This document shows, one piece after another, positions 1 to 64,000 of a stretch of 64,000 nucleotides of DNA. Position numbers and translations under genes: made by a program. Positions within the stretch are counted from its first letter, which is position 1. Each line of letters starts with the position of its first letter. The stretch covers positions 913,432 through 977,431 of the forward strand of contig JAHPZH010000001.1 of assembly GCA_019058315.1 (NCBI GenBank), read 5' to 3'. The DNA comes from Candidatus Helarchaeota archaeon. Its GTDB lineage: Archaea; Asgardarchaeota; Lokiarchaeia; Helarchaeales; RDOG01. The notes beneath the pieces were generated by a model, which made no database searches, was not told where the DNA came from, and saw only the letters and a program-made list of their open reading frames with translations.

Positions 1-534
1 CTTAAAAATTATAAAGTAGATATTAAGATCGAGAATAACCATATTTTTGATTTAGGAGAGATTAAACTTCAGACTATACATGCACCTGGTCATTGTGCTG
101 GGCATTGTATGTTTTGGGAACCTAGTAATAAAATTTTATTTCTTGCCGATATTGATTTAAGCTCATTTGGTCCTTGGTATGGTGATATTTCATCAAGCGT
201 TACTGATTTTATAGATTCTATTAATAAGGCAATAAAATTAAATCCAGATATTGCTATTTCAAGCCATAAAGGAGTTTATAAAGAGAGAATTAGAGAAAAA
301 TTAAAGATTTTTTTAGATAAAATTTATGAGAGGGAAGGAAAAATACTCAATTTTCTGGAAAGAAAGCACACATTAGAAGAAATTGTAAAACAAGCTTTTA
401 TTTATGGAAAATTTCCTGAACCTGAAGAAATGTTTGCTATTGCAGAAAGAATAATGGTTAAATTACATATTAATAGATTGTTAAATACAAAAAAAATTGA
501 AGAAAATCCTAAGTATTCATTTATTGCTATTTAA
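1..534 (+). CDS. MBL-fold metallo-hydrolase (5'-truncated by window edge)
   Basis: Frame is open from base 1 (LKNYKVD...LQTIHAPGHCAGHCMFW); the HxPGH motif, downstream LADID and SSH are typical of metallo-beta-lactamase folds, with a C-terminal wHTH-like tail. Confidence 0.8.
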   Translation, partial: LKNYKVDIKIENNHIFDLGEIKLQTIHAPGHCAGHCMFWEPSNKILFLADIDLSSFGPWYGDISSSVTDFIDSINKAIKLNPDIAISSHKGVYKERIREKLKIFLDKIYEREGKILNFLERKHTLEEIVKQAFIYGKFPEPEEMFAIAERIMVKLHINRLLNTKKIEENPKYSFIAI

Positions 535-557
535 CAAGTAAAAGGAGGTTTAAGGTT

Positions 558-857
558 ATGAAAATAAATTTAGGCAAAAAAATTATTAATGGTACTATTA
601 CTTCAATACCTATTAACGTTGGTCATGGTTATAGTAATGCTAATAGTTGTGTTATTAAATTAGACGCCGAAATTGAAGGTATTCCCGATGAACTTGTTGT
701 AAAATACTTTACTGCTAATGGTTTTTATGTCAGACCGGGAGATAAAGTTCTTATTCAAGGTAAAATCTATCGAGAAAGAATAAAATTTTGGAATAAAAAT
801 TTTATTTGGGTAAATGCTAACCACATTTTTAATCAAACACTGAATTGTGGTTTTTAA
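558..857 (+). CDS. Small OB-fold-like hypothetical protein
   Basis: GGAGG Shine-Dalgarno upstream; beta-rich pattern with RPGDKVLIQGKI typical of OB folds. Confidence 0.5.
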   Translation: MKINLGKKIINGTITSIPINVGHGYSNANSCVIKLDAEIEGIPDELVVKYFTANGFYVRPGDKVLIQGKIYRERIKFWNKNFIWVNANHIFNQTLNCGF

Positions 858-890
858 TAGCTAATTAAATTAATTTTAAAATCTAAAAAA

Positions 891-2723
891 TTAATGAACT
901 GTAACCGTTTTAGCTAAATTTCTAGGTTTATCTGGATCAAATCCTCTTTTAATTGCAGAAAAATAAGCAAACATTTGAAGTGGAACAATATAAGCCACTG
1001 GAGTAAATATATTAGGAACTTTAGAGGGAATAATGAATTTTATATCTGATAATTTTTGTATTTTTAAATCATCAATTTCAACAACACTAATGATTTTTGC
1101 TCCACGAGCTTTCATTTCCATAATATTTGTTATTAAACGCTCTTGAGTATCATCAGGAGGGGCAACAAACACAACTGGAAAATCAGGTTCTATTAAAGCA
1201 ATAGGTCCATGCTTACTTTCTCCTGCTGGATAACTTTCTGCATGGATATATGAAATTTCTTTTAATTTTAATGCTCCTTCCGAGGCAGTTGCGGTATTGA
1301 TTCCTCGACCTAAATATAAAAAATTGTCTTTTTTTGAAAATTGATCAGCAGCGATTTTAATATTTTCTTCTTGGTTTATAATGATTTTTTGGACAATATC
1401 AGGTAAAAAATCCAAATGATGCTTTAAATCTCTAAATTCCGACTGATCAATTGCTCCTTTAATTTTTCCTAATTGCATACCTAGCATACAGAATGCAATT
1501 AATTGAACTACAAAGGTTTTAGTTGCAGCTACACCTATTTCAGGTCCAGCTTGAGTATTAATTATATGATCTGAAAGTCTTGTAATAGAGCTTCCTACAA
1601 CATTAGTTATTGATATAATCTTAGCACCTGCTTTTTTAGCAAATTTCAACGCAGTTAAAGTATCCATTGATTCTCCAGATTGTGAAACACCTAAAACTAC
1701 AGAATCGTCATCGATTATATTTCCTACATTATCAATAAATTCCGATGAAATTAACGCCCTATTATTAGTTTTAGTGAGATTGTTAAATATATAAGAACCA
1801 GCAAGACCTGCATGGAAAGATGTCCCTGCAGCTGTAATAAATACGTTTTTCGTGTTATTAATCATTTTAGCAATATCAATAATATTTTCAGGGTCAATTA
1901 ACAAAGTATTTCTAATTGCTCTTGGTTGTTCATGAATTTCTTTCAACATGAAATGAGGCATTCCACCTTTTTGTGCCATTTCTGAAGTCCATTGGATAGT
2001 TATTGGTTCTCTTGGTATGATTGTGTTTGGATCACTTAATTTATAAATTTCTACCCTATTAGGAGTTAAAACAGCAATTTCTTCATCTTCTAATATTAGT
2101 GCTTGATTTGTAAGGTGTAAAAAAGCAGGAATATCACTCGCAGCAAATACTGCGTTAGAACCAATGCCAATTACAAGGGGACTATCTTTTCTAGCGACAA
2201 TAATTTGTTGGGGGTAGTCCTCATGTAAAATTGCAACAGCATATTCGCCATGAACTCTTTTTAAAGCTCTTATAACTGCTTCTTTCAACTTTGTTTTTCT
2301 TTTTCGTAAATTTATTTCTATTAAATGCGGCAAAACTTCGGTATCACATTCACTAATAAATTTATGCCCCATTTCTTCAATTTCTTCTTGTAGATCTAGA
2401 AAGTTACTAATGATTCCATTATGAACAACGGCTAATTTATTAGTACAACAATGATGTGGATGGGCATTTAGTTTTGTTACGCCTCCATGAGTTGCCCATC
2501 TAGTGTGCGCTATTCCAATATTTCCTGGTAAATCTGTAAGGGTAATTCTTTCTTCTACTTCATCGATTTTACCTTTATCTTTTTTGATATAAATTTTTCC
2601 TTCAGAAATTGTGGCTAAACCTACACTATCATACCCTCTATATTCGAGGCGTTTTAAAGAATCTTTTAATAATGGTGCAACTTGAGTATTATCGTTGAAA
2701 ACCATCGCAATTATGCCGCACGT
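891..2723 (-). CDS. glmS: Glutamine--fructose-6-phosphate aminotransferase (isomerizing); start proposed at ACG 2723
   Basis: LEYRGYDS, HTRWATHG, HNG, SQSGES, AATKT and PRNLAKTVT motifs; the conserved N-terminal CGII is encoded upstream of the ORF-track Met (ACG TGC GGC ATA ATT GCG ATG). Confidence 0.95.
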   Translation of the reverse strand, partial: TCGIIAMVFNDNTQVAPLLKDSLKRLEYRGYDSVGLATISEGKIYIKKDKGKIDEVEERITLTDLPGNIGIAHTRWATHGGVTKLNAHPHHCCTNKLAVVHNGIISNFLDLQEEIEEMGHKFISECDTEVLPHLIEINLRKRKTKLKEAVIRALKRVHGEYAVAILHEDYPQQIIVARKDSPLVIGIGSNAVFAASDIPAFLHLTNQALILEDEEIAVLTPNRVEIYKLSDPNTIIPREPITIQWTSEMAQKGGMPHFMLKEIHEQPRAIRNTLLIDPENIIDIAKMINNTKNVFITAAGTSFHAGLAGSYIFNNLTKTNNRALISSEFIDNVGNIIDDDSVVLGVSQSGESMDTLTALKFAKKAGAKIISITNVVGSSITRLSDHIINTQAGPEIGVAATKTFVVQLIAFCMLGMQLGKIKGAIDQSEFRDLKHHLDFLPDIVQKIIINQEENIKIAADQFSKKDNFLYLGRGINTATASEGALKLKEISYIHAESYPAGESKHGPIALIEPDFPVVFVAPPDDTQERLITNIMEMKARGAKIISVVEIDDLKIQKLSDIKFIIPSKVPNIFTPVAYIVPLQMFAYFSAIKRGFDPDKPRNLAKTVTVH

Positions 2724-2948
2724 TTTAAATTCGCCTCAAATATATAGTTACTAAATTAAAGTTTAACTCAAAATATTTATTTTTTTATATTATAATTAAA
2801 TACTCTTTAAATAATTTTGTAACTGAAAAAGCTAAAAACAGATTATTTCAATAAAAAATAAAAGAAATAACATAAAAATAGCTAACATTAGATTTAATCT
2901 TAATATAATTTCTAAAAAATTAAATTAACAAAATAAAATTAGAATGTT

Positions 2949-4202
2949 TTACTTGTGATCTGCATCAGAAATATGTTTCTTTATTGTTTCTTTGCTGGTT
3001 AGCATCTCTTTTTCTAAATTTTGGAGTTCCATTTCTAATTCTATTTCAGAATCGTTTATATTTGATGTAATATTTAATGGCCGAGTACCACTTATGATGT
3101 CCTTATAATCGAGTGTTTTTATATCATAAACTAAATTTCTCATTTTCTTTTTCAAAACTGCTTGATTATATGCTTGAAAACTCTGGGGTGGGAGGCTATT
3201 TGATAAAATTCCTGTAATTCTATTTGCGATGGGAATTAATGATATATTCTGAATTGCATTAGTTAATATAGAATATTTATTAGTTTTATCCTTATGATAT
3301 GTATTAATTCTCCAAATATTATAGTGATCATAAGGTGAAAAATATAAAAATTCTCGTTCTATTCCTTGATTACTATCCTTAAAAATCTTCGTGAATTCTC
3401 CAGGATGCATTAAATAAAATAAAAGTTCAGTATCAAGTCTAGGTAATCGCCATTTCTTTGAACTCATTCCCAATTTGACTTGGTAGTGATGCTCGATTGC
3501 TACAGAAATTTCAGTTGTTTCAGGATTATTAAGTAAACCTGATAGACTTTTATTAGATGTATAACAAAAATCAATCATGGGGTTTAGGATCTTAAGTTTT
3601 TCGGTCTCTATAATTCTAGTGGCATCATTATCAAATAATACAGCATCAGGAGAAGAATTATCAATAAGATCTATTGCATGCCCTCTTATATCATCTATTA
3701 ATTTTAAGGGCTGGTCCAATATATTAAATTTCACTTGATTATTTAAAAATTCAATTAAAATACAATTACATTTTTCGGAAACATCGGGTAAAGTCTTGAA
3801 TAATAAGGTTCTATAAAGTAAATGTTCTGGTAAAAGACCAAATTTTTTAACCATTAAGAATTCGCGTAAATCACTAAAATTTATAATATTAGTTATTGAG
3901 CCTGTTAAACTACTATCTATCAAACTTTCGGATAATACCTCAAATTCGTCTTTAGTTATTATTTTTTTATCCGATTTTCTACTTTCTGTTGTAATATCCA
4001 TCAAATATTCAATTATTAGTTTAATATCTCTTGTAGGAGATACCCCATATAGATGTTTTTGATAATAAACATCTTCTTCAATAATTCTATTTGATAAATA
4101 ACCCAGAACTTGGGAGAATCTTAAGTCCCCTAAAATATTTCGCCATTTTTGGACTTCAGATAACGATAGGACTCCTAAAATTTTTAGACTATCTACTCCC
4201 AT
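2949..4202 (-). CDS. Hypothetical protein, degenerate NurA-like (RNase H fold) domain
   Basis: Segments VLFDND, LDTELLFYLMHPGEFT, FLYF...WRINT and LPPQSFQAYNQAVL occur in the same order as NurA-family blocks; catalytic residues look eroded. Confidence 0.4.
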   Translation of the reverse strand: MGVDSLKILGVLSLSEVQKWRNILGDLRFSQVLGYLSNRIIEEDVYYQKHLYGVSPTRDIKLIIEYLMDITTESRKSDKKIITKDEFEVLSESLIDSSLTGSITNIINFSDLREFLMVKKFGLLPEHLLYRTLLFKTLPDVSEKCNCILIEFLNNQVKFNILDQPLKLIDDIRGHAIDLIDNSSPDAVLFDNDATRIIETEKLKILNPMIDFCYTSNKSLSGLLNNPETTEISVAIEHHYQVKLGMSSKKWRLPRLDTELLFYLMHPGEFTKIFKDSNQGIEREFLYFSPYDHYNIWRINTYHKDKTNKYSILTNAIQNISLIPIANRITGILSNSLPPQSFQAYNQAVLKKKMRNLVYDIKTLDYKDIISGTRPLNITSNINDSEIELEMELQNLEKEMLTSKETIKKHISDADHK

Positions 4203-4212
4203 TTAATACATC

Positions 4213-4875
4213 CTAATCGGGTCTTATAGTATATCTAAATTTACATTTATCTTCTAATTTCTTTTCAGAAATTACATTAAATTCATAAAGAGGAAATAAA
4301 GAGTTTATCACTTTACGTACAACTTTATCACAAAACCCACATAATTCCTTTTTACAAAATGACGAGTTTATGGGTTTTGTTAAATTTACTCCAACTAAAA
4401 TATATCCATGCCTTATTTTCTTTGTATATACATCTGTAGGGACATTAACCCTATCTTCAATTTCTTTTGAAAGGAACTCGGCAACATTGATATGAGTTTT
4501 ATCTTCTAATAAATCAAGAACAGAATTAAATCTAGAAAGTATAGAGTGAATTTCAGGAGACAATTTATAATAAGTATTTCTTGCATCAATTCCTGCTGCA
4601 ACAAGTTCCGTAACTAAACCAGTTTCAGTTAGTGATTTTAAACGTCTCCGAAGGGAAGAAATTGATACATTTGAATCTTTTGACCTTGAAATGTTATTTA
4701 ATAGTTCTTTTTGAGTTAAAGGTGAGCTGAAATCTTCATTTAACACCTTCAAAATTTTAAATGCCTCGTTACGAAGTTCACCAGGTGATTGGGAAAAAAA
4801 AGCTCTAATAAAGGCGTTTAAAACCTCGTTTTTTTCCTTAAATCTTTCTAAAGTGTCAGTCAAATTATTAGACAC
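4213..4875 (-). CDS. Winged-helix transcriptional regulator with Cys-containing C-terminal (V4R/MetOD-like) domain
   Basis: SISSLRRRLKSLTETGLV...YYKLS wHTH; C-terminal CKKELCGFC...CKF; GAGG SD before GTG. Confidence 0.6.
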   Translation of the reverse strand: MSNNLTDTLERFKEKNEVLNAFIRAFFSQSPGELRNEAFKILKVLNEDFSSPLTQKELLNNISRSKDSNVSISSLRRRLKSLTETGLVTELVAAGIDARNTYYKLSPEIHSILSRFNSVLDLLEDKTHINVAEFLSKEIEDRVNVPTDVYTKKIRHGYILVGVNLTKPINSSFCKKELCGFCDKVVRKVINSLFPLYEFNVISEKKLEDKCKFRYTIRPD

Positions 4876-5118
4876 AGTTCATTCCTCTAAATCTAATGGA
4901 TTTTTGTGTTATTAAATAAAAATCATTAAAACAATCCATTATTAAAAAAGAAGTAAATGATGATTCTTAAAACTAACGAATACTGCAGTATTCTTTTCTT
5001 TTTTAAATTATTTTCTAGTGGGATATTAAGTTAAAAATTGTTTTAAATCAACTGGAATTTTATCTCTAGAAATTGGAACTTGAGGTTCTATCTTGCTAAA
5101 GGTGTTTTTAACGTATTG

Positions 5119-6909
5119 TTAAAGTTCTTTAGAAATTTCTGTAAGCCACTGAAGGCGAATATCATAGGCATCAGACCAAAGTTTCTGGAATATGGAAATA
5201 TATTTTTTTATAAGGAAATTATCCATAATCAGATTTAATTTTGAATGCTCTGAGTATTCAAAAAGACAAAGAATATTTTGATCAATAATAGCAAACTGGA
5301 ATTGTTCAAATGAAATTTGTCTCATTTGAAATTGGGGATATAAACTTAAGATAAAATCTATAAAGAATCGTTTTAACTCGTCCTTTGAATAAATTGTTAA
5401 GTGCGGAAAGGTGTTGTTCCTTATCCATTTAAAGGTTACTCCCTCCTTGATTTTTTTCGGTACTAATGAATTCAACTTATCATAGAATTTTTCTTGAGAA
5501 AAAGTTTCTAATACCGAAAGAGTTCCTTCACTTGATTTAAAAATAGGTCCCTGAACGGTTAATACTTCATTTTTTGCATTTTTAAATAAATGTATATAAA
5601 ATTTTAATCCCAATTTCAATCCTGGGATTATGATAAATTTATCTGTGAAATTATATTTTATTGGGAATTTCCTTTCTGACTGCTTAATTGCTTTTTCTAA
5701 ATCCATATTAATTTTATAATCTATTATTGCATCTCTTATATCTAAACTATTTTCCCAAATCCGATCAAATTCAAACTTTATCTGTCTTGCTGTTAAATTA
5801 TTATTTATAACTAATCCATTCACGTTCTCAGTTAATTCATATATTCCAATAGCTTGAAATATAATATTTTCATCAATAACAAATCTAAATTCTCTTTTTT
5901 CCTTTTCAATAGGAACTTTAATTTCAAATTTATTTTGATAAATTTCTGTTATGAATTGTAAGAAGATATTATCGAATTTATGGACAAGCCAATCATCAAT
6001 ATATATAAGAATTCTTAGGTTAAATTCAACTTTTTTTCTCAAAATTTCTAACAAACTATAAAAAATTTCTTCCAAAAATCGCTTAATAGGGTCTATTCTT
6101 TCAAAATTACATCGAAAATCAATGAGAATCTCTTTATCTGCATTTTTAATTAATTCTATTATTGTTTCTTTAATCTCATTTATATTAGCTTTTATTTCAA
6201 AATCTTTTAATTTTTCTGGGATTTTCTTTTGTGTCTGTTGAAAATATTCAATAATTTCATTCATTCTTTTTTCTCTCTCACTCCAAAGATCCTCTTGAAA
6301 TTGTTGTTCAATTTTTATAATTGATCTTATGCTTTTTGGATAATAAAAATTCACTCTACCGATCTTCTGTCTAATAATTAATCCTCTTTTTTCCAATAAA
6401 TGCAAATTATATCTTATAGTTGGTTCTTTATTTTTACTTTTAGACTTTTGGCTAATATCCTTAAGACTCATGACATTTGGAGAAGTTTTATCATTGAAAT
6501 TTAAGAATAAAATGTTTAAAATTTCAACCATTTCGTTTGTTAGTCTTAATTGAGCACTTGAAATTTTTAAAATATCAAATTGACCTTTCTTATCCTTTAT
6601 TTTTTCTAAAAATGTATCAAAAAGTTGTTTTTTCTTCAAATGCGTGTTTTTTTCTTCTTGTAAAAGCTCTTTAAATCTAATTTCGTTAAATTGATACATA
6701 ATTGGGCGACGATCTTTTAATACAAATAAAAATTTCTTATCTATTAAATCTTGTAATACTTCGCGATAAAAAGATTTTTTAGATTTGATTAAATTTTTAA
6801 TTTTTTTAAAGCTTAAATCTTTCTTAGCTCTATTCTGAATAAAGAATTTGAGTAATTTTGCTTGATTTTTTGTTAGCCCCCAAACTTGTAAATTTTCTAA
6901 TGTAATCAT
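5119..6909 (-). CDS. TrmB-like regulator: 2 wHTH + 2 PLD-like effector domains (probable premature stop; homology continues towards 5026)
   Basis: WGLTKNQAKLL and IRYNLHLLEKRGLI wHTHs; repeats A.KE(I/V)L...IID...F..(I/L)W...DIR. Confidence 0.7.
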   Translation of the reverse strand: MITLENLQVWGLTKNQAKLLKFFIQNRAKKDLSFKKIKNLIKSKKSFYREVLQDLIDKKFLFVLKDRRPIMYQFNEIRFKELLQEEKNTHLKKKQLFDTFLEKIKDKKGQFDILKISSAQLRLTNEMVEILNILFLNFNDKTSPNVMSLKDISQKSKSKNKEPTIRYNLHLLEKRGLIIRQKIGRVNFYYPKSIRSIIKIEQQFQEDLWSEREKRMNEIIEYFQQTQKKIPEKLKDFEIKANINEIKETIIELIKNADKEILIDFRCNFERIDPIKRFLEEIFYSLLEILRKKVEFNLRILIYIDDWLVHKFDNIFLQFITEIYQNKFEIKVPIEKEKREFRFVIDENIIFQAIGIYELTENVNGLVINNNLTARQIKFEFDRIWENSLDIRDAIIDYKINMDLEKAIKQSERKFPIKYNFTDKFIIIPGLKLGLKFYIHLFKNAKNEVLTVQGPIFKSSEGTLSVLETFSQEKFYDKLNSLVPKKIKEGVTFKWIRNNTFPHLTIYSKDELKRFFIDFILSLYPQFQMRQISFEQFQFAIIDQNILCLFEYSEHSKLNLIMDNFLIKKYISIFQKLWSDAYDIRLQWLTEISKEL

Positions 6910-7026
6910 TTAAATCAAAATTAAAGATAAAAATTAATAATTACTTTCTACTATTTTCATCAAAATTTTTAAATTTTCCTTATCCCTACTTAATTTAACT
7001 AATAAAATATTATATTAACATAATTT

Positions 7027-7051
7027 GAGGGTCTGAGGGGGACCACTTATA
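7027..7051. promoter_or_regulatory. G-rich motif GAGGG-n-GGGACCA..TATA upstream of TrmB-like paralogue
   Basis: gagggtctgagggggaccacttata in a very AT-rich spacer; similar copy at 12904-12930. Confidence 0.35.
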
Positions 7052-7079
7052 TTAATTAGCTATTAAAAAAATAGTTATA

Positions 7080-9599
7080 TTATAATGGTGGAAATAATTT
7101 CCGAATTTCCTCTAACGAATATTCATGTTCTAATTTGAATTTATTAATTGATTCATTAGCTAAATCTTTCTTTTTTTTCGATCCATAAATTTGAAATATC
7201 TGTCGTAAATCTATTGTATTATTCCAAGTATTCTCAAATTGGGATTTATAATAGTGTATAAGATTATAATCGTTTATAACAAGCATTTGGAAATTATTAG
7301 AAGCTAAATCACCGATAACCAATGTGACATAATTGTCATAAATACCATAAATTGTGTTCAGTTCTAATCCAGCAGGAAGAAAATGAACTTGGTATCTAGG
7401 ATGCAAGTCTAGGCTCTGCTTCAAAATTTTATTTGAAATCGCATTTAGATAGTTAGGAAGATAAGAAAGAATGACACGTGCTTTCATCTTCTTATTTTCT
7501 ACAGTGTTTATTACCTCTTGTCCATATGATAAAACTAGATCAGCAAAAGTTTTTGCATATTCAGAATTTTCGATATTATTAATAAAATGTTCTGAAAATG
7601 ATTGAAAAATATTTACTTGATTTTTATTAATCTTTAATAGATGGGTAACTAAATATGTCGTATATTTTCCATCAAATACTTTCATTTCCCCTCTTTCGGG
7701 TAGGGAAATTGTTAATTCTAAATCATTTAAAGTATGTTTAAATAAATCCTGTAAAGATTTTGATTGATCTGAAAGCCAACTAAGTCTAAAGTCTAAAGAA
7801 TTAGACCAAGCATTCTGGAATATAAATAGAAACTGTTCAACGATATGTCGATCAGTAAAAAAAGTAAATTTGATTCTACCAGATTCTAAATATTCGGGAA
7901 TTAACAAGAGTTGTTTATCAATTATGATGAATTGATATTGTGGCATTTCTATTTGCCGCATTTGAAGGTATGGTGTTAAATTATATACTTGTTGGAGTTC
8001 ATTTTTTATTGTTTCTAAATCTTGTATAATATTAACATTAGCATCTGAGGAATTTCTTAATAATTTTACTTTTATACCATTTCTACATTTTTCAATTAAA
8101 ATTTTGAATAAATTTTTATAAAATAATCTTTGATAAGAAATATCACTATCATTATGAATACCAACTTTTTTAACTGATAATAAATCACCAAGGATAAGGA
8201 CCTCTGACTCTGCAGCTTTCAATAGATTTAAATTTACACTTAGAACATCTCTAAAACCAGTGATTATGACAGGATTTTTTCCGAATTTATATACTGGCGG
8301 ATTTCTTGTCATTGATTCAATAATTATGTTTTCTAGCTCATTACTAATCGATTCTCCCATTAATATATCTCTAATATCTATAGCACTATCCCAAACTCGC
8401 TCAAACTGCCGTTTCGCATTTTTAACACTTAATTCATTTTTATTTAATAAGATTTTATCAAATTGTGCCAGATCCTGCTTCACCATAAAATCTATTAAAG
8501 TAGAATTATCTATAATAATTTTAGCAGTCTTATAGTCACTCTCTGACGGTATTTTCAATTCTAATTTCCCTTGAGATATTAATTGAATTAATTGAGTGTA
8601 AAGAGATTCTAATTTTTGCAATACCCAGCTATCATAATACATAAGTAGTCTTACTTTTAGATTTGATTTCTCTCTCAGATTTAATATCTCTATAAAACTA
8701 TTGTAAAATTCTTTAGCAATATTTAATTTTGCAACGTTTCTTTCCGCTTTTAACCTAAAATCTAGCAAAATTTCTCCTTTTGCATTAATTAATTGGGTCT
8801 TTACCCATTTAACTACATCCATACGAAAATCAATTAACTGATATATATTATTAAGTGCTCTTTGAGGCTTTAAATCTTCCGAAATTTGATTATTATTAAT
8901 ATAATTGAGTGCATCCTGTAAGCGTGACTTTTTATTTTCCCAAATTGTTTGAAGGGATTTTTTTTCATTTTTTAAAATTGTAAGTAAATTTTTTGAAATA
9001 TAAGTTTTCGAACGTCCATCCTTTCTCGAAGAAATAAATCCCTGTTTCTCTAAAGAATTTAAGTAATATCTGATGTTATGAGCTTTTAATTTACCATTAT
9101 ATGGACTAATCATCTCTTTAATCTGTCTAATAGACCTGGCTATTGGAACGATTTTGCCATTTTCTTTAGAAAATAAGGTATTTAAAATATAGATTTTGTC
9201 CATACTTAATTTTAATTCAGGTATTGTTGTTTGTAATAATTCAAATACATGATTTAAATCAAAATCTTCGTTAATCTTATCTTGTTCTAATTCTTTTATT
9301 AGCTCTTCAATTTTTTTTTGTGAATTTGTATAATTATCCTCTTGTGCCTTTAATATATTCTCAAGTCTTGATTCATCATATTGATAAACACAAGGTTTTG
9401 TTTCTTTAGTAATGATTAAAAATTCTTGTTTAATTAAATCATCCAAAAGCTCCCAGTAAAATGATTCTTGTAGATTGAATTCATCTTCAATTAGTTTGTA
9501 TGTTAATGCAGATCTATGTTTTGAATTAATAATAAAGTTTAGAAGCTTTGCCTGATTTTCACTTAAACCAAATTCTTTTAATTTTTCAATCTCTATCAT
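7080..9599 (-). CDS. TrmB-like regulator: 2 wHTH + 3 PLD-like effector domains
   Basis: FGLSENQAKLL; IRYYLNSLEKQGFI; three repeats ending FERVWDSAIDIR, FQNAWSNSLDFR, FENTWNNTIDLR. Confidence 0.7.
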   Translation of the reverse strand: MIEIEKLKEFGLSENQAKLLNFIINSKHRSALTYKLIEDEFNLQESFYWELLDDLIKQEFLIITKETKPCVYQYDESRLENILKAQEDNYTNSQKKIEELIKELEQDKINEDFDLNHVFELLQTTIPELKLSMDKIYILNTLFSKENGKIVPIARSIRQIKEMISPYNGKLKAHNIRYYLNSLEKQGFISSRKDGRSKTYISKNLLTILKNEKKSLQTIWENKKSRLQDALNYINNNQISEDLKPQRALNNIYQLIDFRMDVVKWVKTQLINAKGEILLDFRLKAERNVAKLNIAKEFYNSFIEILNLREKSNLKVRLLMYYDSWVLQKLESLYTQLIQLISQGKLELKIPSESDYKTAKIIIDNSTLIDFMVKQDLAQFDKILLNKNELSVKNAKRQFERVWDSAIDIRDILMGESISNELENIIIESMTRNPPVYKFGKNPVIITGFRDVLSVNLNLLKAAESEVLILGDLLSVKKVGIHNDSDISYQRLFYKNLFKILIEKCRNGIKVKLLRNSSDANVNIIQDLETIKNELQQVYNLTPYLQMRQIEMPQYQFIIIDKQLLLIPEYLESGRIKFTFFTDRHIVEQFLFIFQNAWSNSLDFRLSWLSDQSKSLQDLFKHTLNDLELTISLPERGEMKVFDGKYTTYLVTHLLKINKNQVNIFQSFSEHFINNIENSEYAKTFADLVLSYGQEVINTVENKKMKARVILSYLPNYLNAISNKILKQSLDLHPRYQVHFLPAGLELNTIYGIYDNYVTLVIGDLASNNFQMLVINDYNLIHYYKSQFENTWNNTIDLRQIFQIYGSKKKKDLANESINKFKLEHEYSLEEIRKLFPPL

Positions 9600-9638
9600 T
9601 AAAATTACCTTTTACAACCTTTTATTATTATTAAATAT

Positions 9639-12600
9639 CTAAACAGCATCAATTGATTTTTTAATTGGAAAAAATTGTCGAATTTCTTCCGAAGTATATT
9701 TTTTTTCCAATTTAATCCTTTTATAAGATTTTGAAATTAGTTCTTTCTTTCTATTTGAGCCATATTCATAATAAACCTGCCTAACATCAATTGAATTATT
9801 CCAGGCGTTAATAAATTGATTTAAATAATTTCCTCTAAAATTCACATCATTAATGAGAAGTAATTGGAACAGACTTGAGCTATTCTCGCCAAGAATCAGT
9901 ATAGTATAATGGTCATAAATAGTATATATGATGTTAGATTGATAAGGGGGTAGTGAAAAACGAAGTTGATAAACAGGATAGAGATCTAAAGCTCTTTTAA
10001 TATCATTATATGTTATAGCACTTAAAAAAGTCGGTTGAAATGATGCGATAACTCGCGATTGAATCTTTTTATTCTTAATAGCTTCCATCACATCTCTGCT
10101 AAATGATAACACCATGTGTGCAAAAGCTTCTTTTCCTTTAGATTGTTTTATAAAGTCTTTTGAAGCTGCAAGAAACATATAAAATTCTTGATGTGTATTA
10201 TCCAATAGACATTTCAAAATATGTCTTAGATATTTTGCATCATAAATTCGCATCTCGCCTCGTTCTGGTAAAGTCATTTGGAATTCAAGCTGGTCAAATG
10301 AACTTAAAATCTCTTTTTTAAAAGTTGGATCCCCGGCTGACAACCAAATCAATCTAATATCTAATGCTTTGTCCCAAGCATCTTGAAATGTCTTTTCATA
10401 TTTCTTTACTAATAAATTTTCTGATATTATAATTATTTTTAATTGATTTGATTCTAAGAACTCATGAATTATTAGAGTTTTATTATCAATAATTATAAAA
10501 TTAGAATGCGCTAAATCAATCTGTCTGAATTGAAACATAGGAAATAAAGATATCAAAGTTTTTAATTGAAGTTTTGTTTGGGATTCGTCCTTAATCTGAC
10601 TTATTACTGGTTTTGAGGAGTTTCTTAAAATTTTTACAGTAATATTATCTTTGACCTTATTCGTGAATACTTCAAAATAGCTACTATACAACTCTCTTTG
10701 ATGAACTGTTTCAAAAGCCTCATGCCTGCCATCTCTAGAAATAAAAAAAGGATTTGCAACTATTAAAATTTCTTTCTTGGCTTTTCTAAGTAAATTCAGA
10801 ACTATCTCAATTACATCCCTTTTTCCTTGCATTACTATGGGTCTAGTTCCAATATTATAAATAGGGGGATTCTTTATCAAAGATTGTTTTGCTGTTTTTT
10901 CCAATTCTTTATCAATGTCATATTGCATTATTGTATTCCTAAAATCGGTACTTTGTCCAAATTTTTTATTAAATTGAGTTTTAATTTCTGAGATACTCAC
11001 TGGATTTCTTATTATTAAGGCATTATAAGATGAAATGGTCTTTCGATCTGTCATAATTTGGAATGATAGAGAATCATCAATTATTATTGCTCTATTTAAT
11101 ATGGTATTTTCAGTTTGAACTCTAAATTCTAATTTCCCTTGAGACATTAATTTAATTAAATCAATGAAAATCTTATCCAATTTATTAACTAACCAGGAAT
11201 TGATTCCTAAAAGTAATTTAACCTTTAAATCCTTTTTATTTAATACATCAATTAAATCACTGAAAAAATTTCTAAAATAATCTTCTACAACCTGAAGTCT
11301 TTCAATATCCCCCCTAAAATCTAATATAATTTCATGATTTGCAAGTCTCAAATAATCTTTAAAAATTTCTACTATATTTTTTCCAAGATGTATAATTTCA
11401 TAATCACTTTTATTTTCATGCACGATTGGATAATTATTTAATGATTCTTCGATCTCCTGTGCTAATTGTTCCTTTAATTTTTTATTACGGGTTAATCGAA
11501 TCCGAAAATCTTCCGCTATTTTCCAACTTTTATAAAATTCAGTCTCGTATAAATTTACTGTTTGTTCATCTTGGATTAGCATAAAATCTAGACTGTTTTG
11601 AAAGGCGTGAATTGTATATTTAGAATCAATTATAATTGTGAATGTATTTAATAACCTTGAAGTGGTCTTAACTTCAATATGTGGTATTTTTTTTAAAACT
11701 TGTCTAATTATTTCCGGATCTAAATCTTCTATCTTTCCTGCAATTAGAACTTTTATTTGGACTTCAGACCTATCTAAATAGCTTAAAATTTTTTCAATAA
11801 TAATTTGAACTCTTTTATTTATCGAATCTGTTTTTCCTTTATAAAAGGGATGAATTATTAGAATCTCTTTATTAGCAAATTCTATATAATTCTGTAATTT
11901 TGAGACTCCACTGAATTTTTGAACTTCTTCCTTATCAATCGAAGGTTTTGTATGAAAATATTGTATGACTTCTTGCATAAACCTCTTTTTGTCCAGCCAT
12001 TTTTTCTTTTGAAAATCTTTCTCAATTTTAAATAATGTCACTAAATCATTTGGTTCATAACTATTTCTCCGACCTATCTTTTTTAATTTAATAAAATCTC
12101 TATTCACTAATAATTTCAAATTATAACGAACATTATTTTCGCCAATTTTGTCAGTAATCTCTTTAATAGTCATCGAAATTGGAACAATTTTCCCATTTTT
12201 CTGAGAAAATAATGTATAAATAATTGAAATACTTTCATCATTCAAACCTAATAGACTTTCTGAATCCTTAAGGATTCCTTTAACTTGTTTTACGTTTGAT
12301 TTTTGATCTAGAAGAATTTTTATTTCTTTAATTTTTTTATCGAATTCCTTTTGTTCATTTAGATATGAATCCTGTCCCTCTTGGATAATTTCCGCCATTC
12401 TGGAATCATTATAGCGATAGACGAATGGTTTTGTCGTCGTTTTAGTTTTAGACGAATGGTTTTGTCCTTTTAATGACGGTTTTGTCTTATTAATAACTTG
12501 TAAAAAACCGGCTTTCGTTAAATCACTAACTAATTCCCGATAAAATGATTTATTGGATTTAAAATTTTTCTTAATTTCCTTAAAAGTAAGGTTATTACCC

Positions 12601-12698
12601 ATAATATTTTCTTTTCGATATGATTCAATGAAAAATTTTAGCAAATTTGCTTGATTTGTAGTCAGTCCAAATACTTTTAATTTTGAAATATCTTCCAT
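9639..12698 (-). CDS. TrmB-like regulator: 2 wHTH + 4 PLD-like effector domains
   Basis: FGLTTNQANLL; VRYNLKLLVNRDFI; four repeats ending FYKSWKIAEDFR, FNKKFGQSTDFR, FQDAWDKALDIR, FINAWNNSIDVR. Confidence 0.7.
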   Translation of the reverse strand: MEDISKLKVFGLTTNQANLLKFFIESYRKENIMGNNLTFKEIKKNFKSNKSFYRELVSDLTKAGFLQVINKTKPSLKGQNHSSKTKTTTKPFVYRYNDSRMAEIIQEGQDSYLNEQKEFDKKIKEIKILLDQKSNVKQVKGILKDSESLLGLNDESISIIYTLFSQKNGKIVPISMTIKEITDKIGENNVRYNLKLLVNRDFIKLKKIGRRNSYEPNDLVTLFKIEKDFQKKKWLDKKRFMQEVIQYFHTKPSIDKEEVQKFSGVSKLQNYIEFANKEILIIHPFYKGKTDSINKRVQIIIEKILSYLDRSEVQIKVLIAGKIEDLDPEIIRQVLKKIPHIEVKTTSRLLNTFTIIIDSKYTIHAFQNSLDFMLIQDEQTVNLYETEFYKSWKIAEDFRIRLTRNKKLKEQLAQEIEESLNNYPIVHENKSDYEIIHLGKNIVEIFKDYLRLANHEIILDFRGDIERLQVVEDYFRNFFSDLIDVLNKKDLKVKLLLGINSWLVNKLDKIFIDLIKLMSQGKLEFRVQTENTILNRAIIIDDSLSFQIMTDRKTISSYNALIIRNPVSISEIKTQFNKKFGQSTDFRNTIMQYDIDKELEKTAKQSLIKNPPIYNIGTRPIVMQGKRDVIEIVLNLLRKAKKEILIVANPFFISRDGRHEAFETVHQRELYSSYFEVFTNKVKDNITVKILRNSSKPVISQIKDESQTKLQLKTLISLFPMFQFRQIDLAHSNFIIIDNKTLIIHEFLESNQLKIIIISENLLVKKYEKTFQDAWDKALDIRLIWLSAGDPTFKKEILSSFDQLEFQMTLPERGEMRIYDAKYLRHILKCLLDNTHQEFYMFLAASKDFIKQSKGKEAFAHMVLSFSRDVMEAIKNKKIQSRVIASFQPTFLSAITYNDIKRALDLYPVYQLRFSLPPYQSNIIYTIYDHYTILILGENSSSLFQLLLINDVNFRGNYLNQFINAWNNSIDVRQVYYEYGSNRKKELISKSYKRIKLEKKYTSEEIRQFFPIKKSIDAV

Positions 12699-12903
12699 TG
12701 AGAAAAACCTTTATTAATTATTATTCTTATAAAAGTTTATTCGTCTACTTTTACACTTAAATAAGAATTAATAATCTTTATAATTATTAAAAAGTTTCTT
12801 CTATAGTATTGACAACTTTTATATTTTAGATCTGATAAAATTAAACTACGAGTTTCATGATTATTGATTGAGATACTCCGTGCCTACAAATAATGAAGAA
12901 GTG

Positions 12904-12930
12904 GAGGGCAGGGAGGGACCAATCCTATAA
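12904..12930. promoter_or_regulatory. Second copy of G-rich GAGGG-n-GGGACCA motif
   Basis: gagggcagggagggaccaatcctataa upstream of the 1019-aa paralogue, followed by a T-tract. Confidence 0.35.
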
Positions 12931-13128
12931 TTTTTTTTTATAAATATTCTGCATTTTTTTTAATTTATTTCATTTTTTATTTATGTAATTAATTAAAAGA
13001 ATTATTAAATTCATTTTACGATTAATTATTATAGTAAACCTCATTTTATCTGGATTAGTTAAATTATAAGATTTAAATTTCAAATTAACAATATTTCTTG
13101 TAATATTTGTTAATTCAAGGCATATACA

Positions 13129-13509
13129 ATGGTTAAATTATCAAATAACAAGTTAATAAAATATGGCAATAGACATATTGAATTAAGAAAATACCCTGGA
13201 GCAATTAGACTTTTTTATAGGGTTTTAAAGAATAATCCAAGAGATAAAATTAAAATCCAAGCTTATCTTGGACTTGGAGATGCTCTCAGAGCGGAGTATG
13301 AAATAGAATTAGCTGAGGAAATATTTAAGAAAGCGTTAAATCTAGCAGAGATTATCGAAGATACTAAAATGATTAAATTTATTGAGGATAAGATCGAAAA
13401 TATTTATGTTTTTAAAAAAGAACAGGAGTTAAATCCAATACAAATAGGATTTTTTATGAGAGCAATAATGAAATTATTATCCTTTCTAGGGAAAACAGAT
13501 TGGTTTTAA
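13129..13509 (+). CDS. Small TPR-like protein
   Basis: AYLGLGDAL...AEEIFKKALNLA TPR consensus. Confidence 0.65.
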   Translation: MVKLSNNKLIKYGNRHIELRKYPGAIRLFYRVLKNNPRDKIKIQAYLGLGDALRAEYEIELAEEIFKKALNLAEIIEDTKMIKFIEDKIENIYVFKKEQELNPIQIGFFMRAIMKLLSFLGKTDWF

Positions 13510-13571
13510 TGTGATATATAAAATTTCATATTTACACTAGGCAATCTCTAAAATAAAATGGAAGAAATATA

Positions 13572-15530
13572 TTGACCTTTAATAAAATATTAATGCTAAA
13601 GCCACAAGGAGCTGCAGGCCTAGGTATTATAGTAGGTGCTTTAATACCCCATGCATGTGAGTATCTTGCTGGTGCCATTGAAGATATGGTTGAAAGAGTC
13701 GAAATATTAGACAGGGATTTTCATCATTTTTCAAATAAATATTATCTTGGCTTTCTTAAGAAATTAAAACCGGATTGTATTGGAATTTCAATGGAAGCAA
13801 CGGAGCATAATGATGGAATTCGGCTTGCCAAACTTTCTAAACAGTTCAATCCCGAAGTTAAAATTGTTGTCGGGGGATTTCAACCAACTGCATTACCTGA
13901 ATTGTTTTTAAATGAAAATTGTATTGATATTGTTGTAAGAGGGGAGGGAGAAGAAACTTTTCAAGAAATTATAAAGAAAGAGAATGCTAAAAATATATTG
14001 GGAAGTTCATATAAAGAGAATGGTGCAATAATCCATAATGAAGATAGACCCCTTATCGAAAACCTCGATAAGCTACCATTTCCTGCACGTCACCTACGAA
14101 GATATGAGTATCATTTTTCATGGGCATTAGATAAAGAGGCGGATCAAGTATCTTGGGGTAGGGGATGCTATGGTAAATGTACTTTCTGTAATGAACCAAG
14201 AATGAGTAGAAGTACAATTCGACACCGATCTCCTAAAAATGTTATTGATGAACTATATAGCATTGTAGAACTTCATAAAAAACCCACTCATATAATGATA
14301 GCTGATCCTAATGTAATGGGGAGAAAAGAATCTGATATAAAATGGATCGAAGAAATTGTGGATCAAATCATTGAACTTCAAAAAGAAAAAAGAATAAACC
14401 TTACATTTAATGCAATGGTTAGATGTGATGTGGTCGCAAGTCATCCTAATACAATGAAAAAAATGATACAGGCTAAAATATCTCGTTTTTGTATGGGAAT
14501 AGAATCCGATAATCCTGAGGATTTCAAAAAAACGCATAAAGGGACTCTAAGTGGGGATATTCAAAGAAAAGCAATACAAACAATTCGTAAATATGGAGGG
14601 GTAGCAGGTGGGACTTTTGTTATTGGACTTCCTTGGCATAAAAAGGAAGAAATGATCGCATTTCCAAGATATGCTAAATCGATTGCCCTAATGTACTCCG
14701 CCTACGGAATAGCCACTCCTTTTCCGGGTAGTGATTTTTATGACGAATTGAAAAGTAAGAACTTAATATACGAGAAAAACTGGAGCTTTTTCGATGAAAT
14801 GCATGGAACTTTCAATATAGATGGTATAAAAAAAGGCGAAATGGAGATAATTAACGCTATATGTCTCGGGAGATTCTATACACCTGATACTTTATTGGAT
14901 CAATTAAAAATTGAAAGGATTCGAATTAATAAAAAGAAAATCCATATATTAGATTTCATTTCATCACGAATAAATGGTATGTTTTTTATGTCTCATGGTG
15001 GTTTAGGCTTGAGGGGGAGAGAATTTAAGAGGGATGCCAAATATTTCTTTGAAGGTCAAGCATTAGACGGAAAAATAATCAGGAATAGAACGAGTAAATC
15101 AATAAGAAAAGGAGGAGTGAAAGCGAGTGATATTCTTGAAATGAAAAATTTTTTAAGATTTATGGGTAATCAAAAAATCCAAATAACTCTTAATAATTAC
15201 GGCAGACCGCTTACGAGTTATATATTAAAATCTAATAACTATGAATTAGAATATATCGAAGTAGTGCCAGGTATGTTAAGAGATAATATTACAAGTCAAT
15301 TTAATGTTGACTTAAACGATTTGGAAATAAATCATCCATGGCAAATTCCTGGATTTTTTTATCGAGGACTCATTAAACCTTATTATAATTTTCACCAAAG
15401 TCCAATTGAAACTATAAAGAGATTTTTTTATCAAACTCGAATGTTTTTAGCTACTGCGTATTTAGGTATTGAGCTAGTATTAAGGAAATTTTATAATTTT
15501 TTAAAGCAAATTTTTCCAAGAAAGAAATGA
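13572..15530 (+). CDS. Cobalamin-binding (class B-like) radical SAM protein
   Basis: N-terminal B12-binding Rossmann (IVVGG, VVRGEGE), CYGKCTFC cluster motif, GIES, TPFPGS. Confidence 0.9.
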   Translation: MTFNKILMLKPQGAAGLGIIVGALIPHACEYLAGAIEDMVERVEILDRDFHHFSNKYYLGFLKKLKPDCIGISMEATEHNDGIRLAKLSKQFNPEVKIVVGGFQPTALPELFLNENCIDIVVRGEGEETFQEIIKKENAKNILGSSYKENGAIIHNEDRPLIENLDKLPFPARHLRRYEYHFSWALDKEADQVSWGRGCYGKCTFCNEPRMSRSTIRHRSPKNVIDELYSIVELHKKPTHIMIADPNVMGRKESDIKWIEEIVDQIIELQKEKRINLTFNAMVRCDVVASHPNTMKKMIQAKISRFCMGIESDNPEDFKKTHKGTLSGDIQRKAIQTIRKYGGVAGGTFVIGLPWHKKEEMIAFPRYAKSIALMYSAYGIATPFPGSDFYDELKSKNLIYEKNWSFFDEMHGTFNIDGIKKGEMEIINAICLGRFYTPDTLLDQLKIERIRINKKKIHILDFISSRINGMFFMSHGGLGLRGREFKRDAKYFFEGQALDGKIIRNRTSKSIRKGGVKASDILEMKNFLRFMGNQKIQITLNNYGRPLTSYILKSNNYELEYIEVVPGMLRDNITSQFNVDLNDLEINHPWQIPGFFYRGLIKPYYNFHQSPIETIKRFFYQTRMFLATAYLGIELVLRKFYNFLKQIFPRKK

Positions 15531-15805
15531 GGAAAATAAATACGAATTGGGTGAAAAATTAGGGCATTTAGAGAGCGGAGATAGATCTACATATTATAAT
15601 TTATTCCATGGCATTTCAAGGACCCTAAATTTTAGACAATTACTGAAAGGTGATAAATCTATCTCTTCTAGCATGTTCATTTCAATTTAAGTAATTGGAT
15701 TAAAAAGATGATAATTTTTAATTTACGAGAATAAATTTTAGAAATATTGATATATTTGTTTTAAAATATTTAATCTAGATAAGATTTATTTCTTATTTTT
15801 TTATT

Positions 15806-16042
15806 ATGTATCTTGGGTATGAGAAATTGTTTGAGGAATTCGAGAAAAGAAAATACCATATTAACCGACCACCTCCCACTGATATGTCTGACTTTATTTT
15901 AATAGAAAAGAAAGAAGTGGATGACTTTAGATGTGGGGAGTGCGATGGGATAATGTATTTATCTATATACTATTGTTCTTCTCCCAGTAGATATATTAAG
16001 CATTTTAAATGTTCAAAATGCGATTTAGAAACTTGGAGATAA
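15806..16042 (+). CDS. Small zinc-ribbon protein
   Basis: CGEC...CSKC pair. Confidence 0.6.
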   Translation: MYLGYEKLFEEFEKRKYHINRPPPTDMSDFILIEKKEVDDFRCGECDGIMYLSIYYCSSPSRYIKHFKCSKCDLETWR

Positions 16043-16269
16043 ACTTTTTAATCAAACTTACATTTGATTTTTGATAGAAATTGTTATATTTGATTATAAA
16101 CACAAAACTCTAAAATTTTATATTATCAATTATCTAATTTAATTAGAAATATTTTAATAAAAAGAAGTTATTAGAGATTAAAGAATTTATACTACTTTTT
16201 TTTATTAAACAAAGATGTAGTTATAAAAAAATATTATCATTCTAGATTTAAAATTATCGAGGTAGAAGA

Positions 16270-16776
16270 ATGAAATTAGTCGAATTAGCGAAGAAAGCAA
16301 TAAGCCTACTTCAAGAAGCTGGTGATAAAGGTTTCAACAACATTGACCTAGCTCAAAAACTTCATATGCCTAGAAGAAGAGTATATGATATTATTGCTAT
16401 TCTAAGGGCTGCAGGATTAGTTGAAGCCAAAAGAGAAAAGGGTGGCACAAGAATAAAATGGAGCGGTATACCTGTTGTTAGTGAGGTTAAGCCAGACTCA
16501 AGTGTAAGCCCCGATCTAATGGATAAATTAAATAAAGTTACTCAAGAAAAGAACGAATTAGAGTCGCAATTAGATGAATTGAAAGATAAAGTATCGAAAT
16601 TAAAAGAAGAACAAGAAACCTCTACCATGGAAGTTAGTACTAGCAAGACGAAATTCGAGGTTCAAAAAATCAGCATAAAAACATTAAAATCCGCAAAAAT
16701 TACTAAAGTTCAGACATCACCTATTGAAATCGTTCTAGAAGCAGATAAAAAGGGATTTGTTATAGAACCTGGATAG
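16270..16776 (+). CDS. E2F/DP-family winged-helix DNA-binding protein with coiled coil
   Basis: RRRVYDIIAILRAAGLVE...IKWSG matches the E2F/DP signature RRxYD...GLI...I.W.G; heptad coiled coil and beta-rich tail follow; GAGGT SD. Confidence 0.8.
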   Translation: MKLVELAKKAISLLQEAGDKGFNNIDLAQKLHMPRRRVYDIIAILRAAGLVEAKREKGGTRIKWSGIPVVSEVKPDSSVSPDLMDKLNKVTQEKNELESQLDELKDKVSKLKEEQETSTMEVSTSKTKFEVQKISIKTLKSAKITKVQTSPIEIVLEADKKGFVIEPG

Positions 16777-16806
16777 ACTTATTTAATTGTATACTTGAGA
16801 TTTTTT

Positions 16807-17193
16807 CTATTCACGATCAATAATAATTGTAGTTCCAGCTTTCGCTTTTGATTTTAATAGGTCTAGATTTTCAGTAATTTTACCTATTACATTTACTTCT
16901 GAGTAGGGCTCAATCTTTTCTAAAAAGATGCAAATGCCATCTCCCAATGGCCAATAAGCGATTTCGCCTTCCTCAATGTCCATGGTCGGTTTTTCCCGCC
17001 CCCTCTTAATGCCTATACCTTGAATATATATTTCTTTTTCTTTGTATATGCTCATTCTGTCTTGAATAGGTAAGATATCCCAAATGGCTTCAGCAGTTAA
17101 AGGATTTTTTACTCTTTGAAAAATTCCCTTGACTGTTTCAGATTCTCCTGGAATCTTAATTATTATTTTATAAACTACACTCAACTTAATCAA
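16807..17193 (-). CDS. Cyclophilin-like fold protein (TM1367/DUF369-like)
   Basis: NPLTAEAIWDILP, GEIAYWPLGDGICIF, VNVIGKI. Confidence 0.75.
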   Translation of the reverse strand: MIKLSVVYKIIIKIPGESETVKGIFQRVKNPLTAEAIWDILPIQDRMSIYKEKEIYIQGIGIKRGREKPTMDIEEGEIAYWPLGDGICIFLEKIEPYSEVNVIGKITENLDLLKSKAKAGTTIIIDRE

Positions 17194-17204
17194 CTTCCAT
17201 AAAT

Positions 17205-17402
17205 TTATCCTTTTAGGAATCGATATTGGACCAAACGATCCATAACTTCAACAATTTTTCGTTCAATTTTATTCTTTTCAATTTCATAGTCATCTTCAGA
17301 AATCTCATTTCTAGATTTTATATTTTCTAATTTTTCCATTTCGTTTATTAATTTCTGTTTCTCCTTCTCCATTCTTTTGATTTCGCCTTCTATTGATACC
17401 AT
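17205..17402 (-). CDS. Small coiled-coil protein with SHOCT-like motif
   Basis: LENIKSRNEISEDDYEIEKNKI resembles L...G.I(S/T)EEEY...K. Confidence 0.6.
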   Translation of the reverse strand: MVSIEGEIKRMEKEKQKLINEMEKLENIKSRNEISEDDYEIEKNKIERKIVEVMDRLVQYRFLKG

Positions 17403-17480
17403 GAGATTTCTTCCAATTTCAATATATTATATGATATCATAACTATCTATTTTAATTTAAAATTATGAATTATCAAAATA

Positions 17481-17500
17481 TTTAAACTTTCGCGCACGAA
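17481..17500 (+). promoter_or_regulatory. TATA-like box (TTTAAA) immediately followed by E2F-consensus site TTTCGCGC
   Basis: tttaaac-tttcgcgc-acgaa in the divergent spacer 17403-17550; ttcgcgcacgaa is also an imperfect palindrome. Confidence 0.45.
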
Positions 17501-17550
17501 TGTAATATAACCAAAAAAAATTTAAAATCTTTGATTTCGGAGTTGAAAAT

Positions 17551-17913
17551 TTGGAAAAAGAGGACGAAAAAGTCCTAATACAGTTTATTTATAAAGACAA
17601 TACCAAGAAATCTCTATTAATTCCACCTGATCATGCAAAAGAACTCGAGATTCTAGCAATTACTGGAGTACCAAGAAGAATCATAAAGGCAATTTTACGA
17701 ATCGGAAAAATATTTTTAGATCGCAAAGGTGAAGTAAATAAAAATGATGTCCTTTCACCCTCGAGGAGTGGAGATCTTTACAATGCCTTAAATTATCTAA
17801 TTAAAGAGAAAATAATCGAAAAAAATAAAGATAGAAAGACTTTAAAAGTTATTGATTTAGATAAACTCAATTCTTTACTATCTGAATTAAAAGATTTAGT
17901 ACGAGAAAAATGA
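17551..17913 (+). CDS. Hypothetical protein with C-terminal winged helix
   Basis: GGAG SD + TTG; SGDLYNALNYLIKEKIIEK...LKV wHTH pattern. Confidence 0.55.
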   Translation: MEKEDEKVLIQFIYKDNTKKSLLIPPDHAKELEILAITGVPRRIIKAILRIGKIFLDRKGEVNKNDVLSPSRSGDLYNALNYLIKEKIIEKNKDRKTLKVIDLDKLNSLLSELKDLVREK

Positions 17914-18075
17914 TCATTCTCATTTTATAATTTTTAGAATAAAATACTGGTTTTTAATTCATATAATTAGAAATTAAAATATACAAACGGATTCTTTGGA
18001 TATTATCCACATATTCTCTACCAAAATAAAGTCTTGATAATCAACTAAAATTAAATTACATATGAGGAAGCAAAA

Positions 18076-18216
18076 ATGGATGAATATTATCATGACTTAA
18101 AAAAAGCAATAGCTGCATTGGAAAAATACATGGCATCGTTGGAGAAAGATGAATATAATTATTTGTATTCTTCTTTAGAACGTATATCTGATATACAAAA
18201 AAATTTTCGCTTTTAA
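18076..18216 (+). CDS. 46-aa helical microprotein (not in ORF track)
   Basis: GAGG SD, ATG; MDEYYHDLKKAIAALEKYMASLEKDEYNYLYSSLERISDIQKNFRF with amphipathic periodicity. Confidence 0.45.
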   Translation: MDEYYHDLKKAIAALEKYMASLEKDEYNYLYSSLERISDIQKNFRF

Positions 18217-18321
18217 ATCATTTTTTTAGTTTTATTAAAGCCAGATTTGGTATAATTATTCCGAATTCTATTGAATTTATTTAAAAAATAAAGAAAAGTT
18301 AGAAATAGTGCTATTTTTGTT

Positions 18322-18492
18322 TTATACAATTACCCAATCTGCAAATAATGTTCCGCAATTAGGGCATTTATTTGATTTCCAAAATGATTTACAGCTATTA
18401 CATAGGGGAAATCCTGCTTTACATTTCTTACAAACTGCTGTCGCATGAACGAAACTGGAACCACATTTTGCGCATTTTCCGCTAATTTTCAT
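18322..18492 (-). CDS. 56-aa double zinc-finger / C4C4 RING-like microprotein (not in ORF track)
   Basis: GGAG SD; MKISGKCAKCGSSFVHATAVCKKCKAGFPLCNSCKSFWKSNKCPNCGTLFADWVIV has four CxxC. Confidence 0.8.
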   Translation of the reverse strand: MKISGKCAKCGSSFVHATAVCKKCKAGFPLCNSCKSFWKSNKCPNCGTLFADWVIV

Positions 18493-18652
18493 CTACTCCG
18501 TATATTCGATTTATTTTTTTTTAAGATATTAATATAATCTAACGGTTTAAGAAAAATGTATTTTATTATATTTAAATTAAATTATTAAAGTAGGAAATAT
18601 TGAATGATTAGTCATAAAATAAGTTCATATATTTTATAGTGAATGTGATGAA

Positions 18653-18928
18653 TTGCCTGAAGATCTGAATAAAGAAAAAGAACGTTTAATTAAAGCTAAA
18701 GAGAGTTTTATAAAAAAAATATTAGAAAATAAGACTGAAGCTCTATTAGCAAAAAAATATTACTCCGAAATTGAAGAATTAATTAAAACAAAGAAATGCA
18801 TCTCCATTGATGAGGTCTCAAAAAGGTTAAATCTGAATAACACTGATGTAAGGACTATTTTTGAAGAACTCATATTATATAATGTTGTTTCTGGGAAAAT
18901 AGAAAAAGATCAATTGATTTTAGATTAA
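18653..18928 (+). CDS. Small PCI-like winged-helix protein
   Basis: ISIDEVSKRLNL...VRTIFEELILYNVVSGKIEK matches the PCI wHTH consensus ISL..LA..L.L....VE..L..LI..G.I.GKID. Confidence 0.6.
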   Translation: MPEDLNKEKERLIKAKESFIKKILENKTEALLAKKYYSEIEELIKTKKCISIDEVSKRLNLNNTDVRTIFEELILYNVVSGKIEKDQLILD

Positions 18929-18945
18929 TTACTTGAGGAATTGAG

Positions 18946-20343
18946 TTGTCTAATCAGAAAAAAAAGGTAAAGAGTAAAATCGCTATAAAAACCCATCTTT
19001 TACCAGTTGAGGAACGAAAAACTAATTTTAAAGAAGTAAATTTAGGATATTTTGATGAAAAAGAAGTTATTAAGGAATGTGAACGATGTTTTCAATGTTA
19101 CAAAAAACAAGATCCAAATGTTAAACCTCCTCCATGTATGGAACAATGTCCAACCCATTGTAATTCTCGAGAAATCATTCAAAATATATTAGATGGTAAT
19201 GTTGATGAAGCACTTAAAATCATTTATGAACACTATGCATTTCCAAAATCGGTTGAAAGAATTTGTCCTGGATTCTGTCAAACAAAATGTACAGCAGGTA
19301 AAAAAGGGGATCCAATCCAAATTCCCCATTTGAAACGATATTTTGTTGATCATTATGGCTTACCTAATGATTATTTTAAATGTGAACCTGATACTGGAAA
19401 AAAAGTGGCAATTATAGGTTCTGGTCCCTTAGGTTTAACTGCTGCTTATTTTTTGCGTAAATTTGGTCATGGGGTTTCTGTTTTTGAAAAATTGGATGTA
19501 ATAGGCGGAATGTTAGCAGTAGGAATCCCCGAATTTAGATTACCCAAGGCTATTTTAAATGAAGAAATTGAAAATTTAAAAAAACTGGGAATTAAATTCG
19601 TCACAAATAAAAATTATAGTAAGGAATTTAATTATAAAACAATCTTCGAGTCTGGATTTGATGCGATTTTATTAGGAATTGGAACACATAAATCTAAATG
19701 GATGAAAATTCCTGGAGAAGAAAGTAAAGGAGTATTACATGCTATTGACTTTCTAAGAGATTTCAACCTTGAAAATGAAATACCAGATGTATCCGGTAAA
19801 AAGATTATAGTTGTGGGTGGAGGAAGTTCTGCAACGGATGCCGCAAGAGTTGCTAAAAGGCTTGGGGCAGATGTTAATATAGTATATCGAAGACAGAAGG
19901 AGCAGATGCCGGCTGGAGAGCAAGAAATAAGCGAGACTGAAGAAGAAGGTATTCCTATCTTATTCTTAACAAATCCGTCAGAATTTATTTGTTGTGATGA
20001 TGAAGTTGAGAGTATCAATTGCATAAAAATGGAATTAGGTGAATTAGACAAAAGTGGACGTCCTCGACCAATTCCAATCGAAGGCTCCGAATTCAATATA
20101 GATGCAGATATAATTATCGAGGCTATTAGTCAAGAACCAGACCTAACTGGATTTGATGATAAGAAGTTTGAAATTAGTCGATGGAATACTTTTGAAGTCG
20201 ATGAACATTATTCAACAACAATTCCGGGAGTTTTTGCAGGTGGAGACTGTGTAACGGGCCCAAAAACTGTAGTTGAAGCCGTTGCACAAGGAAAGGAAAT
20301 TGCAAATGAAATTCATAAATATTTAGGATTCGAAATTAGTTGA
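18946..20343 (+). CDS. NAD(P)H-dependent Fe-S flavoprotein, GltD/SudA/NfnB family
   Basis: ECERCFQC, CMEQCP, ERICPGFCQTKC; GSGPLG and GGGSSA dinucleotide motifs; GVFAGGD. Confidence 0.9.
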   Translation: MSNQKKKVKSKIAIKTHLLPVEERKTNFKEVNLGYFDEKEVIKECERCFQCYKKQDPNVKPPPCMEQCPTHCNSREIIQNILDGNVDEALKIIYEHYAFPKSVERICPGFCQTKCTAGKKGDPIQIPHLKRYFVDHYGLPNDYFKCEPDTGKKVAIIGSGPLGLTAAYFLRKFGHGVSVFEKLDVIGGMLAVGIPEFRLPKAILNEEIENLKKLGIKFVTNKNYSKEFNYKTIFESGFDAILLGIGTHKSKWMKIPGEESKGVLHAIDFLRDFNLENEIPDVSGKKIIVVGGGSSATDAARVAKRLGADVNIVYRRQKEQMPAGEQEISETEEEGIPILFLTNPSEFICCDDEVESINCIKMELGELDKSGRPRPIPIEGSEFNIDADIIIEAISQEPDLTGFDDKKFEISRWNTFEVDEHYSTTIPGVFAGGDCVTGPKTVVEAVAQGKEIANEIHKYLGFEIS

Positions 20344-20596
20344 TTAAATTAATCAATTTACGTTTAATTATTCCAAAATAAATTAACATGGCTCCAACAA
20401 GCAAAATTCAATAAAAAATGCAGCCATTATCATTAAAATAATTCGTCTCGTTGTTACTCCATCCATTTCAAAAACCAACTTGAATAGAATATTTAATGAA
20501 ATTGTCTCATGACTATACTATAAATTTTTAATTAATTTTCAAAATGTATTAGTAACTAAGGTCCTTTAGTTAGAATAAAAAAAGTAGTGATTTAAA

Positions 20597-21049
20597 TTGA
20601 TTATAAACGTAGATATTGAGAAATGTAACGGTTGTAAACTTTGTGAAATAGTTTGCAGCCTTAAACATGAAGGTGTGCCGTATCCAGCACGATCTAGAAT
20701 AGAGATTATAGAAGCTAAGGATTTCGTATGGGTTCCAGTCTTTTGTTTTCAATGTGAGGATGCTAGCTGTATGAAAGTATGCCCCGTAAATGCTCTAACC
20801 CGAGATAGTAAAGAGGATCTTATAATTATGGATAAAGAAACTTGTATCAATTGTAAAGCTTGTGCTTTTGCATGTCCTTTTGGTTCAATCGGAATTGATT
20901 CCGAAGGAAAGACTTTTAAATGCGATTTATGCGATAATGACCCATTATGTGTTAAAATTTGTCCGGTGCAAGCATTGACATATGTTCATCCTGAAACAGT
21001 TACTTATCAGAAAAAACTTGCAATAGCTGAGAAATTACTAACTCCTTAA
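20597..21049 (+). CDS. 4Fe-4S dicluster protein (DmsB/AOR small subunit-like)
   Basis: CNGCKLCEIVC, CFQC...CMKVCP, CINCKACAFACP, KCDLC...CVKICP. Confidence 0.9.
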   Translation: MIINVDIEKCNGCKLCEIVCSLKHEGVPYPARSRIEIIEAKDFVWVPVFCFQCEDASCMKVCPVNALTRDSKEDLIIMDKETCINCKACAFACPFGSIGIDSEGKTFKCDLCDNDPLCVKICPVQALTYVHPETVTYQKKLAIAEKLLTP

Positions 21050-21063
21050 AAGGAAGAAATTTT

Positions 21064-21657
21064 GTGGAATACAAACTTCTCGTTTTTGACCCTGAAAAAT
21101 GTATTGGCTGTGGAAATTGTTTAACTGTATGTCCAACCAATGCTCTAATTTATGAACCTACATCTTATGGTCATGGTTCTACTTTAAAAAATACTTTAAA
21201 AGTGGTTAATGGTAAGGTAAGTGGCGAAAATATCTGTCATCAATGTATAGGGAATGATAAACTGGGAAATGCACCTTGTATTGCAGCATGTCCAGAGAAA
21301 ATTCTGAAAAAAAGTGATGAAGGTATTACACTTTTAGGTTATGATTTAACCGAAGAAGACATCGAAAAATATCAAAAGATTCTAGAAATTTGTAAAAAAT
21401 GTAAAGATACTCCATGCATTGAAGCTTGTCCTTATAACCACATAACTATTGTACCAATTTTTATTAAATCGGAGAAATTTGCTGTACCTGTAAAGTGTGA
21501 TCAATGTAAGGGAGATCCAGAATGTGTGAAAGTTTGTCCCACAAATGCTTTAAGATATATAAGTATAAAAGAGAAGTTTTTTGATAAATTAAAGCTGGCA
21601 GAAGAACTTGCTAAAAGTACGGGTCTGCCAGTCAAACTATTAAAAGTTTTTAAGTAA
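21064..21657 (+). CDS. 4Fe-4S polyferredoxin-like protein
   Basis: CIGCGNCLTVCP plus three further Cys clusters. Confidence 0.85.
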   Translation: MEYKLLVFDPEKCIGCGNCLTVCPTNALIYEPTSYGHGSTLKNTLKVVNGKVSGENICHQCIGNDKLGNAPCIAACPEKILKKSDEGITLLGYDLTEEDIEKYQKILEICKKCKDTPCIEACPYNHITIVPIFIKSEKFAVPVKCDQCKGDPECVKVCPTNALRYISIKEKFFDKLKLAEELAKSTGLPVKLLKVFK

Positions 21658-21687
21658 AATATAGACTTATGATAGGAGATATGTATT

Positions 21688-23550
21688 ATGAATGGGTATT
21701 TAGGAAAAATACTTCGAATAGACCTAACAAATCAAAAAATAAAAGAAGAAAAAATTAATCCTAAAGATGCAGAGATGTTCATGGGAGGTCAAGGTCTTGC
21801 TAGTAAAATCCTTTACGATGAACTGCCAGCAGATGTTAAAGGGCTAGATCCTGAAAATAAATTGGTGTTTATGACAGGACCATTAACTGGTATTGTATCA
21901 TCAAAATTTGAAGCAGTAACAAAAAGTCCTTTATCAAAATTTCTTGGTGATGCAAATTCAGGTGGCTTTTGGGGACCTGAATTGAGATTTGCTGGATATG
22001 ATGGGCTGATTCTTGAAGGAGCCGTTCCAGAACCTAAAAAGAAAAATTCAGTATACATTACTATATTTGATAATGATGTCGAAATAAGAAATGCAAAACA
22101 AGCCAAGATCTGGGGAAAATCCATAGAAAAAACTGTTACACAAATAAAAAAGATTCATAATGATCCGAAAATTAAAATAGCAGCAATTGGACCAGCTGGA
22201 GAAAATTTAGTAAGATATGCTAATATAATGACAGATTATCGTGCATTAGGTCGTTGTGGTATGGGTGCTGTCATGGGTTCTAAAGGTGTTAAAGCGATTG
22301 CAATTCGTGGTATAAATAAAAATGCAATCCCTGTAGCAGATCCAGATAAAGTAATTAATATAATTACTACCCTAAATGAAAATGTGATGGCAGATGTATC
22401 CACAATGGGCTTTTCAATGGCAGGAACTCCTGTAAATGTCATAGTTTCTCACTCAATGGGTGATTTACCTGTAAAATATTGGAGAAAAGGTGTTTTTAAT
22501 ATTAAAAAAATTGATGGACAAGCAATATTGGACATAAATATCAAAGCTCCAACTTGTTATGCTTGTCCGATACATTGCCACCGCTATATTAAACTTGATT
22601 CTATGAACTATGTCGGTAAAGGTCCAGAATATGAAACAATAGGTGCTTTTGGTTCATTACTAATGATTGATGAACTTGAACCAATTGTTGAGGCAAATAA
22701 ACTATGTAATGATCTAGGTATGGATACCATTTCCTGCGGAAGTTCTATTGGCTTTGCAATGGAAGCGTTTGAAAGAGGAATAATTACTGAAGAAGAAATA
22801 GGCATGGATCTTACCTGGGGAAATGCCGAATCAATGATAAAATTGGTCAACATGATTGCAAAAAGAGACGGATTTGGAGATGTTTTAGCTGAGGGTGTCA
22901 TGAGGGCTGGTGAAAAAATTGGCAAAGGGGCGGCAGATTTTGCCCAACATGTCAAAGGAATGGAAACCCCTATGCATGATCCAAGGGCCCTGCAAGGTTT
23001 GGGTTTACATTATGCCACTGAACCTAGCGGAGCTCGCCATTCTAATGCACATAATTTAATAACTTATGAATTACCTAATATTGCCAGTCCACAATTAGGA
23101 ATTAAGAAAATTATCAAACGTGATGTCGCAGAAGGTAAAGCCGAAATTGTCAAAAAAGTGCAAGACTATTCAGTTGTTGTTGCTTCTTATGTAGTATGCG
23201 GATTTGCAAGCGTAGGTAAAAGTATTATTACCCATCTAGATGCTTATAACGCAATTGTAGGCAAGGAATATACAATCGATGATATATTAACGATTGGTGA
23301 ACGAATATCGAACATAAGAAGAGCATTAAATATTAAATTGGGCGCAACAGCTTCTGATGACACTTTACCAAAACGTTTAACTGCTGAACCTGTAGATGAA
23401 GGAGGATCAAAAGGTATAGTAAGTAAACTAGATGTAATGTTGCCAAAATATTATGAAATCCGCGATTGGGACCCCGAATCAGGAAAACCCAGTAAAGCTA
23501 AACTAGAATCATTAGGCTTAAAGAAAATCGCTAAAGATCTGTGGGGATAA
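21688..23550 (+). CDS. aor: Aldehyde:ferredoxin oxidoreductase family (tungstopterin) enzyme
   Basis: GKILRIDL, KSPLS, IGPAGENLV, GRCGMGAVMGSK, CYACPIHC, GPEYET, DLGMDTIS, HDPR. Confidence 0.93.
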   Translation: MNGYLGKILRIDLTNQKIKEEKINPKDAEMFMGGQGLASKILYDELPADVKGLDPENKLVFMTGPLTGIVSSKFEAVTKSPLSKFLGDANSGGFWGPELRFAGYDGLILEGAVPEPKKKNSVYITIFDNDVEIRNAKQAKIWGKSIEKTVTQIKKIHNDPKIKIAAIGPAGENLVRYANIMTDYRALGRCGMGAVMGSKGVKAIAIRGINKNAIPVADPDKVINIITTLNENVMADVSTMGFSMAGTPVNVIVSHSMGDLPVKYWRKGVFNIKKIDGQAILDINIKAPTCYACPIHCHRYIKLDSMNYVGKGPEYETIGAFGSLLMIDELEPIVEANKLCNDLGMDTISCGSSIGFAMEAFERGIITEEEIGMDLTWGNAESMIKLVNMIAKRDGFGDVLAEGVMRAGEKIGKGAADFAQHVKGMETPMHDPRALQGLGLHYATEPSGARHSNAHNLITYELPNIASPQLGIKKIIKRDVAEGKAEIVKKVQDYSVVVASYVVCGFASVGKSIITHLDAYNAIVGKEYTIDDILTIGERISNIRRALNIKLGATASDDTLPKRLTAEPVDEGGSKGIVSKLDVMLPKYYEIRDWDPESGKPSKAKLESLGLKKIAKDLWG

Positions 23551-23593
23551 ACCATCGAATAAATAATTTTTTCTTTTATTTGTTTTTTTTTTA

Positions 23594-25276
23594 TTATTCA
23601 GTAATCTGTTCGCGAACTTTAAATACCAAAAAAAAGCAGAAGAGTGACACTCCACCGTAGAATGATACCATAATTAAAATATTTATGAGAGGTGCGTTGG
23701 TAGCAATTCCATAAATAAAAGTACAACATAATGCCACAGTGAAACATAAAATATAAAGATAATATGGTTCCGCGTGATTTTCTTCTCTTTTCTTTTGCTT
23801 GGTATAAATTTCGGTGACTACAATTTCTTCTAATTCTCTTCCTTTGCTCTCAGGAGCTAATAGATAGGCAGTAAACATTACTGTACATAATGGAAAAATC
23901 ATCAATAAGAACATAAACTGGTATGAGAGGCCTAAACCTCCCAACTTTTCTGCACCAAACATCATTAAGAAAGGAGCCAAGACGGTTGCCCCTCGTGAAA
24001 TAGTGCCAGTCCAACCAGCCGCAGTGCTCCTGATATGAGTCGGTGTCATTTCAACACCTATAATCACACCTGCTGTTAATAATAAGGTTGCTCCTATACC
24101 ACCTAATATTCCACCAATAATAACAAGAATTATTACAAATGGATTAAACAAATCACCACAAACAAAAACTGTAGGCCAAGAAAAAATTACAGTCCCAAGT
24201 AATGTTATACATCCAGAGCGATGAATAGTTGGTATGCGACCCCATCGGTCAGTAACGGAACCTGCTATGAAACAACCTATTCCACCCGCGAGTATTAACG
24301 GCATAGCTGCGATACCAATTAATTCTGAAGACATATTTAATTCCTTTGCAAAATAGAGTGCAAAAAATGTCAATTGAGCAAAGCTCATCAATGTCCCTAA
24401 AAAGCCAACAATGCATCCTAGAACCATTACACGTCTAAAATCTTTTTTCCAAGGCGTAAACCATCCGGTCTTAGGTTTCAACCCCCTGTTTTTTCGCCAA
24501 TTCTCATACTTTTTCATAGCTTCAAATCGCTTGGTTTCTTTTAAAAAGAAAAATAATGGAATGATAAAGATATATCCAACACTAGTTAAGAAGAACATGC
24601 TCTGCCAAGTCGTTAAAATTGTTGATGAAATTTGAACTTGAATTCCAGTAGCTTGAATTATTCCACAAGCAACCCCTCCAATTGAGCCTATTGCTAGAAG
24701 CATTCCAATTAATCTACCTCTTATATCATTAGGTGATTCTTCCGCTATAATAAGTATAACAATATCTGCAGAAAGAAAATAATTTGCCAGAATTCGAAAT
24801 ATTAGAAATATTCTTAATCCATCAATTCCAAGTGGGGAAAATGAAATAAAAACTGAAAAGGTAATAAAGGCAAGTGAAGTCACAATAGTTAAAGGACGGC
24901 GACCATATTTATCAACTAAATATTTAAAAGAGACTGAAGCCATTACACCAATTCCTGCAATACTAAGGACAATTCCCATTGTGACAGGACTACCTGCAAT
25001 GCCAAAATAAGTAAAAAAATCAGGATTTGTCAGTTTTAGTAAATCCAAATTAATGCCTCCACTAAAACCCGACATTGCTAGAGTAATTGCAATTGTGCAC
25101 CACTCATCAAAAAAATTAACAATTCCAGTAAAAATGAGGACGAACCATAAATATCTATTCATTTTAGTCGGAAGACCCACTTCAGCTCTCCTTTTTTCCC
25201 TAATCTTACGGCGCTCTTCTTTTGGCAAATCTTTAAAAGCCTTAAGGCTTTCTTTTTTTTCTTTTTCCTTAATCAA
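23594..25276 (-). CDS. MFS transporter (paralogue A)
   Basis: DKYGRRP and DRWGRIP motif A, PESKGRELE; TTG 9 nt after GGAG (ORF track starts 6 nt earlier). Confidence 0.88.
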   Translation of the reverse strand: MIKEKEKKESLKAFKDLPKEERRKIREKRRAEVGLPTKMNRYLWFVLIFTGIVNFFDEWCTIAITLAMSGFSGGINLDLLKLTNPDFFTYFGIAGSPVTMGIVLSIAGIGVMASVSFKYLVDKYGRRPLTIVTSLAFITFSVFISFSPLGIDGLRIFLIFRILANYFLSADIVILIIAEESPNDIRGRLIGMLLAIGSIGGVACGIIQATGIQVQISSTILTTWQSMFFLTSVGYIFIIPLFFFLKETKRFEAMKKYENWRKNRGLKPKTGWFTPWKKDFRRVMVLGCIVGFLGTLMSFAQLTFFALYFAKELNMSSELIGIAAMPLILAGGIGCFIAGSVTDRWGRIPTIHRSGCITLLGTVIFSWPTVFVCGDLFNPFVIILVIIGGILGGIGATLLLTAGVIIGVEMTPTHIRSTAAGWTGTISRGATVLAPFLMMFGAEKLGGLGLSYQFMFLLMIFPLCTVMFTAYLLAPESKGRELEEIVVTEIYTKQKKREENHAEPYYLYILCFTVALCCTFIYGIATNAPLINILIMVSFYGGVSLFCFFLVFKVREQITE

Positions 25277-25325
25277 TATCAAAATCTCCTTGTTAAAAAT
25301 ATTTAATGTTAAACATTTTTTGTTC

Positions 25326-27014
25326 TCACTCTGTAATCATTTCACGAACACGAATCACCAATATAAAACAAATCATGGAAACTCCGCCATAAAATCCAAT
25401 AATAATTAATATATTAAGAATAGGACTATCTGTGGTTAAACCATAGATTATTGTGCAGCCTAAAGCTATAGCAAAACTTAAAAGATAAAAGTAATACGGT
25501 TCTTTATGTTTCTTTTCGCGTAATTTCTTTTGTTTACCATAAATTTCAGTAACAATGATTTCTTCTAGCTCTCTCCCTTTTGACTCAGGGGCTAAAAGGT
25601 AGGCAGTAAACATTACTGTACACAATGGAAATATCATTAAAATAAACATGAACTGATATGTAAGCCCTAAACCTCCTAATTTTTCTGCACCAAACATCAT
25701 AAGAAAGGGTGCTACGACAGTTGCTCCCCTTGAAATTGTACCTGTCCAACCTCCAGCAGTGCTTCTAATATGAGTAGGTGTTATTTCTATGCCTATAACT
25801 ACACCCGCAGTTGTTAAAAGGGTTCCACCTAAAATCCCTAACATCCCACCAATAATAACTAGACTAATAATAAATGGATTTAGTAGATCTCCACAAACAA
25901 ACACGGTGGGCCAAGAAAAAAGAACGAGTCCAATTAAGGTTATTATTCCCGATCTATGTATAGTTGGAATCCTACCCCAACGGTCAAGTATAGGTCCTGC
26001 AATAAAACAACCCGTTCCCGTTGCAAGTAAAAGAGGTATGGATGAAATTCCAATTAACTCTGAAGACATATTCAGGTCTTTTGCGAAGTAAAGTGCAAAA
26101 AATGTTATTTGAGCAAAGCCAATGAGCGTACCTAAAAATCCAATAATACACCCTAAAATCATTACGCGACGAAAATCTTTTTTCCAAGGTGTAAACCATC
26201 CAGTTTTGGGCTTTAAACCTTTCTTTTTTCTCCAATCTTCATATTTTTTCATTGCGTCAAACCGCTTCGTCTCTTTCAAAAAGAAAAATAATGGAATGAT
26301 AAAAAAATATCCTATACTAGTTAAGAAAAATATACTTTGCCAAGTAGTTAGGATCATTCCATTGAAAAGTTCAACTCTTATTCCAGATGCTTGAATAATC
26401 CCACATGCAATCCCCCCAATTGCACCTATAGCAAGAACCGCACTTATGAGGTTTCCTCTTAAATCATTAGGAGCTTCCTCTGCCATTATAAGTACTACAA
26501 TATCCGCAGAGAGAAAATAATTTGCACAAATTCGTAAAATTAGAAAAACTATTAAGCCATTAGATCTAGGGGGTGAAAATGATATTAAAACTGAGAATGA
26601 AATAAAGGCAATAGAAGTCCAGATGGTTAATGGCCGACGACCATATTTGTCAACTAAATATTTAAATGAAACTGAAGCCATAACACCAATGCCTGCAATA
26701 CTAAGAACTATTCCCATTGTAATTGGATTACCCGCAATGTCGAAATATGTAAAAAAATCTGGATTCGTAAATTTATTCCAATTAAATTGAATCCCACCAC
26801 CAAAACCTCCCATGGCTAATGTAATTGCAATTGAACACCAACCATCAAAAAAATTAACAATTCCAGCAAAAATGAGGACGAACCAGAGGTATTTGTTCAT
26901 CTTAGTTGGAACCCCCATTTCTGCTCTCCGCTTCTCCCTTAATTTACGGCGTTCTTCTTTTGATAATTTTTTTGAAGATTTGATAGTTTTTATTTTTTCT
27001 TTTTCTTCTGTCAG
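25326..27014 (-). CDS. MFS transporter (paralogue B); start proposed at CTG 27014
   Basis: Colinear with paralogue A, including the N-terminal KEERRKLREKRRAE segment upstream of the ORF-track Met at 26918. Confidence 0.85.
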   Translation of the reverse strand: MTEEKEKIKTIKSSKKLSKEERRKLREKRRAEMGVPTKMNKYLWFVLIFAGIVNFFDGWCSIAITLAMGGFGGGIQFNWNKFTNPDFFTYFDIAGNPITMGIVLSIAGIGVMASVSFKYLVDKYGRRPLTIWTSIAFISFSVLISFSPPRSNGLIVFLILRICANYFLSADIVVLIMAEEAPNDLRGNLISAVLAIGAIGGIACGIIQASGIRVELFNGMILTTWQSIFFLTSIGYFFIIPLFFFLKETKRFDAMKKYEDWRKKKGLKPKTGWFTPWKKDFRRVMILGCIIGFLGTLIGFAQITFFALYFAKDLNMSSELIGISSIPLLLATGTGCFIAGPILDRWGRIPTIHRSGIITLIGLVLFSWPTVFVCGDLLNPFIISLVIIGGMLGILGGTLLTTAGVVIGIEITPTHIRSTAGGWTGTISRGATVVAPFLMMFGAEKLGGLGLTYQFMFILMIFPLCTVMFTAYLLAPESKGRELEEIIVTEIYGKQKKLREKKHKEPYYFYLLSFAIALGCTIIYGLTTDSPILNILIIIGFYGGVSMICFILVIRVREMITE

Positions 27015-27084
27015 AATCCAAATCTCCTTATTGAAAATTTTTAATAATAAAATTACTTTTCTAGGTATATTATAAAATTATAGC

Positions 27085-27822
27085 TTGGTGGTTTTAATCA
27101 CATCAAAAATCAAATGTATAGGTTTTGACTTATATTCAACTCTAATTAATACTGATGACCATAATTGGGATGAAATGATAAAAGTTGTTTTTCCTATCAT
27201 TCAAAATCTTGGGTATAAAGATACATTCGATAGTTTTTTAAAAATACAGAATGAAATATATTGGAAATGGAGAGATTATAGAGAAAAAAATTATGTTGAA
27301 GTAGACAATAGGATTTGGTGGAGAGAAACTCTCGAAGCATTAGATGTTAAGTTTAATGATGATGATATTTCCAAAATCATCATAGTAAGCCATAACAAAT
27401 GGAGAACTCAGATAAAATTATACCCCAAAGTAAAAGAATTGCTATCAGATTTAAAAAAAAGTTATAAACTCGCCTTAATTTCCAATATTTCAACAGGAGA
27501 CCTGTCCAGGGGGGATATGGAAATATTTGGGATATTGGATCTATTTGATATTGTAGTTATGTCTTCAGATTTAGAAATAAGAAAACCATCTCCTAAAATC
27601 TTTGAATATGTGTTAGAAAAATTAAATATTAAAAAAGATGAAATGATTTTTATTGGGGACACTTTGTATGATGATATACAAGGTGCTAAAAATGCAGGTT
27701 TACTTATGGCAATTCATATAAAAAGAAATAGGTCATATTACTTTCCTGATTATTATATTAAACCTGACAAGACAGTTAATAACTTGCAAGAAATTTATAA
27801 GATATTGGATTTAGTAAAATAA
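27085..27822 (+). CDS. HAD-superfamily hydrolase
   Basis: FDLYSTL, LISN, RKPSPKIF, IGDTLYDDIQGA. Confidence 0.9.
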   Translation: MVVLITSKIKCIGFDLYSTLINTDDHNWDEMIKVVFPIIQNLGYKDTFDSFLKIQNEIYWKWRDYREKNYVEVDNRIWWRETLEALDVKFNDDDISKIIIVSHNKWRTQIKLYPKVKELLSDLKKSYKLALISNISTGDLSRGDMEIFGILDLFDIVVMSSDLEIRKPSPKIFEYVLEKLNIKKDEMIFIGDTLYDDIQGAKNAGLLMAIHIKRNRSYYFPDYYIKPDKTVNNLQEIYKILDLVK

Positions 27823-27951
27823 GTATGAAAAAAAACAGAATTATTTAAGAAATCTGTTGTTGTTAGAAGAATAAAGAAGTTTTTGGCTCTTACTTGATTG
27901 AAAATTTGGAATTGTAATACATGAAACGGATTTTGTTTGATAAGCTTAGCT

Positions 27952-29046
27952 TTAGTTTATACGTACCGGGAAACCTAAGTTATCTTCCCAATAATACGTT
28001 TTTTTATAAGTAAGAACTATTAGGATAAGTGTTATTATTGCCAATATAAGATGTGGAGAAATTAAAATTATATTTTTCTGATAACGATCTAACCTACACA
28101 AAGTCATAAAAATAGCACTAATAAAAGCTTGCTCGGGGGGAGGTGGAACATCAAATCCTAAATTTGCAAGAAAACCGAACCAATATAAAAATTCATTTGG
28201 AAGTTCATTTATTTTTATCAAAATTTGAATTAGCCCAAACATATTTAATGTACTAAAAAAAATGCTTGCACAAAGCCCTAATCCAAAACCAACCTTTTTT
28301 AGGCTATTATATTTTTGTATTCCATAAATTATAAAACAAATACTTGAGTTTATTAAGGCGATTATCCCAATAATATATGAAAATCCAATAAACTCTAATA
28401 AATTAAAAGTAAAACTATACCCACCATCATCTCCACTATGTCTAGTAGGAAATCTTATTATAAAATGTTCAGGTAACCATAATGAGGGTATAAAAATTAT
28501 TATTAAAGAGATGATAAAAATTATTGATCCAAAGATTAATGCCAAATTAAAAGGAGCATCCGCTTCATTTTTTGAAGAAAATCTAGATTTATCTATTTTA
28601 ATTAAATTAATTTTATGAGCGTGATGTATAACAACTATTAATGTAATTAGATTAAGTACGAAATGAACTAAAAGCCAAACTAAATCTATTATATATTCTT
28701 GAATTTTTTGTACATAAATTAGACCATAAATGTCGAGTATAATTAACAATAGACTTGAAACAAGGCTTAAAACAAATGCAACACTTTTTACTTTTTCATC
28801 CTCTTTCACACTTTTAACAAAGTAAAATATACTAGCAAATATTAAAAGTATTAATCCAAGAATAGTTAATATTCGAGGAATATCTTTAAGCTCAAAATGA
28901 TGACGAGTATATGAAAAATAATCACCAGTATATGCAAATGACCACCAAAATTTCGGTATAATTAATTTAATCAAAAAAATAATAAAGATTAGTATTCCGA
29001 TTTTTAAACAATTTTTATCTAGTACTTTAATATTCATTTTACTCAT
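27952..29046 (-). CDS. Membrane protein with two internal 4-TM repeats
   Basis: Eight hydrophobic segments; IIPKFWW/FIPSLWL, IYGLI/MFGLI, VHFVLNLITLI/PHLILAIITLI. Confidence 0.65.
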   Translation of the reverse strand: MSKMNIKVLDKNCLKIGILIFIIFLIKLIIPKFWWSFAYTGDYFSYTRHHFELKDIPRILTILGLILLIFASIFYFVKSVKEDEKVKSVAFVLSLVSSLLLIILDIYGLIYVQKIQEYIIDLVWLLVHFVLNLITLIVVIHHAHKINLIKIDKSRFSSKNEADAPFNLALIFGSIIFIISLIIIFIPSLWLPEHFIIRFPTRHSGDDGGYSFTFNLLEFIGFSYIIGIIALINSSICFIIYGIQKYNSLKKVGFGLGLCASIFFSTLNMFGLIQILIKINELPNEFLYWFGFLANLGFDVPPPPEQAFISAIFMTLCRLDRYQKNIILISPHLILAIITLILIVLTYKKTYYWEDNLGFPVRIN

Positions 29047-29262
29047 TTTATTACAATAATTAATAATCTTTTTCTGTATTATTATACTACAACAATACTA
29101 TTTAAATATTGTTATGAGAAATAATTTAGTGTGAAAGAATAATTACCCAATCAATTTTTATCAGAAAATACTTAATGAAATGTGAAAGAGGTTTATATTA
29201 GATCTCTTTTTTAGAACTGTTAAAGATTAAAAACAAGTAAAACTGGATTAAATTTTATAAAG

Positions 29263-30738
29263 ATGATTTTAATGGCTTTAATTGATGAATTACAGAAAAT
29301 TGTCGGAGAAGATTGGGTAACTAATCGCCCGGAAGAATTAATAATTTATAGTAAAGATATGACAGAAAATGAACCTTGTAAACCAGATGTTGTGGTCATG
29401 CCAAAATCGGCAGAAGAAGTTCAAAAAATAGTCATATTAGCAAATGAGAAAAAAATTCCAATAACTCCATATGTTGCAGGAGCTAATGTTGGCGGACTTG
29501 CAATCCCTACAAAAGGTGGAATCCTTATTGATCTTAAACGTATGGATCAAATCCTCGAGGTTGATGAATCTAATATGTATGCAGTAATAGAACCTGGGGT
29601 CACTTTTGGCCTTCTTAAAAAATTATTGGATGATGAATATCCTCAACTTCGTTATTCTTATCCACTAGCACCACCATATACTTCAGTAGTTTGTAATGCA
29701 CTTTTATCAGGATTAGGAAATCTCAGTGTTCGTTATGGTTCGATGTCTGATATGGTTTCAGGACTAGAAGTTGTGTTACCTACCGGAGAAGTTACAAAAA
29801 TTGGTGTGTGTGCCGTTTCACCATATTGGATTGGAAAACATCCATTACCTGATTTAATGGGATTATTTATTAATTGGCAGGGAACTACAGGTATCGTTAC
29901 AAAAATGGGGATTAATTTATGGCCAAAACCTCCAATAGTGAAAAATGCAGTAATTCTAACTATGGGTGGCCCAGAAGATATTTACACTAGTCTAATTTTC
30001 AAGCTCGTGCATCTTCAGGTTTGTGATGAAATAGCTGGAGGATTGTTTCATTACGAAATGAGCCGAGGTATGCTTCCTGTAGATGATATAAAGGGTATGA
30101 TTACAGCGATTGTTAAAGTAGATGATATGGAAAACCGTTCCTTTTTTTTGACTCAACTAACGGTTAGTGCAAATGATGATAAAGAACTTAAACAAAAATT
30201 TAAATTAATTAACAAATTAGTTAACGAAACAAATAAAAATGAAGGTAGACAACTATTTTTATTTAAAACAGATGATCTTGCTGATATTGGGAAAAAAATA
30301 GATAATTTTATGGAGCTCCCCTCCCAAATTCCATCATTATATGATATCAGAGCAGGAGGAGGATTGACTTGGGTTGGTTCTTATGTTCCTTTAAATCGAT
30401 GGCTTGAAGGGTGTCAACGTGGTCTTAAAGTGATGGAAAAATATGGATGGGTTCCCGGTGTCCTCCATCGTCCTATGAAAACAGGGCATTATAGCGTAAT
30501 GAGGTTTTTTATTCCTTTAAACAAATCTGATCCAGAAGAATTAAAAAAAGCTAGAAAGATGTGTGAAGAGATTGTAGATATTGTATTAGATATCGGGGGT
30601 TTTCCTTATAAAGTTCCAACCTGGGCTGCAAAAAAAGCATTTGAAAAAACGGATCCAAATTTTGTTGGATTAATGAAGAAAATAAAGAATCTATTGGATC
30701 CAAATGGAATAATGAACCCTGGGAGACTAATATTTTAG
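29263..30738 (+). CDS. FAD-binding oxidoreductase (GlcD/VAO-PCMH superfamily)
   Basis: PDVVVMPKSAEEV, IDLKRM, EPGVT, GLEVVLPTG, GTTGIVT, DPNGIMNPG. Confidence 0.88.
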   Translation: MILMALIDELQKIVGEDWVTNRPEELIIYSKDMTENEPCKPDVVVMPKSAEEVQKIVILANEKKIPITPYVAGANVGGLAIPTKGGILIDLKRMDQILEVDESNMYAVIEPGVTFGLLKKLLDDEYPQLRYSYPLAPPYTSVVCNALLSGLGNLSVRYGSMSDMVSGLEVVLPTGEVTKIGVCAVSPYWIGKHPLPDLMGLFINWQGTTGIVTKMGINLWPKPPIVKNAVILTMGGPEDIYTSLIFKLVHLQVCDEIAGGLFHYEMSRGMLPVDDIKGMITAIVKVDDMENRSFFLTQLTVSANDDKELKQKFKLINKLVNETNKNEGRQLFLFKTDDLADIGKKIDNFMELPSQIPSLYDIRAGGGLTWVGSYVPLNRWLEGCQRGLKVMEKYGWVPGVLHRPMKTGHYSVMRFFIPLNKSDPEELKKARKMCEEIVDIVLDIGGFPYKVPTWAAKKAFEKTDPNFVGLMKKIKNLLDPNGIMNPGRLIF

Positions 30739-30748
30739 GGGTGAGATT

Positions 30749-31885
30749 ATGGATCTAAAAGATTTAAAAGACTGGCTTTATAGATGTCCAAAATGTAATT
30801 CTTGTAAATATTTATATAAGGATTATAATAAATCTTGTCCATCTGGAGAAAAATTCCGTTGGGAAACTTATTGGGGCTCTGGAAGGGTTTGGATGGCATA
30901 TGCACTTAAAAATGGAGAGCTTGAATGGAGCGATTCGATAATAAAAGCTATATTTGCATGTCCTACTTGCGGAAATTGTGCTGAACAATGTGAGCAAGAA
31001 ATAAAAGACCATTTAATCGACATTTTCGAAGCTTTAAGAGCAGAAGCTGTAAAATCTGGTTATGGTCCTATGCCTGAACAGAAAATGTATGCACAATTTG
31101 CTGCAGAAAAACATAATCCATATAATGAAAAACATGAAGAAAGAACCAGCTGGATGCCAAATCCAATTACGATGAAAGATAATGCTGAAATCCTATATTT
31201 TGTAGGTTGTACTTCTTCCTATCGGGAAAAAGAGATTGCAAATGCAACTCTTGAAATTTTAAAAAAATTGAATCTTGATTTTACAGTATCGAAAGATGAA
31301 TGGTGTTGTGGATCTCCACTATTGAGGACTGGACAAATAGAGGATGTAAAAAATTTAATAGAACATAATATTGAACTCTTTAAAAAAATGGGGATTAAAA
31401 AGATAATTACGTCATGTGCAGGATGCTTTAGAACTTTAAATAAGGACTACACAGATTTGAAAGATTTAGGAATTGAAATTCAACATATATCTGACTTTCT
31501 ACTTGAAAAACTAAAAGATGCCGACTTAAAGGAGATGGGTGTAAAAGTTACGTATCATGATCCCTGTCATATTGGCCGGCATTCGGGAATATTTGACACA
31601 CCAAGAGATTTAATAAAAAGTATCCCCGGAGTAGATCTTGTAGAAATGAAAAGAATTCGTGAGAATGCTTGGTGTTGTGGTGCTGGGGGAGGTGTCAAAT
31701 CAGCATTTAAAGATTGGGCTGTTGAAATTGCAATTGAAAGAATTAAAGAAGCAGAGGAAACTGGTGCAAGTATTCTACTATCATCATGTCCATTCTGTCA
31801 CAGAAATTTGAATGATGCAATTAAAAAATCTGGTTCCAAAATGAAAATGATAGATATTGTAGAATTATTGCAAGAACAAATTTAA
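30749..31885 (+). CDS. (Fe-S)-binding protein, GlcF/GlpC/HdrD-like
   Basis: Two ferredoxin motifs plus CCG domains (WCCGS, YHDPCH, CCGAGGG, CPFC). Confidence 0.9.
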   Translation: MDLKDLKDWLYRCPKCNSCKYLYKDYNKSCPSGEKFRWETYWGSGRVWMAYALKNGELEWSDSIIKAIFACPTCGNCAEQCEQEIKDHLIDIFEALRAEAVKSGYGPMPEQKMYAQFAAEKHNPYNEKHEERTSWMPNPITMKDNAEILYFVGCTSSYREKEIANATLEILKKLNLDFTVSKDEWCCGSPLLRTGQIEDVKNLIEHNIELFKKMGIKKIITSCAGCFRTLNKDYTDLKDLGIEIQHISDFLLEKLKDADLKEMGVKVTYHDPCHIGRHSGIFDTPRDLIKSIPGVDLVEMKRIRENAWCCGAGGGVKSAFKDWAVEIAIERIKEAEETGASILLSSCPFCHRNLNDAIKKSGSKMKMIDIVELLQEQI

Positions 31886-31913
31886 TTTTTTATTTTTTGT
31901 TTAGTGAATTTAT

Positions 31914-32549
31914 TTGAATCAAACAACCAGTAATAGCAATGAACAAAAAGATAAACAAGTAGAAACAAGTAACAATACATTTTGGATGCCTACTGGGAGA
32001 AATTCAAAAATAATTTTAGTTGCACTATTATTTTTTGGGACTTTATTAGCAATTTTTAGTACCGGTGTTTTTCTAACTTATGCAAGGGAACACATTTTTA
32101 TGAATAATTTAAGAAATCTTTTTCAAGCTATTTTTGATACTTTACAGTCAAGTAAAAAGTTTCAAACTCCAGAAAATAAAGCCCATTTATTTAATATCTG
32201 TATTTTTAATTTCTATTATACTAATTTTTTATTACTTTTTAGTCCCCAAAGTATATTTTCTATGATTTTTAGCTTTATCCCAAATATTGGAATAATTGAT
32301 GTTGTGATTGGATATAGTCTAATATTGTTTTCTTCAATGAATTTGATTTTTTATAAGTTCAATTTATCTAAAATTTTTTCTAACCCTTTTGATCCTCAAG
32401 TTTTGTTTGCAGCAAATTCTATTGCTATTCCATTCACCTTGATAGGGTATTTTCTTGAAAATATGTTTATTTTTGGATTTTGTGGATTATATTGGGCTTT
32501 AATGTGTTTTTATATTATTAATTTAATTCCTTTTAGAAATAAACCATAA
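31914..32549 (+). CDS. Hypothetical membrane protein
   Basis: Several hydrophobic helices, no recognised motif. Confidence 0.5.
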   Translation: MNQTTSNSNEQKDKQVETSNNTFWMPTGRNSKIILVALLFFGTLLAIFSTGVFLTYAREHIFMNNLRNLFQAIFDTLQSSKKFQTPENKAHLFNICIFNFYYTNFLLLFSPQSIFSMIFSFIPNIGIIDVVIGYSLILFSSMNLIFYKFNLSKIFSNPFDPQVLFAANSIAIPFTLIGYFLENMFIFGFCGLYWALMCFYIINLIPFRNKP

Positions 32550-32576
32550 ATTAAAAATATTTTTAGAGGAAAATGA

Positions 32577-33356
32577 TTAATCTTTATACTCCCAACGCCC
32601 AGTAAAACCTTTTTTTAATTCAAATTTAATGAGCCCAGGTGGATAATCCAAATTAAAAAATCTATATCTAAAAAATATGGTTTTTTTATTTTTAAAAACA
32701 TTAGAAATGCGGACACCATATCCAAACATATGTTCTGTGGGATCAAATTTAATATTCCAAGTATCGAAGATTACTTCACCTTGAGGTGAAATAACCGCAA
32801 AATTATCTGAGTGAATTATATAAAAATAATCCTCTAATTCTACAACCCCCGAACAATGACCGTTAAGTGTAAAATGAATACATTTACCGTTTCGATCTTC
32901 CAGATATCCTTTTTGACTATCAACAACTAAAGTTAAATTATCTGATTTTACTATAGTTTTATAACCCCCTGCATTCCCGTAAGCTTTGTATCCAGATATC
33001 GTTTCAGGATTTTTATCTAAATTATCTAAATCTTTCAACGACTCATCTAAAGGTATGGTTTCTATAAAAAATCTTTTTTCAAGAACTTCTCTTTTTCTAT
33101 TTTGAAATTCAGGAAGTTTTCCTTTCATTGATAGCTTGACAACATTTATTACTTCATCTAAGATTTTTTGACCAAAGGTCTCCAAAATTAGATCTTGAAA
33201 TCTCCCATTTAAAAATTCTTTATATGAAGCAGCTCCTGCCATATCAGACATCCCAGTTCCATAATTATGACCAACTACTACTTCTTTGTAAGTAACATAA
33301 ACGTATTCAGTAAGGCGACCATCTTTTTTTTCCCAAGATGTCTTCAGTTTAGACAT
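32577..33356 (-). CDS. Hypothetical protein, paralogue of 33876..34646
   Basis: Shared blocks KEFL.G...FG...L.EVI, FYI.HS.NFAV.SP.GE.I.DT, PGLIK.ELK.G.TGRWE; GGAG SD. Confidence 0.75.
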   Translation of the reverse strand: MSKLKTSWEKKDGRLTEYVYVTYKEVVVGHNYGTGMSDMAGAASYKEFLNGRFQDLILETFGQKILDEVINVVKLSMKGKLPEFQNRKREVLEKRFFIETIPLDESLKDLDNLDKNPETISGYKAYGNAGGYKTIVKSDNLTLVVDSQKGYLEDRNGKCIHFTLNGHCSGVVELEDYFYIIHSDNFAVISPQGEVIFDTWNIKFDPTEHMFGYGVRISNVFKNKKTIFFRYRFFNLDYPPGLIKFELKKGFTGRWEYKD

Positions 33357-33437
33357 CTCCTATGAATTGATTAGAAAATCAAATAGAAATAGGTTCAAAA
33401 TAAAAATAGAAAGTAAGTTTGGCAATTTGCCTTCTTT

Positions 33438-33722
33438 TTATTTGAATTTTAAAGTTATTTCGATTGTACTTACGCTAAATGTTCCTCTATCCCTACTTTG
33501 AAGTTCTTGTGTTCCAATTTCAATTTTATCGAGAGTAACTTGATCTTTCAAAAACCTATTTCTACAAATTTCTGCAACATCAACAGCTTTAGTAATAGCT
33601 CTACCTCTAGCTTTAATAATTATGTCTTTAGATCCGGATTGAACAGCTGTTACACATGCTAAAACATAATTCATAGTATTTTTTTTACCTATATAGATAG
33701 AATTATCTCTTTCATCACTCAA
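33438..33722 (-). CDS. albA: DNA/RNA-binding protein Alba
   Basis: IYIGKKNTMNYVLA, IKARGRAITKAVDVAE, VSTIEI; GGAGG SD. Confidence 0.97.
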   Translation of the reverse strand: MSDERDNSIYIGKKNTMNYVLACVTAVQSGSKDIIIKARGRAITKAVDVAEICRNRFLKDQVTLDKIEIGTQELQSRDRGTFSVSTIEITLKFK

Positions 33723-33875
33723 TCTATTCTGCCTCCTAATTTAAGATTACACCCATTTTAAAATTCCTAATTTTAGCTCAGTTCTATGTTTTTTAGAATT
33801 ATCAAAGGATTTTTGGTATATTCTTGTATATTCATTATTATATATATAATATACTTAAATTCAAATACAATTAAT

Positions 33876-34646
33876 TTATTCCCACCTGCCAGTTAAACCT
33901 AGTTTCAATTCGTATTTAATCAATCCAGGTTTATAATAATTTCTATCCCAAATATATCTAAAAAAGATCATGTTTTTATTTTTGTAAACATTATCAATGG
34001 AGAATCGATAATCAAATAAATGATTTAATGGGTCTAAAGGAAGTTTTGGGTCCAATTTATAAAAGTATGTATCAGAAATTATCTCTCCTTCTGGTGAAAC
34101 AACTGCAAAATTGTTAGAATGAACTATATAAAAAAAATCATTTAATTCGACAACTGCTTGAATATAACCTTTAAGCTTAAAGGGAAATTTTTCACCATTA
34201 ATGTTTTCTAAACACGGTCCATCAAATTCTAGAATTAATTTAAAATTATCTGATTTTAAAAGGATATTTCCACTTCCAGCATTGCTTAAATTTAAATTAC
34301 CGTCCTCAGTATCTTTATGTTTTAGTATTTTCTTCATAGAAGTGTCTCTTGGAATTTGTTCCAAAAAGAATTTTCTTATTAACATTTTTTCTTTTTCCCT
34401 TTGAAAAGGGGGATAATTTGGGGCTTCTTTTACAGAAGCAATGACTTCATTTAATACGTCTTCCCCAAAATCCATTTTAATTCCTAATTGTAATTTTCCA
34501 TCTAAAAATTCTTTATGAGTACATGTGCTTTCAAACCAAGATCTTCCCCCCTCATAGAAAGATCTAGTTATTATATGGCTAAATGTAACGTCTATTTCAA
34601 GCCAATCTACATCTTTATGTATTATTTTTTTCCAATCTGTTTTCAT
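33876..34646 (-). CDS. Hypothetical protein, paralogue of 32577..33356
   Basis: Colinear similarity over the full length. Confidence 0.75.
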   Translation of the reverse strand: MKTDWKKIIHKDVDWLEIDVTFSHIITRSFYEGGRSWFESTCTHKEFLDGKLQLGIKMDFGEDVLNEVIASVKEAPNYPPFQREKEKMLIRKFFLEQIPRDTSMKKILKHKDTEDGNLNLSNAGSGNILLKSDNFKLILEFDGPCLENINGEKFPFKLKGYIQAVVELNDFFYIVHSNNFAVVSPEGEIISDTYFYKLDPKLPLDPLNHLFDYRFSIDNVYKNKNMIFFRYIWDRNYYKPGLIKYELKLGLTGRWE

Positions 34647-34763
34647 GATGTGTCAAATTAAAAAATGGAATTATAAAATGATAATTAATAAAATCTTATA
34701 ACCTAAAAAGTTAAATGATTCTATCCTTATATAAATTAAAACAAGATATCTCTTCAGAATTTT

Positions 34764-35720
34764 GTGATATACATGACTTTGAGTCAAAATTCTCTATTAC
34801 GAGCAATTTCTATAGATAATATTAAAAGAGCAATTCCATTAGGTATGGGGCAATTAAAAAGACATTTGATAAAAGTTCCCTTTGCAGTTAATTATGATCT
34901 TACTTACAAATGTAATTTAAAATGTGAGCATTGTTACTTTTTTTCATCAGTAGAAGAAAAAAGACGTGAAAATGCATTACGACCAGAATTAACAGATCCA
35001 CAATGGCTTGAAGTCTTTAAATATCACCGCTCTCGAGGTATTACATCCGCTGCAATTACAGGTGGAGAACCAACTTTAAGAATGAATTTACTCCATGAAG
35101 CAGTAAAAATTTTTCCTAGAATTCAAATTGCTACTAATGGAATCATTAAGATTCCTAGATTTCCTGGAAATAAGCAACCTCTAATTTGGACATCAATTGA
35201 TGGTCGTCCAGAGACACATAACGCTATTCGTGGAGCAGAGATTTATGATCGAGTTATTGAAAATATACGTGATGATAAACGTGTGTTAATTTCTACTACA
35301 TTGACTACTTCAAATTATGATGAAATTGAAGATATTGTCAAAGAAACGATAAAATCTAATGTTGCTGGAATTTTTTTCCTCTTTTATACTGGTTATCCAA
35401 AAGATCCTTTACTATTAAAAGGAAAATATCTTCGAAAAGCTATTCAATCAATTTCTAAAGTTATGAATGAATATGAAGATTTTATAGTGATTTCTAAAAT
35501 GATGATACAATGTTATATTACCAAGGCTCACGTATCGGATTGTATCTTTAAAAATGGTGGTGTCCAATCTTTCTATCCTAATGGTGAAAAAAAATTCTGC
35601 GTTATGGGAAATAGTCCATTATTATGCGCCAATTGCGGTTGTATAGTTCCAGTTGCTTCTCATTGTATAAGTAAATTTGATCCTGAGACAATTGAAAAAT
35701 TAAAAAAATTCCCTTTTTAA
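34764..35720 (+). CDS. Radical SAM protein with C-terminal Cys cluster
   Basis: CNLKCEHC, TGGEP, TNG, SIDG; C-terminal C...C...CANCGC. Confidence 0.88.
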   Translation: MIYMTLSQNSLLRAISIDNIKRAIPLGMGQLKRHLIKVPFAVNYDLTYKCNLKCEHCYFFSSVEEKRRENALRPELTDPQWLEVFKYHRSRGITSAAITGGEPTLRMNLLHEAVKIFPRIQIATNGIIKIPRFPGNKQPLIWTSIDGRPETHNAIRGAEIYDRVIENIRDDKRVLISTTLTTSNYDEIEDIVKETIKSNVAGIFFLFYTGYPKDPLLLKGKYLRKAIQSISKVMNEYEDFIVISKMMIQCYITKAHVSDCIFKNGGVQSFYPNGEKKFCVMGNSPLLCANCGCIVPVASHCISKFDPETIEKLKKFPF

Positions 35721-35759
35721 GAAAATTAAAACTTTTATATAATAAAGAAATTAAAAAAA

Positions 35760-36464
35760 ATGACTTTTGACTTTATAGCTCCCGGAATTCAATTGGTAGG
35801 GCGTTTCGGGCGTTTAAAAACCGGCATTTGGCTCCTTAAATATAAATCTGAATGTATGCTATTGGAAATGCCAGATCAATCAGATAAAGATCCATTTCGT
35901 AATCCTTGGGATCGAATAGCTAAGTATATTGAACAAGAAAATTTACACCTTAAATTCATGACTGCAACACATTCTCATACTGACCACTTCGATACTTATC
36001 CAAATTTTCATAATAGATTTCCAAAGGTGCCAATCGTTGTTAATAGGCTATTTTTTCATAAATATAATTTGATTAGTTTCATAAAACCTGAAGATTTGGA
36101 TATTATTGGGAATATTAATGCCTCTATTGAAATAGAAGGTGTCCCGATATATTGTTTTAATGAAAAATGTTTTGAGACCAACCTAGAAGGCGAACAACTT
36201 TTTTTAATCCGTGCACCTAAACATAGTTGGAGCGATACTATGGTTATATTTCGAGGTTGCATTATTTCAGGTGACTGGTGGATTGGACCTGGTGATCCTA
36301 ATAGAAATATGATACCCCTAAAAACTATAAATGAATCAATTGATTTTTTAGAGGCATTTATTCATAAAAAAAATTATCATATTCACTCTTTATTTTCTGT
36401 TCATGCAAATGAGTTTCGATATGGAATAGATTTTATTGAACTAATGGAACAAACTCGCCCTTAA
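35760..36464 (+). CDS. MBL-fold metallo-hydrolase
   Basis: THSHTDH, PKHS, SGD, SVH. Confidence 0.85.
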   Translation: MTFDFIAPGIQLVGRFGRLKTGIWLLKYKSECMLLEMPDQSDKDPFRNPWDRIAKYIEQENLHLKFMTATHSHTDHFDTYPNFHNRFPKVPIVVNRLFFHKYNLISFIKPEDLDIIGNINASIEIEGVPIYCFNEKCFETNLEGEQLFLIRAPKHSWSDTMVIFRGCIISGDWWIGPGDPNRNMIPLKTINESIDFLEAFIHKKNYHIHSLFSVHANEFRYGIDFIELMEQTRP

Positions 36465-36817
36465 TGATGATGGGAATGTGGAACAGGATGCCCCCCGGCT
36501 ATTATAAATGCGACTTCTTCTTCGGTTGTGTTCTCGATTTTTAGTTTTAAACCTTCCCTTAAAAAAAATGCATCACCTTTTTTCAATATTACCTCAATCC
36601 CATCTATCTTTAATTTCATTATCCCATTTAATGGCATAATAATTTCTTCATGGGCTTCACCTGAAGTATAATCTCTAATTTCTTTTGGATCTAGGTATGC
36701 ATAACCTAGATAGACATCTTTAATATCATTATTCAATAAAGCTCCGTAATAAAATTCCTTTTTTGGAGATTTTTTGCATTCCTCAATTATATTGATTTTT
36801 ATAACTTCCACCTCCAT
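36461..36817 (-). CDS. Cupin-domain protein
   Basis: HEEIIMPLNG...LKKGDAFFL...IENT; His-rich tail. Confidence 0.75.
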   Translation of the reverse strand: MEVEVIKINIIEECKKSPKKEFYYGALLNNDIKDVYLGYAYLDPKEIRDYTSGEAHEEIIMPLNGIMKLKIDGIEVILKKGDAFFLREGLKLKIENTTEEEVAFIIAGGHPVPHSHHH

Positions 36818-36819
36818 AA

Positions 36820-36990
36820 TTATATTTCTTCTTCTTCATCCTCTACTTCATATTCTATAAAGATTTCATAAGTACCACATTTAGGGCATTTTATATCGTC
36901 TAAAGGTGTTCCATCCTCGAATTCAAAATGAAAATCACACACTTTACAATAAAATGCAATTGTTTCTTTTTCATTATTGGATTCAGTCAT
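36820..36990 (-). CDS. 56-aa zinc-ribbon microprotein with acidic tail (not in ORF track)
   Basis: GAGG SD; MTESNNEKETIAFYCKVCDFHFEFEDGTPLDDIKCPKCGTYEIFIEYEVEDEEEEI; stop lies 2 nt before the cupin ATG. Confidence 0.8.
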   Translation of the reverse strand: MTESNNEKETIAFYCKVCDFHFEFEDGTPLDDIKCPKCGTYEIFIEYEVEDEEEEI

Positions 36991-37111
36991 TTATTATTCC
37001 TCATACGATTGATTATAATAAATTTACTTAAAAAAAATAAAATTAAAAATGACGCTGACATAAATATTTCTAATTAAAATATAAGTTTTCAAATTATGAA
37101 GGATTGATAAA

Positions 37112-38014
37112 ATGCTTAAAAATATTACAATTTTTGGGGAAAAATTAACTTATTTGGATAAAGATTATGCAATAGCCTTTAAAAATCCAGATTTCTTACC
37201 TAAATTTCTCCGAGATGTGGATGAGGAAATGACTACAAGGGGATATTATGAAAAAGAAACAGTTATTAACTTATTAACTTTAAAAATTATCTGTTATAAA
37301 ATTAAAGATCCTTATCCACTATTCTTAGGCTTAACATTTGACGATTCAGCTGATCCTGAAAAAATCTTTGAACGAGTTCAAGATTTAATTGACATTACAT
37401 TAGATTACATCGAAAAAACAGATTCATTATATGAAGTTCATAATCCACAAGCTTTAGAGTCAGATTGTGATGAAATCACTAAAGAATTTTTAATGATTAG
37501 ACCTCCCAAAATTAGCATTATTGGTGCTGAGGGAGTAGGAAAAACAAGTATTTGTGAAATGTTAAAGAGCGGAATTCTTCCGGATGAAGGTATATACCCA
37601 TTTACAATAGAAAAATATTATGCACAATTATTTGATATACCAATAACTATTTGGGATGTAAAAATTACCGATGACTGGCGTGCTTCCTCTAAATATATTC
37701 TTGGCTCCGACGGAGTTATAATAGTTCTTGATTCAACTCTACAAAATGCGAGATATAGTAAAGCATTACTTGAAATGACAGAAGAAGTAATACCACACGC
37801 TGAAGTTTTAGTTGTTGCAAACAAGCAAGATGTTGAAGGTGCTTTGACTCCGGAAGACCTAGAAGAAATTCTTAATTGTAAAGTATTTCCATTCGATGCT
37901 AGTAAATTTGAAAACCAAAAGAAAATTCAAATTCAAGCTGCAAAACTGCTAGAAATAAAAGCATCAGAAATTGATTATTCTGAAGAAGATTATATAATTC
38001 AACGTACTGATTAA
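37112..38014 (+). CDS. Arf-like small GTPase fused to N-terminal longin-like domain
   Basis: G1 GAEGVGKTS, degenerate G3 WDVKI, G4 ANKQD, G5 DAS; ~125-aa alpha/beta N-terminal extension. Confidence 0.8.
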   Translation: MLKNITIFGEKLTYLDKDYAIAFKNPDFLPKFLRDVDEEMTTRGYYEKETVINLLTLKIICYKIKDPYPLFLGLTFDDSADPEKIFERVQDLIDITLDYIEKTDSLYEVHNPQALESDCDEITKEFLMIRPPKISIIGAEGVGKTSICEMLKSGILPDEGIYPFTIEKYYAQLFDIPITIWDVKITDDWRASSKYILGSDGVIIVLDSTLQNARYSKALLEMTEEVIPHAEVLVVANKQDVEGALTPEDLEEILNCKVFPFDASKFENQKKIQIQAAKLLEIKASEIDYSEEDYIIQRTD

Positions 38015-38056
38015 CTAGCTAAAAGATAAAAAAATTAGGAGTAGTAAGAATTCTCC

Positions 38057-38797
38057 CTAATATTTATTATTAAATCGATCAAGATGGACAAAATCACTTA
38101 ATTCTCTGCGATATTTCGTGCCATATTTACCATATTTACCTTCATATCCCAGTCTGAAAATAAGCATCAATTTATATCCTTGATTTTCAGGAATTTTTAA
38201 GATTTTCATTATTTTTTTAACAGATTCAGGATTCATAAGTTGACCACTGATAAGCTGTGTACTTATACCGAGATCATTTGAAGCTAACCAGATGTTTTCC
38301 ATTACTGCCCCAATACTTAATATTCCCCATACATGTTTTAAGGGTCCTACACCAGGTTTATTTCTGTTATATATAACAAAGAGCAATACAGCAGAATTTT
38401 GAACCAGAATAGAATATAATTCCATCGATTTTTTCCAAAAGTTATCATCGGTGATTAACTTCGGATCATCTTTTAAATCATTTACAAATTTTGGTAAAAC
38501 ATCTATAAAGACACCATCTTTCTTTGATTCGAGCTCTTCTTTAGAATAACGAACCCAGTGAAAATGTTCATCTACATATTTTTTTGTTAATCGAAATCCA
38601 ACCATCGATAGTTCTTTAATTACATTACGATCTTTAACTACAATGATTTCAAATGGTTGTGAATTATGTGGTGTAGGTGCAAACCGTGCAGCTTCTAAAA
38701 TTTTTTTTAATTCAGAATCGGGAATTGGTTTATTATTAAAAAGCCATCTTGAACTTCTTCTAAATTTTACTAGCTCTTGAAAATCCATAATAGACAC
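38057..38797 (-). CDS. Nitroreductase family protein
   Basis: RRSSR, ARFAPTPHNSQPF, ENIWLAS..LGI. Confidence 0.9.
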   Translation of the reverse strand: MSIMDFQELVKFRRSSRWLFNNKPIPDSELKKILEAARFAPTPHNSQPFEIIVVKDRNVIKELSMVGFRLTKKYVDEHFHWVRYSKEELESKKDGVFIDVLPKFVNDLKDDPKLITDDNFWKKSMELYSILVQNSAVLLFVIYNRNKPGVGPLKHVWGILSIGAVMENIWLASNDLGISTQLISGQLMNPESVKKIMKILKIPENQGYKLMLIFRLGYEGKYGKYGTKYRRELSDFVHLDRFNNKY

Positions 38798-39042
38798 TCC
38801 ATATTAAAATACTGTAGATTTAACTTTTTAGAAGTTTCATCACAGCCTAATTTCATTTTTTGTCTTACGCTTTCATAAATCCAATCAATACTCATTTTTC
38901 CTTTCTCCCTTAGGAAATAATTATTATTTTTTTATGTTTCATACTTTAAAATTAGTAATTATAATTATGGATAATAATTTTTTGACAATTTAAAATGTTC
39001 AATATTTAAGTTTTATATCCAAATGAATATAATTTTGACTAA

Positions 39043-40137
39043 TTATGGAATGATTTCGCAGCCATTATATCGAAAGTATGAGAAATCTTCTAAATTTATT
39101 TTTTTATCATTAATCAATTTCTCAACTTCTGGTTTGATCCTTTGTAATTCTTTAATCAAATGTTTTACTGTTGAACAAACCATATTATAACCTTCCTCTC
39201 CCCAAGGTTTAGCGAAATTTGCATAAAGGCACCTACCCCCACAAATAGAATGAATTTCACAATCTAAACATGGCTGTTTTACATCTAAAGCATTTTCTAT
39301 TTCTTTATAATTAGATGTATTAATATTCCCAACTTGAAAAATTTCGAATTCAGAACAAACAGGACAAGCGGAAATAACACCATCAGTATTTATATTAAAC
39401 CAAATCCAACCAGAACCACATCGTAATTTAGAAGGTTCATGGTTTAAAAGGGATTCCATAATCGCAATAAAGGGATATAATTTTATTATCCTTTGTTCCT
39501 TTTTCATTTCTTCTAACCATTCATTTATAAGTCTTGTAATTTGAGGATTATAGCTTTTTTTTATCCAACATTCCAGATCTCGCCATTTTTCCCGTTCGTC
39601 AAACATCAGATTAAGTTGCCAATGTATAGAATCTATAAGTGGTCTTAGACCTAATAACCAATTAATAGCATCATAAATTTCTGTTTCTTCTGATATGGTC
39701 ATTCTGGCGATTAATTCTCCCTTGAAAAGTGGTCTAATTTTCTTTAAATTTTTAATAACTTTCCCATATGTGTTTTTTCCTCTATAAAAATTTGTTATTT
39801 TCTCATTTCCGTCAATTGAGACAAGAATAGTATGAAATTTCTTTAAAATTTCTGGTTTTAATTCCCCCAATAAAATTCCATTTGTTTGTAAGATAAATGC
39901 ATCTGCAGAAATATTATTCATGATTTCTTCCATTTTTTTCATTCTTAAAAGTGGTTCCCCACCGTAAAATAAAATAACAGGATGTGGATCTTTTTCGATG
40001 AACAATTTAAGATCTTTAATTTCATATTGTATCTCTTTAGGCAGTCGAGATAGCGAATAACCTCCTCCACAATATAAACAATTGAGATTGCATTTTAGGG
40101 TAAGAATCACATTATAAAACATATTAAATTTGACCAT
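39043..40137 (-). CDS. Radical SAM/SPASM protein (archaeal AF0577/TIGR04084-like)
   Basis: CNLNCLYCGG, YGGEPL, QTNG, IHWQL, CGSG, CLDC...CGGRC, C-terminal EIIP. Confidence 0.85.
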   Translation of the reverse strand: MVKFNMFYNVILTLKCNLNCLYCGGGYSLSRLPKEIQYEIKDLKLFIEKDPHPVILFYGGEPLLRMKKMEEIMNNISADAFILQTNGILLGELKPEILKKFHTILVSIDGNEKITNFYRGKNTYGKVIKNLKKIRPLFKGELIARMTISEETEIYDAINWLLGLRPLIDSIHWQLNLMFDEREKWRDLECWIKKSYNPQITRLINEWLEEMKKEQRIIKLYPFIAIMESLLNHEPSKLRCGSGWIWFNINTDGVISACPVCSEFEIFQVGNINTSNYKEIENALDVKQPCLDCEIHSICGGRCLYANFAKPWGEEGYNMVCSTVKHLIKELQRIKPEVEKLINDKKINLEDFSYFRYNGCEIIP

Positions 40138-40172
40138 TATCGATTAGGTTTTAATAGTGGAATAAAATATGA

Positions 40173-41297
40173 TTAAAAACCCTTTAATTCGCGATTTGTT
40201 TCCTTTAGAATTCTTGCTGCCATTTCCAGAAGGTTTTTAAAAACTATTTCTCTCTCTTCTCGTTCTAATTTAATAATCTCTTGGGGACAATTCACCACAC
40301 ATATACCACAGCCCATACACTTACTTTTATCGATTACTGGACCTTCATCCTCCATTTGAATCGCTTTAAAATTACAATTTTGTATACAAGTTTCACATCT
40401 TGCACAGCTTTCTAAGTCGGTAATAGTGGCAAAAAAATTCGCTGCTGCAACCGCACGCGGATTATCCCATCTAGTAATACCACCTAATAAACTACAACAA
40501 CAATTACAACAATTACAAATTAAGCTATGTGCACCTTCTTGAAAATTTTCAGTCGTATGCACTAATCCCATCTGGTTAAATTCTTTTAATAATTTTTTAG
40601 CTTCTTCTTTAGTTATTTCGCGTGCACTTCCGCGTTCTATAAAAAATCTTGCGCCATCATTTACTCCAATACAAGATTCTAATGGATGATCACATTTTCT
40701 CGACCCTAGATACTCATATCGAGTTCTACATGCACATTTTTGAATGCTAATAATTTCTGCGTCTTCAACGATATTGATTACATCCTCATAAGGTAGGATT
40801 TTTTTAGTGGTGTCAACAGATTCTTGAACTGGAATTATACGTGTTAATGGTGTTTGGGGGGATCCTTCGAAATTTCTATACCATTCTTCATCAATTAAAA
40901 ATTTTAAACTTAATTCTGCTAATTTTTTTGCTTTTTCTTTAGGATATTTTTCATAACTCACTGGTGGAGCGTCAAACATCATAAAAGGCATATGAATTGC
41001 ATACTTTTTTGCACGAGATCCCATAACCATGACATTATCTTGTTTGATTAATCTTTCTAGAATCTCTTCTGCTTCTTCTTTTGATTTATTTATTTTTTTT
41101 GCAAATTTTTTTGCAGACATTACTGCAGGGAATACATCTAATTCAATTAAATATTTAACATCATTCGGATCTACAAGGACATGTAAGTATTCCTTCCAAG
41201 TCTCGCTAACATTATCTATTGTCCCTTGTTTGGATAAACCTTGAATAGCATTATCTAATTTCTTTATTAAAATATCATAATATTTTTCAGTTTCCAT
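40173..41297 (-). CDS. HTH + 4Fe-4S binding protein
   Basis: CACR, GLVH, ICNCCNCCC, two ferredoxin motifs; same family as 52166..53305. Confidence 0.85.
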   Translation of the reverse strand: METEKYYDILIKKLDNAIQGLSKQGTIDNVSETWKEYLHVLVDPNDVKYLIELDVFPAVMSAKKFAKKINKSKEEAEEILERLIKQDNVMVMGSRAKKYAIHMPFMMFDAPPVSYEKYPKEKAKKLAELSLKFLIDEEWYRNFEGSPQTPLTRIIPVQESVDTTKKILPYEDVINIVEDAEIISIQKCACRTRYEYLGSRKCDHPLESCIGVNDGARFFIERGSAREITKEEAKKLLKEFNQMGLVHTTENFQEGAHSLICNCCNCCCSLLGGITRWDNPRAVAAANFFATITDLESCARCETCIQNCNFKAIQMEDEGPVIDKSKCMGCGICVVNCPQEIIKLEREEREIVFKNLLEMAARILKETNRELKGF

Positions 41298-41486
41298 TCA
41301 CTACACCTAAAATTAGATTTGATTTCATTTTATCATACTTAAAACATTCAACGTTATTTAATTTTTTCAAAATTAAAAGGTTAAATTCGAAATTAAGTTT
41401 TGCCTAAAAAAAAATCTTTTAAATGATAAAATGCATAAAATAAAAAAGCTTGATCTTAAAAATCAACTTTAAAAAAGTAAAATTAG

Positions 41487-42809
41487 GTGAAAAATATGGC
41501 TGAAGAGCCTGTAATAACAGATCTATATGTTTGTAAAGAAACTGGAAAGAAAAAAGGCGCAGGAACTAAAGAAGAACCACTAAAATTTTTATGGCAAGTG
41601 TTAGGCAAAATAGGAGACAATACGAGAGTACATGTAAGTGAAGGGCGTTATATGGGTCAAGGAAAAAAAGGAGCAATGCCAAAAATTGTAGCACATAATA
41701 TAAGCATAATTGGTGGGTATTCACAAGATTTCTCAAAAAGAAACCCTTTTGAATATCTCACAATAATTGGAACTGACGGTGAAGTTCAAGGTCCTCCTAC
41801 CGATACTACAATTAGAATTCAAGACGATAAAAGAGAACCCGGAGACATAGTTGTTGATGGTATTTGTATTGATCGTGGTGATTATTCAGTTTATTACGGA
41901 GAAGGTCCGCCAGGTGCAGGGAAAAAAATTGAAGGTTATAAAGATTGTACTGCTTGTGGTTATGGTGCATTGAATCGAAAAATGGCTGGAAGTTCACCCA
42001 CAATAGAAATAATGGCAAATACAAGCAACATAACGGTTAGAAACTGTCTTTTAATTAATAATATGTGGTGGGGAATTTATGTAAAAGCTGGTGGTGCTGT
42101 TCTAATCGAAAATAATCTAGTATTCATTTCCCAAGGTCGTGCGATAGAGGCTTTAGGTGCTTGGGGATCTCCAAAATTCACTATTAAGAATAACACGTTG
42201 GTATTTGGAAACTCGTTAAAAACTACAGAAGGACGAGCTATCTCCGCAAATCCCTCTGGAACCTATTCGTATGTTATTGAAAATAATGTAATTGCATTTA
42301 ACGATGGTGGAGGAGTTACAACGAAATTCGGAGCAGGCGAAGGAATGGAAATAAATGGCAATCTATTCTATTTTAACCGTAGGGCCGATTTTAACGAAAA
42401 AGCGGGTCAAGGCACTGCAAATGCAAATACATTTGAAGATGACCTGGAATTTGACGCCGAGGATAATGTTCATGAACTTCCTAAATTCCTTGCAGCATTA
42501 GGGGATGCCGCGAAGGATTGGTTTGATAGATACAGCCAAAATTCATTTGTGGACATGATAGCAGGAAATTATAATACAAATGACGAGTTGATGAAAGCTC
42601 GTGAAGTATTAGGATTAAAGGAATATCATCTTGTAGGTTACGATGACACATATGCTAGTTATCCGGATTTACCATCAAATAGACCTAAGTGGAACATGAG
42701 TCGTTATCCAAACCCCATGAAAATTGGCGAATTAATGGACTGGAAAGTTGCAATTCTACCAATAATTGGTGCCGATGGAAATAGAGGTATACAACCTTTT
42801 AAAGAATAA
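41487..42809 (+). CDS. Right-handed parallel beta-helix repeat protein (start possibly ATG 41496)
   Basis: N-terminal GAGTKEEPLK...VHVSEGRY cap; repeats TVRNCLL, LIENNLV, TIKNNTL, VIENNVI, EINGNLF. Confidence 0.75.
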   Translation: MKNMAEEPVITDLYVCKETGKKKGAGTKEEPLKFLWQVLGKIGDNTRVHVSEGRYMGQGKKGAMPKIVAHNISIIGGYSQDFSKRNPFEYLTIIGTDGEVQGPPTDTTIRIQDDKREPGDIVVDGICIDRGDYSVYYGEGPPGAGKKIEGYKDCTACGYGALNRKMAGSSPTIEIMANTSNITVRNCLLINNMWWGIYVKAGGAVLIENNLVFISQGRAIEALGAWGSPKFTIKNNTLVFGNSLKTTEGRAISANPSGTYSYVIENNVIAFNDGGGVTTKFGAGEGMEINGNLFYFNRRADFNEKAGQGTANANTFEDDLEFDAEDNVHELPKFLAALGDAAKDWFDRYSQNSFVDMIAGNYNTNDELMKAREVLGLKEYHLVGYDDTYASYPDLPSNRPKWNMSRYPNPMKIGELMDWKVAILPIIGADGNRGIQPFKE

Positions 42810-42915
42810 AGTTAAACTCTTCTTTTTTTTTAATTTTTTTGAGATTTCTATTAAATTTCCAAGGTAAATTCAAAATTTATGAAGATTTTTAAAATTTATT
42901 TTGTTATAGTTTGAT

Positions 42916-43089
42916 ATGGAACCTTCTACATTTGAAACCACTCACTATGTTTTTTGCCCAAGATGTAAAAAAAGAACAAAATTTACAGCATATATGCATT
43001 ATTCTAAATACGTCTGTGAGGAATGTGGTCTTTCATTTGATTCAAAAGACTACTCTAAAGTTCTAAAAGAATATAGTTCCAAGAAATAG
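42916..43089 (+). CDS. 57-aa zinc-ribbon microprotein (not in ORF track)
   Basis: MEPSTFETTHYVFCPRCKKRTKFTAYMHYSKYVCEECGLSFDSKDYSKVLKEYSSKK. Confidence 0.7.
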   Translation: MEPSTFETTHYVFCPRCKKRTKFTAYMHYSKYVCEECGLSFDSKDYSKVLKEYSSKK

Positions 43090-43262
43090 TTCATTCTCTA
43101 AAGAAATTTTAATCAAAATCAGATTAGCCTTTAATTAAGTAACCAGTAAGCTAAAAATCAAATATCTAATTATAATTAATTCCGTAAAAGCAAGTATTAT
43201 TAATATTATGAAAATAATAAATAACATAAGTTCAAACAAATGAGAAAAGATGGTTAAAAAAA

Positions 43263-43907
43263 TTGACATTTGATAGATTTAAAAGAAGTCTTATATCAAG
43301 CATAAGATGGAGAGCTGAATCTTACCTAAGAAGAAAAGCTAATGACGTAATATCAAAAGGTTTCAATAAAATAAAAACAAAAGGTGTAAATAAGACTCTT
43401 GAAAAAAAAGTTGTCAAAGGTTTTGATGAATTCAAAGAGATGTTTGATGAAAAGGGAACTGATCCACGAGAAGTCATTCTACTATATTGTATTGCTGCCT
43501 TAGAATATGCAAATGGCAATGATGATGGAAAATATATGGCAACTCTTTGTCTTCCTAAGAATTTCTGTCATAAAGATCCAGGTTCACCCTCCGGATTTAC
43601 GATAGATATTAAAGGTGAGCTCTATTTTCTAAATCAAGTTAGAGAACATCCAAATAATATCAAATCATATTTAGGGGGTACACCCGATAACAACTATGAA
43701 ATTGACGAGGATAATTTAAAATTACATATAATTAAAGAAGGTATCGAGAAGAATAAAGCATTAATAATAATTCAAAGTGCTGGCAAAGATAATCCTACAC
43801 CTGTAGAATTGAAAAAAAATAAACATGGTTATTGGAAAATCTTTAAAGGAACAGGCTCCATAGCAACAGGCGTAAAGGTGACAGCGGAAGAACAAGATGA
43901 CTTTTAA
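43263..43907 (+). CDS. Hypothetical protein, DUF6935-like
   Basis: SYLGGTPDNNY and QSAGKDNPTPVELKKN..GYWKI...SIATGVK; family name recalled, not searched. Confidence 0.5.
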   Translation: MTFDRFKRSLISSIRWRAESYLRRKANDVISKGFNKIKTKGVNKTLEKKVVKGFDEFKEMFDEKGTDPREVILLYCIAALEYANGNDDGKYMATLCLPKNFCHKDPGSPSGFTIDIKGELYFLNQVREHPNNIKSYLGGTPDNNYEIDEDNLKLHIIKEGIEKNKALIIIQSAGKDNPTPVELKKNKHGYWKIFKGTGSIATGVKVTAEEQDDF

Positions 43908-44001
43908 TTTATTTGAGAAAAATTACATCTTTTTTTTATAATCTTTATAATTTTAAGACATATTAATCTCTTAATGTTAATCAGTAAATGGTGGTAAAAA
44001 A

Positions 44002-44466
44002 TTGAGTGAAGAAGTAGAAAAAGAGGTAGAGAATGAGGAAGTAGAGAAAGAATCAGTAGAAGAAAAGAAAGAGGAAGAAACTACCGAAGAAAAAATAGAA
44101 GAAGAAGTCGATTCTGTTAAACCAGGTCTGAGTCCCAAACAAATTGCTATTCTACATTATAAATTACTTATGGAAAATAATCAAGACGAATGGATAAAGA
44201 CGCTAAAAAAGGATCTTCGAGTAAATGCCAAGGATCCCGCTTCCTCACCGGGATTTTGGTGGTTAACAGGGAGACGTTGTGTAACAAAGCATGGATATTC
44301 ATATACTTTTAGACATGAAGAAACAAAACAAGAAAATTATGTAAAGTTCTTTTTTAATCGATTAGACAAAGATGGAAAACCTGCAATGACTGGTCAAGTC
44401 CCAATCCACGTAATAAGGGACGAAAAAACCGATGGTGAATGGAGAATCGACACAGCAAGTTATTAG
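44002..44466 (+). CDS. Hypothetical protein with acidic N-tail, paralogue of 44585..44935
   Basis: VKPGL.PK.IAILHY.L.MENN..EW.KT, WW.TGR, FRHEET, VPI....D....EWR shared. Confidence 0.8.
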   Translation: MSEEVEKEVENEEVEKESVEEKKEEETTEEKIEEEVDSVKPGLSPKQIAILHYKLLMENNQDEWIKTLKKDLRVNAKDPASSPGFWWLTGRRCVTKHGYSYTFRHEETKQENYVKFFFNRLDKDGKPAMTGQVPIHVIRDEKTDGEWRIDTASY

Positions 44467-44584
44467 AATACGCAATTATTATGAAATTTTAAAAAAATTA
44501 TTTTTTACATTTTTACCCAAAAAATTTTATTATTTAATGAAATCCAGTTAGTTATTATATACTGAATTTAAGGAAGTATTATAA

Positions 44585-44935
44585 ATGTCTGTAAAACCTG
44601 GTTTAGGTCCAAAGGAAATCGCAATACTGCATTATCAGTTAATAATGGAAAATAATAAGGAAGAATGGCTAAAAACAGTAATGAAGCAAAGAATTGGGAT
44701 ATCTTCGAATCAATGGTGGAAAACTGGGCGAAAATACATAGACAAAAAAGGCTGGTCCTATAAATTTCGACATGAAGAAACAAGACCTCAATTTAAAACA
44801 GAAACTAGCAGAAAATTTTTCTTCTATAGATTAAATGAAAAAGGAGAAGAACAAGGAGCCGGACCAGTCCCTATTATAATTGTTAAAGATCCCGATAACA
44901 ATGATGAATGGAGAGTAAAGGTCTCCTCTTGGTAA
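44585..44935 (+). CDS. Hypothetical protein, paralogue of 44002..44466
   Basis: Colinear similarity; possibly NTF2-like fold. Confidence 0.8.
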   Translation: MSVKPGLGPKEIAILHYQLIMENNKEEWLKTVMKQRIGISSNQWWKTGRKYIDKKGWSYKFRHEETRPQFKTETSRKFFFYRLNEKGEEQGAGPVPIIIVKDPDNNDEWRVKVSSW

Positions 44936-45010
44936 AATTTTTAATTCTTATTTTTTCTTTTTAAATATTTATGATAAATAAGAAAAGCTTGATTTGGAAG
45001 GAATGATAAT

Positions 45011-45655
45011 TTGAGTAATAAGATTTATGATTTTTTAACAAATCCTAAAACTGTGAAAATTTCTACGATTGCCGCTTTTATAACGGTATTTTCAGCATTG
45101 ATTATTGGTTATATTATAGCAGCATTTTTTGGTACGCAAGGATATAACATGATCGATAATTACATCAGTGATATGGGTTCTATAAAATATACCCCATTTC
45201 CATATATGAGGACAATTGCCAATGTAGGTTCAGGACCATTATTTTTACCAATTACATTTTATATGAAAAAACAGCTTGCATCCAGTGAAGATCAAAACAT
45301 CTCTAGGGGAAGACTGTTTTTAGGCAATATTGGCTTTGCTACAATGCTTGTGATCTTCCTTGGAATGGTATGCACCGGAATTATAACTGAAGATGTATCT
45401 ATGCTTATTCATATTATAATTGCAATTACTGCCATTTCAGCTGGATGGATTTCAATTCTCTCATATAGTATACTAATATTCAAGTATCAAACTGAAATTC
45501 ATAAAAATGTTGGTTTATATGGACTAATTAGTTTACCTACGATTCTTATTCTGGTGATTATCGGATTTCCTTCACGAATATTTTATGAATGGGTGTATCT
45601 ATTATCCTTTTATTTCTGGCTCATATTGTGTGCTCGAAATCTTCTTATTTCTTAA
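45011..45655 (+). CDS. DUF998/Frag1-DRAM-like membrane protein
   Basis: YNMIDNYISDMG after TM1, conserved His in TM4, YEW near the end. Confidence 0.7.
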   Translation: MSNKIYDFLTNPKTVKISTIAAFITVFSALIIGYIIAAFFGTQGYNMIDNYISDMGSIKYTPFPYMRTIANVGSGPLFLPITFYMKKQLASSEDQNISRGRLFLGNIGFATMLVIFLGMVCTGIITEDVSMLIHIIIAITAISAGWISILSYSILIFKYQTEIHKNVGLYGLISLPTILILVIIGFPSRIFYEWVYLLSFYFWLILCARNLLIS

Positions 45656-45755
45656 CTATTTCTTTTGCAATATTTTTTTAAATCCCCAGTTTAGAATAAA
45701 AATTAAAAAATAAGTCTTATTTATAAATTAAATAAATAGGGGAGACGTCAATTAT

Positions 45756-47171
45756 ATGCCAACTAAGAAAAAATCCATAAAGAAAACAAAGGGAAAAAAA
45801 CAAGTAAAGAGCAAGAAAAAAAGTAAAAAAACAAAGAAAATGAAAGCAGCAAAACAAAAAAGAAAGCTTCTAGCAGAGTTAAATGCAAAAGAAAGAAAGA
45901 AAAAAGTAATTTTTGGAGGACAAACAATTACACTTGAAGAACAATACGCTCTTGAGGACATAGAAAAAGAATTTGGAAGAAAGTTCAGCAAATTTAAAAG
46001 GATAGAATATGAACAATTCGGATTTTATGCTCACAATGGGAATGTTGTTAATTTAGAAATTCGTAATGTGGGATTAAAAAAAGTTCCAGATTCGATTGGA
46101 CTTCTTAAATCGCTAAAAAACCTGACTTTAAGTTATAACAAATTATCAAGTCTCCCTGACTCGATTGGAAATTTAAAGTCTCTCCAAGAACTTTTATTAC
46201 ACGGGAACCAATTGACAGCCTTGCCTGATACAATTGGCAATTTGGAATCGCTCACAAGACTTTGGTTACAGGATAATAAATTAACCAAACTTCCTAAAAC
46301 CTTACTCAATTTGTCTAAATTAGGAATGTTAGAAATTAAAAATAATCCCTTGTCTAAAGATTCTATTAAAATTTGGGAAAAATTGATGAAGCAAACAGGA
46401 AGATTTGGAGATATTACAAATGAAGAAAAAAAAGCTTTAGCAGATCTGGAGAAAGAAATTGGACAACCTATTCCTAAAAAGAAATATTTATCATTTCATC
46501 CATTTGGATTTGTAATTGAAAATGGGCATGTTACAGAATTGGGGATCGATAATAAAGGATTATCAAAAGTCCCTGATTCGATTGGTAATTTAAAATGGCT
46601 AAAATTGCTCAATTTGGGGTGGAATGGGGAGTTAAAAGCACTACCAGAAACGATTGGTAATTTGGATTTACTTGAAGTATTAGATATATGGGCTAGTAAA
46701 TTGACCACACTTCCGGAGACGATAGGCAACTTGAAATCTCTCAAAGATTTAGATGTAGGATGGAATCGTATAACTTTAATTCCTGAGTCGATTGGTGACC
46801 TAGAATCTCTTGAAAGTTTGAGTCTTGCACATAATATTGTACTAAAAGTACTCCCCGACTCAATTGGTAACTTAAAATCACTCCAAGAGCTACGATTAGA
46901 AGGTAATTTTTTAAACAATCTCCCAGAGTCTATCGGAGATCTTTCTAACCTTAAAACATTGACTTTAAAAAATTCTACTTTACCTAAGCTACCCAAATCG
47001 TTCGAGTCTCTTAATCTCAAGAAATTGGTATTGGGAGAATATCAGGTGAAGGATTTTCCAGAAGAATTGGCTAAAAAACTTAAAGCAAAAGGCTGTCGAA
47101 TTACTTATGAGGCACGAGAATGGATCGGTGGCTGGGGAGGAGATTGGGAAACAGTAACTTACGAACTTTAA
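45756..47171 (+). CDS. Leucine-rich repeat protein with Lys-rich N-tail (2 cap+LRR blocks)
   Basis: 23-aa LPxSIGNLxxLxxLxLxxNxL repeats; caps E..AL.D(I/L)EK...FGF...NG.V..L. Confidence 0.92.
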   Translation: MPTKKKSIKKTKGKKQVKSKKKSKKTKKMKAAKQKRKLLAELNAKERKKKVIFGGQTITLEEQYALEDIEKEFGRKFSKFKRIEYEQFGFYAHNGNVVNLEIRNVGLKKVPDSIGLLKSLKNLTLSYNKLSSLPDSIGNLKSLQELLLHGNQLTALPDTIGNLESLTRLWLQDNKLTKLPKTLLNLSKLGMLEIKNNPLSKDSIKIWEKLMKQTGRFGDITNEEKKALADLEKEIGQPIPKKKYLSFHPFGFVIENGHVTELGIDNKGLSKVPDSIGNLKWLKLLNLGWNGELKALPETIGNLDLLEVLDIWASKLTTLPETIGNLKSLKDLDVGWNRITLIPESIGDLESLESLSLAHNIVLKVLPDSIGNLKSLQELRLEGNFLNNLPESIGDLSNLKTLTLKNSTLPKLPKSFESLNLKKLVLGEYQVKDFPEELAKKLKAKGCRITYEAREWIGGWGGDWETVTYEL

Positions 47172-47186
47172 GGAGAGTTATATTTA

Positions 47187-50100
47187 ATGCCTAAAGGAAA
47201 AAAAACAACAAAAAAGAAGGAAAAGATAAAAAAACAAGTAAAAAGAAAGAAAAAAAGTAAAACCACAAAGAAAAAGAAAACCGAAACGCAACAAAGAAAG
47301 CCTTTAGCAGAGATGTCAGCAGAAGAAAGAGAAAAAAAGGTGATTTTTCGAGGACAGACAATTTCACTTGAAGAGCAATATGCTCTTGAAGATTTGGAAA
47401 AAGAACTTAATATGAAAATTGGTAAATTCACAAGGATAGAGTATAAACAATTTGGATTTTTTGCTCATAATGGAAGTGTCAGGAACTTAGAGATTCGAAA
47501 TGTGGGATTAAAGAAAGTACCAGAATCAATTGGTCTTCTGAAGTCTCTAAAAGACCTGACTCTAAGTTATAATACATTAAAGATTCTTCCAGAGTCGATT
47601 GGGGATCTCGAATCGCTTGAAGTACTCTATTTACATGGTAATCAATTGACAACTTTACCGAAATCAATGTTGAAATTATCTAATCTACGAGGTATAAAGA
47701 TTGAAGAAAAAAATGTTCCAAATAACAATCCATTGGATAAAGCTTCTCAAAAACTCTTGGCACAATTGAGAGAGAGAACAAGTAAAAGGATCGAAAAAAA
47801 GCCGATTACAGATAAATATCAAGGAATAACGGTCACAGTTGAGGAAAAGAAATCGTTGAAGGATCTTGAAAAATTAATTAAAAAGCCAATCCCCTACCAA
47901 TCTGTCCCCCAAAGAGTTTATGCATTAAACATTCCATTCGATTCCAGAAGAGTTAATTATGATTTCGGGTTTAGAACTTCAGGGGGGAATATTATTGGAT
48001 TAGGTTTGCAGGAATTAGAATCACTCCCGGAGTCTATATCTCAATTAAAATGGCTCAAAGGATTGAGATTAACAGATAGCAATTTTAAAGCTCTCCCGGA
48101 ATCGGTTTTTAGTCTAAATTTACTCATCTTCCTAACTCTTAGTAATAATCAATTGATTAAAATCCAAGATTCCATCAAAAACTTGCAATTGCTCGAACGA
48201 CTAGATTTGAGTAATAACCAGTTAAAAACTCTTCCAGAGTCCATTGATAATTTAATTTCACTTCGAAGTTTATTTTTAAATAATAATGAACTAACTCAAC
48301 TACCCGATTCGATTACTAAGTTAAAGGAACTTCAAACTCTACATTTACATAATAACAAGTTGAAAACTCTCCCTGATTCGATTGGTGAATTAGAAAAAAT
48401 CAGGGATTTGAAATTAAACGATAATCTATTAGAAGAACTTCCAAAATCAATTCGTAAAATAAAGGATGTTAGTAATCTAAATCTATCTAACAATAAATTT
48501 TCTATTATCTCTAATGCTATTGGAGCATTCAAATCCCTCTATAAACTAAATTTAAGTAATAATCAGTTGGAGTCACTCCCCGAATCGATTGGAAAACTTA
48601 AATCTCTTGAAATATTAGATTTAAGTAATAATCAGTTAAAAAGTCTTCCTGAATCGTTTGGAAAATTGGGAAAACTCCTTGAATTAAATTTAGAGAATAA
48701 TCAATTAACGACTCTCCCCGATTCTTTTACCAAACCAGAGTCTTTTGGTAATATGAGATGGTTCCGTACCTTAGATTTAAGTAATAACCAATTAACAAAA
48801 TTACCAGAGGACATTGGTAACTTAGTGGAACTTACGACCTTGGATTTAAGTAACAATCAAATAACGACACTGCCTGAATCCTTATTAAAACTTTCCGAAT
48901 TGCATTTAATAATCTCTAACAACCCATTATCTAAAAAAGCTTTTAAAATCCTTGATAAGATGGAAAAAACAGGTGCCAGAATAGAAAGGACTGAACTTGC
49001 AAAGTTATCCATGAAATATCGAGGTAAGAAGGTTGCCTTTGAGGAAAAAGAAGCGCTCGAGAGTTTGGAAAAAGTTGTCAAAGGTGAGCGCATTACTTGC
49101 GTCATAAAAGAGCCTCACATTAATAGAATAAACTTATCTAATAAAGGGTTAACAACTTTTCCCGATATTATAACTAAATTTAAATTCCTTACTTCTCTGG
49201 ATTTATCTGATAACCAGTTAACGGTGCTTCCTGAGTCAATTGGTAATTTGAAATTGCTCAATTATCTTAATTTAAGTAATAACAAATTGACAACACTCCC
49301 CGATTCAATTGAAAATTTGAATTCGCTTAATAGACTTCAATTATCAAATAACAAATTGGAAAAACTACCTAATACAATAGGTAAACTAAAATCACTCAAG
49401 ATTTTGATGTTACAAAATAATCAACTAGCAACTCTCCCTGATTCCATTGGTGATCTTACCTCCCTCTCCACTTTACATGTTGAATATAACATTCTGACAA
49501 ATGTTCCAGAGTCAATTGGTAAATTAAAAAATCTTCTTGAATTTGAATTGAGTTTTAATAAATTAAAGACGATACCGAAATCAATAGGTATTCTGGAATC
49601 TCTTAGAGAATTACATTTAGGGATGAATGATTTAATAACTCTTCCCCCATTATCAAACTTAAATAAACTCAAGATATTATATTTAAGGGGTAACGAATCA
49701 TTAACATTACCGAAATCGATATCAGAGCTCAAAAACGTAATAGTTGATAGTATGATAGTACTGAGTGAGTCGAAGATAAAAACCTTAAATTTGAGTAAAT
49801 TGAAGGAATTCTTGCGTTTGGAAGAAGGTAGCTGTGGACAAGAAAGTGGGAAACCTAGTGTTACAATTGATGAGAAGTTCATCGGTCCTTGGCTTTGGAT
49901 AAAGGCACGCGTGGAAACTGAAGGGAAGGAGTGGACTCCATCTACCGATCGCGCTAGTGGAGATGATGTTAGTTGTACTACAGGATACGACTGGGTAGGT
50001 TTGGCTGAGACCGTACCAACGAATATTTTTCTCCCCAAAGAACTAGATCATTGGGCTGTTTATAAAACATGGCACTCATATGAATATTGTGACTGGGCTC

Positions 50101-50288
50101 GATATGAGAGTGGGAGTTGGGTAAAGGACGTTTCAGAAGACGGAAAAGTGACTATAGTAAAGGCAATTGAATATTTTAGCGAAAACCCTGATTGCATGGA
50201 ATATGTTCAACTAGAAAAACCAATAAATTCCACTATAAAACCCAAAAAGAAGGTCAAAACCAAGAAAAAAACTAAAGCTAAGGAATAG
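47187..50288 (+). CDS. Large leucine-rich repeat protein (3 cap+LRR blocks, Lys-rich termini, unique C-terminal domain)
   Basis: Many 23-aa LRRs; N-terminal block highly similar to the upstream gene. Confidence 0.92.
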   Translation: MPKGKKTTKKKEKIKKQVKRKKKSKTTKKKKTETQQRKPLAEMSAEEREKKVIFRGQTISLEEQYALEDLEKELNMKIGKFTRIEYKQFGFFAHNGSVRNLEIRNVGLKKVPESIGLLKSLKDLTLSYNTLKILPESIGDLESLEVLYLHGNQLTTLPKSMLKLSNLRGIKIEEKNVPNNNPLDKASQKLLAQLRERTSKRIEKKPITDKYQGITVTVEEKKSLKDLEKLIKKPIPYQSVPQRVYALNIPFDSRRVNYDFGFRTSGGNIIGLGLQELESLPESISQLKWLKGLRLTDSNFKALPESVFSLNLLIFLTLSNNQLIKIQDSIKNLQLLERLDLSNNQLKTLPESIDNLISLRSLFLNNNELTQLPDSITKLKELQTLHLHNNKLKTLPDSIGELEKIRDLKLNDNLLEELPKSIRKIKDVSNLNLSNNKFSIISNAIGAFKSLYKLNLSNNQLESLPESIGKLKSLEILDLSNNQLKSLPESFGKLGKLLELNLENNQLTTLPDSFTKPESFGNMRWFRTLDLSNNQLTKLPEDIGNLVELTTLDLSNNQITTLPESLLKLSELHLIISNNPLSKKAFKILDKMEKTGARIERTELAKLSMKYRGKKVAFEEKEALESLEKVVKGERITCVIKEPHINRINLSNKGLTTFPDIITKFKFLTSLDLSDNQLTVLPESIGNLKLLNYLNLSNNKLTTLPDSIENLNSLNRLQLSNNKLEKLPNTIGKLKSLKILMLQNNQLATLPDSIGDLTSLSTLHVEYNILTNVPESIGKLKNLLEFELSFNKLKTIPKSIGILESLRELHLGMNDLITLPPLSNLNKLKILYLRGNESLTLPKSISELKNVIVDSMIVLSESKIKTLNLSKLKEFLRLEEGSCGQESGKPSVTIDEKFIGPWLWIKARVETEGKEWTPSTDRASGDDVSCTTGYDWVGLAETVPTNIFLPKELDHWAVYKTWHSYEYCDWARYESGSWVKDVSEDGKVTIVKAIEYFSENPDCMEYVQLEKPINSTIKPKKKVKTKKKTKAKE

Positions 50289-50505
50289 ATTAGTTAAAAA
50301 AAGCAGTATATTGGCGTATTTTTATTCCCTGTATTCCAAATAATATATTTTTCATCTATACTCTAGAGATTATTTAAATATAGAAAAATCGTCTTTTTAT
50401 TTCTCTTGAAGCATTACCCTGCCAAATTTAATAAAAATCAAAATAGAAAAATTAATTTTATAAAAAAAAATTAGAAAATACAGATGAAATTGAATCATTG
50501 AACAA

Positions 50506-50673
50506 CTAGTGTTGTGTAGTCAAAAAGATTAGCATAGCTAAAGCTCCCAAAGTTCCAAAATACCAGTCAGAGCGAGATAGGTTAGAAACAGTCCATAAGT
50601 ACACACCGAGAAATGCAATTCCTATTGATAATCCAAGTAATATATAACTTAATATTTCTTTAAATTCTACCAT
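50506..50673 (-). CDS. 55-aa two-TM microprotein (not in ORF track)
   Basis: GAGG SD; MVEFKEILSYILLGLSIGIAFLGVYLWTVSNLSRSDWYFGTLGALAMLIFLTTQH. Confidence 0.7.
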   Translation of the reverse strand: MVEFKEILSYILLGLSIGIAFLGVYLWTVSNLSRSDWYFGTLGALAMLIFLTTQH

Positions 50674-50687
50674 ATTTTTTCATTCCT

Positions 50688-50849
50688 CTAACTGGTAATT
50701 ATATAATGTAACGCAGTAAAAACTAAAGCTATTGTGATAATGGATACTTTGGAGATTTCAGATAAATTGAAAAAAGCTAATAGGAAGGTCACGAATGCAA
50801 TTGAACTAAATATTATTATTAAAATACTGATGAATTCATTTCGTTCCAT
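50688..50849 (-). CDS. 53-aa two-TM microprotein
   Basis: GGTGG SD before ATG 50849; MERNEFISILIII...LHYIITS. Confidence 0.7.
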   Translation of the reverse strand: MERNEFISILIIIFSSIAFVTFLLAFFNLSEISKVSIITIALVFTALHYIITS

Positions 50850-50865
50850 ATATACCACCACTGGC

Positions 50866-51027
50866 TTAGCCACCGAACCCCTTAAACATGAGATATAGAA
50901 GAATTGGGAATATTAAGCTTAATATTTGGTTTAAATTTGAAGCGATTCTTATACCTAAAAATGCAAAGACTAATGCTGCTGATGTAATGCCTAAAGCTAT
51001 GATAGTTAGTACATCTTCCCGTTCCAT
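50866..51027 (-). CDS. 53-aa two-TM microprotein
   Basis: GGAGG SD before ATG 51027; MEREDVLTIIALG...FKGFGG. Confidence 0.7.
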   Translation of the reverse strand: MEREDVLTIIALGITSAALVFAFLGIRIASNLNQILSLIFPILLYLMFKGFGG

Positions 51028-51028
51028 A

Positions 51029-51226
51029 TTAACTTCCTCCTTCAACAAAAACTCTGAATAACCATGGACCATAAGCTGTTGTGTAAGATGTATAATACTG
51101 TCCAATAGTAGCTAGACGAGAAATTTGGAGTAACATCATGATTCCAAGAACAACAGTTGCTATTAAAACTCCGGTTAAAATATATCTTAAAATATTTGAT
51201 AAAATATCTGATGTTTCTGATGACAT
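51029..51226 (-). CDS. 65-aa membrane microprotein
   Basis: One clear TM helix; stop abuts the next ATG. Confidence 0.6.
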   Translation of the reverse strand: MSSETSDILSNILRYILTGVLIATVVLGIMMLLQISRLATIGQYYTSYTTAYGPWLFRVFVEGGS

Positions 51227-51303
51227 AATATAATTTTAAATATTGAAATATTTAAAATTTCAGTTTAAATAAAAATATTATATGTTAAAAAAAAGTATTT
51301 GAT

Positions 51304-52131
51304 ATGGTTATTATGCAAAGATTATTAAATAAAGTAGCTTTAATAACGGGCGGTGCTTCGGGTATTGGACATGGAATTGCAAGAAAATTTGCACAAGAAG
51401 GTGCCGATATAATTATTTCTGATATTTTTTTACGCTCTCCTGACGAAGTTGAAAAAATAAAAGCTGAACTTAAATCCGAAATAAAATCTTTTGGTCGGGA
51501 TGCTTTAATTTTAAAGGTTGATGTAACAAACAGTGATCAAGTTCAAGAAATGGTAAAACAATCAATTGAAAAATTCAATAAAATTGATATTTTGATAAAT
51601 AATGCGGGTATAATGCCTCCATCAGCGTTAAGAAGTATTACACATATAAAAGAAGAAGATTGGAAACGTATACTTGACGTCAACTTGAATGGTGTCTTTC
51701 TTTGTTCGAAATATGTGGCTAAAAAAATGATTAAACAAAAGGATAAATCAAATCCTAATAAAATTCGAGGTAGAATAATCAGTATGTCCTCTGTTGAAGG
51801 CCGACAAGGTCAACCATTAATGGGTCCTTATTGTGTTTCAAAATCTGGTGTAATTTCTTTAACTCAGACCTTAGCCAAAGAATTAGGATCAAAACATATT
51901 TTGGTAAATGCAATCTGCCCTGGTTTGGTGAAAACTCCATTATTAGGTCCACTTGCGGATATGTATCTTGATGAAAAAGTTCTTAATGATCAATTCAAGT
52001 TAGTACCTATTATTGACCGTTATGCATTACCTGAAGATATAGCAAAGATGGCAACTTTTCTAGCATCAGACGAATCTAGCTATATTACAGGACAGGCAAT
52101 TAATGTTTGTGGAGGAATGCAATTCTATTGA
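51304..52131 (+). CDS. SDR-family NAD(P)-dependent oxidoreductase (FabG-like)
   Basis: TGGASGIG, NNAG, YCVSK, VNAICPG, ITGQAINVCGG. Confidence 0.93.
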   Translation: MVIMQRLLNKVALITGGASGIGHGIARKFAQEGADIIISDIFLRSPDEVEKIKAELKSEIKSFGRDALILKVDVTNSDQVQEMVKQSIEKFNKIDILINNAGIMPPSALRSITHIKEEDWKRILDVNLNGVFLCSKYVAKKMIKQKDKSNPNKIRGRIISMSSVEGRQGQPLMGPYCVSKSGVISLTQTLAKELGSKHILVNAICPGLVKTPLLGPLADMYLDEKVLNDQFKLVPIIDRYALPEDIAKMATFLASDESSYITGQAINVCGGMQFY

Positions 52132-52165
52132 TTGCATTTTTTAATGTTCAAATTAAATTTTTTAG

Positions 52166-53305
52166 ATGATTTGTATGGCTGAAACGGATTATTACGAGTT
52201 GGTAAGAGAAAAATTAACACTTGGTCCTATATTCGCTCCAAAGCATGAAAAAACCATTGAAGTTATGAAAATCCTTTGGAATGAGGAAGAAATTAAAATT
52301 CTCTCCCATTTTCCTAAAGCTGGAAAGAATATTTCAATAAGAAAATTATCTGCAATAGAAGGAATGCCATCACCAGAAAAACTTAAGACAATTTTAAATA
52401 AACTATCAGAAAAAGGGACTATATCTCAAAGTGGAACACGCTTTGGATTAATTCCACTTGCCCCAGGTGTTTTTGAAAAATATTTTCTTGCTCAAAAAGA
52501 TTCAAAGGAAAATATGTCAAGAATAGCCGTTATATTTCGCCAATTTTTTGATGAAGTCATACCACAATTAGTACTTAAAAATGATTTTCAATTACTCCGT
52601 CCTCTACTTCCATATGAGTCCCAAAGTAAAAAATTAATTGAAATTGATAAAACAATTGAGCATAAAACTAAGGTGCTCCCCTTCGAATTAGTAGAAGAAT
52701 TAATCAATAAATATGATATATTTGCTGTTGTGCCTTGTCAATGTAGATTATTAGGTAAATATGCGGGTGAACCTTGTGAATTAGTCTCTGAAGAAGATGG
52801 ATGTTTATTTGGCGGAATTGCAGCTGAAGGTATTTTAAGCACGGGACAAGGAAGAAAACTAAATAGAGAAGAAGCAATTGAATACGTTAAGAAATGTGAA
52901 AAAGCAGGTCTTGTTCATAATACTGTAGATGATATTTCTGGGGAATCTCAATTATTTATTTGTAACTGCTGCAGTTGCCATTGTGGAGTTTTATATCCTG
53001 CAAAGAAACACAGAGTTAAATCTTTAAGCCCTAGTAATTTTTCACCAATAATTAACAATGAACTCTGTGTAAAATGTGAAATATGCATGGAAAAATGTCC
53101 TATGGGTGCAATTTATCATATTTATCCCAATAAAACCGACTCATCAGATGAACATATGTTAATCAGGAAAGATTTTTGTATTGGATGCGGAGTATGTGCT
53201 ATTAACTGCCCTAACAATGCGATAGTCCTTGAAAAAACTAAGGATGACGTTCCTCAGAAAAAATTAACATTTGAAAATAAGAGTTTCTTAGAATTATTCT
53301 TGTAA
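52166..53305 (+). CDS. HTH + 4Fe-4S binding protein
   Basis: CQCR, GLVH, ICNCCSCHC, CVKCEICMEKCP, CIGCGVCAINCP. Confidence 0.85.
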   Translation: MICMAETDYYELVREKLTLGPIFAPKHEKTIEVMKILWNEEEIKILSHFPKAGKNISIRKLSAIEGMPSPEKLKTILNKLSEKGTISQSGTRFGLIPLAPGVFEKYFLAQKDSKENMSRIAVIFRQFFDEVIPQLVLKNDFQLLRPLLPYESQSKKLIEIDKTIEHKTKVLPFELVEELINKYDIFAVVPCQCRLLGKYAGEPCELVSEEDGCLFGGIAAEGILSTGQGRKLNREEAIEYVKKCEKAGLVHNTVDDISGESQLFICNCCSCHCGVLYPAKKHRVKSLSPSNFSPIINNELCVKCEICMEKCPMGAIYHIYPNKTDSSDEHMLIRKDFCIGCGVCAINCPNNAIVLEKTKDDVPQKKLTFENKSFLELFL

Positions 53306-53425
53306 AAAAAGATAGATATTAAAAATGGACAAAAATTAAATATGGGAAAATAAAAAAAATGGAATTTTGTTTTCATTAATACAACATCATAAGAAAAAAA
53401 AAAATGGTAATTTAAACAATTTATT

Positions 53426-54451
53426 TTAAGCTGTTTTTGGAGTTTGAGGTTCACTTTTATAATTTATAATTCTATTTGTTTCAGGAACTATGATATTTTT
53501 TTTTAATTTTGTTTGTTGGTAATTAGAAAGATCAGTTTTTAAAGTTTCTGCAATTTCTCCTAGTTTACTAGATGTAGCTGAAATTTCTTCTATTGATGCT
53601 ATTTGTTCTTCAATAGAAGATGTTATTTCCTCCATAGAACTTGAGTTTTGTTCACTTAAAGCTAAAACTGATTGAATTTCATTTGTAATATTTCCAATAA
53701 GCATTACTGTTTTTTCAATTTGTTCTATAATATCCTTTATTCGATTTGAAGAATTGAGAACAGATTTTTTAGATTCTTCAGCGAGCTTACGGACTTCATC
53801 TGCAACAACTGCAAAGCCTCTACCATGTTCTCCTGCGCGTCCAGCTTCAATACTTGCATTTAATGCTAATAAATTTGTTTGTTCCGAAATATTTGTGATT
53901 ATATTCATAATATTACGAATCTCATCTGAAGAAATTAAGACATTATTTGCTTGCAGTTCTATATCTTTTGCCATAGTGTTAATATTTGTAATTTGTTTTA
54001 CTGTACTTTGAGTATTCAAGTTAATTTCTTGTGAAGTTGCACCGATTTCTTCCGAAGATGCATTGACCTCACTTGCACTAGCTGCTAATTCGGTTGCCAT
54101 ATTTGCTACATTTATTGAAATCTGCATTGAACTCTCTTGTCTGTTACTAAGCTCATTTTTCTGATTCCGAACTACATTCCAAATATAATTAGAGGTCCAA
54201 AATACCAAAATAGCACCACTAGGAATAATAAATAAGACAGAAATCAAACTATTCTGAAAAATGCCTAAAATTAAAAACACACATTCACTAAATAATATCA
54301 CATTCAACCACGTAAAGGCAGCTACCTTAAACTCCAGCAAACCTTGATCCCTTCCTGATCGGAGATAGAAAAAGATTATTACTATTGCTGCCATTAAGCC
54401 TGCTATTAACATTTCGTACGGGATTGGAATCGATAACGCATTTTCTTCCAC
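53426..54451 (-). CDS. Methyl-accepting chemotaxis-like protein (3 TM + signalling domain)
   Basis: [40 protein letters not shown] hairpin tip. Confidence 0.9.
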
Positions 54452-54911
54452 TATTCTCCACCAACTTCTAATAATTTATGGTCTTTTTGAATTTATTATT
54501 TGTCAAATTTCTTTATTATGAATTGTTAGCATTATTTAAAGATTAAAGTAAAGCTCGATTGAGTGGAATATTAGTCTAAAGTCAATTGAATTTTATTTAA
54601 AATATTACAATTAAAAATTGTTAAACTATTAAGTATGAATGAGAGATTGTGTATAGATACAATCCTTAAAATATAAAACAAAGACATTGAAATTGGTAAA
54701 CAGCATTTAAGCAAATTAAATATAATTTATTAAACTTTAATTTTGTATTTCTTAATATTTTAAACGCAAACGAAAATTTAAAGCTTTATAGTTAATTAAT
54801 TAATTTTTAAATTTCATATAATGCTTTAACTTTAGGAGCTTCTATTATTTTTCCATGAAAATCTTTCATTTCGCTTATTTTTGAAGGTTCGCAAATTCAT
54901 AATTCATTAAA

Positions 54912-55874
54912 TTATTTAAAAAGCTTAAGAAAATCTGGATTTTTCCATAATTTTTTAAAATATTTAGAAGTTTTAATACTTTCAAATGCAGGGTGCCCTG
55001 TTCTTTTAGCTTGTTTCAGATAGTAAATTACATTATCTATTTCATCTTTTTTCAAGTAGTACCATGCAATATTTTCAAAAATAACTGGATGTATTTTATC
55101 TATTTTGTCAAAGGCTTCAGTTATGATTTCTTCGAGAGTTTCATCAATTTTATCAGCAACTATGTAAGCATCTGTCATATTTACATAAAGTGTAGGAATA
55201 ATTTCACGATCTTCTTTATTCCAATAGTCTTTCGTTAATTTTAAGGCTATATCACTTGCTTCTTTTGTTTCTTTTCTGTTTAACGCATAAATTACATTGG
55301 ATAGTGAATATGGATTATTTAAGATTTTATCATTTTTTAAACATATATCAACGTATTTATCTATAATATCTTGCTTGCCTAAGGGAAATGCAGCATAAAA
55401 AATACCCGTAATGTACATCGGTGTGTATTTTGGGTGAAAAGGTTTTTGTTCGACTCCTTTTCCAAATACATTTATTGCTTCTTTCAATTTTTTCTTGTAT
55501 GAATAAATAACTCCCAAGATATTATATAATTCATGAGGACAATTAGGTAAATCGAAGGCTAGCTCCATAATTTGTGTCCCTAACTTTAAATTTGATTTAC
55601 TAGATTCTTTTACAACACTATAATAATCTTGAGTTATTATTTGTACATTCGCTACATTTTTACCAATTTTATATAATTCTTCAGCTCTCTCATCAAGAGG
55701 AATATCCTTAATATATTCTTTTATATATTGAATTGGATCCTTCAATTTTTTAATTTCTTCGACACTTTTTAATTTCATTTTTATTTTCCCTTTTTTTGTA
55801 ACTTTCTTCACTTTTTTAGTGACTTTCTTTCCTTTTTTTGAAATTTTCTTTTTACTTTTTGTAATTTTATTCAT
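54912..55874 (-). CDS. TPR protein with Lys-rich N-tail and TPR end-of-group-like C-terminus
   Basis: LYNILGVIY...EAINVF; ENIAWYY...YLKQA..G...I....YF..LW.NPDF. Confidence 0.7.
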   Translation of the reverse strand: MNKITKSKKKISKKGKKVTKKVKKVTKKGKIKMKLKSVEEIKKLKDPIQYIKEYIKDIPLDERAEELYKIGKNVANVQIITQDYYSVVKESSKSNLKLGTQIMELAFDLPNCPHELYNILGVIYSYKKKLKEAINVFGKGVEQKPFHPKYTPMYITGIFYAAFPLGKQDIIDKYVDICLKNDKILNNPYSLSNVIYALNRKETKEASDIALKLTKDYWNKEDREIIPTLYVNMTDAYIVADKIDETLEEIITEAFDKIDKIHPVIFENIAWYYLKKDEIDNVIYYLKQAKRTGHPAFESIKTSKYFKKLWKNPDFLKLFK

Positions 55875-55899
55875 CCTCCTATTTCATAGATCATTAATC

Positions 55900-57342
55900 T
55901 CATGTTGTTACATCACAACCTTTCTTCTTCAAGTCTGATATCCATTTTTTTATCTTGCTCGGCAACTTGCTTGTTGACATGAGTGGAGTAGATCGTAAAT
56001 TCAATTGTTTAAGTGAGGTTAAATTACCAATTGACTCTGGGAGTTTAGATAAATTTTTATTATATTTTAGGTGAAGATGTGTAAGGTTAGTAAGATTTCC
56101 AATAGAATCAGGAAGATTGGTTAATTGGTTGGAAGATAAATCGAGTCCTTGAAGTGAATTTAAATTACCTATTTCCTCGGGAAGTGTAGTTAATTTGTTA
56201 CTCTCTAAACTCAACATTCGAAGTAAAGGTAAATCGCCAATCGTCTTAGGTAGAGAAGTCAATTCGTTATTCTTCAGTATTAGTATTTCAATCGCCTTTA
56301 GATTCCCAATCTCATTAGGAAGAGTAGATAATTTATTATTCTCAAGCCCTAATAGCTTAAGGGATTTTAAACCACCTATTGACTTTGGTAGACTCTCTAA
56401 ATGATTATTGTCTAAAAAGCATTCTTTCATATTCTCTAAATTACCAAATGACTCTGGAAGTTCTGTTACATAATTTTGTTGTATATCGAATAAATAAAGG
56501 TCCTTTAAATTTCCAATTACATCAGGAAGTGCGCTCAATCCCCTTCCTGCCAATCCAACTCCATTTACATGCTCTTTTTTTATCATTATTCCAACCATAC
56601 CCGCCTCGATGAACTCAACAACATTTAGTTCTCTCCTAATTAAATCTTCTAACACTTCAATTACTTCAATTTCATAAGCGGGTAATTTTATTCCACGAAA
56701 ATCTTTCATATCTTTTATTAATTCTTTTTCTTTAATCTCAGATATTAAAATTTCTCCATTCACATTTTTAGGGGGTTTAGCGAAATTTTGACTTTTTAGC
56801 ACCTTAATTACATCCGGGAATTTTTTCCTATCATTCTTACAAACTACACTAAACAATATATATGGCCCAATAAAACATCTCTTTAAACTAGTTTCGTATT
56901 CTTTATTGTTTTTAGGTATCATTTTATTCAATTGTTGGTCTAATGCCTCAAAGAATTTAGGAATCTTTTCCCAGCCATATTTCGGGTCAAATGTTATTTG
57001 AAAAGATTTTCCCTCAACAACATTCAATTTTATGATTCCCTTAAATGGAATGATTCCTTTAATTTCCATACGAGAATTTCCTTTAATTGCCAACGATCCT
57101 TTCTTATACAATTCAATATAACTATCATAAATACTGAAATTGAGCTCTGTAGGGGGAAAAACAAACTTTATATTTTCTTTATCCTCTGCATCAGCTCCCA
57201 GAATCAATAACGCAGTGCCTTCTCTAAAAGTTATAAGAGGTGAATCTTTTTTTAAGACTTTCTTCTCTTTTTTTATCACTTTCTTTCCTTTTTTAGAGGT
57301 CTTTTTCTTTTTTTTTGTAACTTTCTTGCTTTTTTTTGGAAT
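55900..57342 (-). CDS. Leucine-rich repeat protein with Lys-rich N-tail; start proposed at ATT 57342
   Basis: C-terminal 23-aa LRRs after a cap; frame open upstream of GTG 57279 encoding PKKSKKVTKKKKKTSKKGKK, preceded by GGGAG. Confidence 0.85.
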   Translation of the reverse strand: MPKKSKKVTKKKKKTSKKGKKVIKKEKKVLKKDSPLITFREGTALLILGADAEDKENIKFVFPPTELNFSIYDSYIELYKKGSLAIKGNSRMEIKGIIPFKGIIKLNVVEGKSFQITFDPKYGWEKIPKFFEALDQQLNKMIPKNNKEYETSLKRCFIGPYILFSVVCKNDRKKFPDVIKVLKSQNFAKPPKNVNGEILISEIKEKELIKDMKDFRGIKLPAYEIEVIEVLEDLIRRELNVVEFIEAGMVGIMIKKEHVNGVGLAGRGLSALPDVIGNLKDLYLFDIQQNYVTELPESFGNLENMKECFLDNNHLESLPKSIGGLKSLKLLGLENNKLSTLPNEIGNLKAIEILILKNNELTSLPKTIGDLPLLRMLSLESNKLTTLPEEIGNLNSLQGLDLSSNQLTNLPDSIGNLTNLTHLHLKYNKNLSKLPESIGNLTSLKQLNLRSTPLMSTSKLPSKIKKWISDLKKKGCDVTT

Positions 57343-57445
57343 TATAATCGTCTCCCAATTTAAACAATTAGTAATTATTAAATGGATATTGATTTAATCT
57401 TTTCCGAAAAAATAAAAATAAGTAAATTTTTTGTATAAAAAAAGT

Positions 57446-58240
57446 TTAGTCTTTAAATCCAGCTTCAAAATAACAAATAGAATTATCTTTTTGAATTTCT
57501 AAAACTCTTGTAAAAAGATTTTCTCCAAAATTTTCATGAAGTTTTTGTTCATAAAATCCTGAAATCATGTGATAAAAGAATTCGGTATTCTCAAAATCCA
57601 TCGTATATTTTATTCTGATAACTAATGAAGTGGCATTTAATGGAGGAGGAATGATTTCTGCATCAATTACCTTTCCAAACTGGTTAAAAACTTCGAAATG
57701 CTGCAGACATACCTTGCCGATTTGAATTAAATAAGCTCTTTTATCTTTTTCTGGATTTGTTTTAGCTGAAATCTCTACAATTGGCCAATCAATAGTTTTA
57801 CTCATCTGCCGACCAATTTCTTTTATTAGTTCTTCTAAATTTGTATGAAGAGGCGAAAATACTTTTTCAAATGCTTTAAAAAAACTGATCATAAAATCGT
57901 TAGCGAAAAATCCCACTCTATTTAAAATATCTCTAGAGCTATCTTGTATCTTATCACGTTTAATTAAACATATATTAGATCGTCCTATTTCCATTATTAA
58001 TATTTTATCTTCCTTCTTTAAAGCTTCTATATATTTTTTCACAGTATTTCTACTTAGCCCAAGACGTTCAGCAATTTGGGTATAATTTAAACCAAATTTA
58101 GCATTATCTAATAGAGTTAAAATATTTTTCCTAATACTTTTTCCGCCTCTCTTCTTTAAAAATTCAGTTTTAATATGTTTTTGGTTATTTTGAATTGACA
58201 ATTTAATCAAATCTTCATATATATTAATTTTCTTTTTCAA
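57446..58240 (-). CDS. HTH transcriptional regulator with V4R-like C-terminal domain
   Basis: GLNYTQIAERLGLSRNTVKKYIEAL; IKEIGRQM, ISGFYE, CYFE. Confidence 0.8.
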   Translation of the reverse strand: MKKKINIYEDLIKLSIQNNQKHIKTEFLKKRGGKSIRKNILTLLDNAKFGLNYTQIAERLGLSRNTVKKYIEALKKEDKILIMEIGRSNICLIKRDKIQDSSRDILNRVGFFANDFMISFFKAFEKVFSPLHTNLEELIKEIGRQMSKTIDWPIVEISAKTNPEKDKRAYLIQIGKVCLQHFEVFNQFGKVIDAEIIPPPLNATSLVIRIKYTMDFENTEFFYHMISGFYEQKLHENFGENLFTRVLEIQKDNSICYFEAGFKD

Positions 58241-58280
58241 TAATTTTTAATCAAAAAGTTTATAATTTAATTTTGCCCAC

Positions 58281-58313
58281 ATTGATCAAAAAAATGCCGA
58301 TATTGATCAAAAA
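58281..58313. promoter_or_regulatory. Tandem palindromic operator candidate (TTGATCAA x2, 21-bp period)
   Basis: attgatcaaaaa at 58281 and 58302 in the divergent regulator/operon spacer. Confidence 0.55.
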
Positions 58314-58429
58314 TATATTGTTAAAAATTTATTAATAACTCTTTGCATTAGTTTGTCTAAATCATAATTATTGAATAATTCAATATTCGGAAAAAAATAG
58401 AGAGGTTAGAACATAGGATGTGATAATAA

Positions 58430-59989
58430 ATGTCCAAAGTGAAAAGTTTATATGATGAATCGAAAGTTAAAAGTGCATATAAAGAAATTGAGGATATTAT
58501 CGGATCAGACTATATTACCGATAAAGATTTTATGAAAGCTGCTTATTCTAGAAATGTCGACCCAGCATTTCCTGATAGATGGGCCGATATGATTGTTAGA
58601 CCAGAAACTTCAGAAGAAATTTCTGGAATTGTAAAAGTGGCTAATAAATATAAAATACATATGGTTCCTAGAGGCGGAGGCGCAGATTTAGTTGGTGGCT
58701 CTGTTACTCAAAGTGGAATACTTTTAGATCTTACAAGAATAAATCAGATTTTTGAAGTCAGTGAAACTGATTTTTATGCTGTGGTAGGATGTGGAATAAC
58801 TTGGGGGATATTGGTTTCAGAATTACAGAAAAAAGGTTTAACTACTGGAGTTTTAGGACCAGGAAGCGGATATTCAGCAACCATTGGCGGAGGATTATCA
58901 AATAGTACTGCTGGATTTGGTTCTACAAAATATGGTCTAGTTCCAGATATATGTTTAGGTGTCGAAGTAGTTTTACCTAACCCAAAAGGAACAATTCTAA
59001 GAACTGGGGCTGCAGCTAATAAATATGCACGGCCATTTTGTAGATATGGAGTTGCACCTGACTTTACAGGACTTTTTATGGGTGATGTTGGAACTTTAGG
59101 TATTAAATCAAAGGCTTTCTTAAAATTATCTCCTGACGCTCCATATAAAACTCGAAGAGATTTTATGCTTAAAAATGATGATTACGATCTAACAACTAAG
59201 TTAATGCACCGTTTACAGACTGAAATACGGGAAGGTTTAACTGATTTATTGGTTGTTCCATCTGTTATAGTAGATCTCAAAAGCCTTGTGCCAAAGGAAA
59301 GAGCCCCAGATAAAAAACCAGAGATAACAGGACCTATATTCCAAGTTGGGTTAGAAGCATTCGATGAACGGATATTAGATATATATATTGAAAAGGCTAA
59401 GGAAATCTTAAAAAATGATAGCAGACCTTTTGAATGGCAAGAAATAGATTTGGCTGAACCTTTAGCTAAGGATTTTGAATTCAACCTTAAATATGCCTTT
59501 AATTATTTTAATCAATACATTTCTCCGAGTCCACCATTAGTCGCTTGCACCACATGCCATAAAGTGCCTATTTCACACATTTCGGAAGCTAAAAGAAAGG
59601 CGGATGAGTATGCAATAAAAGCTGAAGAAAAATTTGGTGTAGGAAGTGCTGGGATGTTTGCTACTGTCATTTTTACCTTACCTAATGGTCATTGTGTAAT
59701 AGTAGGCGGTCTGAGTGGTGAAAATGTTGATGAAAAAAGACAAGCTTCAATGGAAGCTTGGCATAGCAAAATAAGAAATCAAGTAAAATATGGAGGCGTA
59801 CATTATTGGCTCGGCGAGTCAATTTCCCAATCAATTGTCGAAGCAGATGCATATTCTCCAGACTTTATCCAGTTTTTCAAAGATATAAAGAAAACTGTTG
59901 ATCCAAATTTCCTCTTGAGTCCAAAAAAATTTCATTTATACAGTTATGAAGATGATTATACTAAATACATAGTAAAAGATGAGGAATAA
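58430..59989 (+). CDS. FAD-binding oxidoreductase (GlcD-like), paralogue 1
   Basis: PRGGGADLVGGS, ATIGGGLS, GVEVVLP, GTLGI, VDPNFLLSP. Confidence 0.88.
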   Translation: MSKVKSLYDESKVKSAYKEIEDIIGSDYITDKDFMKAAYSRNVDPAFPDRWADMIVRPETSEEISGIVKVANKYKIHMVPRGGGADLVGGSVTQSGILLDLTRINQIFEVSETDFYAVVGCGITWGILVSELQKKGLTTGVLGPGSGYSATIGGGLSNSTAGFGSTKYGLVPDICLGVEVVLPNPKGTILRTGAAANKYARPFCRYGVAPDFTGLFMGDVGTLGIKSKAFLKLSPDAPYKTRRDFMLKNDDYDLTTKLMHRLQTEIREGLTDLLVVPSVIVDLKSLVPKERAPDKKPEITGPIFQVGLEAFDERILDIYIEKAKEILKNDSRPFEWQEIDLAEPLAKDFEFNLKYAFNYFNQYISPSPPLVACTTCHKVPISHISEAKRKADEYAIKAEEKFGVGSAGMFATVIFTLPNGHCVIVGGLSGENVDEKRQASMEAWHSKIRNQVKYGGVHYWLGESISQSIVEADAYSPDFIQFFKDIKKTVDPNFLLSPKKFHLYSYEDDYTKYIVKDEE

Positions 59990-60006
59990 TTTGAGAATGA
60001 AATATT

Positions 60007-61560
60007 ATGACCGAAGTTAAAAGTATTTATGATAAATCCATAATTAAAAAAGCATATAAAGAAATTGAAGATGTAGTTGGACCAGATTATATTACTGATA
60101 AGGACTTTATGAAGGCTTCATACTCGCGAAATGTAGATCCAGCATTTCCAGATCGATGGGCGGACATGATTATACGACCAAACACGACAAAAGAAGTATC
60201 TGGAATTGTAAAAGTAGCCAATAAATATAAGATAAAAATTATTCCTAGAGGCGGAGGAGCTGATCTTGTTGGTGGATCCGTTACACAAGATGGTATTCTC
60301 CTCGACCTTACAAGGATGAATCGTATTATTGAAATAAATGAGAATGATTTTTATTGTGTAGTAGAAACTGGAATTACATGGGGTATTTTACTCTCAGAAT
60401 TACAGAAAAAAGGTCTAACAACCGGTGTAATAGGTCCTGGTAGTGGGTATTCGGCTACTATTGGTGGTGGACTATCGAACGCCACAGCTGGAGGAGGATC
60501 AACAAAATATGGTTTAGTGCCAGATGTATGTATTGGAGTTGAGGTTGTTCTTCCTAATCCAGACGGGACAATTATAAGAACGGGAGCTGCAGCTAATCAA
60601 TATGCACAGCCTTTTTGCCGTTATGGTTTAGCCCCTGACTTCACAGGTCTCTTTATGGGAGACGTGGGAACTATGGGCATTAAAACGAAGGCATATTTAA
60701 AGCTAGTTCGAGATCCTCCAATAAAAACATCAAGCAATTATATGGTTAATACTAAAGATTACAATCTTACAGCAAAATTAATCTATGAACTACAAAAAGA
60801 AGTAAAAGAGGGAATTTACAATCTATCCATTTTACCTTATGAAATGGTCATGTTATTTAAAGATATGTTAGGAGGAGAACAACTTAAGGATATTGAGGTC
60901 ACCGGTCCAATCATCTCAGTCTCACTAGAAGCCGTTAATCAACAGATAGTAGATATTTATCAGAAAATTGTAGATGAAATCATGAAAGATGATGCTAGGC
61001 CATTCGAATTCCCAGATATGGAATCAGGAAGAGCTTTTTCTAGGAGTGGTGAATTCAAATTAAGGGATCTTTATAATGCATTTCATGGGATTATTTCATT
61101 TGTTCCTAATCAAATAACATGCACTACATGCCATAAAATTCCAATGTCCGGTTTGGCAAAGGTAGTAGAAATGGCAGATCAATTTGAAAAGCAATACAAA
61201 AAAGAATACCCTCCCGGTGGAGTGTCTATACTTGCGGGGGTGATCGCTGTGCTTAATAACGGGCATTGTATCATGGTAGGAGGTTTTCATGGTATGAATA
61301 CTGATGAACAACGTAAAATAGCAATGGATATGTGGCATAAAAAATTAAGATTCCAGGTCCAATACGGTGCTATTCACTACTGGTTGGGCGAAGCCATATC
61401 TCAATCAATAGTGGAATCTGGAGCATATACTCCTCAATTTGCAAAATTTTTTAAAGATATGAAAAGGGCTGTAGACCCCAATTTTCTATTAAGCCCAAAT
61501 AAATTTCACATGTATAGTTATGAAGATGATATTTCAAAATATATTGTTAAAGATGAATAA
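60007..61560 (+). CDS. FAD-binding oxidoreductase (GlcD-like), paralogue 2
   Basis: Near-identical FAD domain to the upstream gene, diverged cap domain. Confidence 0.88.
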   Translation: MTEVKSIYDKSIIKKAYKEIEDVVGPDYITDKDFMKASYSRNVDPAFPDRWADMIIRPNTTKEVSGIVKVANKYKIKIIPRGGGADLVGGSVTQDGILLDLTRMNRIIEINENDFYCVVETGITWGILLSELQKKGLTTGVIGPGSGYSATIGGGLSNATAGGGSTKYGLVPDVCIGVEVVLPNPDGTIIRTGAAANQYAQPFCRYGLAPDFTGLFMGDVGTMGIKTKAYLKLVRDPPIKTSSNYMVNTKDYNLTAKLIYELQKEVKEGIYNLSILPYEMVMLFKDMLGGEQLKDIEVTGPIISVSLEAVNQQIVDIYQKIVDEIMKDDARPFEFPDMESGRAFSRSGEFKLRDLYNAFHGIISFVPNQITCTTCHKIPMSGLAKVVEMADQFEKQYKKEYPPGGVSILAGVIAVLNNGHCIMVGGFHGMNTDEQRKIAMDMWHKKLRFQVQYGAIHYWLGEAISQSIVESGAYTPQFAKFFKDMKRAVDPNFLLSPNKFHMYSYEDDISKYIVKDE

Positions 61561-61589
61561 TTAAGGATGAGTAAAAAAGGTGATAAATT

Positions 61590-62798
61590 ATGACAGAAGC
61601 AGATACTAAATTTGATCCAAAAAAGAAATATAAATATTTGAAAAAAGTTAAAAATTTAATATTACAATGTATTAGTTGCGGAGATTGCAGAGAAGCAACT
61701 GATTATACTTCGGTCCCCAAGAAGTGGGGAGTCTGTGTCGCAAGGGAACATAGTACAGGGTTCGAACCTTTCTTTGGGCGAGGGAAAATGCAAATAGCTC
61801 GTTCAATTTGGCAAGGAAAATTAGAATTGAGCAAAGATCTCGCAGAAGTGCTATACCAATGTCCTACTTGTAATGCTTGTTCAACAACATGTTATTATGA
61901 TATGGACAATGCAGCCGTTTATGAGGCGTTGAGAGCAGAATTAGTCGATCGTGAACTGGGATTAGAAGATCATTTAATTATGAATCGAGCAATGGTAGAA
62001 AAATTAAATCCTTACCAACGAGATAATAAAGAAAAAGGCGAATGGTTAAAGCAATTAGATTTTAAGGTAAAAGATGCGAGTAAAGAGAAAGCAGAAGTTC
62101 TTTATTTTGTTGGATGTACAGCAGGATTAACACCAGAAATTAAAAATGTCGCAATTAATACAGCAAAAGTACTTAATAAACTTGGAGTCGATTTCGCAGT
62201 TTTCGGAGAAAATGAAGTATGTTGTGGTAGTGTTGCTATGCGAACTGGAGATCGGAAAGCTTATGATTCTGTTGTTGAAAAAAATATTGAATTATTTCAA
62301 AATTCTGGTTTAAAAACAATTGTTACAAGCTGCGCAGGTTGTTATAAAACGCTTAAAAAGGATTATCGTAAAAAAATGAAAAAGCTAGGTATTGAAGTTC
62401 TTCATACTATTGAATTTATTGATAAAAAAAATCCAAAATTAAAAAATCTAGGTATAACTGCAACATATCATGATCCCTGTCATACTGGCAGGGGAGTAGA
62501 TGAGCCATTATATGAACTACCAAGAAAGCTTTTAGCGCAAATGGCAGAAATAAAAGAGATGCAAACTATAAAAGAAAATGCAAAATGTTGTGGAGCTGGA
62601 GGTGGCGTTAAAAAAGCATTTCCAGATTTCTCTTTAGAAATTGCTAAAAGTAGAATAGAGGAAGCAGAGGAAACAGGAGCAGAATATCTTGTAAGTATTT
62701 GTCCTTTTTGCTATCGAAATTTATCCGATGCAATTAAAGCCAAAGGTTCTAAATTAAAGATGGTTGATCTGCTAGAATTGATTATCCAAGCTTTATAA
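61590..62798 (+). CDS. (Fe-S)-binding protein, GlcF/GlpC/HdrD-like
   Basis: CISCGDC, CPTCNAC, VCCGS, YHDPCH, CCGAGGG, CPFC. Confidence 0.9.
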   Translation: MTEADTKFDPKKKYKYLKKVKNLILQCISCGDCREATDYTSVPKKWGVCVAREHSTGFEPFFGRGKMQIARSIWQGKLELSKDLAEVLYQCPTCNACSTTCYYDMDNAAVYEALRAELVDRELGLEDHLIMNRAMVEKLNPYQRDNKEKGEWLKQLDFKVKDASKEKAEVLYFVGCTAGLTPEIKNVAINTAKVLNKLGVDFAVFGENEVCCGSVAMRTGDRKAYDSVVEKNIELFQNSGLKTIVTSCAGCYKTLKKDYRKKMKKLGIEVLHTIEFIDKKNPKLKNLGITATYHDPCHTGRGVDEPLYELPRKLLAQMAEIKEMQTIKENAKCCGAGGGVKKAFPDFSLEIAKSRIEEAEETGAEYLVSICPFCYRNLSDAIKAKGSKLKMVDLLELIIQAL

Positions 62799-62852
62799 TC
62801 TATTTTTTTATTTTAAAATCTTATTTAAATCAAAGATAGGAAAAGTGGATAT

Positions 62853-64000
62853 ATGACTACTTTAAAGGATCCAATAACTATTAGAAAAATGGAAGTTAAA
62901 AATAGGTGGGGACTCCCTCCTATGCTTACTTTTTCATCTGATCCAAAGGGTTGTCCCTCTGACAAAACAATTATGATATATGAACAAAAAGCTCGTGGTG
63001 GAGTAGGTTTAATTACTTTTGAAGCAACTGCAGTGGATACATCCTCTGTTCTGGGTGGGGGCGGAGCTTTTTTAGGAACGGATGATAATATTTCGTGTTA
63101 TAAGAAATTAACTGATATAATACATAAACATGGTGCTAAAATTGGAGTACAATTAGCTGAAAATGGGATAATTGGATTTATAGGAAAGGTCTTATTAAAT
63201 CTCGATGTACAGATATTTGGACCATCAAAAGTAGATCCAGTTATGGCAACTTCAGCTTATGATGTTATGATGCCGGATTGGACTAATAAAATTAAAGAAA
63301 CTGATACTGAAATCATTGAATTTGACAAAAAAACAATAATTAGATATGAAAATGAATTTGCAGATGCAGCAAAAAGAGCGATTCAAGCTGGATTTGATTT
63401 TGTTGAGATCCATTCTGCTCATGGAACTACGCATGCATCTTTTTTAGCTCCTTATTATAATAAAAGAACTGACGAATATGGAGGAACATTAGAAAAAAGG
63501 ACTCTTTTTACTGTCAATACTATTAAGAAAATAAGAAAAAGTATAGGTGAAAAACCACCAATATTTGTTCGAATTTCCGCTGATGAGCTTTTGGAGGATG
63601 GAAATCGGCTTGATGATTCAATAAAAATTGCTAAAATTTTAGAAAAAGCTGGAACTGATTGTCTTGACGTAAGTCAAGGCAATATGATTCGAACTCCTCA
63701 TGGTATTCAAATCCCCACTTATATAGACCATGGAGAATTCGTTTATCTAGCCGAGGCGATTAAGAAAGAGATTAATATTCCTGTAATCACAGTTGGTAGA
63801 ATTACTGATCCTAAAATGGCGGATGAGATTATTCAACAAGGAAAAGCTGATATTGTTTATACAGGTCGTCAGTTAATATGCGATCCTGAAACCCCAAATA
63901 AATATTTTAGTGGTCAGCTTGATGATATTATGCCTTGTCTAGGGTGTTTACAAGGTTGTAATGTAGCACCACAACTTTGTGTTTATGATGCATTTGGTGG
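62853..64000 (+). CDS. NADH:flavin oxidoreductase (OYE/enoate reductase-like), 3'-truncated; not in ORF track
   Basis: Own translation: KNRWGLPPM, ARGGVGLI, EIHSAHG, NKRTDEYGG, and CLGCLQGC Fe-S motif near the window end. Confidence 0.88.
   Translation, partial: MTTLKDPITIRKMEVKNRWGLPPMLTFSSDPKGCPSDKTIMIYEQKARGGVGLITFEATAVDTSSVLGGGGAFLGTDDNISCYKKLTDIIHKHGAKIGVQLAENGIIGFIGKVLLNLDVQIFGPSKVDPVMATSAYDVMMPDWTNKIKETDTEIIEFDKKTIIRYENEFADAAKRAIQAGFDFVEIHSAHGTTHASFLAPYYNKRTDEYGGTLEKRTLFTVNTIKKIRKSIGEKPPIFVRISADELLEDGNRLDDSIKIAKILEKAGTDCLDVSQGNMIRTPHGIQIPTYIDHGEFVYLAEAIKKEINIPVITVGRITDPKMADEIIQQGKADIVYTGRQLICDPETPNKYFSGQLDDIMPCLGCLQGCNVAPQLCVYDAFG

What the first reader, a model, noticed from the sequence alone, without database searches (positions are those of the whole stretch)
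16270..16776. Archaeal E2F/DP-like transcription factor with apparent full DBD-coiled coil-marked box architecture
Seen: ISLLQEAGDKG...RRRVYDIIAILRAAGLVEAK...IKWSG, then a heptad coiled coil (DKLNKVTQEKNELESQLDELKDKVSKLKEE) and a ~45-aa beta-rich tail. Established: eukaryotic E2F/DP cell-cycle factors use an RRxYD recognition helix in a winged helix ending in I.W.G, followed by coiled-coil and beta-stranded marked-box dimerisation domains (E2F4/5 recalled as SLLQEA...RRIYDITNVLEGIGLIEK...IQWKG). Inference: a minimal, probably homodimeric ancestor-like E2F/DP without transactivation or Rb-binding tail. I cannot check how far Asgard E2F homologues are already described.
Basis: partly seen in the sequence, partly recalled or inferred. 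Interest (0 to 1): 0.88.

Follow-up and report, generated by a model that had tools for sequence, protein, structure and literature searches.

The report
Known Asgard E2F-like factor, self-pairing tail
This Helarchaeales (Asgard archaeon) gene encodes a small relative of the eukaryotic cell-cycle factor E2F; the family is already published, but its second half looks like a self-pairing E2F-type module that the literature says is missing, and E2F-like GCGCG sites are conserved in nearby and replication-gene promoters.

Summary
Window 16270-16776(+) is a 168-aa ORF. Its residues 3-66 match Pfam E2F_TDP (39.3 bits, cut-off 25.7), and RRRVYD is invariant in 30 homologues.

It is not new as a family. 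Eme et al. 2023 (Suppl. 4.1.5) describe Asgard E2F/DP homologues, and their table lists a 92%-identical Helarchaeales protein. This scan has also met the family on other genomes.

That paper says the homology stops at the DNA-binding domain and that a dimerisation domain is lacking. My evidence partly contradicts this:
- Eukaryotic E2Fs align without a break through the coiled coil.
- A confident model of residues 78-168 has E2F/DP CC-MB chains as its six best PDB matches, all weak (E 0.2-2.6).
- Language-model features of the tail alone point to E2F_CC-MB clusters.
- A homodimer prediction passes (0.45 against 0.00 for the controls).
- Profile comparison of the tail alone is not significant.

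On function, an invariant TGCGCG core sits beside a TATA box in the promoter of the linked 65-aa/cyclophilin-like genes in 10 of 10 loci. In a sister clade that promoter heads the E2F-like gene's own cluster. The same TCGTGCGCGA is conserved upstream of an RPA/SSB-like gene.

The most likely reading is a homodimeric E2F-type regulator that binds GCGC-core operators. Binding itself is inferred, not shown.

The parts
16270..16776 (+). E2F/DP-like gene, 168 aa plus stop
   Evidence: ORF. Pfam E2F_TDP 39.3 bits. 30 homologues at 42-92% identity.
16276..16467 (+). Winged-helix DNA-binding domain (residues 3-66). The recognition motif R35-R36-R37-V38-Y39-D40 is at 16372-16389 and W64 lies in the wing.
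   Evidence: alignment to E2F4 RRIYD...IQWKG. Invariant columns. Fold.
16510..16620 (+). Coiled-coil / leucine-zipper helix (residues 81-117). L97, L104, V108 and L111 lie in the predicted dimer contact.
   Evidence: Helix. Interface residues 24, 27, 31, 34-35 of the 78-168 construct. Continuous alignment to eukaryotic E2F coiled coils.
16645..16773 (+). Conserved beta-rich tail (residues 126-168, four strands), a marked-box-like dimerisation module
   Evidence: pLDDT 92-95. Conserved K126, F129, K143, I144, I152, E153, G162, E166, P167. Foldseek top hits are E2F/DP CC-MB chains. Intermolecular strand pairing.
16146..16167 (+). Conserved AT-rich block (GAAATATTTTAATAAAAAGAAG) upstream of the gene, probably its TATA/promoter. 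It holds no GC-rich element.
   Evidence: Invariant block in the alignment of four orthologous loci
16807..17193 (-). Cyclophilin-like gene (PF04126), convergent with the E2F-like gene
   Evidence: Pfam 69 bits. Adjacent to the E2F-like gene in 29 of 29 Asgard loci examined and in all Helarchaeales-type loci (not in L015).
17205..17402 (-). 65-aa coiled-coil protein gene, first gene of the 65-aa/cyclophilin-like unit
   Evidence: ORF. Conserved position.
17488..17499 (.). Conserved GC-rich operator-like element. The + strand reads TTTCGCGCACGA, which contains the canonical E2F word TTTCGCGC. The - strand reads TCGTGCGCGAAA, with an invariant TGCGCG core. It abuts the TATA-like AAATATTTAAA at about 17476-17486.
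   Evidence: Invariant in four loci. The TGCGCG core sits in the same position in 10 of 10 loci from two clades. TTTCGCGC occurs only 10 times in 5.8 Mb.
17551..17913 (+). 120-aa gene transcribed divergently from the element. It is a possible AF_0843-family / wHTH-like protein and a rival candidate binder.
   Evidence: No Pfam hit. ESM-feature hit to an AF_0843 cluster at 0.92. Linkage conserved.

Best explanation
The gene encodes a member of the published Asgard E2F/DP family (Helarchaeales). It is a small sequence-specific transcription regulator.

Shown:
- The N-terminal domain is a true E2F/DP-type winged helix with the base-contacting RRxYD helix.

Inferred from predictions:
- The protein forms a homodimer through a short leucine zipper (residues 81-117) and a four-stranded beta tail (126-168). 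The tail interleaves with the tail of the second copy, giving a miniature counterpart of the E2F-DP coiled-coil/marked-box module. There is no DP partner and no Rb-binding tail.

Inferred from comparative genomics and the known specificity of the E2F family:
- The two recognition helices read a GCGC-core site.
- The best candidate site is the conserved TCGTGCGCGA(A) element that abuts the TATA box between the 120-aa gene and the 65-aa/cyclophilin-like unit. A bound dimer there would interfere with, or assist, TBP/TFB recruitment.
- In the sister clade this promoter precedes a co-directional 66-aa/cyclophilin-like/E2F-like gene cluster, which would make the factor autoregulatory if the cluster is one transcript.
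- The same 10-mer is conserved upstream of an RPA/SSB-like replication gene.
For: - **Family membership.** Pfam E2F_TDP scores 39.3 bits against a cut-off of 25.7. The best PDB sequence hit is E2F4. RRRVYD is invariant. A 92%-identical orthologue is listed as E2F/DP in Eme et al. 2023.
- **Coiled coil.** A profile search aligns eukaryotic E2F_TDP+E2F_CC-MB proteins without a break through the coiled coil.
- **Tail fold.** The model of residues 78-168 has pLDDT 86.8. Its six best Foldseek hits among 350,542 PDB chains are all E2F/DP CC-MB chains: 5tuv_A, 5tuv_D, 2aze_B, 2aze_A, 5tuu_A and 5tuv_B, at E 0.22-2.6. ESM features of residues 78-168 and of 120-168 alone rank E2F_CC-MB clusters first, at 0.76-0.78.
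- **Anchored HMM test.** The true tail adds +2.38 bits against 58 eukaryotic E2Fs. Shuffled tails add +1.28 ± 0.62, and 1 of 30 shuffles reaches the observed value.
- **Homodimer.** ipSAE is 0.45 against 0.00 for the best of 3 controls. The mark was reached by 20 of 30 solved one-chain pairs and by 1 of 23 single chains. The runs agree in at least 73% of contacts and partner pLDDT is at least 72. The pass may partly reflect likeness to solved E2F-DP complexes. The genome holds one E2F_TDP gene.
- **Linked operator.** The TGCGCG core lies next to the TATA box in 10 of 10 loci from two clades, and the rest of the spacer has diverged in the sister clade.
- **Second site and genome counts.** CGTGCGCG occurs 4 times in intergenic DNA and once in coding DNA, against 0.10 expected in intergenic DNA. 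TCGTGCGCGATT upstream of the RPA/SSB-like gene is invariant in 3 genomes whose proteins are 60-100% identical. SGCGCS words are the only GC hexamers relatively enriched in AT-rich spacers.
- **Family-level support.** TTGGCGCGAAA or TGGCGCCAAAA lies upstream of MCM in 21 of 37 Asgard loci against 2 of 27 non-Asgard loci. The embedded Arg codon is CGC in 28 of 32 cases, against a background of about 8%.
Against: - No direct binding or dimerisation data exist.
- Profile-profile comparison of the tail against 58 eukaryotic marked boxes is not above controls (score 11.4; 21 of 200 column shuffles reach it, and the reversed tail scores higher).
- hhalign aligns only the coiled coil, at 46.6% probability.
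- Structural matches are weak: Foldseek E is at least 0.2, VIA-align gives Z 4.2 with rmsd 11.9 Å, and all ESM scores are under 0.9.
- The conserved element could be bound by the always-linked 120-aa protein or could be a special BRE.
- The E2F-like gene's own upstream region in the window clade has no GC-rich element.
- The exact 11-mer is unique in the genome.
- GCGCG words upstream of MCM, histone and HDAC genes in this genome were not shown to be conserved. E2F-bearing genomes G203-G206 of the same order lack GCGCG upstream of MCM.
- The Thorarchaeota MCM-upstream motif overlaps the last codons of the upstream gene.
Confidence: 0.6

Rival explanations
1. This is an E2F/DP-type DNA-binding domain, as published, but the coiled coil plus beta tail is a lineage-specific archaeal oligomerisation module unrelated by descent to the eukaryotic CC-MB. 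The resemblance is convergent, or trivial (a helix followed by a beta meander).
For: Eme et al. [quoted passage not shown] The tail profile against the eukaryotic marked box is not above shuffled controls. There is no Pfam E2F_CC-MB or DP match among the best 25 families. All structural scores are weak. The tail is about 45 aa, shorter than eukaryotic marked boxes.
Against: The six best of 350,542 PDB chains are all E2F/DP CC-MB chains. The tail alone retrieves E2F_CC-MB clusters first out of 7.7 million clusters. The spacing from winged helix to coiled coil matches eukaryotic E2Fs. The anchored test shows a small positive signal.
Confidence: 0.3
2. The conserved TGCGCG element is not the E2F-like protein's site. 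It is the operator of the divergently encoded 120-aa (AF_0843-like, possibly wHTH) protein, or a GC-rich BRE read by a TFB paralogue. The E2F-like protein binds elsewhere.
For: The 120-aa gene flanks the element in all 10 loci, and divergent regulators often autoregulate. ESM features link it to a family in which one related cluster carries HTH_IclR in 30% of its members. The element sits directly 5' of TATA, where BRE lies. In the window clade the E2F-like gene is not downstream of this promoter.
Against: The core (GCGCG; TTTCGCGC in the window) is what E2F/DP RRxYD helices are known to read (Zheng et al. 1999, from memory; Eme et al. 2023 Suppl. 4.1.5). Only 4 intergenic CGTGCGCG sites exist, too few for a general BRE. 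Canonical TTTGGCGCGAAA-type words lie upstream of MCM in Asgard lineages that carry the E2F-like gene.
Confidence: 0.3
3. It is a generic archaeal wHTH regulator (TrmB/MarR/ArsR-like), and its E2F resemblance is superficial.
For: Foldseek of the full model returns only generic wHTH proteins such as ArsR, MarR, RPC39 and Z-alpha. There are weak Pfam TrmB and HTH_11 hits.
Against: E2F_TDP is the only Pfam family above its cut-off, by 13.6 bits. E2F4 is the best PDB sequence hit. The archaeal profile retrieves hundreds of eukaryotic E2Fs. RRxYD is invariant.
Confidence: 0.03

Closest known systems
Asgard archaeal E2F/DP homologues (Eme et al. 2023, Nature 618:992, Suppl. Information 4.1.5; ESP table, arCOG02749)
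   Same: It is the same family. The table lists Helarchaeales_CR_Bin_143 (my P0001, the gene in locus L002), which is 92% identical over 168 aa, and Hel_GB_A (P0014). It shares the conserved winged helix with its base-contact residues.
   Different: The paper says these proteins lack a dimerisation domain and that homology stops at the DNA-binding domain. Here the C-terminal 90 residues are conserved, are confidently modelled as helix plus beta tail, resemble E2F/DP CC-MB most closely among known structures, and are predicted to homodimerise. The paper gives no target sites or gene neighbourhood.
Eukaryotic typical E2Fs (E2F1-6; Pfam E2F_TDP + E2F_CC-MB; structures 1CF7, 2AZE, 5TUU/5TUV)
   Same: It has an RRxYD winged helix, then a coiled coil at the same distance, then a beta-rich region. 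The candidate sites have a GCGC core (TTTCGCGC in the window).
   Different: It has 168 aa against 300-800. It lacks the N-terminal arm, the DP partner (one gene, so a homodimer) and the pocket-protein-binding transactivation tail. The tail is about 45 aa and has no significant sequence match to the marked box.
DP proteins (Pfam E2F_TDP + DP; DP1/DP2)
   Same: The RRRVYD motif is identical to the DP type as I recall it. One ESM-Atlas shape match is a eukaryotic E2F_TDP cluster in which 12% of members carry the DP family (TM 0.44).
   Different: The sequence match to DP2 is weak (E 0.17). No DP-domain match was seen, and none of the listed profile hits that I scanned carried the DP family.
Atypical E2F7/8 / DEL proteins (two tandem E2F_TDP domains)
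   Same: They solve the 'two recognition helices on one site' problem without DP. They were retrieved by the archaeal profile.
   Different: They use two winged helices in one chain and have no CC-MB. The archaeal protein has one winged helix plus a dimerisation module.

Membership tests
E2F/DP winged-helix family (Pfam PF02319 E2F_TDP) | Profile match above the curated cut-off | tested here: met
   39.3 bits against 25.7, E 5.3e-10, residues 3-66. 40.2 bits in the genome search.
E2F/DP winged-helix family (Pfam PF02319 E2F_TDP) | RRxYD recognition-helix motif and conserved Trp in the wing | tested here: met
   R35-R36-R37-V38-Y39-D40 and W64 are invariant in 30 homologues and align to E2F4 RRIYD...IQWKG.
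E2F/DP winged-helix family (Pfam PF02319 E2F_TDP) | Sequence-specific binding to TTTSSCGC / GCGC-core DNA | not testable with these tools
   The support is indirect only: conserved TGCGCG/TTTCGCGC elements in linked and RPA-like promoters, and E2F-type words upstream of Asgard MCM genes.
E2F coiled-coil/marked-box dimerisation module (Pfam PF16421 E2F_CC-MB; PF08781 DP) | Profile match to E2F_CC-MB or DP | tested here: not met
   Neither family is among the 25 best Pfam families, which run to E about 0.06. hhalign against 58 eukaryotic CC-MB regions aligns only the coiled coil at 46.6% probability. The tail alone is not above shuffles.
E2F coiled-coil/marked-box dimerisation module (Pfam PF16421 E2F_CC-MB; PF08781 DP) | Coiled coil directly after the winged helix at E2F-like spacing | tested here: met
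   There are single continuous HMMER alignments from profile position 6 to about 115 in dozens of proteins that carry E2F_TDP+E2F_CC-MB. Residues 81-117 are helical.
E2F coiled-coil/marked-box dimerisation module (Pfam PF16421 E2F_CC-MB; PF08781 DP) | Beta-rich marked-box fold like the solved E2F-DP structures | tested here: inconclusive
   Foldseek ranks 1-6 are all E2F/DP CC-MB chains, but with E 0.22-2.6 and TM 0.28-0.39. VIA-align gives Z 4.2 with 81 residues aligned at rmsd 11.9 to 2aze_B. ESM features score 0.76-0.78. The anchored HMM gain is +2.38 bits, reached by 1 of 30 shuffles.
E2F coiled-coil/marked-box dimerisation module (Pfam PF16421 E2F_CC-MB; PF08781 DP) | Dimerises through the coiled coil plus inter-chain beta pairing | tested here: met
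   This is in silico only. Homodimer ipSAE is 0.45 against 0.00 for the best control. The mark was reached by 20 of 30 solved pairs and 1 of 23 single chains. Contact agreement is at least 73% and pLDDT at least 72. The interface comprises residues 24-35 and 46-90 of the construct. The pass may owe something to memory of E2F-DP structures.
Eukaryotic E2F-DP-Rb system | A distinct DP partner gene | tested here: not met
   There is a single PF02319 match in the 5.79-Mb genome, which is 94% complete. Most of the 201 sampled Asgard genomes with the gene have one copy.
Eukaryotic E2F-DP-Rb system | C-terminal transactivation / pocket-protein-binding region | tested here: not met
   The protein ends at residue 168, directly after the last beta strand. 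Homologues add at most about 20 non-conserved residues.
Asgard E2F/DP homologues (Eme et al. 2023, arCOG02749) | Orthology to proteins listed in that paper's ESP table | tested here: met
   The sequence of Helarchaeales_CR_Bin_143 JABXJV01000044_4 in supplementary file 5 is the sequence of P0001, which is 92% identical to the window protein and syntenic with it.

The most novel reading that the evidence does not exclude
Asgard E2F-like proteins are homodimeric forerunners of E2F-DP that already carried the coiled-coil/marked-box dimerisation module. They already controlled DNA-replication and chromatin genes (RPA/SSB-like, MCM, histones) through GCGC-core sites next to TATA boxes. On this reading the link between E2F and S-phase genes predates eukaryotes, with Rb, cyclin/CDK control and the E2F/DP duplication added later.
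Probability: 0.3. Interest if true: 0.88.

Novelty: new member of a known kind. Interest (0 to 1): 0.6.

Why it matters
E2F-DP-Rb is the core switch for entry into S phase in eukaryotes, and its origin is unknown. Published work lists Asgard E2F-like proteins but treats them as bare DNA-binding domains with unknown targets.

Two things would follow if the C-terminal half is a real homodimerising CC-MB precursor and the conserved GCGCG elements are its operators. The elements in question are the one in the linked promoter, the one upstream of the RPA/SSB-like gene, and the MCM-upstream words in Thorarchaeota. First, the architecture of E2F-DP would be explained by duplication of a homodimer. 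Second, the regulatory logic (E2F sites in front of replication genes) would become testable in vitro with a 168-aa protein and 20-bp probes.

If the sites belong to another factor, the gene remains an ordinary, already catalogued family member.

Tried and rejected
- **Full-length model against PDB.** Foldseek of the full-length model gave only generic wHTH hits. This does not discriminate between winged-helix families.
- **VIA-align wide search.** The search with the C-terminal model returned only long single helices at Z about 5, which is uninformative. E2F/DP chains did not appear there.
- **Profile comparison of the tail.** hhalign of the tail against the eukaryotic marked box gave no significant similarity.
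- **Regulon search with the exact motif.** The 11-mer TTCGCGCACGA is unique in the genome, with one intergenic one-mismatch site.
- **RPA-like gene in other families.** The upstream regions in G201-G206 (loci L058-L062) have no conserved GCGCG near the promoter.
- **Cyclophilin-like gene in Thor-type loci.** GCGCG was not found upstream. The 4 hits in 29 loci appear to lie in the coding sequence of the upstream gene, and these promoters carry a different conserved block.
- **Close-relative loci for the RPA-like gene.** The search for related loci found nothing in genome contigs or metagenome contigs.
- **Close-relative loci for MCM.** Only relatives at 55% identity or less were returned, so conservation of the MCM, histone and HDAC sites in the window's clade could not be tested.
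- **MCM upstream control.** None of the 19 loci from E2F-lacking f2/f3 genomes, nor G201, has a motif. E2F-bearing G203-G206 have none either, so there is no clean co-occurrence within the class.
- **Expression.** No RNA holder is listed for window 15700-18000.
- **RNA families.** Rfam found no family downstream of the two orphan CGTGCGCG sites.
- **120-aa protein.** It has no Pfam match and no PDB sequence match.
- **Literature.** Searches of the held library found only a review-level mention of Asgard E2F. The specific description is in the supplement of Eme et al. 2023.
Full report
**1. What is there**

Window 16270-16776(+) is an ATG-initiated 168-aa ORF. A GAGGT ribosome-binding site precedes it and is invariant in four orthologous loci. 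Residues 3-66 match Pfam E2F_TDP at 39.3 bits against a curated cut-off of 25.7. This is the only family above its cut-off; TrmB, HTH_11 and the rest fall below theirs. The best sequence match among solved structures is the E2F4 DNA-binding domain (1cf7_A, E 1e-4), followed by E2F8 and DP2.

AlphaFold2 with 30 homologues gives three parts:
- a winged helix (three helices, two strands);
- a disordered linker at residues 67-80;
- one long helix at 81-117 and four short strands at 134-167.

Modelled alone with 44 homologues, the C-terminal 91 residues reach pLDDT 86.8, with 92-95 in the strands.

**2. Whose gene it is, and whether it is known**

The genome (G000) is 5.79 Mb in 12 contigs, 30.5% GC and 94% complete. 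The closest proteins are labelled Helarchaeota, Hodarchaeota or Promethearchaeota.

E2F_TDP is found in 89 of 201 sampled genomes of the phylum and in 33 of 60 genera. There is nearly always one copy. It was not found in several whole families, among them 0 of 40 in f2, which belongs to the same class. The full-length layout (profile positions 1 to about 169) occurs in about 58 of those genomes.

A 2024 review already says that some Asgard genomes have E2F homologues. The primary description is Eme et al. 2023, Supplementary Information 4.1.5. It reports:
- homologues in most Asgard groups;
- conserved base-contact residues that suggest similar DNA motifs;
- no regulator-binding domains and no dimerisation domain.

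Their ESP sequence table contains Helarchaeales_CR_Bin_143. This is my P0001, encoded in locus L002, and it is 92% identical to the window protein. So the gene is a new member of a published family. Earlier follow-ups in this scan reached the same point on other genomes.

**3. Is the second half an E2F-type dimerisation module?**

Evidence for:
- (a) A profile of the archaeal family, searched against 1.84 billion representatives, retrieves 409 proteins. After the archaeal group come proteins that Pfam shows to be E2F_TDP+E2F_CC-MB. They align in one continuous stretch from profile position 6 to about 115. Six of them align to 156-158, through the tail.
- (b) Foldseek of the C-terminal model against 350,542 PDB chains ranks E2F5-DP1, E2F1-DP1 and E2F4-DP1 CC-MB chains in places 1-6, 9 and 17. 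The alignments span 89-110 columns and the other hits are unrelated.
- (c) ESM-Atlas features of residues 78-168, and of the tail 120-168 alone, rank E2F_CC-MB clusters first.
- (d) A shape search of the Atlas finds the protein's own archaeal family and a eukaryotic E2F_TDP/DP cluster.
- (e) In an anchored HMM test the true tail adds 2.38 bits against 58 eukaryotic E2Fs. Column-shuffled tails add 1.28 ± 0.62, and 1 of 30 shuffles reaches the observed value.
- (f) The homodimer prediction passes: ipSAE 0.45 against 0.00 for the best of three controls. The mark was reached by 20 of 30 solved one-chain pairs and by 1 of 23 single chains. The runs agree in at least 73% of contacts and pLDDT is at least 72. 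The interface combines zipper positions with pairing of segment 46-62 of one chain against strands 72-90 of the other.

Evidence against:
- All these scores are individually weak: Foldseek E is at least 0.2 with TM 0.28-0.39, VIA-align gives Z 4.2 at rmsd 11.9 Å, and the ESM scores are under 0.9.
- hhalign aligns only the coiled coil.
- The tail profile against the marked box is no better than shuffles.
- The dimer pass may partly be memory of E2F-DP structures.

I put homology of the module at about 55-60% and homodimerisation through it at about 70%.

**4. Surroundings and a candidate operator**

The order radical-SAM, 71/78 aa, E2F-like(+), cyclophilin-like(-), 65 aa(-), 120 aa(+) is kept in three relatives whose proteins are 71-92% identical.

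In a sister clade at about 49% identity the same genes are arranged 120 aa(-) | 66 aa(+), cyclophilin-like(+), E2F-like(+), CxxCxxCC(+). One further locus of that clade (L015) lacks these upstream neighbours and has no GCGCG upstream of the gene.

Across 29 loci from other Asgard families the E2F-like gene always lies next to a PF04126 cyclophilin-like gene, usually tail to tail.

A first-stage note on this window pointed to TTTCGCGC at 17488-17495, and I tested it:
- The word occurs 10 times in 5.8 Mb, and two of those lie in a GC-rich, probably rRNA, stretch.
- The block TTCGCGCACGA is invariant in the four window-clade loci.
- Read on the other strand, all 10 loci of both clades carry a TGCGCG core (CGTGCGCGAAA, TGTGCGCGCAA, TATGCGCGCGC or AATGCGCGCAC). 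It lies about 3-12 nt upstream of a TATA box that faces the 65/66-aa gene, in spacers that are otherwise diverged.
- In the sister clade this promoter would drive the cluster that includes the E2F-like gene if the cluster is one transcript. That would be autoregulation.

**5. Genome-wide signal**

- Among all GC-only hexamers, only the SGCGCS and GCGCGC words have a higher density in AT-rich spacers than in coding DNA (13 of 58 against a background of 3.4%, P about 5e-8).
- CGTGCGCG occurs four times in spacers and once in genes, against 0.10 expected in spacers.
- One of those sites, TCGTGCGCGATT, lies 69 nt upstream of a 302-aa OB-fold RPA/SSB-like gene that JGI calls 'replication factor A1'. 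It is invariant in two relatives whose protein is 75% and 60% identical.
- Of 28 genes facing the 26 AT-rich spacer sites with GCGCG, five are replication or chromatin genes: the only full MCM match, the RPA-like gene, two of ten histone-fold genes, and a histone deacetylase. The hypergeometric P is about 2e-5 for a category of 60 genes. The category was chosen after seeing the data. I could not test conservation of those sites.

**6. Support from other Asgard lineages**

- Among 80 MCM loci, a TTTSSCGC match lies within 300 nt upstream of MCM in 21 of 37 Asgard loci (mostly Thorarchaeota) and in 2 of 27 non-Asgard archaeal loci of similar GC (Fisher P 5e-5; relatives are not independent).
- The words are TTGGCGCGAAA, TTTGGCGCGCAAA and TGGCGCCAAAA, which are textbook E2F palindromes.
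- They lie in the last codons (W-R-E/Q) of the upstream gins-like gene, roughly 30-100 nt before the TTAAATA-type box nearest to MCM. This is a caveat.
- The Arg codon there is CGC in 28 of 32 cases, against about 8% CGC among Arg codons in the same loci. That argues for selection on the DNA itself.

**7. Mechanism and rivals**

The best reading is a homodimeric E2F-type regulator whose two RRxYD helices read a GCGC core beside TATA boxes. It would control the linked 65-aa/cyclophilin-like and 120-aa genes, control itself in the sister clade, and control at least one replication gene.

The main rivals are these:
- The tail is a convergent oligomerisation module.
- The element belongs to the ever-present 120-aa protein, or is a special BRE. 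That protein has no Pfam hit, and ESM features point to the AF_0843 family, one related cluster of which carries HTH_IclR in 30% of its members.

No RNA data were available.

**8. Verdict**

The family is already known. What goes beyond the literature is the dimerisation-module reading, the conserved neighbourhood and the candidate operators. These are predictions and need the simple biochemical tests listed under decisive next steps.

Noticed in passing
window 16807-17193 (-); loci L017-L045: A PF04126 cyclophilin-like gene lies next to the E2F-like gene in 29 of 29 Asgard loci from several families. It is usually convergent, and co-directional in one Helarchaeales-type clade. This may mark a functional partner, but binding was not tested.
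   Followed up: partly
L100-L157 (MCM loci of Thorarchaeota and other Asgard MAGs), about 105-300 nt upstream of MCM: Textbook E2F palindromes (TTGGCGCGAAA, TGGCGCCAAAA) are embedded in the last codons (W-R-E/Q) of the upstream gins-like gene. The Arg codon is CGC in 28 of 32 cases against a background of about 8%. The motif is present in 21 of 37 Asgard and 2 of 27 non-Asgard MCM upstream regions.
   Followed up: partly
G000:C5:184817-184828 (outside the window; locus L050): TCGTGCGCGATT lies 69 nt upstream of a 302-aa RPA/SSB-like OB-fold gene and directly 5' of a TATA-like run. It is invariant in two relatives (L069, L070).
   Followed up: yes
G000:C6:5912; C5:180919; C6:68474; C10:146193; C10:151501 (outside the window): GCGCG words in AT-rich spacers lie upstream of the only full-length MCM gene (CGCGC directly before TTAAATATTT), two histone-fold genes, a histone deacetylase and RNA polymerase subunit A'. 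Their conservation was not tested.
   Followed up: partly
window 17551-17913 (+): This 120-aa protein has no Pfam or PDB match. ESM features place it near the archaeal AF_0843 family (0.92), and one related cluster carries HTH_IclR in 30% of members. It is always divergent from the 65/66-aa gene across the conserved GCGCG element.
   Followed up: partly
L018-L045, about 30-90 nt upstream of the cyclophilin-like gene: Thor-type loci share a different conserved promoter block (CAATTAAGCCTTTGC ... ACATTTTAGG) and have no GCGCG there.
   Followed up: no
L270-L272 (G203, G205, G206), upstream of MCM: A conserved ATCGCAC(A/G)TGA(C/G)TTTAAATA block lies directly before the TATA box of MCM in three E2F-bearing genomes of the same order. 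It may be a diverged operator.
   Followed up: no
window 18653-18928 (+): This 91-aa protein reaches the Pfam PCI-domain cut-off (22.6 bits against 22), in line with another first-stage note about PCI-like microproteins nearby.
   Followed up: no
G000:C5:251093 and C5:732896 (loci L055, L056): Two further CGTGCGCG sites are followed by TATA-like runs, with no clear downstream ORF and no Rfam family. An 88-aa ArsR/MarR-like wHTH gene lies 160 nt from the first site.
   Followed up: partly
L270-L275 (MCM loci of G203-G206, G104, G135): The MCM open frames there are 1210-1362 aa, and only the N-terminal 380-430 residues match. This suggests intein-containing or otherwise interrupted MCM genes.
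   Followed up: no

Follow-up and report, generated by a model that had tools for sequence, protein, structure and literature searches.

The GC-rich element described here, located directly downstream of a TATA-like box in a divergent promoter, is a real and conserved cis-element, as judged from the comparison of orthologous spacers. Very probably it is an operator that is read by a protein, and it is best classed as a core-promoter operator of a small winged-helix regulator. More tentatively, with a likelihood that we place slightly below even, this operator lies between the TATA box and the start site of the gene p120 and is bound by the p120 protein acting as a negative autoregulator.

Layout of the promoter and of the locus

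The window, i.e. the whole stretch of 64,000 nucleotides that was analysed, corresponds to G000:C3:913432-977431 of the source genome G000, which has 5.79 Mb in 12 contigs and a GC content of ~30%. Here, a divergent intergenic spacer of 148 bp (17403-17550, ~23% GC, range 22-24%) separates cc65 on the minus strand (17205-17402), coding for a 65-aa coiled-coil protein, from p120 on the plus strand (17551-17913), an orphan winged-helix gene of 120 aa. cc65 heads a divergent pair with a cyclophilin-like gene (PF04126, 16807-17193, minus strand), and this gene in turn is convergent with an E2F/DP-like winged-helix gene that also encodes a coiled coil (16270-16776, plus strand).

The spacer contains TTTAAA at 17481-17486, followed by a C at 17487 and by the octamer TTTCGCGC on the plus strand (17488-17495), an exact match to TTTSSCGC. 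A preliminary description of this DNA had reported the octamer in the spacer between 17402(-) and 17551(+), and these coordinates were confirmed, the octamer starting one base after TTTAAA. It had also described the site as a GC island in an AT-rich spacer, as the sole exact copy in the window and as lying ~710 bp from the E2F-like gene. All of this is correct, the measured distance from the 3' end of that gene being 712 bp.

Two further elements surround the octamer. A TATA-like box, AAAATATTTA, with a palindromic AAATATTT core (17475-17484) is conserved and may serve both divergent genes. It is located 66-75 nt from the start codons on either side, a distance that falls in the broad excess of TATA-like words seen at -90 to -50 of 818 SD-supported genes. 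The proposed operator is a 10-bp imperfect dyad, TCGCGCACGA (17490-17499), in which 8 of the 10 positions are symmetric. Closer to p120, a GGAG Shine-Dalgarno element (17539-17542, plus strand) is found 8 nt upstream of the TTG start codon.

A 46-aa ORF on the plus strand (18076-18216), 3' of p120, is ~89% identical in locus L038 and is a called gene in five relatives; by its conservation it looks like a real microprotein.

Conservation of the dyad and of the TATA-like box

For the comparison of spacers, 11 orthologous loci from two Helarchaeales-level families were used, of which 8 distinct spacers were aligned. Orthologues of the E2F-like and p120 genes were taken from three other genera of the order (G003, G005 and G006) and from four metagenomic or MAG relatives, the p120 proteins of the latter being 64-88% identical. 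The proteins of the relatives carry Helarchaeota or Hodarchaeota MAG labels.

Only two blocks are invariant in all eight aligned spacers, namely AAAATAT.TA and GCGC.C, and the rest of the spacer has diverged. In the family of the window, AAAATATTTA is followed after 5 nt by TCGCGCACGA, which is identical in five distinct loci. In the sister family (G003, G005 and G006), the box reads AAAATATTTATT and is followed, with a gap of 5-6 nt (5-9 bp as measured from the TATA-like box), by TGCGCGCA or TGCGCGCGCA, which are perfect palindromes of 8-10 bp. The T-run is variable, as GGTTCGCGC (L042) or ATATCGCGC (L043) is found in place of the three T's of the window. The E2F consensus, consisting of the T-run and SSCGC, is thus not kept in the orthologous loci, where GCGC.C alone is invariant; of the octamer, only CGCGC is kept. 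The conservation in orthologues that was to be expected of a functional site consequently holds for the GC core and the TATA-like box, but not for the E2F consensus itself.

The number of TTTCGCGC copies expected by chance within 1 kb of the single E2F-like gene is ~0.0035, a figure that was computed post hoc. The invariance of core and box in eight spacers is stronger evidence that the site is not a chance occurrence.

In addition, a block that holds the GGAG, GGAGTTGAA, is conserved in the family of the window. Because this conserved GGAG lies 8 nt before the TTG start codon, the p120 mRNA is probably leadered and starts upstream, which is consistent with use of the box at 17475-17484. The gene order around the dyad is also retained: in each of these relatives, p120 is divergent to cc65 and the cyclophilin-like gene, and the E2F-like gene adjoins them. 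In the family of the window the E2F-like and cyclophilin-like genes converge, while in the sister family the E2F-like gene is inverted, lying co-directionally downstream of the cc65-cyclophilin pair.

The p120 protein and its distribution

No Pfam match was found for p120 at E <= 0.1, and its family comprises nine representatives among 1.84 billion proteins. An AF2 model (pLDDT 82) predicts a dimer-type winged helix with a C-terminal helix. Aligned with VIA-align, this model reached Z values of 8-9 to STIV F93, RTP, SmtB, SarR, PadR and Sso10a, and Foldseek returned MarR, SarA and ArsR matches. The best structural matches to p120 residues 38-120 are STIV F93, Sso10a, PadR and RTP, all of them winged-helix dimers with a C-terminal helix (75-81 aligned residues, 7-20% identity), the Z values of 8-9 being within the generic range for winged helices. 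The p120 model differs from these proteins by an extra N-terminal beta-hairpin. A role of p120 as a DP-like partner of the E2F-like protein was considered and dropped, as hhalign against the E2F-like alignment gave a probability of 0.2%.

The dyad is present in every p120-bearing locus of both families, i.e. in G000, G003, G005, G006 and the four metagenomic relatives. In G001, G002 and G004, p120 was absent by both protein and profile search; the cc65-cyclophilin pair is retained in these three genomes, but the CGCGC element and dyad are absent upstream of it. The E2F-like gene is still present in G002 and G004, but G001 lacks it as well as p120. Across genomes, the occurrence of the dyad therefore follows p120 and not the E2F-like gene. 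In G003, G005 and G006, p120 and the E2F-like gene are inseparable by distribution, because both genes are neighbours at every locus with the dyad. A more distantly related homologue of p120 (L137) shows no dyad between the TATA-like box and the start codon; it carries only the heptamer TCGCGCA, at the annotated start codon.

The E2F-like gene and its surroundings

The E2F-like gene matches PF02319 with 39.3 bits against a gathering cut-off of 25.7 and is the sole copy above this cut-off in G000; in the phylum, PF02319 was found in 136 of 400 genomes. The best PDB match of its product is the DNA-binding domain of E2F4 (1cf7_A, E 1e-4), with RRRVYD aligned to KRRIYD, and the stretch PRRR[VI]YDIIAIL is invariant in 10 E2F-like orthologues. 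By these matches, the gene genuinely belongs to the E2F/DP family of winged helices, and the preliminary description was right to call this neighbour E2F-like.

Upstream of the E2F-like gene itself, CGCG is absent in six genomes. This region carries another conserved block, GAAATATTTTAATAAAAAGAAG, which is invariant in five loci of the family ~110 nt 5' of the start codon (window ~16146-16167). It has the AAATATTT core in common with the box of the p120 promoter and contains no CGCG.

In a sister family (L010 of G002 and L011 of G004), the E2F-like gene adjoins ftsZ-secE-nusG and has a CxxCxxCC (YkgJ-like) gene as its divergent neighbour, with neither p120 nor a GC element nearby. In 21 of 28 diverse Asgard loci (L062-L090), the E2F-like and cyclophilin-like (PF04126) genes are convergent, tail-to-tail. 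This pairing points to a functional connection that arose long before the p120 locus. In 20 other Asgard lineages, no GC site was found in front of the cyclophilin-like gene.

A different GC word was detected in front of E2F-like genes elsewhere. GGCGCC or GGCGCG occurs upstream of these genes in L076, L077, L086, L090, L063, L073, L079 and L137. In the low-GC Asgard lineages L076, L077, L086, L090 and L137 (1317-1322), GGCGCC is located 100-250 nt 5' of the E2F-like gene, and in L077 it sits inside the near-palindrome ATTGGCGCCAAAT. These upstream GGCGCC sites of other lineages are candidates for classical E2F-type autoregulatory sites.

Genome-wide counts of E2F-type and GC words

For the counts, ORFs of at least 90 aa were taken as coding, which leaves ~15% of G000 as noncoding, and observed numbers were expressed as O/E against a first-order Markov expectation. 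In the window, TTTSSCGC has four copies where 2.65 are expected; as four copies were also reached in 30 of 100 shuffles, the word is not enriched. Genome-wide, TTTSSCGC likewise showed no noncoding enrichment, with O/E values of 0.71 in noncoding and 0.69 in coding DNA; only 8.5% of its 153 copies fall into the ~15% of noncoding DNA.

The octamer TTTCGCGC has one exact copy in the window and 10 in G000 (both strands, 5.79 Mb), five of them noncoding. Of the noncoding copies, two are located in a GC-rich contig end, and a third is found at a further contig end. The GC-rich end (C12:500-540), where the two copies are 18 bp apart, has a composition unlike the rest of the genome and may represent structured RNA, a mobile element or foreign DNA.

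The coding DNA of G000 avoids GCGC words, with O/E values of 0.17 for SGCGCS, 0.37 for CGCGC and 0.17 for TTTCGCGC. In noncoding DNA, words containing GCGC are not avoided, SGCGCS reaching an O/E of 2.3, an excess that is due in part to tRNA ends. Restriction-site avoidance is a possible cause of the depletion. Because GCGC-type words are strongly avoided elsewhere, the copies that are retained look selected.

No replication or division theme, nor any other common theme, was found among the genes flanking AT-rich intergenic GGCGCC and GGCGCG sites in G000; the neighbours include histone, longin-like protein, SUI1, L11, thermosome and SAHH genes. Counts of GCGCGCA in five relatives equalled those of reversed controls. 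The composite TATTTA-N2-10-CGCGCA showed no excess over the reversed control in G000, G001, G003 and G006; in G005 it occurs 11 times against one in the reversed control, mostly inside ORFs.

As TTTSSCGC is unenriched and the GGCGCC/GGCGCG sites are themeless, an E2F-type regulon is not supported. The idea that the site could define a proto-E2F regulon, with intergenic enrichment of TTTSSCGC, thus found no support. Of the enrichment proposed at replication and division genes, a single instance remains, namely one extra copy of the 10-mer that precedes an RPA-like gene.

Second copy and near-copies of the 10-mer

The degenerate dyad TCGYGCRCGA has exactly two copies in G000, against none for the reversed control and a noncoding Markov expectation of 0.02. 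Both copies are located in promoters, each after a TATA-like run. The second exact TCGCGCACGA (C5:184816-184825, i.e. L016 2317-2326) lies in the spacer that separates a TrkA-C/PhoU gene from a divergently transcribed RPA-like gene, the latter encoding an OB-fold protein of the replication factor A type. It is conserved in three relatives (L097, L098 and L099), and the C/A asymmetry of TCGCGCACGA is strictly conserved at both the p120 and the TrkA-C/PhoU | RPA-like promoters. The syntenic TrkA|RPA divergent promoter of G002 is without a dyad. G002 is here the sole fair comparison, since the matches to the RPA-like gene in G005, G006 and G001 are shorter paralogues. The operator was also absent from the TrkA-C/PhoU promoters of G003 and G005.

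Separately, GC-rich sequence resembling structured RNA was observed ~200-400 nt 5' of the TrkA-C/PhoU gene in L117 (G005) and L119 (G003).

Two copies of the 10-mer with one mismatch were detected in AT-rich promoters. One, ACGCGCACGA at C5:251092, lies upstream of a gene for an 88-aa MarR/ArsR-like wHTH protein. The other, at C5:732893, is located 50 nt before an RHH-domain gene and is preceded by AAAAATATTT. In G001, G003, G005 and G006, the candidate orthologous promoters of the 88-aa wHTH gene lacked the CGCGCACGA-like copy, and a metagenome scan found no relatives of this gene closer than 42% identity. In G001, a genome of 40% GC, TCGYGCRCGA has 14 copies; nearly all of them are inside ORFs and look like chance.

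Discussion

Proposed mechanism

In the mechanism that we propose, the GC island would be a sequence-specific operator within a divergent archaeal core promoter, 5 bp after the TATA-like box. Because the usual TATA-to-start distance is ~26 nt, the box at 17475-17484 would place the p120 transcription start near 17508, and the dyad would then span ~-18 to -9. This is a classic archaeal repression position, at which recruitment of the polymerase is blocked. A dimer on the dyad would leave TBP and TFB free to bind but keep RNA polymerase from being recruited or the promoter from opening. The candidate binder is p120, presumably acting as a repressor on its own promoter, and the TrkA-C/PhoU | RPA-like pair would be a second target, because the same 10-mer is found in that promoter. 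The earlier proposal of a real cis-element directly after a conserved TATA-like box, at a position where an archaeal repressor would block polymerase recruitment, is supported.

Several observations speak for an operator: the conserved TATA-like element directly 5', the dyad symmetry, the diverged flanks, the rarity of the 10-mer together with its second conserved copy, and the presence of DNA-binding regulators encoded at the locus. For p120 as the binder speak the agreement between the occurrence of the dyad and that of p120, and the predicted combination of winged helix and C-terminal helix, as in the dimeric DNA binders F93, RTP, PadR and Sso10a. Other points argue against this reading. 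The palindromic AAATATTT box could drive either strand. If it serves the cc65 operon on the minus strand, the dyad would come to lie on the upstream side of the box, which is a typical position for activators. Speculatively, one bound protein might act oppositely on the two divergent units. The C/A asymmetry would be unexpected for a simple homodimer site, and the distant p120 homologue in L137 has no dyad at the corresponding position. Finally, the site holds a GCGC core, which is read by RRxYD winged helices in eukaryotes.

Alternative readers of the dyad

The last points lead to a reading in which the E2F/DP-like protein, as a coiled-coil homodimer, sits on the CGCGC core and controls a very small E2F-type regulon, consisting of p120, possibly the divergent cc65-cyclophilin operon, and the TrkA-C/PhoU | RPA-like pair. 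We consider this rather unlikely. The gene is a true E2F_TDP member with an invariant recognition helix, PRRR[VI]YD, and in the E2F4-DP2-DNA structure 1CF7 it is RRxYD that reads the GCGC core, i.e. the core that the invariant site columns GCGC.C contain. A compact dyad of 8-10 bp would also suit the side-by-side geometry of E2F/DP better than a longer MarR-type operator would. Moreover, the E2F-like gene stays within one or two genes of the spacer in both families despite the inversion, several other Asgard lineages carry GGCGCC or GGCGCG upstream of their E2F-like genes, and the second site fronts an RPA-like replication gene. The asymmetry of the 10-mer and the dyad-less L137 homologue, which count against p120, can be listed on the same side. 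However, the dyad is missing from the cc65-cyclophilin promoters of G002 and G004, whose E2F-like genes encode the same recognition helix, and the TrkA|RPA promoter of G002 is without it as well. The absence of CGCG upstream of the E2F-like gene itself in six genomes, the variable T-run and the lack of intergenic enrichment of TTTSSCGC point in the same direction. The motif that recurs by E2F-like genes elsewhere is GGCGCC and not CGCGCAC, and the AT-rich intergenic GGCGCC sites of G000 are without a functional theme. Of the cognate E2F factor-site pair put forward in the preliminary description, the real element and the true E2F/DP gene thus stand, but the dyad tracks p120 and the T-run is not conserved.

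Less probable still is the binding of another transcription factor, or of p120 together with a partner. Here, the candidate would be the 88-aa MarR/ArsR-like protein with ACGCGCACGA upstream of its gene. The one-mismatch copies in the AT-rich promoters at C5:251092 and C5:732893 would agree with such a factor, and the asymmetry that the 10-mer keeps could indicate something other than a simple symmetric homodimer; yet the one-mismatch copies are absent from the orthologous promoters in G001, G003, G005 and G006, and nothing ties other factors to the p120 locus. We regard it as very unlikely that the element has no specific reader, serving as a GC clamp where the melted region begins on its upstream side or as a Z-DNA-prone run that sets promoter strength, or being there by chance. 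In every locus the GC block alternates between pyrimidine and purine over 8-15 nt, and it would lie at the position of promoter opening, if the start site proposed above is right. The exact 10-mer is nevertheless kept in five diverged loci and in a second conserved promoter. A purely structural role is disfavoured by this, because it would tolerate sequence drift, and chance is ruled out by the conservation.

Comparison with known systems

The eukaryotic E2F/DP site is TTTSSCGC, with a palindromic optimum TTTSGCGCSAAA (structure 1CF7). The window resembles it in the exact match of the octamer, in the invariant GCGC core and in the E2F_TDP gene with RRRVYD at a distance of 712 bp. Unlike in eukaryotes, the T-run and the S flanks are not conserved here and there is no genome-wide enrichment; the centre of the dyad is TCGCG|CACGA as opposed to SGC|GCS in E2F, and the presence of the site is not tied to that of the E2F-like gene in the genomes compared.

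The archaeal winged-helix repressors MDR1, LrpA and Phr bind between the TATA box and the start site of their own promoters. The p120 promoter is similar in that a short dyad is located just downstream of a TATA-like box, in front of a small winged-helix gene, and the predicted effect would again be a block of RNA polymerase recruitment. In contrast to these repressors, p120 comes from an orphan family of nine representatives, and its putative operator is unusually short and GC-only.

Homologues of E2F/DP have been described in Asgard archaea (Spang 2015; Zaremba-Niedzwiedzka 2017, both as cited in PMC7617429). The gene at 16270-16776 is one of them; the only E2F-like motif nearby lies in the promoter of a neighbour and not upstream of the gene itself. 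Our literature search found no DNA target reported for Asgard E2F homologues.

Significance

The E2F/DP homologues of Asgard archaea have been taken to hint that a cell-cycle transcription programme existed before eukaryotes. The present locus offers a defined probe of ~40 bp, two candidate proteins that can be compared on it, and a second conserved site before an RPA-like gene. If p120 binds, we would be dealing with an ordinary archaeal repressor that controls its own gene and very few others, and the locus would warn against inferring E2F biology whenever a CGCG occurs close to an E2F-like gene. If the binder is instead the E2F-like protein, archaea would offer a way to test how recognition of E2F sites originated. 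That the conserved CGCGC dyad is a natural DNA target of the Asgard E2F/DP-like protein, with p120 and the RPA-like gene as targets, is in our estimate improbable, at about one part in four of our expectation. Were it true, the dyad would be the first cis-element assigned to a prokaryotic relative of E2F, and both the link between RRxYD and GCGC and the link between E2F and replication genes would predate eukaryotes.
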